Of a DNA stretch of 64,000 nucleotides, positions 1-64,000 are shown piece by piece; the first letter of the stretch is position 1, and every line of letters starts with the position of its first letter. The DNA is from Trichoplax adhaerens (Eukaryota > Animalia > Placozoa), in the NCBI RefSeq assembly GCF_000150275.1, contig NW_002060954.1:992001-1056000 (forward strand). Direction: 5' to 3'. The translations under genes were made by a program, and so were the position numbers. The notes beneath the pieces were generated by a model, which did no database searches, was not told the DNA's origin, and worked only from the letters and a program-made list of their open reading frames with translations.

Positions 1-45
1 TATCCAGTGATTGTAAAGTTCTGATTTAATCTCTCGATTTTCTAG

Positions 46-143
46 GTAAAAAGCGGCCACCTGGTGTTAAAGGAAGATATAAAATGGTAGATAAAAGACT
101 GAAAAAAGACAAGCGGGCCTCCAATAAAAAAAACAGAAAGTGA
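46..143 (+). CDS. FTSJ3: Last coding exon of pre-rRNA 2'-O-ribose methyltransferase FTSJ3/Spb1 (gene begins before the window)
   Basis: After acceptor ttttctAG (44-45) it reads GKKRPPGVKGRYKMVDKRLKKDKRASNKKNRK-TGA, matching the Spb1 C-terminal motif RP.GV.G..K.VD.R.KKD.RA. Confidence 0.85.
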
Positions 144-1822
144 GCTACCATGAGACCAATAAAGGAGAAAAATCATAGATTAAGTATTTTAGTTCTTGTA
201 GATGCATAAAATGAACGATACAGCTTCCTTAACACTTCCTTAATCAATATTTTGTATTTCAAAATATTCATGCGATCGTTATAGTTCCGCTATGTACAAT
301 ACATGAATAAATCAGATTTATTAACTGCGACAGAAATTTGCAACTAAAATCGAAAACATTACAAATTACATTTACTAAAGCTGTTGCATTATTAATATTA
401 TTACCATACTCAACAACACAAGTTGCGATATTGTTGTACTTATGATACACGTATTTCGTTACATGAATAGATAAAGCCATTATTTTAATGTTTTATGGTT
501 ATTAATCAGAATAATATCATTGCAAAGCTAGATAGGGCAATTATTGTTATTTTTATAACTTTAAACCAAAATGTCATTGAAGTAATTGTGATGGCTACTA
601 TTTACTATCAATATCTGTATTAAACTACATGCTACTAATAAATAGTCTCATTTCATGATATTAATAGCTTAGTAGTGATTGTTATGATTTAGTACTTTAG
701 CTGTAGATACCGTTTGAGGTTATTGTAGATATGTAGACGATTGCCTTGTTACAGTATAAGTAATCATATTATGACCTAGTAGTGTGACCCGTTATAATGC
801 ATAATATATCGGTCGTCTAGTTAGCTAGTATGTGCACTGCATGTCGTATAATTTAACGCAATACTCCCAACCTCAATATATACTAGAGCCAATGCAGCAT
901 TACCAAAGTAATTTTAAAATTTTTATTTTCAGATTAATAGTGTTAAAAGTATACAAACACAACTACTATGCAGCTCAAGGTACTTTAGCATAGTCTCCGC
1001 TTATACTCATAGATTATATATTTATATTAATAATTGTATAATACAAGGTTGCTTGTATATATGTACGTATGCATGCTGCATCCTGTGCATGTCTCCGCAT
1101 TGTCTTTAATATAAAAAGCATACTTTGCGTATATGGCGCAGTCAGTTGCTCTACCTCAGAAAAGTTTCTGAGTTCGAAGGGGAAATTTATCCAAGTCTCT
1201 CCTTCCAGGAACGCTAAGTATAATTAAGTAATTGCATGCACTGTGTGCAGTGCTAACTAACAATCCTCTAATACAGGGCAATGTAAAAGTGTGCGAAATA
1301 GCAAAATAACAGAATGTACTTTGCTATCTTGCTCACCATTTACATACCATTAAAATGATCTCTACCATTCAAAAGGGGATGACACTTCGCTTTACATGTA
1401 CGTATTCAAGAACTTAAGGCCATTTCAGACTGAATCTTTACGGACAGCCGCTAATTTTTGAAACCGTAATGAGTCGAGCCGCGCACAGGGAGTGAGCTAT
1501 AATAATATTAATTCAGAAACAACGCGCAGTCTTCCCAAGACTTATATAATGTCATCTAAACCGATCACGTTGAACTATTGACAGTACCGCTGAATAGTAC
1601 TACATTGCACATTTATCTATGACATCATTTTTGCTAAAGAGCTGTAATGCAGGAAACTAAAATTGTGCGCTGGGATTAGACCTAATGTATTATAGATAGA
1701 GATACAGTATGAAGAAAATATATAAAAAAGAAAGAAATGTGGACAATTTATTCTTACAAGTCTGCCAAATTGGTCAGGTGTAAAATCACCAGCAAAAAAG
1801 AATGTCATCAATCCTGACGTTC

Positions 1823-1980
1823 CTACAGTGTACTGTACAGTGCACTGTTCGTACAGTACAGTACGATACAGAGAGCACCATGTCCACTACAGTACAGTAC
1901 TGTACCGTATACTGTACTGTAGTACAGTACATTTGCTCAGTCACGGTACAGTACAGCACACAGTAGGTGGAAGTACAGTT
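1823..1980. repeat. CAGTA/TACTG pentamer array upstream of USP30
   Basis: Dense mixed-orientation tacag/ctgta units (e.g. ctacagtacagtactgtaccgtatactgtactgtagtacagtac) ending about 110 bp before the USP30 ATG. Confidence 0.85.
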
Positions 1981-2088
1981 ATAACCAACAATCTACGGTA
2001 AAAGGAAATATAGTTGCTCCACGAAGATGGTGGTGGTGCTTAACTGGATTTTCAACCTAAAAAAGATCGATGGTCTCATTAAGAAAGA

Positions 2089-5000
2089 ATGAATAATTGT
2101 TCTATGATAGCCATTAGTGGCGCTGCTGCAGTAGCTGCAGCTATATGCTACATTTTGTTTGGTCCTAAACAGTATAATATAAAGCCGTTAAAAGGAGGTA
2201 AGCGACGCTGTTAAATACCTTACACTGTAATGTTTCGTGATATAACGAATTTCGATACTAGTTTGAAGTTATTGAAATGGATTTAATTTTCTATCCAATA
2301 ATGTATTTTACTGAATATGTTATACTACGTAATTGCTAAAAAATAAATGAATCTGTCTTTCATGTGCAGAAATTGCAAGAAAATTACTTTCTATGCGGGC
2401 TTTTCATACATGATACTGCTGTAGTAGATAGATAATGTGCCGTACATCATGCACTGTACAGTACATTACAGAGACTCTAAAAGGATAAGTGCTATAATTT
2501 TATGCATACGCGTATGTTTGTCTATTCTATTAGGATCTTATCCTGGCCTAGATAATCTTGGCAATACTTGCTTTTTAAACTGCATTCTGCAGGTAAGATA
2601 ATATACTAGCTTCTTCTATTTTATATTTGTTAATGTATGATAAAAATGGATGATATTTTTAATTGCGTAAGTCCTCTACCGAGCACAGACGCGTATTGTA
2701 ATATTGTAGCAGATTACCGTACGTACAGGATAAATAGAAGATACTAACTACCAGGAAGCTGCATCTCCTAAAATCAGTAACCTCTAACCTGCAGTGAATT
2801 CTAACTACTTTTTCATTATATTATTAGTACCATAAAATAATACCTTATCTATTAATGATTAAATACAATGATTTAATGTCAATATGACATCGAATGAAAT
2901 GCTATTAATACTGTATATAAGATTGCTATTGTATATGCTATCTGGAAGTAAACATTGGAGGTCTATGAAATATGATATTTCATTCCTATCCTATCCTGTC
3001 CGGATATACTGTTTTCATTACTAAATATTCTTTTGCTATGCAAAGTTTAAACATGTACTGCGGTTGTTATATACTACTACTGCTGTACGTACATACCTAT
3101 AAATCTACTGCAGTACATACTCTTTATAAAGTATACCAAATTAACACAACAGCCTATTTGCCGTAATGTCTTCCCGTTAACGAAATTATTCTGGAAAGTA
3201 CGAGATTGGATCTAACTCGAAAATGGCATATATCAATCACTATGAGTACTGGAATAGCATACATACAGCACCGGGTGAAATATATGCGGGATACTCTCAG
3301 AGTGATTTGCAATTACTTTTACTACTCTGTCGTATTTACATCTATATAATCCAAACAATTAATCAACACCCAATGTAGTCTGCAGAAGAAGCTTTTAGCG
3401 CCAAAGTCAGCGTAGCAATTGATATATACTTCTCTTTAATATGCTTTGCTTCTAGACATGCTGTTAGCTAAAATACATCCATACAGATTAGCTTATCTTA
3501 ATGGTACTAGTAGAGATTTCGCTTTCGTAGAAACTAGATAGCTATGAACGTAAACGTGTAATCTTGATACATCGGTAATATAATCTATTATTATTATGAA
3601 ATGCATTGCCAGTTTCTCGAATTACTTATTATTTAAATATGCTGTGTATTGGCTTTGATTTTGATGAAGCACATCGAGCATATTTAATTGAATATTAAAA
3701 TGCCACTATTTGGTTTAAAGACTGAGTAGTAATTGCTTTGTTTCTAGAGCCTTGCATCTTTGCCTGCTTTCGTTATTTATCTGAAAAAAATCAATGCCAA
3801 TTCTAATTGTAACAAGCAAAACAAACCCTTAACGAATATACTAGCTGGATTACTTGACGGTTCGATGATAATATAAAGTTTTCTGCAGTTTATTTTATTT
3901 TGTGAATCTACCCAGTAACGGCATTTTATAATGTTACAAAATAGCTTCTGTAACTGAAGGAGATATTCTGATAGTCGAGTGTAATTTGCTACTCTGCAAT
4001 TATACGTAATAATAACGACCGTAGGACTATGTTGTCAAAGTTCAAAGTAACGCTATGTTTTAGTCGAAAAAAATCTTTAGCTTCTAAGATTTCATGATAC
4101 CCCTTACTTGAAATTTAAATCAAAATTTTCAATAACAGTTAGTCTTCATAAATTTATTAATTTTAATCATTAAAAGATAGTAAAAGTACTAACGTTCTGA
4201 ATCGTCTTTATAGAATTAAGTCAAAAACATAGTTATGCTCGATCATTGTCAGCAAGTAGCGTGCTTGAAGTATTATTTAGATACAATTGGATCATATCTT
4301 CAGAACAACATGATGCACATGAAATGTATCATGCCTTGTTGACAACATTGGTAGAAGAAACGGTTAGAGTTCCATGAATATTTGTGTATGAGTAGTTATA
4401 AATAGCTGTGCTTAAAATAGAAAATCTATTTCTTTACGTCATTATTTATTTACTCCGTAGGATTACAATGATAATCTTCACCCAAGTCATGATCTAAATA
4501 ATGCCATTTCAGTAAGTAAAATTATCTTTTAGCAATAAAATTAAGTTAAAGCTTCAACTGCTAAATGAATAATGTTAGCGTTATGATTCTGATCGGATAG
4601 ATATGATTATAATTTAATTTAATTTTGTACACAGTATTGTTCGAACGATGAAATTGATGAAGGTTCGGCACATGCCGCCACACGGACGCACGGTATACCA
4701 TTGACTTCTACGGTACCAGCTTAAATAACAAACCAATGTATTCCACTGTCGATCTAAACTGCATTCTAATAATTAAAGCTCCAGTTCGAACTCTAGACCG
4801 TAAGGGTATTCTAGGAAGCTTTCCATTCCATGGTTTGCTCGCAAGTCAAATGTCATGCTTAAAGTGTCGTCATAAGAATCCAACCCGCTACGACATTTTT
4901 GATAGTATATCGCTGAGCATACCCACTTCGATGCAAAAGGCAAGCTATTCAGATGAGAAAAAATATCTACACTTATTGACACTTTCTAGCGAAATTCTAA

Positions 5001-6546
5001 TTAATAAAATAGTAATTTATTTGCTTCTTGTCTTAGTGCAGTTATTTATATCCGTGTCTTGTTATTTCATGTAATGCGCATACGGTATAGAGTCATCTCA
5101 ATCTTGAATTAGAAGACTGTATTAAAACTTTCTTGATGAAAGAATACATAGATGATGTTATTTGTGATAACTGTTCAAAAGACAACGGAAAAAATGTAAG
5201 TTTATATTTATGTTGTATGCATTGACATCAAATAAAAGATAATAACAAAATTTTTTCGAACAGGGAAAGGCAACTCGGAAAACATTTATGAAGGAAACTT
5301 TTTTCGGAAAGGTAATTTATCTAACTTGAGCTAGAACATACTTTCTGTAAATTCTATGCCAACCTTTTACAATTTCGATTAGTTACCGCAATGTTTATGC
5401 ATACATATTCAACGAATATATTGGAATTCAAGCGGATCCTCATATAAATGTGATAAATTTATACCGTTTCCGCCACTTTTGGACATGACACCATTTACGG
5501 TATTTGATAATTATTCTAATCCTAATGGTATATATCCGAATAAACTGAACTCAATCAGCAATAGTTTGAACGATTCTGCCTCGAATGATAGGTAACTGCC
5601 ATAGATACAACTAAGAATCTAATATTGATCAGTTTCGTAGAATTGAAAATACATGTAGTTGGTGTATCATAGAGATTGAAGTAAATCATACTATTACTTG
5701 ACAGTGATACTAGCATTTATAAATAAAATATACGTAGATTAAAAGTTAAACAAAACGCTTGTAAGTGGAGTCACGATTATAATTCGTGAATGCATTAAAT
5801 GTCTTTGTACGAATTATTAATTCTATTCTATATTATATGCTTGTTATTCATCTAACAAGATATCAGTTGCACGGTGTAGTATGCATTTAACAACGGATAT
5901 TACTAGTCTGTTTCAAGCGAGATAAAGCGGTTTCAGAAAATAGTATACGTTGTTAAAGTATTCACGATAATAAGTTGTACTATATTGGTTTGTAATGTGA
6001 TGTTATGTATATATTATATGTCCATAGATTTTATGTAAGCTAGCTATTTGCGTTTATTGTGCATGTTTATCTACACTAATGAAAGCTTCAACTATCCCTT
6101 TCAACCATGATAATGAACGCTACGCCCTAGACGTGCTTATAGCTATCTACTCGTATACCAGCATTTATCAGTGTTAGGAGTAGCTATCTTAAACTTGCTA
6201 TTGTGATAGCTTCGTGGGCGTTGCACGCATATCCTATCTTCAACTACACTAATTTTGTACATAATTACGGTATGAAATTACAATTCGAATGATAACTCCA
6301 TAATTATGTGACTTTTCATTGCATGTTTTCTCATCGTTACATCGCAGAAAATTTTACCGATACAAGTTGGTTGCGGTAGTATGTCACTTTGGAAGCGATG
6401 GATTCGATGGACATTTCGTTTCCTATCGAACGGATAAGTCTGCTAACAACAGCTGGTATTATATTTCGGATAATGTGGTTAGAACAGCTTTACTTTCGGA
6501 AGTTTTATTAAGCAAAGCATACCTGATCTTTTATGAAAGATTATAA
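2089..6546 (+). CDS. USP30: Ubiquitin carboxyl-terminal hydrolase 30 (mitochondrial outer-membrane deubiquitinase), 11 exons
   Basis: Exons approx 2089-2197, 2534-2592, 3748-3859, 4214-4362, 4461-4511, 4635-4692, 4779-4939, 5091-5195, 5264-5311, 5383-5591, 6348-6546. N-terminal anchor ISGAAAVAAAICYILFGP, Cys box PGLDNLGNTCFLNCILQ, EQHDAHE, PFHGLLASQMSCLKC, LPQCLCIHIQR, His box VVCHFGSDGFDGHFVSYR and WYYISD. Confidence 0.93.
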
Positions 6547-9438
6547 TTAGTGTAAAACACGTATTATAAACGTAATGGATATATTATATAACACAGACGT
6601 ATCAGCTAATACCTTAGCTCAGATTGTAATAGCCTTATTGCGTATTTTAACCTTGAAAACCTATTCGATTATGTTACGGCACATTTTTGCGTCCGCCTAA
6701 TCTCTGTAAAATACGTTGAGAAAAGTCTTTACGATTCAGACGTCGTTTGCATATCCGTACAGTTGACATCGCCATATTAGTGCAATAAGCTTTCTTCCTA
6801 AAACGCATTAATGTAATTGCTAATGCTAAACTTCTGACGATGTCAATTCTGTCTTACTGTTAATCAATGTAAGAATTGTAACAAAGTAAATCGCTTATAT
6901 TTTATATACTGTATGGATGATCACTAATTTACACTCAATGATCTGTTTAAAGATTACTGCAACTATCAAACTAAAATTGCCTATGATAACTTATAAATTA
7001 TTGTAAAATATGATAAACTTCTATTACTATACCATTTGATTCCTTTATTATAATGATACTTATCTATGTTTCATAAACGCAGTATAATGGAAGAGAATGT
7101 GGCGAATACTTTAACTTTTCTTATATACTGCTTGTACTTGTATTGGCTCCGTATCACCAAAATATATATAGGTAGAAATACATAAATATCAAGTTAAGTA
7201 ATAGCTTTACTTGAATATTTTAATTTACCTAGTCAATGCTGTATGTGGGGCAATGTACATAACACATCCGACCGTATCTTCAACATAAACTAACATAGTA
7301 TTATATTATACTATGCATGCTCTCTTGGATCGTAAATAACGACTAGGCGTCATTCTATTGAAATAATTGACAATACTAAGGTAACTTAATCATTTCTATA
7401 AAAGGATACTACTGTACTGCAAAGTAAGGGATAATAATCTGCAAGCGCTTACTCTTTATCATTGTTATCAATAGCATATCGTACGTTACTAGGCTCAGGT
7501 ATATCCAGGGCTTCAGCGTAAATATGATTTTATACTTATTCTGTATGCTCAAAATGTAAATTTCATTGGAACTTTAATGATAGGTAATACATAATAGCAA
7601 TTATGCGAATCATTTATACGTGTAGATGATAAAACCTCTAAAATAAATTGCCTATAAATGAACTAATCTGATCGAAATAGTATTTATTAGGTTATTGAAT
7701 CCGTTACATTCAAACGAACGATTTAATGGCTCTTGATGCCAATCATACACACATTGCGACATTTTATATAAATAAAAACGCTGAAAAAAATTGCTTAGAT
7801 ACCTAGACTCTCTTCGCGAATTTAAACATAGATGCCTCTCCTTATTCATGCACGATAGTCCGACAATTTACCAGCAGTATCTTGGTGGTAAATGCAGCAT
7901 TATTACGGTTACTATAACCCGAATAATTACCAGAGTGATTTTTCATAATTAGCTATTACTAGAAAAGAGGTTTAAGATCAAGGTTACTTTCATAAAAGTT
8001 TTAATTGGCGCTCCCATTAAATAAATAAAGGGACTCTAGGGTGCATGCATATAATGTATAGTAGGATACAAATAGACAACATGAACGTAATATGTACTGT
8101 AGTTAATTACTTTGTGCCTGACTGAAGTAAACCTTTAGGATGAACTACAGTACGGTATTTTATTAACCTTTTCGCTAAGTATTAGAATAATTGCACTGGC
8201 AAATCTTTACACAAAACATCAATATTTTTAGTCATTCTAGCCTTTTTTACGCTTGTACTACAAATCACATTTCCAATAAACACAACCTCATCAAGTATAA
8301 AGAAGTGCCTCTCAAATTACTACCAAAGTAGGACAAATACACCGCTACAGGAAATAATACTAATACCATCGAATAATCTATAGTTGATACTATATAGCCC
8401 GAGGCGGATACTTAGCCTATAACAATATACAGTAGTACATCGGTTTCATTCCTGTATACTATTATGAAGGGCTCTTTAACAAATAGTAAACACTTTCATA
8501 ATATCGCATCAATATTGCTACTTTATATCGAGAAATTCCCATGACATTAAAAATTTGCTTAACATGTTAATAAATGAATAACAGGACATTAAAATATAAG
8601 TTTCTGAAGCTATACACAAGCGCAATATTTATACTTTCTAAACATAAAATAACGTTTGCATTATAATGATACATTTATAAAGGGAAAGAATGTTTGTTAC
8701 CATTGCTAGCCTTTCTACAAAAGCATTACTGAAGAGCTAAACATATTTGAAAATTAGATTTAACAATTGTACTCTATCAAGTCAATAAATGTTTCTTAAA
8801 TCAAAATTTGTAAAATCATTATGCTATAACGTTAATTCTTTGTAAAAATATTTACGGACTTCATATTACTCGTTGATACACACAATCTGTGACATGTTAC
8901 CGAAGTGCTAACATTGAACACAAAGAAACTGCATTCGTAGACCTATTTCACGGTATCGTGGTATAGTAATACTATGCCTTCTTATTTCTATTAAGGAGGT
9001 GTTAATACATGTGCATTAAACCTCGGTATCAACGGCAAAAATGATAAAAAGCTTACAGCGGTAAATACATAATTTGTATATCATAAAGGATACAGTTGGT
9101 AATTAAACACAGTTATAAGCAATCGATCGAAATAGCAACATAATTAGAGATTTAAGTATTAATCATGAAAAGAGCTAATGTGTGATACCAATAAATACGC
9201 ATGATACACGTTAGAGAACCCAAGTCAATAACTGACACTATCTTTATATACGCGCACTTACTACGTACAGTAAAGTGATAGTCAAGATATAATGCAAACG
9301 TTCTGTGCATTCTTACAAATTGCTTTCAAATCCACATAACACTATAACATTAAAAAGATACTAAATATGCACCGAAAAAGACGTTAATATACGTAAAGTT
9401 ATGCCCTTTTGGAATTTCTGATGTTCTACAACATAATT

Positions 9439-9440
<2 letters not shown>

Positions 9441-9470
<30 letters not shown>
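9441..9470. repeat. (ATT)10 microsatellite in the PP1 3' region
   Basis: Perfect ATT run about 150 bp past the PP1 stop; it produces the poly-Ile in ORF 9350..9589. Confidence 0.95.
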
Positions 9471-9472
<2 letters not shown>

Positions 9473-9614
9473 GACATATCTATACCATGATGTACGATTG
9501 CAATTGAGCGTTAATCTAGTGCAGCCATAAAACTGTTCAGTGACAGTAGTATCTGTACATAGAATAATTTGAGGCATTCTATAGTACAACTAATATAGTT
9601 AAAAGTGATAAGCT

Positions 9615-14743
<5,129 letters not shown>

Positions 14744-14924
14744 CTTTTTCGATTTTTAACGTAATTAACAAGATTCTAGCTATGATTAACGAAGATTCAA
14801 GAGCGATACTACCAAGGCGTCGCAAAGAGCCCAAGCTACTGTTGTACAGTAAAAGCGGGTACAATCGAGAAGACGTAAAAGATGGCCACTAGTTATTTTG
14901 ATATTGCCTTTACCGCAATACATA

Positions 14925-16112
14925 CAGTATTGAGTATGGAGCACTGTACAGTGTAGAGTACCATACAAAGCGTGTCATCCGATGCTAGGGTCAACTGCCG
15001 GGTCTTCTGGATTGTACTGTAGTACAGTACTGTAGAGCAGCTGTGCACTGTGCATTGTAGTACTAATTTTCCAAAAAGTCAATTCCTTGTTGAACAGTAT
15101 AGCAGTCTGACCTTGCCATCGTACCCTGCTGTACACTGTCCAGTACTGTACGTGTAAGCGCGTATGTGAAGATAAGAAAAATTCAATTTTTAACGGCTGC
15201 TCAATTTAGTGTACTACAGTACATTACACTGTAGTATAGTACTGTACAGTTGATCAAATTCAAGAACTGACTATATTACTGACTATATTTATTTATTTCT
15301 TCATTTATTTATTTATTTATTCATCATTTATGATTCTATTTCTGGTGGAACCGTCTCTCACGATATTCTTCGTGTACTATACTAGTAGTTTTTACTGTCC
15401 ATTGAATCATTTTCATGCATTCAAGTCCTCGATCACCTACAGTACAGTACCTGAAACTGACTGCAGCATTCATCGCTACTGCACACTATACTGTACTCTA
15501 CAGTATTAACGGATCTGATCAGCCAAACCGTACAGTACAGTACTGTACACTGTACGTACAGTATACTGTAGTACTGACGATATGCAGCATATCGACAGTA
15601 CAGTACAGTGTACAGTACAGTACAGCATGTTTACTGTACATTCGCTTTAGATTATAAGAATTCTATTTAAATGCTATTATCAATATCAAAACTGTATCGA
15701 TTTTATACCAGCATGTAGCTAATGAGCTAAAGATTCTATATTAGTTACTCTACCAGCACATATAATATTAAGTCATTTTAATTGCAATGAAGGAAGTCGA
15801 TTTTTTACATCGAAATTCTAAAACGAAGTTAAACATGCTGTACAGTACAGTACACAAATTATTACTGTACTGTACTGTACTGTAGACTGTAGACTGTAGT
15901 AGTGACGATATGCAGCATATCGACTGTACAGTGTACAGTACAGTGTACTGTACACTGTACAGTATAGTACTGTGCTGTACTGTACACAAATTACTACTTT
16001 ACAGTAACTGTATGCTGTACTGTACAGTGTACACTGTACAGTACTGTACACAAGTTACCGTACTGGATATGGTGTTTTCCTTACAGTACAGTACTGTACT
16101 GTATTGTACTGT
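14925..16112. repeat. CAGTA/TACTG pentamer arrays in the PP1/PRKRIP1 head-to-head promoter region
   Basis: Blocks at about 14925-15250, 15435-15640 and 15838-16112. They include a duplicated 22-mer, an inverted repeat, and a (TTTA)n-like tract at about 15285-15330. Confidence 0.9.
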
Positions 16113-16187
16113 ATGGTTAACTATAAATGTTCGATACCTTGCACTGATTATGCGACTACGATTCCATCATTCTTCAGCGAAACCATC

Positions 16188-18561
16188 ATGGCCACTAAAC
16201 AAGACGAGAAGGCCAGCAATAAACCAGATAAAACCGTGATTGTCCCTAAGAACTGCGCGCAAGTACAAAAGATTCATCTTGATAGACTAATGAAGAATGT
16301 GGTAAGAAACTTTTAAGATTCAGAATTTTACACTTGTGTGTGCACACTTGGCAGCAGCATGAAACATCCAAAGTCCTGCACGAGAATCCATCTAAAGTCA
16401 ATGACTGCTTAATTTAAACTGACAAATTACTGCCAACCAAGACTAGCTGAACGTTAAGTCCATAACCGTAAAAAACTATACAAGTATACAGGGCATCTAG
16501 CTGCTACTTCATAAACCCAACGTTATATAACTTTCAATTGATAAGCCATACTGTATTCGTACCTATTAACTGTTACGAAATTATTTCACGTCTTATGTAA
16601 GAATGGATAAAATTAACATTCTTCCTCATCACAAATTTCGCTTTTAATCAAACTATTCTTTGCTGTAGAAACATTATACTGACATACTATACAACTGTTG
16701 GCTTTGATAGGATCGACCTATTCACATTCCCAAAGTGAATCAAGAGAAAGCATCGCCACTACCTCCCGAATTTGTCCGAGAAATTATGGGTTAGTTTCAA
16801 AGCTCGTTAGCTTTTTGCATTCCGATAAACGTAAATACATTACATGTACATCATAATATCGTAAGTAATATAATGTACCAATGTGTGCACACATTTACTC
16901 TAGTATTTATATATTGCTGATCATGAAAATAAACCACAATTTTTGCTATCGTCCGCTCAATACTTGTAAACCTTTAACCAATTCTTATAGATTAATTATT
17001 AAGCCGCTGTGATGATTCTTTTAGTTTAGTAAATAGCAACATTCACAGTTACTTACGCTTCATTTTTAGGCTCAAGTGCAGGAGCTGGAAGTGGCGAATT
17101 TCATGTCTATAGAGGTAGTAGGAGGAGAGAGTATAATCGCTTACGACTCATTGAAGAACAAGCGAAAAAGGTAAGGTAACACTCGTACAGTATACGTAAG
17201 AAAATCAACTCTTCAATCTTCATCATCCAATCAATATAACAGCTCATACTGTACTAATATTACTTCGAATCCAATTACTGATATCCTTTATACTAAATGC
17301 ATTGATCGTTTTTATATAAATTGTTTACTTGAGCATTGCAATTCTCAAGTCTACCCAAAGTATTATATTACATAGATTTACTATTGCAGCAATAATTGAG
17401 ATAAATGGGGAACGAATACATGACTGCATGTTAATAAACAACAAATTACATAAGTACACTACTTAATACTCATTAATTGCTGCTGCTACTCACTACTCAG
17501 TATACTGTACAATATCAGAAGCAAAATTTACATAATCCGAAACCAATTATAAACATATATTTGGTAATTATATGTAAACGTCGAAAGAAACATCTAGATG
17601 ATGAGTCACGACCGACAATAGTAGTCATCTATCCCTCCTAATTTGCTAAAATTATTAGACGAAACATAAAATCCTCATAAAAGGTACGTATATCGCGCTA
17701 TGATAAATGCATCGGTGCATCAGTTTAATTGCTGATGAACGAAAAGGTTAGCAATTTACAAGCCTACAGTATATGTTTTACTGTATACTAAACAATATGA
17801 AATAGTCTATACAGTATTAAACGTAGACCCCGCCAATGTGACACTCTAAGATTCGCATGAAAAATGATTCAGATGCAAAAACCGTAGAGTAGTACCGATA
17901 CATCGAACTAAAATGATGTTTTTCTTAATGGATAAGGATGAATCCAATCAAGAACTTCAAAGAAAGATAGAAAGTGATCGAAAGGAAACCGAAGAACGGA
18001 CAGCCAAAAAGCGTAATAAAAGGTGCTATCTTACATCATTAGGAGCATTTGTACGACGAAGCTTACATACAATCAGTTGCTTTAGGTTGATTACTGCCAG
18101 TACATGTAGAATCATTGCAGATGTTACAAATTTTATAATGTACATACGTATATGCATCTTGCCCTTGTCTTAATGCTGACGAAACTATCGTGATATTGCA
18201 TTAGATGTTTCCTGTATCAGATGTATGAGATATCACGCATTATTTAGTATGCAATACAGACAATATATTTTAAACTATAACAATGTGCTTATTATATAAA
18301 TACTCTACAGATTACGTAAAAAGCAGAAGCAACTCGAGCATAAAAAAAGAAATACTGGTAAAAACTAAATTTATTCTCTAATATCTTACAATTTCAGTGC
18401 AATTTAGATATACAGTAACAACTTTGTACTCATGATATTTCTTCTTAGGAGCCGCAACGATGAAAGAGGATATGAAAAGTAATGACCGTGATGAAGATAA
18501 TAGTGACTCTGTAGAGACCCAACAAGTAGAAGAAAATTCTTTTATAATAGGAGGAAGATAA
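16188..18561 (+). CDS. PRKRIP1: PRKR-interacting protein 1 homolog (spliceosome C* factor), 6 exons
   Basis: Exons start near 16188, 16711, 17070, 17937, 18311 and 18449. Signature [31 protein letters not shown] and [11 protein letters not shown]; ends SFIIGGR-TAA. Confidence 0.93.
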
Positions 18562-19537
18562 CCCCTGCTAAAAGTATCTACTTTAAGATTATAATTAATA
18601 GTATGTATATAGTTGTATAATATATTCTGTAGTGGTCGGTTCATGCGATTTTTAATATTTTTAATACCATATGTTATATCATAGTTCTGTAGCTCTACTC
18701 TATCATGATATCTCAATATTGCACAATACATCTAAAAAGAAATCGTTAAAATCCTGTTGACCATTTTCTGAAAATAACTATTGATGTGAACGAAGAGCTG
18801 TAAGAGTTCACCTTCATATTTTTATTATATAATGATTCCACAGTATGTTGTATAAGTAATTGTATATTACAAATAAAGCAATATAGTTAATCCTACGAAA
18901 AGTACCTGTGTAAAATTCAGTGGCTATTACTGTTGTCTATCATGACATATCGTAACATTTAGGAACCAACAGTGCAAATTTTAAAGTTGTTATTACTTCT
19001 TCATTTTCCTACCCATTTGCATGATGTTTACGAAGTTAACTATCAACTTTAGTCAATGTAGACTGTAGTAAAGCTCTTCTAGTAGGTTTTGTTATGAAAA
19101 TTTATTGACAATTTATGACTGTAAATAAGGAGCGGCTGTTTCAGCCAATACAGTACTCCATGTTGTACCCATATAATGTATCTAGAAAGACAGGAAATCA
19201 AAATCTGGTCCATGAACCAGATAATAGCTTAAATGTCACATACAATCTGTTGTCCAATTATGTATCCTTCTTTTCTTGGTATATCATAACATTACTATGT
19301 AAGATCTTTAACAGTTTATAATTACAGACAGTAGTTAAAAATTCGAATATAATTTAGTAAAGCATGTACATGTATACGAACAAAACAGAAATCACAGCGA
19401 CAAAGTTAAAGAGGTAATTAATGACAATATTCGAAGGAATATTCTTTAATATCATAGCAGCTACAAGAAAATGAAATACTTTCCGAGTCTAAATCATCAA
19501 AACCAAATTATCAATTCAGTCTTAATGAAAAATTCGA

Positions 19538-22476
19538 TTATTCTTGCATATCGATGACAAGTTCTTCTTCAATTAAATCATCTAAACTACTTTCTAGTTC
19601 ATTTGCGGGTTGTTCCACTTTTTCTCCGAAACTATTCATGACGAAATTTAATACAATTGCAAATATTAACTGAATGCCTGTTTGTCATGGACAACACTAG
19701 CAAAAATGTTTCTTACGTATCGCTAAAGGCATCTTGTGACAATCCTATATCAGCGTCAGTTGAAAGGCGAGAGAACTCTCCCTGGAGAGATTTTTTGCGC
19801 TCCTTCCCTTTTTTAAGCTACATAACGTAATTGAAAATATAATAAGCTCAAGTAGGTAAGTTCTTGAAATATATGTGTTATGCATTATTAACTTAAGCTT
19901 TCTTACGTGATGCCCTTTCTTTACTAAAGAGTATTTTATCATTTTAGAAGACTTAGATGAACTATTTCCTGTAAAGGTAGCCACATTAAATATTATACAT
20001 CTTCGCCAACAAGAACTAAATATAATTCACATAATAATACCAGGTCTTACCGTTCTTTGGGCCTATTCGAATAACCGTTCGGTGACGTTTACAGTAAGAA
20101 AACTTTGATGACTTACTAACAATTTCCTGACATTGTATTCCCTACAATATTAAATTACTCCTTTATATGATATTGTGTTATGAATCCTTTAATTAAAATT
20201 TAACTAAAGTTGTCTAATGCTAAACACAGAAATTCTTCTAGAGTAATTTAAATTAGCAATGCATTTAATGTTATTTGCTTACATCTGCAACATACGCACA
20301 TCGAACTAGCTGTTTATCGCTGGAACTGGCACGACCCTAATAGCATTATTAATAAATTACGTTTAATGTCAATACTTACAGCATAACAAATAGTAATAAA
20401 TAACAAGAGTTACAATACCAACCAATTCGAGTATTTAATCTAAGATAATATGATTATTTACAAAGAACATAATACAGTTTCACATTAAACCAGTGAGCAA
20501 ATCAGCTTTGGATATAGTAAAAGATTTTATTGACAACTACAGAGTTAATAAATTTAGGTATAGATAATGCAATATTATATTTATACAACTCTGATAGATT
20601 CAATCTTAGAAAATTTGGTAACTGATATAACGATGGCGTATCAGCTATTGAATTTAATGTTAACGCTAATACTTACATTTAATTCCTTAGTGTCATTAGA
20701 AGAACTACGTTGATTCGTCGACTTTTTGCTTAAATGACTTTTCCTTTTCTTCTCTTTGATTGGCCTTGTAGTCGAATGAAATACGGATATTTAGATAGTG
20801 AATAAGCATAGAAAAGATTTTATATACTCGCACGTTAATATTAAAAGGTTAATCAATATTACTGAATTACTAAACCTGAAAAAAATGCAGACCTGAACTA
20901 CTGTAGTTTACGTAAGTAATTTATCTGTAGCATTCTGTACTCACACATACTTAGATTTAGTGGAGGATCCATCATTAGCGTGCTACATTTTTAAAAGAAC
21001 AGTTAAGTTGCAATTCACAAACTCTGCACTATAAATTTCATAAATAATTGCAGACTAAAATTTAATCATATCTGCAACCTACATGCGTCTTTTTCCTCTT
21101 TCTTTCAATTTCACTTTCATTCGAAGAAGATGCTGTTCCGTCTTCATCTAAACAAAACAAGAGGATAAATATAAAATATGTCTATTACAGATCTAAAATT
21201 GAAAGAAAGCACATAAATACTCTTCAAAAGCTGACATAGTTGATTTTATAGTATCACATGTACAACTAAAGCTTATTTAAAAAATTTATTACGCCTTAAA
21301 TAAAAGTCTAATTACAAACATGAAATCTTTTTTACCTGACGAAGAAAGCGGTACATTTTCATATTTAAGAAGTCGATCTAGTAAAAAGCTGTTACAAAAA
21401 ATACCGTCATGTTCAAGAGTAATTACCCCATCTCCACTGAGATACATTTACATTTATACAGAAGTATATTACAGTTTGATAGAGCTATTTATTTATTAAG
21501 CAATATATTAAAACACATCAATTCTACATACAGTACTGTACGTAGCTGTATATACTAAGTGTGTAATAAGCAATATACAAGTTTACTAATAATACAAGAT
21601 ATAGAATCAAAAATGTCTATAGGTGCAGTACTACCACATTTATGTATTTATTGCAGTGCGTACCATGGACCACCATAACTCTAGGTGCTCTAGTGTTCCA
21701 TGGTAGTACTGTACTTACTTCTTATCCATAGAAACACGCAGAATCTTCTTCTGAATTTTGACCAATTCCTCGCGAAAACATTCTTGTTCCTAAATTTCGT
21801 TATAAAGAAAAGCTGCACTATTACAGTAGTGTAAAGAATAGGCGAATAGTTTATGAGTGTTAGAGAAAAAGCATATGTGGTTATATACAGAACAGGCCCT
21901 CCGATTATAATTATTGTACAGTATTGTCAGTGTATAAATGGCAGTGAACTAAGGCTGCTATACTTTCGGTTAAAGTAGACGCTGTCATTATAACATTTAA
22001 TCACCATACACTGTACTGTATATAGTTTATGATATACTGTAATTATTATAATTCAAAAGTCATATCATTTGACTTATCCCTTACATAAAGAAGAAATTTC
22101 AATTTCCTTTTCAAGGTTTTGTATCTATGTTTGGACGACGTTTTTGGTAGTACTGTGGGCATAATGTCTTCACTCTTAGTGTCGGCAGCAGCATCTATTT
22201 CTAATTCAAGCATCATAAAAAATAGAATGGTCAAACTTTCGTGTCATATTACTCGCAGTAATACTGGTAATAGCGCGCCTATATTGGATTTAGATTGTCG
22301 ATTTGGTCATGGTTACTGGTACAGACGGTACAGTATTTATACGCATAAATTTAATTCAAAAACTCAATCAATACGAATATAAATAACAAATTGAACGATT
22401 GCTATCTTTGAAACTGTTACTTGAATTCATATCAGTATTAAAAATTACCTTCTGGTTGTTCATTGCTATCCGACAT
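19538..22476 (-). CDS. INO80E: INO80 complex subunit E (CCDC95) homolog, about 11 small exons, with an extra CCCH finger
   Basis: Spliced RYKTLKRKLKFLLY|EQECFREELVKIQKKILRVSMDK|SFLLDRLLKYENV matches the INO80E N-terminal coiled coil; C-terminus EEELVIDMQE-TAA resembles INO80E DDLVIDIPE. Internal exon boundaries are approximate. Confidence 0.88.
22278..22287. promoter_or_regulatory. Perfect CArG box (CCTATATTGG) in INO80E intron 1, about 1.2 kb upstream of the SRF-1 ATG
   Basis: Matches CC(A/T)6GG; function untested. Confidence 0.3.
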
Positions 22477-22639
22477 ATTTCAACCTCGAATCGAGCGAGT
22501 GCACACTGCACCTTGGTACTTGTTAAAATATCGAAATCTTCTACCAAGTATACTTTTTAGCAAATGTCTGCAGACTGCTTAAAGTCCTTGGCTGCAGCAT
22601 GGCCATTGACCACTGACCAGATCTTGGTTCAGACGATAT

Positions 22640-23355
22640 CCTACTATACAGTACTGTAGGTTTTACTGTAGGTTTTTTCTTTCTTTCCTTCTTGAATCTC
22701 TTGTCTGTGCTCCATACAATACCGTATTCTACAGTACAGTATACTGTAGATGTTATACTGTACTGTACTGTACTGTACATACTGTATAGCGGAGCATATT
22801 GTACTGTACACTGTACTATACAGTACTGTACTGTACTGTATGTACTGTACAGTAGATGTTTCCACTCTACAGTACTTATGTTACAGTACTGAGTATTGTG
22901 CACTGTACAGTATGGTAACGTGCAGTACTGTACTGTACACTGTACAGTACAGTATAGAACATAAAGGTATCGAACCGAACCTTTCTCAGGTCTGCATTAC
23001 GGCCGCTATTTGAGGAGGAATGCAAGCAGAGTGACTGTCCCTAATGTTCGTCACACGACTGTACTGTACAGTGTACAGTGTACAGTATACGTTTATGCGT
23101 ACAGTACTTTACACTATACATTACAGTACTGTACTGTACTGTACAGTATCACCGTGTCTGCTGTACTGTACTGTACACTACAGACTCACTAAAATTTTTA
23201 ATTTGTAGGGTCTCTACTGAACACTTTTACGTTACCGGACGGCCAGTCACAGGTTAACTACTGAATATTGTACTAACAGTGCACTACAGTACAGCAATAT
23301 AGTGTACTGTACTGTACACTGTACAGTACGTAAATACTGTACTGTACAGTACCGT
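22640..23355. repeat. CAGTA/TACTG pentamer arrays in the INO80E/SRF-1 head-to-head promoter region
   Basis: Two array blocks (about 22640-22955 and 23056-23355) flanking a roughly 100 bp non-repetitive, GC-richer core. Confidence 0.9.
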
Positions 23356-23516
23356 GGCATAGCTGCAGAAGCAGTCCGCAATTTTAGCACAACATTTAAA
23401 GATTGCTAGCTATTCAATTTTCGCTTGTATTACTTACAGATCTGCATCGATCAGCAGCATTCAAAATAGTAGTAACTAAAGTTGATATTGGATACTACTA
23501 CAGGAGAACAACCAAA

Positions 23517-25644
23517 ATGACTAAGTCGAACGAAAAGAAAAGAGCTGGCAGTGGATATTCTGATAAGAGATCTAATAAGAAACCAGCACAGGACAACCTA
23601 CGCAGTACCGATGAACGAAATCATTCATCTCGTCGACAAGAATCAAATCAAAACACCGCAGAAACAAATAGAACTGAAATACCCCTCGATAGTGATAGTG
23701 AATCTGCTACCCCACTGTCGGTCGATATGGCAGCTGAAGTTAGTGAGGATAAAGCCCTATTAAAGAAAACTCGAGGTAGACAAAAAATTGATATAAAATT
23801 TATTCAAGATAAAAATAAAAGATTTACAACATTCAGTAAGAGGAAAGGTGGTATCATGAAAAAGGTATGTACAATATACGCGCATAGGTGTCTGCGTTGC
23901 ATCCTAGCTACAGCTGAATTTTATGCCTATTTTAAATTCTTATTTGCAATTTATGATTGTAATATATTCTTATCGTAATATTATTGCTGTGTGGTGTCAG
24001 TGGTAGTGTTCCGAAAAACAAATAAACTCAATATTCACAAATTCTATTTAATCGAATGTACTCTACCTACAGTAAATGGTTGATACTACTATATCCATCT
24101 ACATGTTCGACAAGACTATAAATTAAGCATAGCTTGCAAGTTCATAAAATACCCTTACGTATAATTGCACTGTAGGATAATAATAGAATTCCAATCAGAA
24201 AAACGAATTTTATTAGTAGACATACAGTATATCGTATTGTACAAACACCTTCAGAATTATTTTGGCCATGTTGTGAAATATTATCCAAGAGCCTGTCGCT
24301 ATTCACAGAACGAAATTGTATTGTTGTAAAATTACATTCTTTATTTTGTTGTAATAGAGCCATCGTATTGTAGTTACTTTAATCTATAACCAACCACATT
24401 GACAAAAATAGAAATGCAATAATGTTAATAATGAGCTAATAATTCCTAAAACAATAATAATTCACATCAATGTTATGCATTCGGTAATTATAACTCAAGC
24501 TAATATGAAACTGAAGTAAATACTGACTCTAAGCCAATCTGTCATGCTATACACTTTGCAACAATTTATTAAATTTCATTCAGCATATGCAGTATAATAT
24601 TTAAAAATACTACTCTTTAAGATATCCTAAAATCAAAGTTTTATTATTCGATATTACGTATTACTGTACTATTCATATCTCTCAGCAATACTAAATGATA
24701 AGAAATAAATTTGTAATATTGGTTAGGCTTTCGAATTGTGTACTCTCACTGGAACTGAAATAATGGTATTGGTAGCGTCCGAAACTGGTCACGTATATAC
24801 TTTTGCAACTCCTAGATTACAGCCTATTGTGACCACTGAAGCTGGTAAAAATTTGATTCAGACGTGTCTTCAGTCTGAATGCGTCCTTGATCCTAGTATG
24901 GCACAGCGTATGAACCAAGACGGATTCCAAGAACCTGATATAAATTTCGAACTCGGAGAAAGGGTATTTTGTTAGCATATGTAGATAACTTTACGTTGGT
25001 GACTTACTATATGAATATGTAGTATTACAAAGCTTTAGCTTTCATTAAATATTCATCAATACTAAATGAAAATATCCCAATTTTTGGTTATATTGTTGTC
25101 CAAATTTAGAACTTGCAATTTACCGCAGGTCTGGCCTCGAATATTTACCAAGATTCCGGACAAAGGAATCATTCAAATGCAAATCAAGAATTCTGTCGTA
25201 CATTGTATCCCCGCGAATTTAGACCGAATATATTAACTTCAAATTCTTATAATATTGTTAACCGTGGCCCTTCGGGATCAGGTACACAACAAGGCAGTTC
25301 CAAAGAATGGGAAGAGGTAATACATTAAAATAATTAGTATTTCTGAATAATGTTCTAACTTGATTGAATTTTATCAATTTTCCTAGCAACAACTATCTTA
25401 TAGACATGTGCGACAAGATCCTGCTGAAGGCAGAACATGCTCGCAATCTGGAACATCAGCATCACAAATGCCAACTGTAACTACTATCTCTACTGGAAAT
25501 CGTTCTACTACAGCTAGAGACCTACGATACAATCAAACACACTTAATTCCGCGAGAAAACGAAGAGGCCGGTTATTGGGTAGCAAATAATCCACCTCATG
25601 CAGCTACGGAAAATGAAAACAGCAACGAAAAAAACGCGTCGTGA
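23517..25644 (+). CDS. SRF: Serum response factor (SRF-type MADS-box transcription factor), conserved copy, 4 exons
   Basis: Exons 23517-23864, 24727-24963, 25110-25316, 25387-25644. KKTRGRQKIDIKFIQDKNKRFTTFSKRKGGIMKK|AFELCTLTGTEIMVLVASETGHVYTFATPRLQPIVTTEAGKNLIQTCL is the SRF MADS plus SAM domain, followed by QRMNQDGFQEPDI. Confidence 0.95.
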
Positions 25645-26264
25645 CAAGTTCAAATATACAAACCCTTCGTACTTTTTATTATGTAATTACTGCAGTTATT
25701 AACTGGGTGACATATGTAAATCTTTACATTTGAATGTAAGAAGTTACATATATCAAAATTTTTTAATCATAGAAATGAACAAATTTTTTTACATAAACTG
25801 TAAGTAGAATAAAGTGGAAAACATGTATTAAAAAATCAGTTCATTTCCATCACTATTGATATCACCTGCAAACGTTGTGTTATAATGACTAATATCATAA
25901 CATTTTCCTAATAGTTTTGCACTTTACATGCCCTAGTAGAGCATTATTACAAATTATAATCTAAACTGAACAATCTACATCGCTATGATTGGATGATAGA
26001 TAATGCGTAAACTGAAGAATCTAAAAAATATAGTCTATTTTTTATCATTCAATCAGGATTATGTATAATATGTAAGTGTTAATTCTTTCTTTATCATAGA
26101 ATACTAGTATGGTAAACAATTACAGTTGTACTTACTGTAAATCTGATTGAAATATTATAATGCTCTTCAATATGACAATGAAAAGTATGCACTTAGATAT
26201 CATATTGAAGAACTACAACGATATTACCTATACGGAATGTTTATATAATTAATGTATTACTTTT

Positions 26265-28072
26265 TCAGCATTTACGATCGCTGCTATCACTATAGTCGTC
26301 ACTATCATCCGTAGTGTTACTATTGTCATCGCATTTAAATGCCATCCTTTGGCGATCGCTTTGCGAATCTGATTGATAATGATATTCACTTTGTGGATCA
26401 CCCGGATAACCTCGCTGCAAGACAGGATAATTTGGCTTCAGTAACGGATCATTAGGTCCATAATGATAAGGATGCCTAAGAGCACCACTATCACGCCTCA
26501 TTGTTGCGTTTTCTGCTATATAGCGCATATGCGGTTGTAAATTACTACCTTGACTGCTCATATTATTACCAATAATGCCTGATGAATGAATATTTACTGG
26601 ATTGGATGGGTTATTACCTCTATAAACGATACCTGGATTATGCGCTTTGATCAAAGTACCATTTGACACATTCCCAAGATGTCGCATCTTAGCTGATGTT
26701 GTACTTCCACGAATATTGAAGCTCTCGTTGTTAATAGGCGATGTTTCAGTTTTAATTGTATGTGGAATTACATGTTGTACTGCAGATGGATGGATTTGAC
26801 GCTTAATCTGAGATGAATTACGGGATGGATCAAATTGTACAGACTGAGGCACTGCTAATTTGGCAGTTTTAGCAGATCTTTTCCTGGGCAGCCTTCCTAT
26901 AGTTTGATCCATTATTCCATTGTTCTTTTTCAACCTCTGTAATAGTGATAAAAACAATTTCGATTTGAAATTTCTAAATAATAAAAAAGTTTTTAATCCT
27001 TATACATTTCTTCCTTTAATAATAAATAGCATTCATGTAATTGCAAATATAACATGATGCAATATACTATACAGTCGATAGTTTATGCTTCCCCCATCAC
27101 AATAGTACAATTTGCTCAATTTCATCGACTTACGTAATCTGCAATAGCCATCCCAATATCTTTTTCATGGTATCCCTCAGGTCTCATTCGTTCAGGAGAA
27201 ACAACGCCACAATTGGATATCATACATTGAAGAATCAAATTCCGTCCCTCCTCCATACGCAGCATGGATTGAAAGTTGCGGGTACTATAGGTATAAACAT
27301 TGCTTGTGGTTGGGACTAATATCACAAGTGCTTGACAGTCCGTTAGCGTGCAAATTTCATCTACCTAAACATAAGCAAAAAATTTACAGCAAGTTGAGTA
27401 ATTCATACAAAATCGTATACCAGCACACGCCTAAAAGGTAGTCCTATCTAATTAGTAAGGTTCCTAAAATTTCTGTATGGGCATAATTACAAAATAATAT
27501 AGGAAATTACTTCTTCATACCTTTTTCAAGAGCCCCTTCTTCCTTTTGCTAAATGTAGTATTTCTTTTATCTTTTCGCTCGATAAGACAGATAGGGATCT
27601 TTTGGCGACCTCGACTCCTTTTCTTAGACATATCATGTGCTGTTTCTCCTTTAATAGTTAAAGCATTAATATAATTGAAAATCTGATGTAATTTTGTCTA
27701 TTATTGGCAGAGAAAAATAATATCGACTGTCCTTATTCCCTTACTGTTTTCTTGTGGCATTGAAGAAGGAGAAACTAATGACGATTGTGGTAGTGACGCA
27801 CTTGCTATAGCTGTATGATCACTTGGACATTGTGGGTTAGAACTGCTATTGCTACTATTGAGTCCACTATCGTTTGTTGAAGACGGAATGCCATTGCTTT
27901 CCTTATTCTCGCTTAGTGTATCTCTTGTCCTACGCTGATTCATCCTTATGCTACCAATATGAGATTGTTGGTTATGAGAAAAGATCGGAGGTAAAGAATT
28001 TGTATTTGAAATAGTTGACGTTCTTTGATCAATTTGGCTGTCGTTAGCGGAATTTGTCGGCGTCACATTCAT
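26265..28072 (-). CDS. Second, divergent SRF-like MADS-box transcription factor, 4 coding exons
   Basis: Exons 27745-28072, 27521-27648, 27134-27364, 26265-26936 splice in frame. KKRSRGRQKIPICLIERKDKRNTTFSKRKKGLLKK|VDEICTLTDCQALVILVPTTSNVYTYSTRNFQSMLRMEEGRNLILQCM, then ERMRPEGYHEKDI. Probable 5'UTR intron with donor GAG|GTAAGT near 28219. Confidence 0.88.
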
Positions 28073-28686
28073 AACGCTTCTATCTAGGACGATTTTTTGG
28101 AAGCTGACCCTTTAAAATCCTTGTATGTAATCGTTCAAGCTTTAAAACAAGAAATAGCAACAATATTTATTAGTCATGACGACAAAAGTCAGTAGGGACA
28201 AGTTATATTTGTGACTTACCTCAATTAGATTGAATCCTTCTCCAAAAGACGAACTTTTTTGTGAAACTATTCAAACAATTCACCCTCTAGTAATAAACTA
28301 CGTGAGCGCATTAGGTTTATATTGACTACGATAGCGGCCGTGACGTCCACCAGCAAAAACTCGTGATATCACTTCGATCCATAAAAGTAAGCCTAATTAC
28401 ACAAAATAATCAAATAAGCAAAAACGAATTCTTATATATTATCATATATGGAACTTTAATAAGGAAATATTTTTCTTCAATTTATCCGTTGAAATCAACA
28501 ATTAATGATGAGTGATGAAGAAAGCTATACTAGATAAGGAAGATGAGAATTAAACAATAAAATATAAATATGGAAAAGCAAAATAACCATTAATATAAAA
28601 ATGGCCGTAATACTTGTGCTATAGTACTAACTTGGCAACGTGAGTATCAACTAACTTTTAAAAATGTCACAGAGAAAATAGCCAAT

Positions 28687-28696
28687 CCATATTTGG
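28687..28696. promoter_or_regulatory. Perfect CArG box (CCATATTTGG) upstream of SRF-2
   Basis: Matches CC(A/T)6GG, directly preceded by CCAAT; a near-CArG TCATATATGG lies at 28442-28451. Confidence 0.4.
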
Positions 28697-31600
28697 TTAT
28701 AGTTTGCTGTATTCAGGAGTTATCCGATCTCTTATTATTGCTACACATGATCAATTTGCTTTTCTAGCTTTACTTCAAATCTCTGGTTTAAGGGTAATTT
28801 ACACATTGTACTATACAGTAGAAATGATGTAGAAATGTGTTAGGTGATCGAATCTACATACTGCATGCAGGCAATTATTACCATACAAGAAGTGCAATCA
28901 ACTATGTTAAGGTACAGATGATCAACATAAGAAAGTTTAAATTTTACAAATGATATCAACGACTGTATACATTAACTATCATTTCTTCGATCACAATACC
29001 TTACAGCAGAACATCACAAAGTTTACCTCAGAGGCGTAGAGACCGTCATTGGTAAATATCTTGAAAAATTCATCTTGACAAAATTGATATTGATCTAAAA
29101 GTAAATACAGTAGGCCTAAAATAGGTTCATAATATTTACACTCTAGATTATTGTACATAGTAATCTACAATGTGTTTTCTTCGGGATCACCTTAATTCCT
29201 AGTTTTGCGCCATAAGCATTTCATTGAAACAGCCAACGTAGAATCACTTACAATATTTCTTTGACTATCACTTGAGGCCACTAGCCAAATGCTTTACCTT
29301 GCGATAATAATATCAATTTGATGCATATTGGCGTACGAGTGAAACTAATTTTTGTGCACATTCGTGTACGTGTAAAAGAAAATTTGTATAAATAATCCAT
29401 CTCATGATTAAGATTTCCTACTAGTATCTTGAACGAAGTAACCTGAACGGAACAATTCGAAAATAACGCGCTGAAAGTACAGAAGATACGCTCCTCCTCA
29501 CCGCTTCCACAGCCGTCTATGCTGGTATAGAATCTGTAGGCCATTTCTAAAATTCCAAAAAGTTACAATAGTACTGTAACTTATGTAATTTCACTATTAT
29601 CCTCTCTTTCATTGTTTATTTATTCCATCACAGAATACGATTAGATGTTATATTCATATTATCCGTAAATTCAACGATTTTTATAATAAAGTATCAACTT
29701 ATAACATTGATTCCTCTGCTTGCATTATCTTCTCTTCTAACCACCCATATACTCGATCATGCACTACCCGTGAATTTTTACACTCAAACTAAACGCAATT
29801 TTAACAATATCAACTTACCAAAATATCGACCATATAATATTTTTTGCAAAGATAGATTGTAATTGCACCTCCGTCTTCTCTTTTAATCACTTATTTACTC
29901 AATCATGAATACGCTAAAATTTTATACTTGCATTGAATGCAAATTAACCTCCTTGTAAAATGAAGCTTTAAGTCAGTATGATGCAGCCTAAACGAGCAAC
30001 ATAGGTGATTTTTATTAAGACTTTGAAAATAATTTTTTAAAATAGTTTAAGTTGCTGTTGCTCTTGCTATTTATTAAAATTCGTTTGCATCAATCTAATA
30101 TTGCTATTATACTGTAAGTGTTAAAAAGAATTAAATCAATTTCTGAGCTAAATTCAAATGTTTCAACTGTCTGCGTGGCTGGTTTATTCTGTTGGACAAT
30201 TTTCGGCATTGCATAGTGAGATTTCGTAAATGCTATATTATAATATTATAATTACCGGTTTATCTCCCATATCCCTGTGATTTTGTTCATAGCAACGATA
30301 CCGCAATGCTAACTATGACATTTAAAGTTTTAATGAAGAATTTTCGATATGATATAATTCAATTAATTGCCCAAGTCTTCTTTATTGTGTGGTGTGCTAA
30401 CTAATACATAAGCTGTACTTTATATTTGTTATCGTAAGTTTTTGCTTTGGATAGGTATGTGTCTCCAGAATTTAAAAATGAGAAGATTATTTAACCTATG
30501 AAAAGATAATACGAATTACGCAATCATCAAATCAGAGATCATCATATTTTATAAACTACGCACAAGTAACAATGTTTGCACACTGATAATTAAGTAACAA
30601 AGAAATAAGAACGATTAAAATCATTATCTTGAGAATTTCATTGAATTAAATTTCTTAAACATTTTTAATATTTGGGGAACAAGAAGAAAAATCTTTTCAC
30701 TTCCTAAAATCCCATGATTAAATGCTTGAAAGAATATCTCTTTAAATTGGGATTAATATGTGAGAAAAAGTTCACCCGTTCATCATAATGATTAGGAATA
30801 AATTGGTTTATCGGATTAATGTGATTTAATGAATCACGAAGATCGTTAAAAGCTAACCCTTTACTCCTGATGACAAAATAATTGAAAATACCAAAGGATT
30901 CGAGAGATTGTTAAGCTTAGAGCTAAAAAATAATCAAGTATTCTGAATAATATAGATATAAACTTGGTCTGTTCTTTTAAGTAGTTCTTCTTTCTCTGTT
31001 TTGTAGCGGTGTCTTAATTTCTATTGTGTCTGCTCAAATTAATGAAATCATATATTTTTATAGTAACTAAGTACATTTCGTACGTTATCTGATCGTACTA
31101 TCAAATATAATGCAGGATGTAATTAGTATATTTCCAAGATTTAATAACGGTCTAGTCCTTATAGAATTCACCAGCATAATTTAAAATGAGGTCAATAAAT
31201 ACATATTTTTTCCTCGATTTATTAATAAGACGGATTTAAGTTAGTCTCTTTCTTTGTCTTTATTGCGATTATAGACTACTTTTACGCAGTTGTAACATGC
31301 GAGTAAACTATAATTTTTTATGAAGTACTTGAAAAAATAATTCGATGATATTCCTTGGGATGAAAGAAAGGGAAGATTAAAAATGCTTTGTTCGGGTATG
31401 TTCGTGTATAACGTGAAGTCGATTTAATTTACGAGAATACTTCAGTTTATGTAAAACAGCGAAGAAATCTTCCATGAATTCGAACCATGAGAAATTACCG
31501 TTTAAAGATATTCTTGGTTAAATTATAATCAGCGCAGGAAAATTTTTATATTTCAGTATAAACGATAGTTTATTTATCAATTATTGACAATACCCATTTA

Positions 31601-32166
31601 TGCATCTCAAATTGTTCGCATCAAATATCGTAAAAATTCTTATATATGGGTGAGTACAACGAATATTCCCAAATTTCGTAATAATTGACAAATTGAATCA
31701 ATTTTCATTTTACGAATGTAAAAGAGCTATTTGAAACATATATAAGAAAGCATTATCGGACAATAACAGATTAAGTTCAGTATTACAATTTATCTCATCC
31801 TATTAAGAACATTAATGACGTAATCTAAATTAAATATGCTTGAATAAGGTGTAAAATCTTTTTATTATTGAATCACTATTATACAAAGATATAGAATTAG
31901 TCCTGACGTGATAAGAAAATGCTGTCCGATTTGTATAATCACAGCGTCATCAATGAAATACCAGAATAACAATTGTGAATTCTTCGAAAGATTCTTAATA
32001 CATATAAGATTTATGAATAGTGATGTCAACTGATAAAGTAATTAATCCTGAGATAACGTATAAAAAATTTACGCTCCCCACGACAAGCAACCGAATCTTT
32101 GTCTTTGCATTAAATATATACGTTATATACATATACATGAATATATATTATCAGCATATATTATCA

Positions 32167-35100
32167 CTAGTTCTGGCTATTGCTGTTATTAAACCTTTCA
32201 AGCCTTCTTCGTCGACACATGGTAGCTTCGTCATCAAGATCAGCTGTCTCCTTATTCAAAGGCTTACTTGGGTTACCATCGTTATTATTATCTGCACCTT
32301 GGACAGAAGTATCCTCACTTGCCTCATTACCAGTAGCTGATGAGTTTCTATGTAATGAGAAATACAGTAGCATGGGGTTAAAAACCATCGTCACTTGTCA
32401 AATATTTGTATAAACAGTATATAAACGCTTACTTCGATATGTAGTTGTCAATACGCTCACTGACAGATTCTAGCATGCCTCTGATGAAATTTAAATCTTG
32501 ACGAATATCTTTTAAAGTCACCGGATCGCTATTATTGTTACCTACAAGGAAAATTTTTTACTTTGATTACTAATCATTCATGAAATAAGTCGAGCTAAAC
32601 AAATATCATTCTAGGCCAAGATCTGTACCAAGGAAATAGGAGGGCAAAGGTGGAGGGGGAGGAATCGGAAAAGGAATATTTCCTTGGGTCCCGGAAAAGA
32701 AAAATGGTGGCACCTGTTAAATGTATATAAATTTAAGAGTTTAAAAGGATGTAGCGAAAATTGTCGATTGTACGTGTGTATCAGTAACATGGACCATATC
32801 GTATTATGATTGGTTCTACCCGTATACATGCTAATGTTCATAATATAATAAGAAGATCATTTACATTTGCAGCGTTATTCCTATTATTAGTTGTATCAGC
32901 AGCCGCAGAGCCATCGACATTGTCAGTCCGTCCTTCTGATGGAGCTTGAGGAGCATTTGGACCCTGTCCCATGAAAGGTGGTAAAAAATTTGGCCACCGC
33001 GGTTGTTGATTGTTTCCATTTTGAGGATCTTGTTGATTTTGGTTAGCTAGAAACATACAAGAGCAAACACAATAAGGGATATATTCCAGATAATTTAATG
33101 TTAATAATGAACAAAACTGGGAGATTTAAGATTAGATAAAGTAACCCAACGTTAAATACTTGTACTAGAAAAGATACATTACCGTCGAAAAGAGCACCCC
33201 AAAATTGCGGAGGTGGCACATTAGGCGGAGCTGTTTGGACAATACAAGACCACGTCACAATTTGATATGTTTATACTCTTATTCAGGAAGTTATTCTAAC
33301 TCAAATGATCCCTAAAACGCTAACCTTGTTGATCTTGCTGATTTTGTTGCTGATTTTGTTGAACATTTTCTTCTGCCTGAGGCTGCTGTACCTCCGGCTG
33401 TTGCATAGTTGCCCGTAAAATATTCATACGACATGTTGGGCAAGTCTGCTGGCGCTGAAACCAGGATCTTAGACAACTTATGTGGAAAACATGGTTACAT
33501 GGTAATCTTTTACAGTCTGTCGTCATTTCTTCTCTACAGATTATACAAACATTATCCATATTTGCCAACTCCTCCGGAGTAACATCAGGACATCTAGATT
33601 GCGGCAAATTATACCATATAAATTAATGTTATGATCTACAATTAGCTATAAATTTCGTATAAATCAGAAAAATGAATATGACAAATAACGAAGACAAGTT
33701 TACGCCTACCGAGTCATAACGCTTGTAATAGCTCGTCGAGAAGAAATAATATCATGTAATGATTTCTTAAATGACCTGTCCATGATATAAATTCGAACTC
33801 TCAGTAACCGCATATTCAATCGCTAATGCGTAGACGAATGCTTGATGATAAAAAATTTAAGACTAACCTTAAGGCCAAGTACAAAGGCCTAATAGCAAAG
33901 AGTGGAAAAGCATGAATTTTTACCATAACAATAAAGAATAAAGAGTACAGTGCTGCGCGAATAAAATCTGGTAATGATAAAAAAATAAAAAATGTATTAA
34001 TGTAACAATCTACCAGCATTAGCGCCTCAGACTCTTCAGGCAATAACAAAAATTCTTGATTTCAGAAAATTGATCCCTATCTTACTTGTAACGAGTTCGG
34101 TGTATAAAATATATATTGCTTTATTTTCCCATGGACTTTCGTGTTGTAAATCAATAACATGTAACAAGTACTTCATAGCAATTGTGATAACCAAAGCTAG
34201 CAAAATGGCATACTGATAAAACCAGAGTAAAAATCAATCGCTGATTATATCTGTTCATTAATGTGTAAACCATTTAATATTATATGAAATTCCAACCTCA
34301 AATCCAAATACAATTTGAACCGATGCACCATTTTGTACTGTGGCATGATAAGCATTACGTATAAAATAAATATCTGTAGCTCCAAGACAAATCACGAGAG
34401 CTAAGAAAAGAGTTGCATCTTTAGTATAAAATTTAACATTGCATATTCTAAGTATGCTTCTTCTGCGAACGTATTATCGATATGAAAATGTGCTGTACAC
34501 TTCGTCCGTACAGAATAAATATTGCAAAAATAGTATGGAAGTTGAATATGATTTCCATAGATTAGCACTTACAAATCATTCTTAGGTGAAAAAGGGCAGA
34601 AATTGCAGGACTACGCTCCATCTGCAGAAGATAAGGAATGATTATACTTTACCCCAATAATAACAACATATAGTATTAGATTAGAATAATTCACTTTAAA
34701 TAAAAGTACAGTAAAATTTAATTTGTACCGTCATAACATAGCAGCACGAAGCAACTTACGTAATCAACGCGATCTTCACCCAACCAATGGAAAGTCTTAA
34801 CAAACAGTAGTAAGGTAAAGTTGGCTACAAAAAGTGGATTAAAGTCTTCTCGAAATACAGTGAATGCTAAACATGTTTCAGTAATGGCAAACCATGACCT
34901 TTCGTATAAATGCTAGAAAATGAAGTGTATCGAACATTAAGATAAAGTAAGGTTAGCAACTGACCTAGTACCATGAAGTGGAAGGACAGTATTATAATTA
35001 ATCATTATAACCCTAACTAGAAAATAAGACTGCATTAAAACAGTATAATACGTTTACCGTAGATAAAGTATAAGATATACTGTATTTTGAAGTATTATAC

Positions 35101-35823
35101 GCATATCCATCAAGATCATAAATCAATAACATTAAATTGATAACGCAATTTCATTAAGGTGCACAATTCAGTTGTTAAGCATTGAAAAGTCATTTACTTA
35201 GTTGCATAAATACATATCGCAGTATTTTATCAGTATAGTATATATCGTTATAACTCAACTATTTTTTCGCAATGATGAATGCAAGACATGTAAAAGTCAT
35301 TAAATATACGTACCTCGATTTCGGAGGCTCTTAATGTTGAAAAGAATATTAATCTTGCAATTTTAGCCAATAAGATAGCAATAACGAACGCCTGAGCGTA
35401 CAAGACCTAAAGTTTCCAAAAATTAAAACTGACTTTAGTCTTAATCAAAACAAGTTGATTAAATTATGAAAGAGTTGGATATCTACCAAAGTTTAAAGCA
35501 GTAATACGACATTTTATTATTATTAGAATATCCACAATAACTCATGAGTTAACGCTTACGAGGTGATGATATGGAAACAAGTATAAAATTTTGCAATTCA
35601 TATTGGAATATTACAACTAGCAAGGCTTCAAGGTTACATCCATTCAATGTATTAAAGTATTACTGAAAATAGATAATTAATACAATATACATACAGCCAT
35701 GCAGACATTGGATTTGGTAACATAGACAACAGTTGGATAGAATTGTTGCTTAAGGTAATAAGCGTGTCCTATCGTAGCACACGTTGCAGCCAATGTAGAC
35801 GTTGCCAGTAATGTTGTTCTCAT
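32167..35823 (-). CDS. SYVN1: E3 ubiquitin ligase HRD1/synoviolin (ERAD), multi-exon
   Basis: N-terminus MRTTLLATSTLAATCATIGHAYYLKQQFYPTVVYVTKS; ERSWFAITETCLAFTVFREDF; FHWLGEDRVDYMERSP; PWENKAIYILYTELV; FPLFAIRPLY; RING-H2 CIICREEMTTDCKRLPCNHVFHISCLRSWFQRQQTCPTCR; Pro-rich tail; terminal RRRRLERF (p97-binding-type motif). Confidence 0.97.
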
Positions 35824-36959
35824 CTTTCAAATTTAGTTGTTGTAGTTGATAAGATGTAAAATTGGTTTGAATTAAGACTACAAATGTAACATAATAAAAG
35901 CAAGGACTCAGTTAGCTGAAAGTTTAACTTTTCTGTTCCTTTACGATGTTTTTATATACCCAAAAGTTCTATACAATGAAATCTGGATGTACCATCCATT
36001 AATTATTATTAAAGGCTCTTTAATCTGAACGTGTAGTAATATTTTGTGTGTCTTATTAAATCCTATACATTACTGATTAAATAACGTGAACTACGTAGAG
36101 GATATGGCGTAGACAGTACTTATTGACGCTGCATCACTCAACTATACTGCATATTAAAATGAATCCATACAAAATCAATAAATGAAGATAATTGAAAACT
36201 ACGACTGCTTTATATGCGAAGTACAGGACATCACGTACTCGAATAGTTTAATTCAGATTAAGAAGAGTTTTCCTACTGTAAATAAAGCCTAAAACTGTTC
36301 TCAGGTATTATAGAGAGAATTCCACACATAATGCTGAGAGATGAACTACTAAACCGTTCATTCTAAATGTACTCGTATGTTTTATGTTATATATATAATA
36401 ATATGAACGATGTATCATCATCCGGTGTTATACGATCAATGGGTTAGCATCAGACGTACAGTACTGTACTGTATATATACGCGTCTATAATATTTACAGT
36501 CAAGACTTCATGTTAGTTCTTGATGATACAATACTGTTCAAAACAGTAGATCGTCTACAGTATGGTAGAGGAGTGGAGGATCATCTCTACGTGCAATCTA
36601 TACTACCGATAGCGATAAAACATGATTCCATTGCAATACGACATAAAATGAGATTTTGGGCAGAATTTGTCATTCTCCAATAACCTGTACAAATTGGCAG
36701 CCCAATTTTAATTTACAATATTCGCATCAAGTCTATTTCGCTATTCGATATAACCTATTTACCAGTTATAAGTGCTTTGAACTTTACTGGTATCTTTAGG
36801 TATTCCGATAAGACGAGTCAATTAATAAACGAATTGGATTGAAAATGATCAGCACATTTCCTGGATATGTTCCAAATTATAATGAAAGGAAACCATTCTT
36901 GCCTTCATGGTTCTCCTGACTTGCCAACCTCAACACTAAACAGTGTTGACGGATAATAC

Positions 36960-37330
36960 GAAATACTGTACAGTAGTTCTTGAATTCTTTTAGTGAATGT
37001 ACTCCTACTGTACACTGTACACTGTACAGTAGCTATCTTTAGCCTATCCATAGTCATACAGTAGTACAGTACGCTACTGTTTGTTTTAGTAATCCATGGC
37101 TATACTGTACCGTACAGTACAGTACATACTGTAGTCACTGGTAATACAGTACAGTACTTTGTTTAAATGACACACTGTACAGTACAGTACTGTGGTGAAG
37201 CCGTGAAGGTAACTTGTACTGTACAGTGTACAGTACGTGTACAGTATAGTGTACTGTACTGTACTGTACAGTGTAGTACTGTACTGTACTGTACAGTATA
37301 CTGTACTGTAAGCAATGTACTGTACAGTCA
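36960..37330. repeat. CAGTA/TACTG pentamer array in the HRD1/TMEM120 head-to-head promoter region
   Basis: Dense tacag/ctgta units, e.g. gtgtactgtactgtactgtacagtgtagtactgtactgtactgtacagtatactgtactgta. Confidence 0.9.
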
Positions 37331-37386
37331 ATCCGGCTTGAGCAAACACTGCCAAACAGGCGCAATCACAATCTGACCCGTGATTA

Positions 37387-37405
37387 CGTGGCACCTCCTG
37401 ATTGT
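37387..37405 (-). promoter_or_regulatory. ERSE-like element (ACAAT-N9-CCACG) upstream of HRD1
   Basis: Plus strand CGTGG cacctcctg ATTGT; one mismatch to ERSE CCAAT-N9-CCACG with exact 9-nt spacing; overlaps TACGTGGCA. Confidence 0.5.
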
Positions 37406-37733
37406 CCACTCGACGTATGGTCCGCTCAGTCATGACCTGCTCAATCATACCGTTACCCCATTGAGCAGTCACGGTTCAGTGCTTATTGACTAACTACACC
37501 ATGGATAGACCACTAGAAAAAAGACACCAATGCTCGACGATGACTTTACCAGGACAGTTGTACGCCAAGACGCTTGGCTGAGAGTCACCTTTCAAGTGCA
37601 CACGTGCACACTGCAATACTGTAGTACACAGTCTCTCAGTGCAACAGAGGTTACGATAGTAAATAAATAATAAGTCAACTTCGTGCACACACCGTGGCCA
37701 CCCAAAGTAGCACAACACGACACGGTAGGCCTG

Positions 37734-37768
37734 CGGTACGGTTCGGTACGTTTCGGTACGGTATGGGT
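37734..37768. repeat. CGGTA/CGGTT pentamer run upstream of TMEM120
   Basis: cggtacggttcggtacgtttcggtacggtatgggta: a 5-bp period CpG-containing variant of the CAGTA unit. Confidence 0.75.
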
Positions 37769-37991
37769 AGCTGTTTACTGTTGACTGTGACGCCGATGGA
37801 GCACTGTCAACAGTTTGAGTTGCAAGTCAAATAGCCTAGCGGTCAATAGCTTAGCCATGGTATTTATACGGCATTAAACAGCAGTGTTATAGTACATACA
37901 GCAGTTTCCGTTACGGTTGAAGCAGAAAATCGCGCAGAAGATCGCCCTATTTCCATCTAGTACAAGAGTAGATACTAGGGCAAGCAATAAC

Positions 37992-40900
37992 ATGGCTGTC
38001 GAATTAAACAGTGTTACCCAGATCAGCGAAGAATTTCAAGATCTAACCAAAGAGTTCGCTCGTTTAGAGGTGCGCTTGAAAGTGGGCATGACATCGTCTA
38101 TACGAAATCACAACTTGTTCATTGACTAGATAATGATAATTCACCAATGAAATGATAATGTAGAATAATAGAATACGCGTAGATGACTAGGAATTGATGA
38201 TCAGCTATCTGCTAGTTCCAAAACTGTTATCGATAATCCTTGATTAGGACGATCAATATGTTGAATACACCAAGAAGGCTGAAGATCTCCACAACGTCCA
38301 AGGCAAATGCAAGCATGTTATTGATCATCAAAACAAGCGATTAAGAACGATACAATCATCCATGAGAAAGTAAGTTATATTTCGATTACTGCACACTACA
38401 GTACGTACATATGAATGAATTATATGTGTAGGCTGATAGTGGATCTTTATCGGTTTAGCCTAGTTACAGTAACTTGTATGATAGTGATTATACAAAGTTG
38501 GAACATTTTCAACCAGTAGCATACATACTCGTCAATCAATGAGGTAAAAGTCCTATATAGAGAGATTTCATTGCCACTAAGCGGACCTACAGGACTAATG
38601 TAATCGTGAAGTAATCACCTGTAGTAAAGCCGGTGATATTGTACGCGTATGTCAGTTATTCTGCTATTTAGCAATATAATGAGCATTACAGTACTGAAAT
38701 TTACTTCTTGGAATCTGAATATTTTGACAAGTGTGATTAGTAGCTCTTGTTTTTCCATGACAACTGTATCAAAATTTATCTTGCTAAATAATTAAATTAT
38801 TAGGCTGCAAAAAAATGATCTATCTCCGGAAGAAAGAAACATTTGCGATAAAATTAAATCTGATATTAAAGAAAGGCAGCAAAAACTTTCCGAGATACAA
38901 TTAAATTTGCCAAAAACAAACAGGTATAATCCACTGTGAATGGACCGCAGAAAGATCATGCATTAATGCTACTGTAGAATGACTGATATACAGTACTACT
39001 GTTTTGACTGCGACGATTTGATTGTCCTTCTGCAAAACACAATATTATACCTCCTATTAATAATAATATAATTATGAATTCATTAGTTTGCTACTGAGAT
39101 TGATATTGGGCCAGGTTAACTTGACACTACTTAGTGAAACAGAAAGGTACGTATACAATTTCAAATGACAACTTGACTTAACCTAGTTAGCATTCAACTC
39201 TTTTGTTGAACAGCTACAATCTTAAACTACCATTCAATTAAATAATCACTAATTTAAATATTTTCTACGAGTGTTTACAGATTATACAACAATTTATTAC
39301 ACTTACTAGGTTCAAATAAAATTACCTCATAAACGTGATTATTTCATGTATTAAATCATCCAATCCATAAAACTATCTTTAGGTTCGACTATAAAGATGA
39401 ATATGAAACATTCAAATTAAACATTACCACGTTATCGTTGGCCTTAACTTGTATCAACCTACTAGTTAGTAACGTGTACGTAAGCTTCTTTGTACCTAAT
39501 TTCATGCAAACTACTATTCGTATATGATATTAAAGAACGATAATATTGCCAATTGAACTATTTTGTAACATTAGTAAATGGAAAAATTGCATATATAGGG
39601 CTGCCTACTATTGTTAGAGAATAATTAATTTAGTATTCCTAATTTTAGTATCTTTTCTAAAATACTAAAGCCATAATTTTCTGGTATCTAGTATCCTGGA
39701 TCATTTATTTCATTTTGTATTGGTTTGGTACTATTGCACAGTCACTATCAGGGAGCATATTTTACGTCTTAACGGCTCAAGGTAAAGTTTTTAGTTTTTA
39801 CAATGACACAGATGGTGCATGTTTTTGGCTGGACATGCGCCTAAACGAATGAGTCTGTCTTCAAGTGTTGCATAAATGTACATGGCGTTGTTTAGATTTT
39901 TTATAAAAGCGATTGGAGGAACTACATATATTTTACATTTTTAGGATTCACTCAGTAGATGAATTTTAGTCACACTATGCAACGCATGGTATAAAAATTG
40001 TGGCCTAAACGTTGTTCTCAATGATTCATAAACCTTACGTTTATTCGTATATTCGTAGATAATTTTATAACATTCGCTCAATATTCTTTGTCGTTGTATA
40101 TTATATATAGAATCAAAGGATGGTGGATTATTCATCATTACTTTTCTGCAATTTTATCATGTATTCTTTTAGTAAGGTAAGTAAATTGCAATCGTTATTA
40201 ACATATACGTATAATCTTACGCTACTGGCGTAAATCTGAATTATAACCTCGACTAAATGTAGAAATAAGACGTGAGTTAATACACACGGATATCAGAACT
40301 ATCCTTTCTGTAAAATACGGCAAACTATATTTGTTTGTTCATGTAGCGGGTATCAACAATATTAACTATAACTCATTTATATTTAATTTTTTTCTCGACA
40401 GCCCGATTAATCAACGTTACTACGCCTTCAGAGAAACGTTTAATTATTCATCATTGTTTCAAGGTCTATCTTACATATAATTCATGCTCAAATAAATTTT
40501 AACTAAAAATATAACATGAAATATATGAAAACAATGAACATATTCAAATCAAGCCATACACTTTGTACCGCTAGGCTTCGTACAAGTACTCCAGTATTAT
40601 TATCAACGAGGCTGTTTGTATCGTCTAAAGACTCTCGGTGAAACAGAAAAAATGGTCGTCACTGGTGGTATGATTTATTTGGAATGTTTACAAAATACTA
40701 TGAGATCAGTTCTAATGATTACGATGCTCAATCGGTCAATTACTGCTCGAAGATTTTAAAACTCTGATTTCTTCATTTAATCGATAATATTAATAAATTT
40801 TCTAGAGGGCTTTCGTGCGTTCATGTGGCGTGGATTGAGCTTCTTACTCCCCTTTCTGTTTGCTGTTTACGTTAGTGACATAACTTCACATCCAAAAAGG

Positions 40901-41268
40901 TTTAATTTAGTTTAAATTGTTACTGACTTATTTTAATCTTATATATTTCAGGCTTTCCAGCTTTACTGCGCTTATACGTTATATAACATAGCAATTAAGC
41001 AAGATTGTTACGAATGGCAGGTTCATACCAACTAATATATTTAATACCAAATATACAAAAAGTATACATGTACATCGTATAGATTAGCGTTAGTAACTGA
41101 GTGACGTCATTTGAAGGTCTAAAATATCATAACTAACCTAACCTAACTTCATTTCAGTTTCCAGCCTTAAGTATATTATTCTTCGTCTTGGCATTTGGTA
41201 ATATAATTACTACTCTTGGAGTTATCAACAACAAACTTAGACGAAGGCCTCCTTCAAAAACCGATTAA
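37992..41268 (+). CDS. TMEM120: Transmembrane protein 120 (TMEM120A/B, TACAN family), about 12 exons
   Basis: N-terminal coiled coil; [15 protein letters not shown]; [12 protein letters not shown]; [21 protein letters not shown]|[10 protein letters not shown]; [21 protein letters not shown]; [19 protein letters not shown]; [16 protein letters not shown]; stop TAA at 41266-41268. Confidence 0.96.
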
Positions 41269-42263
41269 TATCAAAATCTAAACAGCTTCTTAGCATCACA
41301 ATGTTGTTACAGTTAGCAGTCGATTCCATTTAACTGCATAAAATTCTACGAATATAATGGTTTAGCGATTTTGGCGATATTGTTACCGGGTAATTAGCTA
41401 AGATCACCGACAACACTACCTAGTGTGATCCACACTAATTGCCGTGATTAGTGTAATGTACTACTTTCACTTTTTATTATATTTTATATGCAGTTTGCAA
41501 CAACCGTGGGTTCTTTTGCATAAACATACTCGGCATGCGCGTGATTTAACGTAATTAGAAATATGAGATTGCTACTACTAAAATCATGTTTGTATTCTTA
41601 TCCCTGCAAATATGGATACTTCAATGATTAATAATTACATAATTTAAAGCACAAATGCGCTAAGATGATTATTGCCAATCTTTTTATTATTTAAATGAAC
41701 TTTTCTTTAATTATAATTATGTAAATTAAATGATTAGTTAATTGTAGTATAGCAAAGTATAAAATTTTATATTTATTTTGCATTTTCTTGTTTGATATGT
41801 CGACTATCTACTTAGAGATAGTGTAATAAAATATGGCAAGGACTTTATCGCTTGAATGATTAACAAGAAAAATCTTTCATATACTGAATAACATTTGATT
41901 AAAAGAGTGATTTTGTACGTTATAAAATTTTATATCAGGGAGGCTTATAAGTGCTTTCATAAAAGTGAGATGCGTGTGCCTCTAAAGATTGTATTGCACA
42001 TAGTGTGGTAATAACAACCGCATGTAATTTATATTTAGTGTAAAAGATAAGAAATATTGCAAATGAGTAAATTATATGCAGAGCTTTAGCCCAGTCGAGA
42101 TGCATATAGGTACCAGAATAATCCATACGCACTTACTATGCAATGATAAAATACAAAGATAAAGTATACGCTCTCCAGTCAATGAAAAATTTATCAACTG
42201 ATACTTGTAAATTCTTGATACCTATTGTGTACATTACTAAACAAGTCCATATGTATACTGATA

Positions 42264-45200
42264 TTAGATTGCACAAGAGTCTTGATACAACTGCATGGCT
42301 TCTTCAGTGTGAGGATGAGAACTTCCTAATAAAGTGTCGAATAAATTAGCGGCAGTCCTAAATTGATATTCGGCACGCTGGTGCATATTTGTGCTTTGAT
42401 AAAAGCATGCTAAGTTAAATCGAGCAATGGCAGCATGAATATTCGGAGTGTCGCCGTAGTAATCCCCAAGGATAGACAATACAACGGAATAAATCGCTTC
42501 TGCACTATCTTTTTGTAAATCGGCATATGCTAAAGCTATATTATTGAGTATGCCTACCGAAGAAGGAGATTTAGACCTTAATACATAAATCCACTTAATC
42601 TTGATAATGAAAAGTAAGCATGTACAATACAGTACTATATAAACTACCGCTACAAAAATTCATAGTGCAACATCGTGATATTATATACGTTATATACAGT
42701 TAAAAAATTAATAGATAGTCTTCTATTCGCCATAATTCGGTTCGACTTAGTTCTTAATAGGACTATTACCTGCGGTCCGCGGATGAATAATGCCAAATTT
42801 TTTACAGGTTACTGCTAAATCTTCTATATAGAATGTCAAGGCTTCTCGATAGCTATTTTGTTTATAAGATAGCTGACCAAACTAGAATTTTATTAACAAA
42901 GAATCGAAAATAAATTTTATATTATCTGGTATCCGTGATTTCCATTTATTTTATTAACATAAAGAATGTAAAGATTTGTCAGAAAATATTTTATTACTGT
43001 CGGCAAATGCAGTATATAATATAAACGTTTAATACCAGGTGTTAGTACATACCACACTTAATATAGATGTCACATACGGATGATCAGAGCCTAAGAAATC
43101 CGTCGCTACTTCCAGGGCTCTGAAAATTACGCGTTTACTTTCCAGTAAATTTTTTTGAGTGCTTAAAACAGATCTACAATGGCCAAGAAATTGTTGATGG
43201 AATTACTACGTATATAATTAGTAAGTATACGTACGCATATTGCTTGCAATGACCTACCCAAATCCCAAAAGACCCCGTACTAGCAGTAATTTCTGTGTAG
43301 TAGATTTTATTTTTATTTGTCGTTGTATTGCATCTTTATAACATTGAATTGCCTCGTCTAGTCTCATTTCTTTTTCATACATAGAACCAAGAGCATACAT
43401 AGCCTACCGTATAATGAATATTTAGTACAGCATATTAAAATATATAGTCTTCCAAGAAATGCTTATACAAATATAGAGCAGTCATTACTTATAAATTCTA
43501 TTTGATTAAACTTTCCCTGTTTTATTCGAATTTTATTATAGGTGATACCAGTACTTGAATTTAAAACTAACCTCTATAACTTCTGGATGATTGCATCTAT
43601 AATTCCATTTAGTATGTGCGTGGTCATATATGACTGCTCCGTGTGAATTTAAATACCGCTTCTCAAGCTCTTGAGTTAGATTTTCATATGTTGCGCTAAT
43701 AATATTGTTACAATTAGTCCGAAAGCAAAAATTAATAACCTATCCATATGCACGAAGAAATTCTAATATGATAATATTCATTACCAACCGAGATTTACGT
43801 CTCTCATGATATGTTTCAGTCAGGATACGATCTTCAATCTGTGCAGTAAGTACTATCATTAGTAACAGCCACGTACGTCATTTGCTTAAGCTATCTCAAA
43901 GCTCACACTAAATAATAGAATGCTTTAATATTGCTAAAATTTTAATTTAAAACTTTTATTTTGCCTCATCTATTAGCTTCTGTCCTTCCATTTCTTGATC
44001 TTGCAGACTACCAGTCTGTAAATCACCCTCTGAATCATTTTCTGGATTATCAAATAATATTGATTCTTTAAATGGCAAGCTATCAATATCGCTATCTCCA
44101 TTAACTTTGATGGTGTTAAGTGAATGTTCTGAAAAAAGCTTGCCACTATTTTTTCGTAGTCGGTGACTTGCACTATGCATCTGACGGTTTAGAATTTCGT
44201 CATCGCTGAGTAATCCTTTATTATCTAGGAATACTTGATGCAAGATTCTTCTACGTCGACCAATCTTCGTTGATTTAGTTTTACCCAATGTTATATCTCC
44301 TAACGAATCCCCAGCTCGCGGTATATTTCTAAGCTTGACTCTTACAGATGCCATAGCCATAATGGGGCCTTGATTCAGGAATTTTCCGTCTACATTTTGA
44401 CCTTTTATGTTGTGATATGAACGTAAGTATCGATCTATCAGGTACATAATCTTCTACACACTTTTTTAACTATAAATTTCCTAAACATTAGTATACTACC
44501 TGATGATTCAAAATGTATAATTCTGACTCCGGTTCCGTAATTTCTAAAAGTTACAACCTCTTTATGCCATTTATTAGCGGACAAATCTGTAATCTGACCA
44601 CTATTGTATTCTCGCACGACTTTACGACCATGTCGTAATAATTTCACTTTGAATTCATAGTTATCGTTCTTATTATTACTCGATCCTCCCGAGTACCATT
44701 CAAAAGCCTGAGTTTAATATTGAATTACGTCAATGAGATAGCAATTGTAAATCCAATCTAAATCGTTTTATTACTTGAATATCTGGCGATTTATCCCAAA
44801 ATTCAGCAGGAAAATAATCTGTTAGCTGGATTTCTTGAAATTTCCTGCAATATGTATTGCTCGAAACGAATATCAGCGCTGTTGATTAAAGTGAAATTAT
44901 GTAATAAGTTTAGGGTAATATTGAAAATTAAAAACAAAAGCATTAATGTCAGTAAACATGTCTAAATGTTGACAATATTGTGTAGATTATTAACCATTTG
45001 TAATTGATTTCGGTTAGTACCGTAACCTCAGCATTGCCTATTCGATAAGCTTATAATCGTGTTATAGCTCTTTTTAAGTTAGACGATTATAGTTATGTCT
45101 CTAATATAATGCATTTGATTATTTTGTCATCAATTTTGATTCAGTAGTCTCAATACTGCCTATTTTAACATGTTTGTAGTTGTGTTCTATCTATCCTTAC

Positions 45201-48200
45201 AGTTTCAAGATATGATCATGACCATATTCTAGACATGATATATTTAGCTTTAATTCAGTTTTTCAGTAGTCTTATGCTTATAATGTTATAAATATCTTTT
45301 ACCTCGATCTTTTCCTTTAGTTCCATAAAAAACTTTCCAATTACCTCCCATTTTCCAAAACATTCTATTATCCAACTATAAAATGATAAATTTAATTATG
45401 TAAATGGTAATGATAAACAATGTGACTGCACTTTTTTTTAAGTTTCATATTGATTTTCATGTGAAGTTAACANNNNNNNNNNNNNNNNNNNNNNNNNNNN
45501 NNNNNNNNNNNNNNNNNNNNNNTAATTATTATAAGAAAATGTACGCTTATAATTTATTATGTATTAGGTGCTCTAGTTAACTAAATATTGCAGTAATTTT
45601 TATTTATAAAATATAAAGAGTTCAAGTATAAATTATACTAATTTCAAATGAGTTAGAATCTAGAAATACTCACATTACTCAATTGCTGATGATCATCTTG
45701 AGGAGTTAAGTACTGTATTGTTGATTTTTTCTTATTACTATGAAATAAAGCAAACGCACATAACGGCTGCTCAAATAGTGTCATGGAGAATTTACCATTA
45801 ACGATAGATATGGGCAAGTTAATATAATTGGCTGTATTGCCAAGCTCTAATTCTCCATCATTTTCTTTCATGACTTGTTGTACCTATCGATAAATGTCAC
45901 CATCATTACTAGATGAAATAGAATAATATCACTATTGTTGCTATTTATATCCCTTACGTCCTTGGTAGCATTCTTTCCCTGTAATATGCAGCATTGTACG
46001 GATGACTCAATATAATGTAGCTTTAGGATATAACTGCCATTTTCTATAGGAAACTAGAAGTTAAATATAACGTAACATATGAAAATTAATATTGGCATAC
46101 CGGTATAACATACTGTATAGATAATTAATTATCATTTAATTGAAAATCGAGAAAGTAGAAATCTAAACAATGTGAATGTTTCATTTTTAAATCTATTAGA
46201 AATGGTAGTGACAGCTCCTGTCTATTCAACGAAATCTTTCTTTATATTTAACTAACATAATTTAAAATACATACTTCGTATTTAACTACTTTTTCATCGC
46301 CAGCAACATTTGAAGTTCGGTAGGTGCTATAAAGCAAGCCATCATCAGTATTCATAATAGTTTGATGCAGAACTGGATTCCGGTAAACTCCTTTTAGGTT
46401 AGTTCCTTGCAGTCCTATTAAATTTTAAGACATATAGTGAAAAATTAGTAATTAACTTAGCTGATCAAATAATATTTCTTAAATAATAATGAATATTGCT
46501 GATTTAATAAATTTAAGATTAGCTATACAGAAGTTATTTAAAGTTACGTATAGTATGCATCATATCTTAAAAAATAGCATTGATGTACTGTAGTAATCAC
46601 ATAAAAGAGATTATTTCATTTCGCGACTGTAGTTAGAATTAATGCCTCATCTATTTATTTCAGTTCATATAATAATTGGACGATAAAGTACCTTTCTGCG
46701 ATGATAGTAAGAAATTATTCTCACTTATATATACCACTCCTTGCGAATTTTCATAGGATGGTCCAGCACAATTAACAGCAACACCAACGTAGTTAGGTTG
46801 TCGAATTAGCTGCATTGGAGAACCATTTAGTTCTACCTTAATTTCAGAGCCTTCGACACCTGTTATATGGATATTTTTTAATTATTAAAAATATGTATAA
46901 AAGGTATAAATGTGCTCATCAGAGAACTGACTGTAAAATATTAGCTTATAATATTATTTATGATAAGTTCAAAAGTATTATCGTATACTACCATTAAATT
47001 ACAACAATAGCACAATTATTCTTTCTATCTTTGTGATTTACTTGATTTACCAATTAATTATTAATCAATATGATCATGGTTATCCATAATTTTCTAAATG
47101 TTGTAATTAGTTAAAAGAACATAATACTGTAGCTACATCAAAACCATTAAGTTAACGAAATGTGGATTTTAATGATTGAATAATCAATCATTTTACAATT
47201 ACCTGGTATATCGCCAATGCTATCAATTGCAAATACACGTATTAAATGAAGGCCAAGAATTCGTTGCCGTGAAGGCCACAATTTGGAAAATGTAAACTTG
47301 TTTTCACTTTCCTGATTTAATTCTTGTCTCTTAATACGAAATACTTCTTTCTCGTCGACAGTGATACAGAGTGTACTAGACTGTGAAAGCCAACCAGAAA
47401 TTTTTTCATTATCAATATCGACTTGGCTATGTAAAAATGATCGATCAGCTATAGCTAAACTGGCATGTTGGTTATGATCAGTTTGCTTCATGCCATGAGA
47501 TAACCGACTATCGCTAATATTAGATAAGATAGCATAACGACAAGGTCCAGACGGGCCGGAAACGTAAATGGATGCGTTGGATAATGAAAATTTCCATACG
47601 TTGGAATTATTTCCTTTGCTACCACTACCTTTAAAATAGCCAGCTTTTATGTCGAGATAAAGAATATTATTAGCTTATGCATATATGGTGTTAGTAGAAA
47701 TCAGTTAGTCCTTGACTCTACGAACGCAATTTTATACACTCTGTGATACACATATTAAAGTGTAGATAAGTACCGTATATTTAATTTGATGCTCTCGCAC
47801 TTAAAATCTGTTAATTTTTTTAGAGTAGCTCTAATTGCGCTTTGTGAACATGAATAGAAAATCATTAGATCTTACGCGTACCTCTAACCTTCCGTTTTTC
47901 ACTAGCTTCCGTCGAGACGGTCAATAAATACAAAGCTGAAATAGTTCGATCTTCATTGCCATAACTATGAGAGCATAAAACAATAAAAATGCAATGTTTT
48001 ATTGATGTCGCTAGCTTTAAAATCATCGTCTTTCTTTCTCCATCGATGGCTTGTGTATGATAAGTGAAATTTCTGAAAACGCTACTGTCTTTTATATCTT
48101 GATATCGGTCTGGTCTATTATGATAAAGACAATATGTACTTTCTTTAGGCCCTGATACTCTAAGGCGGCTATTTGGTCCTTTCGTTGAAAATTTCCATTG

Positions 48201-51200
48201 ACTATCGCCATATAATTTCTCTCCATGGAAATTATTGCCGTCTGAACCAAATCTATGCAATGAAAATGTTTTCATATCTGTTAAGTAGAGCGATATCTTT
48301 ACGTGATCCAGAATTACTAATTACAATACGCATTCAAGTCACTAACGGTGCTTCAGTAGTTTTACATCGAAATAATATTTGAATCTATTTGATATATGGG
48401 ATTTTTAATATCAGTATTATACAAAAACTACAAGATTAAAGGTGAAATTTAAATTAATACCCAGTATTGTTCACTAAAATTACATGATAATAAGAAGGAT
48501 AATGTTCTCCGATTTATAAGTTTCTAGTTGTATTACGTCGTACATTTTCAAATAGTTAATGATGAAATCTAGATTTTTAATTAAAGGGTAATATAGTATG
48601 ATAAAATTTCTTGAGAACAAGAAGGATAATTTTCTCTGGTCTATAATTATTATTATTTTTATTGAATATTTTTAAATAATTACTAGTGTTTATTGATTTG
48701 ATTTTATCTCGAAGTAATATCGAATTTCACATGATATTTCAGTTTTTAAGTATTAACAATAACCCTGAATAGCATACATGATTTATTAATATATTAAACA
48801 GTTATGGCCAAAGTAGAGTACAGTATAGTGGGCATAAAATTTGCTTATGTAGGTGTACGTAGGATGCCTTTCCACTTTTACTTGAAGGGAAATGGGGTAG
48901 TTTAAATTAAGTACCTTACCTGAGAAGATAAAGCGCACCAAATGCCGATAACTTTGCTTTTGCTCGGCCTTCACATGGTGCACTACATAATAAAATGGCT
49001 GCACCTCCATCTGATTCATCTACCTTGATGGGTAAATCACATATTAATTCGTTATCTTTAGGGATGCAAACTAAGCCACATCGTAGGCTCGTTTGATGAG
49101 CATGATTCGATAAGATAGTAACAAAATTAGCTCCACATCCGCTATTTAGGATCAGATTGCCTTTAACATCAGGATGAACATCTAATAGTGCAATTAAAGT
49201 CGATAGATTTCACTTATTGAGTATATTGCAATTAAAATAGCTTTAATTTCAATAAAGTTGCCTTAATTAATGATATAAAATTATGTATATGATAATTTTA
49301 AAAAATAATTCAAACTCTAGATATTTAAAATCTAGTATTAAAAAGTTCCAGAAAATTTCTTTTATATATCATATATCAGTTTTTTACAATTGTCAACTAG
49401 TAAGACTAATGATAGTATGATATAAATACAGTAAATCGAAAAATGATGGGAATTTTAGATTATAGTACTTCAATTCTAGGATGGATTATGGTACTTTGTC
49501 TATGATCCTACGAAAGACTATACTGGAGCTCTATAATTATAATCCAATCTCTAATGAAAGGTCATAATCGTAACTGCTTTAAGAGAAAATTAAATTCGCT
49601 GTAATTTAACCCTTTTAAATTATGGGATTATAAAGTTATTATGGAATTTATTTACTGCTATTATAAGTTCAGAATATTTTTGATACTATTAGATATTAGT
49701 ATAGTTAATAGTTATACATATGCAATCACCAAAGGTCGGTTGATGCTTTTTTCCTAACATCTGATGGATTATAGAGAGGCGACAATGATTTGAGTCGAAG
49801 CCAGATTGCAACATTAACAACGCGGCTGCAGTTTCACGATTGTATGTTGAAGAAACGATTAGAAGCGAAGTAGACCCTCCATATTGTCCATTGACATTAA
49901 AATCTAATTGAATTGAGCAACATAAAGGCCATACGACATGGGCACAATTGTTGATATCATCTGATACACCTATAATCAAATAAAGATTTAATTTGTTAGC
50001 GAAATTAATTACAGGATTGCTGTCCTAAGCTATTTCCGGTGATTTTTAATTAAGATATCTCATACAGTTTTAACGATATAACTATGCGGTACCCTGGCAT
50101 TTTACCGCAATATAACAGTGTTAAAAACTAAGTTGATCGACTTTAATCTTTATTTAGGCATAATGGAAGCCGTTAAATATTTTAATTCAATCAAATATTA
50201 ATTAAATAAACTCTGATGACAAGATAATGCCCGTGGAGGAATAGCAACGGTTATTCATCATTTCGATTTCGGCTTTCAGTTCCGTTTCTAGTACAGTAAT
50301 TCACTATCAGAATAGGAACATCATAATTTCTCTACACTTTATATGTTGCAACGAAAGGAAAGGTACTCTAGTATCGAGCTATCCACAGGTTAGCATGTTA
50401 AATATTAGATTTTTTCACATTTAATTATCAATAATGTTCTTCATTTTGGTATTAATCAACTTCATTTGTATCCATGATCCAATTGAAATTGTTAAGACTA
50501 ATTAACTTATATCATTGATCTAGCAGAAATTTAAAGTTTTGATACGATACCATTCGAAATATACGACAATAATTGTAATGATATTGTGATAGTGCTTAGA
50601 TATCAGAAGCAGTTTCTACACATTCCCTTTTTGTATATGTATATGTACAAGTTATAACACTCCAGTCAACATCAAATTGCAAGCATTCTGGATCTATAAG
50701 CTACCAGTATCCTATAATATAAGAATTTTTTTCTAATACTATGTCATGTTTTCCTTACGATCTATATTTTCCTTCAAGTGATTGTGACACAGTAACTTTA
50801 CATCTTTCCTCCGGTTATTATAAAAGAATAAGCTGTTCGAATATTTGCATAAAGTCCAGCATATATTTAGGGATTGATCTAACTTGTAGGTGATTTAATT
50901 ACGGTAGCTTTTTTGGCAGAATACTGAGATTGGTAACGACAGCTATCAGAAAATTCACATGACTTACGTACATGCTATAAAATGAGGGTATAAATGAAGT
51001 TATAGGAATGAAGAAATTATAGAATATTTGCTAGATTAATTTGTTATAAAGTTTCTCCGTTAGCATTAAGCAAGTTGTTAATAATGTATAAATGCGAATG
51101 ATTTATCAAGAATTTTCACGAGAAAAATGCGATGTGACGGTCTTTTTTTGAGATACATTATCGTTAGCCTATGATATCGTTAACAAGAGCGATAATAACT

Positions 51201-51701
51201 GTAATATGATCTAGCACTAACGAACTTGATTGCGATAGAAACTAAATCATATATTTTACCTTGGTAATACATATCAGTTTTTTTGAGTGATGCAAGGCTG
51301 CCAGAATAATCTAGAGATTGATTTTTTTCTACTTGTTCGCTATCTTGAATTACATTATTTATGACAATGATATTCTCATCTGATAGTGATGGAACTATGT
51401 CTTCACTTTGATCATTGTTTCCATTTTCTTGAACATTATCTTCTTGGACTACTTGGGAAAGTTCTTTCTCTTCGTTTACCTTATCCTCTTCACCTCCATT
51501 GACTAGTGTTACTCTTTTTACATCGCCATTGTCATTATTATCTTCTACGCTTTCTAGGATAATTTGTACTTTTGGATAACTGTCACTTTGTCCAATATTT
51601 GACTCTGATTGGATTGTATTGCTGTCTTTTTCATCAATATCGTCAACTTGATTCTCGCTATGATGATCAGATACTGGTATATTTTGAATATCGGTAGCCA
51701 T
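42264..51701 (-). CDS. Uncharacterised large multidomain protein: acidic N-terminus, 3 novel repeats, Ig-like module, malectin-like domain, FBA domain, TPR repeats
   Basis: Phase-compatible exons from MATDIQ (51701) to ...QDSCAI-TAA (42264). Malectin-like VAVNCAGPSYENSQGVVY / IMNTDDGLLYSTYR / KYEFPIENGSYILKLHYIE. FBA-like WKMGGNWKV / FVSSNTYCRKFQEIQL / PDIQAFEWY / WHKEVVTFRNYGTGVRIIHFES. TPRs with LGSDHPYV, GIIHPRTAGILNNIA, LGSSHPHT. An assembly gap lies in one intron, the junction near 43850-44010 is ambiguous, and the attachment of exon 1 is inferred from phase only. Confidence 0.75.
45473..45522. other. Assembly gap (50 N)
   Basis: Run of N in the intron between the malectin and FBA exons. 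Confidence 1.
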
Positions 51702-54335
51702 ATTTGTAGCATAAATAATTAAGCTAAGACTGGCAACTTCCTCCCAAATAGAGTTGATTACGTATACTACACTGATTTACAAGTAGTATTGTTGAAAAAT
51801 GAAATATCCAAGCAATGTATTATTGATCGACTTACATCAAGTGTTATAATTTAATTTATGTCTGTTAATTCTTTCTCTTTACAAGTCTTTTGTCGATTAG
51901 TTTAGGCATTAAATCAACAATGATTTAGGAGATTCTTTTAAAAAATTACTACTATATTACTGTAACAAAATAAACGATATTATTTCACTATTTCATAATC
52001 AAACATATAATCGATTCTATTAAAAAGACTTATAAGTTATTCCAAGACAGTATACAGGAAGTTAGAATCAAACAGAAGAAGCTTATGATTAAAAAAGTAA
52101 CGTTAATGTATAGATAATACTTATGCTATTCGGTTTAGATTAGAGTTTGTCAAAACAATTGCTATGATTTGACTTAATTGATTTAACTAAAGGCAAGAAG
52201 TATGAAACTCTAACAGAATAAGAATTAAGAAATAGTAAATGGTTATTATTTTTAAATCTATCGATTATATTTCAATCTATACCGTTATGTAGTAAAGAGA
52301 TATTAAAGATTGTTGTTCAATATTCATTTCATAAATAGTACTGATACAGATTCGTGTTTTACAATAATTGTTTGAACTTAAAATGGATCGTAGTCCACTC
52401 TTGTTATGTTGCTATTACACACGATAGTATACATGCGTACATGGTTTAGATGCTTAGTGTGAATATATTGCTAGACATCATCAACTAGACTTGATGGTAC
52501 ATTATATTCATTTGTATAGTTGCTAGACAAAACTATAGTAGTGAGAGCTAAACAACTCTTATTCGTTAATGACTTGAATGGTTGCTACCGTAAGCAATCC
52601 CCAATTTACATATCAATTAATGTCAACAACAATAGTATTGTAATAATTTCTATTTTTTCTTGAATGGGTTGATGTTGTTCCGTTCTATCCCATTTATTAT
52701 AATGATTTGATGTGGGTCAGCCCATTTTCCTCCTCTCTATTACCTATTACGGCACGTAAATAATATGAATATAAAGCTATAATTGTTTTTTAACGATCAC
52801 ACACGCATATATATATATGTATACAGACTGGTGATTACATATGTGTTATACTCCTAAGTGGCTAGGAATACCCATTTGATGTATTTATTTATATAACATA
52901 TCATTGGCTGCGATAGTCGAAGTCGTATAAAATATGTCAATGTCATAGATTGGTAGGATTAATCTCGAACATCTCAATAACTGATATTACTTTTTCTGAA
53001 CTTAAGTATTAGTTTATATCGTCAACTTATAATAGTTGATTTTCTGTATGATACAGCATATTAAATAATGTATAACTTCAATCGTAAATTTCGAATTGCT
53101 TCAGCTACAAAAGGAATAAAATTGCTTGCAATATACATTTGAACTCTTATAACTGCAACTTTTCCATATTTTACGTGTAATGATGTCATTTCAAGCATGT
53201 AATTCATAGAGATATTTTAACTCCCTACCTATTATTACTGATTAAGCTCTTTTAGTACGAACTTCTTATTTCAAATGAGGCCATTCATGTAGAATACATT
53301 CCGACTATTTAGGGGAATGAGATGCAAATTACAATCGAAAAAATAATTTTTTTAATTAAAGTAGCTACATTTTAACCGCGACAGATCTGCATTTTCACTG
53401 TTGTAAGTGCAGCCACATATATTTCGTTTTCAATGATAGCGTTTCACTTACATAATTTGTAAATATAACTTATTTTTCTATCTCTAATTAATAGCAATAA
53501 GTAGAAATTTTACTACGCATAGATGAGGACGAGGCATAAAATACATCGTAACGTCCTTACGACTGTTCGAGAAAGAGATCTATGGTACAAACAGTAAGCA
53601 CAGGCTTTCTAACAGTCAATTCACATACTGTCCACTATGTGCATGCATAGTTAACCATCTAAATTAACTGCTTTCTGTTAGTAATGTTAATGATTTAAAG
53701 CAATTCAATTCGTTAAAAAAATAGCTCAAATTTCATTGATTCTTCTTTTTTACTGCATGTAACCGCTGATACATTGTAAGTAGAGAGCTATTCTTGTTAT
53801 TGATTCTCAGCGTAAGAATAACGAGATTTCTTAATTTAGATAATTACTGTACTACCTTCTTGTACCCTGATATTATTTTTATTAGATATTAAAAACGTCA
53901 GAAGCTACAAATGTAGTGCATTGACACTCCAATACTGATGATTTCATAATTATAATTGATTAATAACTCTCGTCACATGTAATAGTGTAGATGTGCCAAA
54001 ACTATTTATCCCCAAATTAGTAGATAATTAAATCATATCGGAACTAAGGTATTAGCTAGAAGTCATGACAGTAAAGAGTACTGTTCAAAGTTAAAAAGGA
54101 TTGGTGTCAAGGAGGAATAGATTGCTTGAATTAAATTTTTTGATACTATACCATACCAACGTTACGGATATTACAGTAAGTTACAAATTACAAATTAGTC
54201 ACAATAAAGTGAACAGTCAAACTTAATTAAAAAGAACAATACTAAAATACATGAGAAAATACCTTAATAGTAGAAGTACACGATGACAACAAAAACAATA
54301 AAGTCGTTCGCTATAAAAAAAGGGCATTCAAAAAT

Positions 54336-57300
54336 TTAACTAACAAATAACATGTTTGTGAAAGCCTTATAATCAAATGCATCGGGAACAATATCTCCGT
54401 GAGCGTTGCGGTAGGGAGGCATGTTATTGACCAAATAATCTGCTTGATCTTTGGTTAACGACTACATTTGATAAGAAAATATAAATTTACGGATTAGAAA
54501 CCTACGCATTACTTCTTAAACGAATGTTATTGAAAAGCAAAGATCATATTAGAAATACTGTCGTAATAATAACCTGGTATAATTCCGATCCTATAATGTA
54601 TGGTTTATCACCATCAGCTGTTAAGGCTTTGAAAGCATCTTCAACATCTTTCTTTGAGGCAACATTTTCAGTTTCACGGCTAATCATGAACGCCATGTAT
54701 TCTTCAAGTGTTACAAATCCATCGCTATAACAAAAATTTATTTCCTTATATGATTTATAATTGCAACAGATCTAAAAACGTCGGCATTAAATACCCATTT
54801 GGATCAACAGATGCCAAAATAGCTTCAAATTCTGGATCTTTTTCTCCTTCTTCAACAACGGGAAGATCATAACCAAGTGAGCGAAGACATGATTTAAATT
54901 CGGCATGATCCAATTTTCCTGAACGATCTTTATCGAAATGCCTTCATAAAAATGAGTTACGCTTATTAGAAGAGCAGAATAGATATTATTATTAAAACAA
55001 ATTTTTACGTACCTGAATGTCGTACTAAATTCATTTAATTGTTCTTCAGATACACCGGAGCTGTTCCTGTTTACATAATTTCAACATCTTACTACATTTA
55101 CGAACTATTAAGGCATGACAAGATTATAGTCTATAGATTGTTTATATATGATATACTGTACCTAGCCTCAATTTGCTGTTCCAAATTATGCTGCATTCTC
55201 ATACCCAATTGATCGAGTTGGTCCCATTGTTGAGCTAAGCCAACAGTAGTATGTTCGGTGTACCTGTTAAGAAATTTGAGTTATATATAAGGATCAGCCC
55301 TTTGTCTTATGTTATTAAACGATTGCAGGAAATCTACGTTCTGTACTTGTTATCTAATATCAAGGCTTCCTCCAGTCGAGCTCCTAAATCTTCGATTTTC
55401 TTTAAATCAGTTTTTCGCCTAGTGACTTCAGCAGATATTTTCTGAAATAAATTAGCACAATGTTAGATGATAAGTTGAGAATCACATACAAACGACAATT
55501 GATGGGCTGCAATACCTTGGTATTTTCCAGTTGATCTTCTAAGCTTCCAGAGCCTTCTACCATATTTGCTCTACTCGAGTAAAAATAAATTGTTGTTTAA
55601 CTGTTAAAAACGTGAAAATATAATTTCCTGAAAACGAAGTCTGATATAGGAATTGTATTACCGTGTCTCTCTTAACCAAGTATGGAATGAATTAGCATAT
55701 TTTGCGAATTCCTGTCGCAATTTGTCGTTTTGTAGCTGTCTTTCCTCTTCTTTAGCAAGGTCTCCATCTCTTTCCTACATGGTGTAAGAGATCAATTTCG
55801 ATTCAAAATTCTTAAAGTATATATTGAAACATAAAGACATACAGCAACAATGCTTTGGATATTTTTCCAACTATCTTCAATAGCGTCCATAGTAAACCAG
55901 GTATATCTATTCAAAAGATACGAAGTTAGATCAATAACGTCAGAGTTAAGGTAACGGCTCATTCTGAGATAACATACGGATTGCTAGATCTTGTATATGT
56001 TTCAATCTTCTTAGTTAGATCTCTTAATTGCTGTAAGTTATTTTTTTCAGTTGCCAACGAATCTTTAAATTGTGCATGCTTTCCTCTCAAAGCCTGATAA
56101 AGAGTTCAAATAACTTAGATTCATAAAAGGCTAGTATAATCTATGAATTATTTAAAAATTTAATTACATAAATATACCTGAATTTCTTCAACTGAATTAC
56201 AACGGACAGGATCTGTAAGATCTTCCTCTGCATTTTCGTACCAGCTGTTGAACGCTGAAGCTTTCTTAGCGAAAGTTAAGAATAAATCCTCCAACTGAAG
56301 TCAATGTAGAAGAGTATTTTTCCGTTACATCATTAGGTTATTCATAATAAGTCTAGCAAAGATTTAAGTTAATTTAACATGAAAGATAAATATTACATAC
56401 TTCTTTAAATTTGTCTTGGCTTTGCAACAAGCGTCCACGACGATCAGCTGACAGATTTTTTAAATTTTCCCATCGATCTGCAACTTTTTTGTGACGGGCA
56501 TGGATGTCATCAGATTTGGCATGTTTCGAATCAATTAGGTCGTCCTTGAGGGATGTAAGATTTGCAATTCCTTCTTGTTCAAAAGCCGCGAGTCCAGAAT
56601 CAAAGGTATCCTGGAAGTAATAGAATTACATCATTATTTAACAAATTACTGTTACAATAGCCACTAATTTTATACTCATACAAGCTTAGTAATTAAAGCC
56701 TGAACGGATGATAAATCCTTTCCGTAATCTCCGGATTTTATTTGATTTTCTTTATCATCTAATTTAAAAGTAAATAAAGTATCAAGGAGTTACTTAATAA
56801 ACCATATTGTATTCATTTATTATTTCAATGATAAATACCCAAATTGCAAATATACTACCTATCCAAGATTCAACAACGTCAGCTTTCCACTTAAATTGCA
56901 AGAAATTGTGAGATTCCCTTAAGCCAGCTTTTCGTGTAACCGCAACATTTATTAAGACATGCAGTTTTGACTACCAGTGACAATAAAAAAATTACAAATT
57001 AATATTCATAGCTTACTCTTGTTACTGTACTTAACAAGGTATTTACAATACTTACATCTAGTGACTGACATCGTGCGGAAATATTATCCGATTGGTAATG
57101 ACCCTATAAGACAAAGTGCATCATTACTATCTGATTTACTTAAATTTAAAATTTCATTTCTTTATCACTTACATCGTTGACTAGTTTTTCGCCATCTCTA
57201 ACGGTCTTCTCTACACGATCACGCCTAATTTCTAGATCAGTCTCAAAAGCTTCATGTTTTTTTAGAAGATTCTATTATAAACAGTAATTGAAACAGTATG

Positions 57301-60300
57301 TTTAATATATTAGCAGCAGATTAAAGTAGCGTGATCACCGAGTTTGATACTAAAAAAACTAAAATGTATCGTCAAGTATCAAATATTAAAGCGATAATTT
57401 TGTACCTGCACCGTTGCCAGGCTATCACCGTAGTCATCGCTATTAACCATAGCGAATTTCTCGTTGATCCAAGATTCCTCTTCTTCGACATCGAACATAA
57501 ATTGCTGATAACCATAGGATTGCTCTAATTTTTCAGTCCTGTTTACGATTTAGAAACAGTCATACGTATGTTATAATTTATTTTAATTGACTTTTTTAAA
57601 ATACATATCTAGAGTTGGCACATAAAAATTAAAATCAGCTTCTTTCACCTTCTTGCAACGGCATCTTTCAATTCCATCCATAGATTGCTGACGCTTTCGG
57701 AACGATTTTTGATATCAGCTTGTGGATAACTCTCATCGTTTAGTAATTTATCAGCAGTTTCTTGAATGTTCTAATAATGATATCGAAATATTATGGTCCC
57801 GATGTAAAATAATCAAATTATTATTGAATTCTTACCTTTATGCGATTGTCATGGCCGGATAACTCTGTCTGAAATCTCTGATGGTTTTTACGCAAATTTT
57901 GGACACTTGTAAGATCTTTTCCATAGTCTTCCGAGCCCATGAGTAGCTTCTTTTCACTGTAATAATGTGATGATAAATATACATGGTATAAATGAAATCA
58001 TACAAGTACGCGCAGTTGTATTACCTTATCCATGTCTCTTCATCTTCGATATCACGATAGAACTGAAATAGTATGTATGACTTTTGTAGCTTGTCGTGGC
58101 GAACTGCGCAAAGACCTTTTACTCTATTTGAAAGATTTACGGGTTTATTTATTTGTTTGACAATAAGATACTCAGGTTACTGCTAGTTACTTGTTAAATT
58201 TATCAGCGACATCTTTGATCTGTTCCGCGATAGTATCCTTGCCATAATGATCACCAGCAATTAGGTCTTGTCCTTGTTTTTTTAGATCCTCAACACGTTC
58301 CTATTTCAATAAACGTTAAGAGTTAAACAATCGTAGAGGTAGTAAGACCATTAGTTACGTTCGTACCGCATGGACTTCAACGTCAGCTAGGAGTACTTGA
58401 TGCTTTTTTAGAATGTTGGAGACGGTTACTAAATCTTTACCGTAATCTTCACCAGTCAGTAAAACTTCGATCTATGCGTAAAATAAATCCATGTTTAAAA
58501 TCAATCTTACATAAAACGGTTTACATCATTGCTCAAATTTGCACCGTAACTATACGCATAAATCATAAGGCACCTTCCATCTGACATAAATTCATTTCGT
58601 TTAAATACTTATCTCTTTGATATAGTAATAGGTGCAAGTATATAGTTTACCTGTACAAACCAAAAGTCTAAGTCCTTCACGGTATTTGTAAATTGTAAAA
58701 GGACGCTAGCTTCCTTCAGTCTTGTGTTTTTTTCCGACATTTGTTCCTTTAATTTCAGCAATTGATCTTCCAAATCTTTAATACGCTTCTTAACATCCTC
58801 TTCGTTACCAGAGCAAGCGTCATTGGCCATAAGATCTGGTAAAAATAAATATTGCTGATTGTCACGTTTACATATACTGCAATCATTACATATTATTCAC
58901 TGCCATGTCCGACAGATTTATAACGTATAGGAAAGATGACCAACCATTTCCCATATCAATAACTGCTTTAATACGATCTTCATTTGCAGCTACTTCTGCT
59001 TCCAAAGCTTGTTGCTTCTGCAATTTACTCTGTATAGATTTTAAAACAAATGCTGAAATTTAGTAATTGTTAACTCGGTTAAAATTTTGCACTTTTTGCT
59101 AGCGCAAAATTATTAGCATTATACGATTTCTGACAGGGTTACAGATAATTTACTTGAACGAAAGCTGGATCTTGATAGGAGTCGTCTTGTAGTGATTTCA
59201 ATTTGTCATTTAGCCATCCTTCCATTTCGTCTGCATCGAGATTGAATTGATTTAGGGTTTTTGTTTGTCCAAGTTTAGAGCGATGAGATTCCAACATGTC
59301 CTTTAGTTTATTCCATCTACATGTCAACATTATAGTTTAGACCAAACAAAAGATAGGGATCGCGGAATTATTCCATTTATGAATACCTGTCAAGAATTTC
59401 GTCGCGTTTACTAGCAATAGACTCGGCATCATAATGACCTTCTTCAGTTAGCAGATCAGACATATCCCTTAAGGCATTAATTTTTTCTTCCTGTATACGT
59501 TTAAATTAGCATCGGACATTTAGACAAAAACGAATACTAAATATTTATAAACTTCAGTAGTTACATGGATATAATATTACCTGTAAGGCAAAGGCTTTGT
59601 CAAGATTCTCACGCTTTTTGCTACCTGTGGTATCTTCTTGAGCTGCAATGTCGTATGTAGAGAAAAAATTTTCTTTAACAGACATCCAACTTTCAGCTTG
59701 TTGAGCATCCCTGTGGAACATCTGCATACGCAGGAAAACAAATAAAATGACTGTTATGCATTGACGCAAAGTACATCTATAAATTCATAATCAATATTTT
59801 TTGTGTCGCTGACCTGTAGGCCAAGACATTGATCAAGCCGCACTTTTCTAAACTCCCAATTGCTGTAGTTGAAGAGAAATAAGCAAAATAAATTAATGAT
59901 AAAGATTTAAAGAAAAATTAAAAACTTATAGAAGTGCGTACTTTTCTAACTGCTGCATATCCACTTGAATTGAAGATAATTTCTCACTTATATCTTCACT
60001 TGCATAGTGTTCCTTGTCAATTAAACTTTGACCAAAATTTTTTAAATTTTGCAAACTTTCGTCACGAGAATCAATCTCGGTTCGATGTTCCTGAACAAAT
60101 GGTAGCATAAAATTAGTTTTTCGATTTCATGAGAACTGGTTCGCATAGCTACGACATTTGTGAAGGTTTAGAATGTAACACCAAGTGTGCCTAATTATGC
60201 CTCTAGTTAATTGTATTGTGAGTACCAGGTGCACTTCAAGAAGGGTTTCAGCTCCAGGAACATCATGAGCTAATTCATTGGATGAAACCAATGAATTCAT

Positions 60301-63300
60301 ACCATTAATCCAAGAAGATATATCCCTAATTATCAAATCATAAAACTATAGTTAATATAAAACTACTATATGGGAGAAAATTAATAATCACTAGAACCTG
60401 TGATCATTTAAAAATTGTTGATAGTCCTGAGAGTCGGTTAGTTTGGCTTTTCGTGATGCTGCCTAAATACATACAGTAAAGTAGATATTTTAATTTTCTT
60501 ATTGTCACTGGACCGCCTTAAATTATGTAGGTTTACCTGTTTCACGAGGTTATCCCAAGCTTCAGCGATTTCAGATTGCTTAGCGCAAATTCTTTCCGCA
60601 GAATCTGGGTGGATTTCCGCTAATTTTGTAGCTTCAACATCAAGTCCTTGAATCTAATTTATTAGTTTTCAGCAAGGTTTGTAAGTCAGAGTAGTTTAAG
60701 ATAAAATTAAAGTAAGTTGCGGGGCATAGCGAACCTTATCTTCTAAGACCGCAATATCTCGTTCAATTCCATCATGCTTGCGCATCAGTGCTTGAACGCT
60801 AGCTAGATCTCGTCCGACTTCATCAGAGGACATTACGGCAACTTTCTCACTTATATAGGACGTCGTCTCATCAGCATCCCTTGGAAGAAATTTTAAAGAT
60901 TTGAGAATTATTATCATCACCACAAGGACTCTGAGTTAGGGCTTTAAGTCAGCTATAATACTACCTAAAGAACTTGTGAATATCGTGAGAACCACTCAGG
61001 TCAGCTCTGCGTTTTTCCGTCAATTTTTTGAGATTGTCCCAATTTTCTAACAAATTCTAAATACCCACAGAGAATAAATTATTAATCAATAGATGACATT
61101 TTATGGCAGTCATAGTGAGTCAAACTAACCAATGTTTGTTGCCGAATTGCTTCAGCATCAGAATGACCTTCGTTCTGTAATTTTTGCGAAACTTCATTAA
61201 CTTCATTGACACGTGTTTCATTTGCCTCAAGATCCTAATAAGGAAACAGCAGATATTCCAGTATGATTAAAGAACCCAAATAATTTTAGATATGGTACAT
61301 AGGTTTGAGATTTGAAAAGGTACTATTCTTACTTTAAGAAAATCGTCGAACTTTTGTTTTAAAGCTTCAACATGATCTAGATCATTTCCTAATTCAGCTG
61401 AAGTATTGGCAGCTTTCTGTTTGTACGTTTGGTTAATGTTATACATACTTTGATCAACATATCATGTATGATAAAATAGTATATTTTAAGTGTTGTGATA
61501 TTTACTTTCTCTTCGATCCATGTTTCAAGTTCGCTCATTTCACGGCTTAGTCCATGGCGTTTATAAGAGTCTACTAACTTCTGTCGTCTTTCTCTTGCTT
61601 TCTTGAGCAGTGCATTATACCTTTTGTTAATGAAATAAAATTAGATATATTTAAAGAAGGGTGATTTAGGCGATAGTAATCATTACAACCTTAATCTACT
61701 GCACTATTGCACACCCTACCTATCATCTAGAGCTTGTTGGCGACTTGCAACATTTTCTAACTCAACTGGACCCATCATAGACATGCGAGAGACCGATAAT
61801 CTCGATACCGATCTTGGCCGTACCGTTGGACTTAGCGATGAAACAGGACTTAGAGGCGTTTCACTCGAATTGTCGGATACCTGCATCAAGATGGAAGCGG
61901 GAACAAAACCGACCTTGTCATCTTTAACAACCTTCCACCATTTCTAGAAGTATTAAAAATGATAACCAAAAAGTGAATAACTTAAGAGATCATATATACT
62001 ATAATTGCATTATATGGGACTAACGGGATTGGCAGCATGCACAACGGATACTACGTCGTCTTTTTGTAACGATAGTTCATGTGAACTATCTGGGTCGAAG
62101 TCTTCTAAAGCTTTCATTTCCGTACCAGGAGGGACTTCCGACGCAGATGGTTTAATATCCTAAAGCGATCATATAAGGGTAATTTAGGAGGAATTACTGA
62201 CAAGTATAGCAAACTGTATATAAACAAAATTCATTTAAAACTGTCCAACAACACTTCTTCATCGACTATTCAAGATTAAAAGGATAGATAACCTTGCATT
62301 TACTGCTTGCAGTTCTTAAGTTGTCTATCGTTTCCCCGTACGCTTCAATTTCCGATAATACCGCGTCGTGTTTTCTTAATAGTGACTATTTAAGAAGATT
62401 TACCTTAAGCATCGGCGCAACTAAAGCAAATTATCATAGTGAAGTCTAACCTGAGCACTATCTTCGTCTTTGCCGTAATCAGTACTTGATGTTAGTTGAT
62501 CTTTATCTTTAATCCATTGTTCTGCCTCGCTACTATCAGCAAAGTACTGGTGAGTTCGCAACGAGTCATCCAATTCACTTTTTCTTCCAATACATTTGTC
62601 CTTTTAAAATTTATTCAGAATTTTAATAACAAATAAATTTTATCCTTCTATAATTTTTATTTTAGGTGTTATGTTAACCTTAAGCAAATTCCATGCGTCT
62701 TTCAGTTTATTTATTCCTTCATTTATATCGTTCGTTGCATAATGTTCTGGTTAAAAGTAAAACATTTATTTTTAATATGCGTAAACTAAATATTGCACGA
62801 TTAGTTAAGTTAACTACTTTAATAGAAATTTTAATATCGTCTGTCCCTTTATAAAAAGCATATCGTCTATAGGAATTTTAGAAAATGCTAAGAGATAATA
62901 TATACATTTATGTTACTTTACGATCATTTCAGAATTCAATTTCTTACCATCATCAATAAGCTTTTGTCCATCTGCACATACAGCATCTATTTTTGTTTCG
63001 TGGTTATCAATCTCGGTCTAAGTAAATATTGAGATACTTTAATGGCGATAACTAGTTCATTAATTCACATTGACATCATTTGTGGTACGTACTTGCATTG
63101 CTTGATGCTTCTTTATTAAACTCTGTACCGTTAGGAGATCTCGGCCATGGCTACCTGAAGAAGCAATAGCCTCTTTTTCTCGAATCCAGGTTTCTTCATC
63201 TTCTACGTCTCTCAAAAATTGAAACAGCAGTAGAGAATCATTAAGTTTTGCTTTTCGTTCTGAGACTGGATCCTGTAAGTTCATACAAAATTTAAAGTTA

Positions 63301-63949
63301 GAGTTCATATCATATAATTGTGCATGAAAATACGAGAGTCAGGGGTGAAAGAGAATATATATTATAATACCTCAAGTCCTGAAAATCTCAAGGCAACTTG
63401 TTGTTGCTTATCTTTAATACTATCAGCATGGAAATGTTCTTCGGAGATGAAAGCATCTGCTTGTTCTGTAATTGCTTTCAAGGCTTCAGTATGAGCTGCT
63501 ATATCGGCCTCTAATAGGGTATGTTTCTTTATCAAATTTTGTACGCTGACCAGATCCTATATTATTATTAAATACAATAGATAAATTATAACACATTCTG
63601 ATAAGATTATGATATTATCATATTATTTACTCTGCCAATGTCTTCAGAATATAATTGTAACTCCACTTCTGCTATCCAACGTTCCATATCATCAACTTCT
63701 CTATTGAATAGTAATTCTCGATGGGCATCTCTTAATTTTGAGCCTTTATCCGATGATAAGCGAACAAGTTTATCCCATAATCCATTGATTTCATCTAGTT
63801 TATCTTCAATTTTATCAGTTTTTGGGTGTTCAGCTTCGATTAAAGCTTTTCCGGAATTATTAACATTGTCTATTCGTGTTCTATTTGCAGAAACTTCTGC
63901 TTCAAAGGCTTGATGTTTACGAAGTTTGCCTTGCATGTTGGATAAGTCC
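54336..63949 (-). CDS. SPTAN1: Spectrin alpha chain, 3' portion (spectrin repeats, SH3, EF-hands); gene continues beyond the window
   Basis: Many short exons colinear with alpha-II spectrin: [11 protein letters not shown]3 ([16 protein letters not shown]), [65 protein letters not shown]-hands [26 protein letters not shown]; ends [16 protein letters not shown]. Confidence 0.98.
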
Positions 63950-64000
63950 TAGTAATCCATTAAGCATATTTAAAAGTTTGCACTTTATTATGTTATTTCC

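Follow-up and report, generated by a model that had tools for sequence, protein, structure and literature searches.

What kind of gene joins a malectin-like domain, an FBA domain and TPRs in a single reading frame? A locus of this composition in the placozoan Trichoplax adhaerens had been described in a first-pass annotation, made from the sequence alone. It was there taken for an architecture without recognised precedent, in which TPRs replace the F-box of a cytosolic glycan-sensing protein. We examined the 64-kb stretch of DNA that holds the locus (the window) and compared the predicted gene with proteins of other animals.

Gene model

A model with 19 exons was obtained on the minus strand between 51701 and 42264 and was checked by junction codons and by the frame of each exon. 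All junctions are GT-AG with consistent phases, and the resulting frame of 4002 nt comprises 1333 codons plus a stop, with zero internal stops. The locus is probably one multi-exon animal gene on the minus strand. The single phase-compatible frame reported before was thereby recovered, but its splice from the FBA domain to the TPRs is putative. The features of the model are as follows.

51260..51701 (-): exon 1, starting with the ATG at 51701; 147 whole codons that encode an acidic N-terminus; donor in phase 1
49730..49969 (-): exon 2, first of the beta-rich repeats
48920..49181 (-): exon 3, second beta-rich repeat
47882..48252 (-): exon 4, third beta-rich repeat; 47876 is an alternative donor
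47203..47643 (-): exon 5, fourth repeat (related to repeat 3 in its N-terminal half) and a compact beta-sandwich
45674..46859 (-): predicted malectin-like domain, exons 6-9 (46859-46692, 46414-46275, 46053-45958, 45883-45674)
45473..45522: run of N within intron 9 (assembly gap), flanked by exon 9 (to 45674) and exon 10 (from 45375)
44330..45375 (-): FBA domain, exons 10-12 together with the initial 24 codons of exon 13 (45375-45303, 44878-44775, 44707-44500, 44401-44330)
44012..44329 (-): post-FBA linker, the rest of exon 13; candidate phase-1 donors 44012 and 44027
43789..43852 (-): exon L1, a putative bridge, entered in phase 1 and left in phase 2
43572..43695 (-): exon L2, helical segment directly preceding the retained TPRs
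42264..43403 (-): exons T1-T4 (43403-43258, 43173-43053, 42881-42770, 42553-42264 with the stop codon), about five TPRs of the KLC/NPHP3 type

The order of parts described earlier, from an acidic N-terminus through repeats, a further module, malectin-like and FBA domains and a linker to the TPRs, largely holds. Exon 1 is indeed acidic, with 34 D+E against 9 K+R per 147 aa. Its homology to the relatives described below was not found, and N-termini vary among these relatives too. No TM-like or signal-like hydrophobic stretch occurs in the window gene or in the relatives, and F-box families gave no match at E<=1 in any exon when Pfam was searched exon by exon. This agrees with the lack of signal peptide, TM helix and F-box noticed before, and supports the proposed cytosolic location of the product.

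Relationship to a conserved NLR-like family

Nine proteins with FBA, DUF4062, NACHT and TPR were identified as relatives. They are uncharacterised intracellular NLR-like proteins of immune type, ~1960 aa long and headed by sugar-binding-type domains, and come from amphioxus, echinoderms and bivalves, representing three bilaterian phyla. An example is LOC109471895 of Branchiostoma belcheri (XP_019626894.1); the others are from B. floridae/lanceolatum (auto-named 'TEP1'), Acanthaster planci, Patiria miniata, Anneissia japonica, Mercenaria mercenaria and Saccostrea echinata. Their domains follow a common order. A variable N-terminus precedes three to four beta-rich repeats that are related to each other; then come a beta-sandwich, the malectin-like domain and FBA, followed by DUF4062, the NACHT NTPase, a helical region and finally TPRs of the NPHP3/KLC type.

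The window gene is collinear with these proteins over family positions 105-978 and then 1696-1950, as found by exon-wise BLAST to one relative (P0019), by tblastn with P0019 and by a family HMM run against every ORF piece of both strands. Family matches in the window were confined to the minus strand. The exons share 31-50% identity with the bilaterian relatives, and each segment of the gene retains 73-90% of the residues that are invariant in the family. For family positions ~978-1696, no match at E<=1 was found on either strand of the 64-kb window with the family HMM on ORF pieces, in agreement with tblastn. The absent ~720 positions comprise DUF4062 and NACHT as well as the helical region and the leading TPRs, and the central NACHT/NB-ARC P-loop NTPase is absent from the locus. 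DUF4062 is reported to be a TIR-like NADase that stands beside NACHT in TEP1, NWD1/2 and NPHP3 (bioRxiv 10.64898/2026.05.01.722283).

The TPRs of the window gene have their orthologues in the final 255 positions of the family, indicating an NLR/STAND context of the NPHP3/TEP1/NWD kind and not one of SCF-mediated ERAD. We consider it likely that homology to this conserved, uncharacterised NLR-like (STAND) family extends over the full length of the window gene. The seemingly novel architecture is not unique; it is a core-less variant of the family. The idea that TPRs replace an F-box was not borne out, since they are the tail of a NACHT family of which none of the nine members has an F-box. A role as a glycan-sensing scaffold or in glycoprotein quality control is likewise unsupported, as the relatives place the gene among NLR/STAND proteins.

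Two DUF4062 loci were located elsewhere in the genome, and both belong to other genes. Gene fission, with the core encoded elsewhere, was rejected, since the DUF4062 locus on contig C1406 proved to be an entire NPHP3-like gene that carries TPRs itself. A word search with the exon-13 ORF for other placozoan copies gave no match.

Beta-rich repeats and beta-sandwich

Exons 2-5 align in order with the N-terminal part of the family. Exon 2 matched P0019 residues 111-161 with 49% identity (BLAST, E 1e-15) and family HMM positions 105-173 with 47.9 bits, and exon 3 matched P0019 residues 181-259 (E 1e-6) and HMM positions 183-259 (27.1 bits). Stronger HMM scores were obtained for exon 4 (P0019 residues 269-379, 38% identity, E 4e-18; 77.3 bits) and exon 5 (P0019 residues 386-529, E 5e-23; 96.3 bits). 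At the level of family profiles the repeats are mutually related, with E 1.5e-6 for repeats 1 and 2, 9.5e-6 for repeats 2 and 3 and 1.6e-7 for repeats 3 and 4, which corroborates the relatedness of three repeats reported before.

AF2 models of exons 4 and 5, built on a 10-row alignment, are of low confidence (pLDDT ~60). The exon 4 model is all-beta (pLDDT 60), and its weak Foldseek matches in the PDB were FN3/Ig-like, none of them significant. In the exon 5 model, residues 70-140 form an all-beta structure with pLDDT 77-94. The 'Ig-like module' proposed at this place is thus predicted to be a compact all-beta sandwich, but its Ig-like nature was not reflected in any significant Foldseek match of the exon 5 model to the PDB.

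Malectin-like domain

Animal malectin is an ER-lumenal Glc2-N-glycan lectin. Pfam Malectin (PF11721) gave no match on exons 6-9 at E<=1 in the exon-by-exon search, and in a genome scan it found the canonical malectin gene alone, on contig C1393, with the window segment silent. Pfam Malectin_like (PF12819) had no match in the whole genome, but as the control was likewise silent this result carries no information. There was no match for exon 6 among PDB sequences with phmmer, and BLASTP of the exons against the genome's own malectin returned a 25-residue match for exon 6 only, with none for exons 8 and 9.

Profile comparisons were more informative. The relatives' profile (A2) matched an alignment of canonical malectins (A1) with a probability of 92.4% and E 5e-7 over the N-terminal 83 columns, which represent the N-terminal two thirds of the domain. 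The same A1 alignment scored 32.5 against exon 6 (46857-46693) in hhalign, where the maximum of 100 shuffles was 16.4. Exon-wise hhalign matches to A1 were in collinear order, at columns 49-77 (E 2e-5), 95-106 (E 0.06) and 117-132 (E 0.006). Exon-level E values near 1e-3 are untrustworthy, however, because L1, an unrelated short exon taken as a control, reached E 0.0016 against the malectin alignment; exon 7 alone was not significant, being matched by 11 of 100 shuffles. Within the family, exons 6-9 align to HMM positions 523-575, 594-630, 634-661 and 675-725. Atlas neighbours of the amphioxus malectin-like segment were all Malectin clusters (score 0.86), which serves as a lead only.

The malectin-like domain of the first-pass annotation is therefore partly confirmed: segment 46859-45674 appears malectin-like at the profile-profile level but not by Pfam. 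It shares with animal malectin (PF11721) a distant profile similarity over the N-terminal two thirds, including the motifs AVNCxG...Y and Y-T-R...Y-L-L. It differs in falling below Pfam detection and in having no signal peptide or membrane anchor, and the canonical malectin of this genome is a separate gene.

FBA domain and its sugar-binding loop

FBA domains are known mainly as glycan readers of SCF ubiquitin ligases. The FBA domain proposed for this locus was verified: exon 12 (44707-44501) scored 41.9 bits against Pfam FBA (PF04300), above the cut-off of 32.4, and a six-frame scan of the genome with the same model gave 46.5 bits at the window gene. Exons 10-13 run collinear to the FBA of the family, the FBA exons aligning to P0019 residues 761-784, 786-817 and 820-884. 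In a representative-sequence search with the FBA exon, the amphioxus relative was returned at rank 19, while the protein of the window gene itself was not among the results. The relatives' FBA profile matched FBXO2 structures with E 3e-29.

The splice acceptor of exon 13 determines the loop of the domain. Acceptor 44401 gives a loop of exactly family length and acceptor 44434 a longer one, and the long loop 'DRYLRSYHNIK...' probably includes intron. With acceptor 44401, six of the seven family-invariant residues in the loop are replaced (K886, D887, K889, W891, G893 and H894) and G896 is kept. W891, which is K in the window gene, aligns with the Trp of the FBXO2 YWK, in a loop that we take from the Fbs1 structure literature to contact the glycan/chitobiose. 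An altered sugar-binding loop had been claimed before; the alteration is real, but the loop had been given with a probably wrong sequence and length from acceptor 44434. We infer that the domain keeps its fold-defining residues and has lost the canonical chitobiose-binding loop, so that FBXO2-style binding of the N-glycan core appears unlikely.

The start of the domain adjoins the N gap. The exons flanking the gap are both in phase 0 and align to family positions 675-725 and 778-794; ~30-35 positions (roughly 740-773) would thus be missing or hidden in the gap. These unaccounted positions include the conserved GWSSNLLxN start of FBA.

Linker and TPR tail

The linker is homologous to the family as far as ~44169, matching HMM positions 909-978 with 16.2 bits, and is unique and acidic beyond. 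If exon 13 is left unspliced, its frame reaches a stop at 43958-43956 that is overlapped by AATAAA. For the putative exon L1, homology to the relatives was not found, and it was placed by splice-site and phase logic only. A branch-point-like TACTAAT is present in front of its acceptor at 43852, and an in-frame ATG (43859) is found 7 nt upstream of this acceptor. Several phase-compatible paths lead from FBA to the TPRs, and the existence of one such path is therefore weak evidence.

Homology resumes at L2, which matches HMM positions 1696-1738 (37.3 bits, beginning exactly at the L2 acceptor) and P0019 residues 1711-1738. Exons T1-T4 align to P0019 residues 1742-1960 with 38-49% identity and E values down to 1e-20, and to HMM positions 1739-1950; the TPR segment keeps 76% of the family-invariant residues. 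Pfam searches with single exons returned TPR_1 (E 8e-6), TPR_10 (1.6e-5 and 8.7e-5) and TPR_12 (8e-5), each match falling just below per-protein cut-offs, and the orthologous TPR segment of the relatives matched KLC1 structures with E 8e-24. The KLC/NPHP3 type assigned earlier is consistent with these matches; the count had been about four, and is about five here. T4 lacks a paralogue elsewhere in this genome and matches P0019 at E 1e-20, indicating that the TPRs belong to the lineage of this gene.

Alternative explanations

The uncertain join raises the question of two products, namely a ~1066-aa lectin-type protein that ends at 43958-43956, as a separate gene or a short isoform, and a ~290-aa TPR-only protein that starts from the ATG at 43859. 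We regard this as rather unlikely. Such a division would explain the exon 13 stop with its AATAAA and the ATG just upstream of an exon that lacks homology, and many alternative phase-compatible joins are available. However, stop and ATG are only ~97 nt apart, which leaves no room for a promoter, and both parts form one polypeptide in all nine relatives. The branch-point-like sequence before the 43852 acceptor is a good one, and the TPR exons are conserved to the same degree as the remaining gene. The model of the first-pass annotation, a cytosolic dual lectin with TPRs in place of an F-box that acts in ERAD quality control or as a stand-alone N-glycan sensor, is improbable. Its FBA and malectin-like domains do appear real, F-box and signal peptide are lacking as it requires, and an HRD1-like gene lies ~8 kb from the window gene. 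Yet in the relatives the TPRs make up the C-terminal repeats of a NACHT protein, the FBA loop aligned to the FBXO2 Trp has lost six of its seven invariants, and the tie to the HRD1-like gene is proximity alone, nothing else.

Loss of the entire catalytic and switch core, together with the replaced loop residues and the unaccounted part of the FBA start, could also mark a decaying relic, that is, an NLR-like gene disabled by internal deletion and becoming a pseudogene; an in-frame stop is indeed met unless the unsupported exon is used. This is very improbable, given that GT-AG sites and phases are intact across 19 exons, that the modelled exons contain neither frameshift nor stop, and that family invariants are retained to a degree unexpected after long neutral decay at such low identity to the bilaterian proteins. 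An assembly artefact, in which the organism has the DUF4062-NACHT exons but the draft assembly collapsed or dropped them, seems extremely improbable. The draft does have N gaps, and one interrupts the window gene, but the expected site of the core (44400-43570) is continuous with zero N, the sole gap lies elsewhere, and no orphan core of the family type was found in the genome.

Proposed function and comparison with known systems

Our preferred reading is that this is, with fair probability, a core-less NLR-like gene that retains the front domains and the last TPRs as a cytosolic binding scaffold. The DUF4062-NACHT core may have been removed by internal deletion in the lineage of the placozoan gene, although the direction of the change could be either loss in this lineage or gain in Bilateria. 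The product of ~1333 aa would be non-enzymatic. The well-conserved beta-repeats and the malectin-like domain might hold ligands and the TPR tail might contact partner proteins, and the protein could act as a sensor-only adaptor or decoy for STAND-type signalling, not as a ubiquitin-ligase receptor. More speculatively, and with low probability, the relatives may be undescribed intracellular pattern-recognition receptors, in which the malectin-like domain and an FBA with intact Trp loop would recognise glycans exposed to the cytosol and thereby set off NACHT oligomerisation and the TIR-like NADase effector. The placozoan copy would then be a sensor-only derivative that feeds into or decoys other STAND proteins via its TPR tail.

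The closest known counterparts are the LOC109471895-like proteins, with which the repeats, beta-sandwich, malectin-like domain, FBA, post-FBA linker and last ~five TPRs are collinear and the lack of F-box and signal peptide is shared, but from which the window gene differs in missing positions ~978-1696 and in its FBA loop. The STAND proteins NPHP3, TEP1 and NWD1-2 resemble it in the NPHP3/KLC kind of TPRs and, through the relatives, in the DUF4062-NACHT core; the window gene itself has neither DUF4062 nor NACHT, and NPHP3 and TEP1 have no lectin-type N-terminus. With the Fbs proteins FBXO2, FBXO6 and FBXO44 it has the FBA beta-sandwich in common, whereas it lacks the F-box of Fbs-type proteins (FBXO2/6/17/27/44) and does not conserve the Trp loop.

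For annotation, the locus is better treated as one conserved gene than as an orphan mosaic. FBA occurs on an NPHP3/TEP1-type core in relatives from three bilaterian phyla, and the placozoan gene retains this front-end FBA. In the searchable open literature, we found nothing that links FBA or malectin-like domains with NLR-like STAND proteins bearing a TIR-like NADase. The pairing of FBA with DUF4062-NACHT suggests a testable hypothesis, in which cytosolic glycan sensing is coupled to NAD+ depletion. A core-less copy in an early-branching animal would represent a natural separation of both ends from the switch, in which the ligands of the head and the partners of the TPR tail could be studied.

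Gene model and relatives

The window lies on contig C1403 of the assembly (105,631,681 bases in 1414 contigs) and has a G+C content of ~32%. A gene model was built from a reading of the minus strand and a listing of stop-to-stop frames. It comprises 19 exons from an ATG at 51701 to a stop at 42264 on the minus strand, with a coding length of 4002 nt (1333 codons plus stop). A script run on the junction codons and per-exon frames found GT-AG at 18 of 18 introns (67-1290 nt), consistent phases and no internal stops. Exon 1 is strongly acidic. Homology searches were run per exon, on the separate exons of the spliced model.

With the FBA exon as query, HMMER found 21 matches in the full library, among them a Branchiostoma belcheri protein of 1964 aa (LOC109471895 isoform X3, XP_019626894.1; ‘P0019’ in short), to which Pfam assigns FBA, DUF4062, NACHT and TPR_NPHP3/TPR_12/TPR_10. 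The window gene is collinear with P0019 at 31-50% identity, and tblastn of P0019 against the window gave the same order.

Segments of the window gene matched to P0019 by per-exon BLAST
Exons 2-5, minus strand: residues 111-529
Exons 6-9, minus strand: residues 534-703
Exons 10-12, minus strand: residues 761-884
L2 (pre-TPR exon), minus strand: residues 1711-1738
T1-T4 (TPR exons), minus strand: residues 1742-1960

A word search with residues 100-910 of P0019 yielded eight further proteins (1904-2054 aa) from Branchiostoma, Mercenaria, Saccostrea, Acanthaster, Patiria and Anneissia, all with FBA, DUF4062, NACHT and TPRs, and all uncharacterised, one being auto-named ‘TEP1’. The nine proteins were aligned (A2) and an HMM was made from the alignment. 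Among 3579 ORF pieces from both strands of the window, this family HMM matched the window gene alone, in order, at positions 105-978 and then 1696-1950. Relaxed thresholds placed the weak exons at collinear sites as well: exon 7 at 594-630, exon 8 at 634-661, exon 9 at 675-725, exon 10 at 778-794 and exon 13, which holds the FBA end and the following linker, at 909-978.

Positions 978-1696, which in the relatives comprise DUF4062, NACHT, a helical region and the first TPRs, had no match among the same pieces. The DNA at the site expected for this core (44400-43570) is continuous, and its lack is therefore a property of the present assembly. DUF4062 has been reported as a TIR-like NADase adjoining NACHT in human TEP1, NWD1, NWD2 and NPHP3 (bioRxiv 10.64898/2026.05.01.722283), and the family profile matched 11gz, the structure of a TEP1 fragment, at E 3.6e-19. 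We read the window gene as belonging to an NLR-like family with a lectin-type head and as lacking the core. The literature found by full-text search (FBA or ‘F-box associated’ with NACHT; placozoa with malectin) does not describe this architecture.

Continuity of the gene

An N run (45473-45522) lies inside the phase-0 intron between exon 9 (donor AAT/GTGAGT) and exon 10 (acceptor TTTTATAG/). Both flanks belong to one gene, because in every relative the FBA domain directly follows the malectin-like domain. Exon 9 aligns to about position 725 and carries a 15-residue tail, and exon 10 begins at about 774; thus ~30-35 family positions, among them the conserved GWSSNLLxN with which FBA starts, would be either deleted or carried by a small exon that the N run conceals.

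The join between FBA and the TPRs requires a phase-1 donor at 44012 or 44027, a 64-nt bridging exon (L1, 43852-43789) and a phase-2 acceptor at 43695. L1 is preceded by TACTAAT, and family homology picks up again exactly at 43695 in the family HMM search; L1 itself showed no homology to the relatives in that search at relaxed thresholds, and alternative phase-compatible splice paths are also present. The DNA also allows a TPR-only product made separately, from an in-frame ATG at 43859. We consider it fairly likely that the FBA part and the TPRs form a single gene, joined by a putative splice path. The unspliced frame of exon 13 reaches a stop at 43958-43956, overlapped by AATAAA (43956-43961, minus strand); this would fit a short lectin-only isoform, but such hexamers are frequent in DNA as A+T-rich as this.

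Lectin-type head

The beta-rich repeats R1-R4 are related at the family-profile level, R1 to R2 (E 1.5e-6) and R2 to R3 (E 9.5e-6) through their C-terminal halves and R3 to R4 (E 1.6e-7) through their N-terminal halves, in agreement with the related repeats of the first-pass annotation. AF2 models of exons 4 and 5 were all-beta and weak (pLDDT 60 and 62), confident only over residues 70-140 of exon 5. Foldseek found no significant match for either model in the PDB, the best leads for exon 4 being non-significant and FN3/Ig-like.

Pfam Malectin had no match on exons 6-9 in the per-exon search, and its genome scan found only the canonical gene:

G000:C1393:89873-91974 (whole assembly, contig C1393; L002, L003), minus strand: ER-type malectin gene, Malectin 87.6 and 36.9 bits, signal-peptide-like start

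Exons 6-8 were compared with an alignment (A1) of canonical malectins from animals, obtained from matches to this genome's own malectin exon and spanning the first ~95 profile positions. The matches were collinear: exon 6 at columns 49-77 (E 2e-5), exon 7 at 95-106 (E 0.06) and exon 8 at 117-132 (E 0.006). Exon 6 scored 32.5, whereas 100 shuffles gave no more than 16.4 and the other exons no more than 19.6; the exon 8 score was reached by 1 of 100 shuffles and that of exon 7 by 11 of 100, so that exon 7 alone is not significant. A1 also aligned with A2 at 544-647 (probability 92.4%, E 5e-7, 83 columns). For P0019 residues 530-750, every ESM Atlas neighbour was a Malectin cluster (0.86), a lead only. 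The malectin domain proposed earlier is thus supported by profile-profile similarity but not by Pfam, and we accept exons 6-9 as probably ‘malectin-like’, a distant sub-Pfam relationship, compared over the N-terminal two thirds of the domain.

The proposed FBA domain was recovered by Pfam at 44707-44501 (41.9 bits, cut-off 32.4). No exon matched F-box, and neither signal peptide nor TM helix was seen in any segment, as previously noted. A six-frame whole-genome scan found FBA at this locus only (46.5 bits; a lower bound on the count), and an FBXO2-type gene (F-box plus FBA) seems to be absent from this animal.

In the relatives, the FBA loop reads ...SSGKDDK.W.GH[YF]G....S.A.VRV, its Trp aligning with that of YWK in the FBXO2 structure 1umi. 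Acceptor 44401 gives the window gene a loop identical in length to the family's; acceptor 44434, chosen in the first-pass annotation, adds 11 residues present in no relative, and the loop sequence quoted there takes in probable intron. K886, D887, K889, W891, G893 and H894 are replaced and G896 alone is kept; in the rest of the FBA domain, 19 of 25 invariant residues are retained. The earlier point that the sugar-binding loop is replaced therefore stands.

Some of the closest matches to the FBA exon (P0002, P0004, P0009, P0012-P0014, P0016 and P0020) carry bacterial-type domains, and FBA is therefore not restricted to eukaryotes. They include giant proteins with DUF4347, bacterial cadherin-like and RTX repeats, and others that combine type-IX secretion sorting tails with 2-5 FBA domains.

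TPR tail and proposed loss of the core

The four terminal exons matched TPR_1, TPR_10 and TPR_12, consistent with the KLC/NPHP3-type TPRs first read here. For the last of them nothing else in the genome matches at E<=0.001, whereas P0019 is matched at E 1e-20. Of 37 family-invariant residues, 28 (76%) are preserved in the TPR exons, compared with 90% in the repeats, 73% in repeat 4 with the sandwich, 87% in the malectin-like domain, 76% in FBA and 75% in the linker. The TPRs are therefore orthologous to the family's tail and come from one ancestral gene with the head, and they look to be under constraint.

Two other DUF4062 loci were found in the genome:

G000:C1406:1944800-1954799 (L018), plus strand: NPHP3-like gene with DUF4062/NPHP3-domain, P-loop and its own TPR_NPHP3/TPR_10 exons
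G000:C1414:8857223-8857576 (L017): six-frame match with one TGA and two TAA, which may reflect introns or a broken gene

The DUF4062 of the C1406 gene shares 40-46% identity with that of the amphioxus family; its first coding exon has an ATG directly at DUF4062, with P-loop and TPR exons after. Gene fission, with the core encoded elsewhere, was rejected: this locus is a complete NPHP3-like gene with its own TPRs, not a detached half. Between loss of the core in this lineage and its gain in Bilateria we favour loss, because the window gene keeps TPRs of the kind found after NACHT both in NPHP3-type proteins and in each of the nine relatives.

The product would most plausibly be a cytosolic non-catalytic scaffold, in which ligand binding would fall to the conserved repeats together with the malectin-like domain, and contacts with partner proteins, perhaps other STAND proteins, to the TPR tail. 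At G000:C1414:6.35-6.39 Mb and on other contigs there is a cluster of very long open frames (917-1587 aa) that match NACHT-type domains and TPRs; these appear to be an expansion of intron-poor STAND genes. A placozoan survey counted 42 NACHT/NB-ARC genes with TPR or WD40 repeats, with FBA and malectin unmentioned (PMC6321704).

Neighbourhood

Flanking genes in the window
33320-34049, minus strand: HRD1/synoviolin-like gene, RING-H2 (zf-RING_2, E 4e-12) and SYVN1 N-terminal region (E 1.4e-6)
58609-63936, minus strand: multi-exon spectrin-repeat gene (repeats 58.6-64 kb; Spectrin, E 3e-21 and 5e-13)

The HRD1-like gene lies ~8 kb past the 3' end of the window gene. We see no evident functional link to either neighbour, in keeping with the earlier caution that proximity to HRD1 may be coincidence. 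A G+C-richer stretch (0.39) at 37086-37472 on the minus strand has open frames of repeated TVQYS-like units and is probably a low-complexity tandem repeat.
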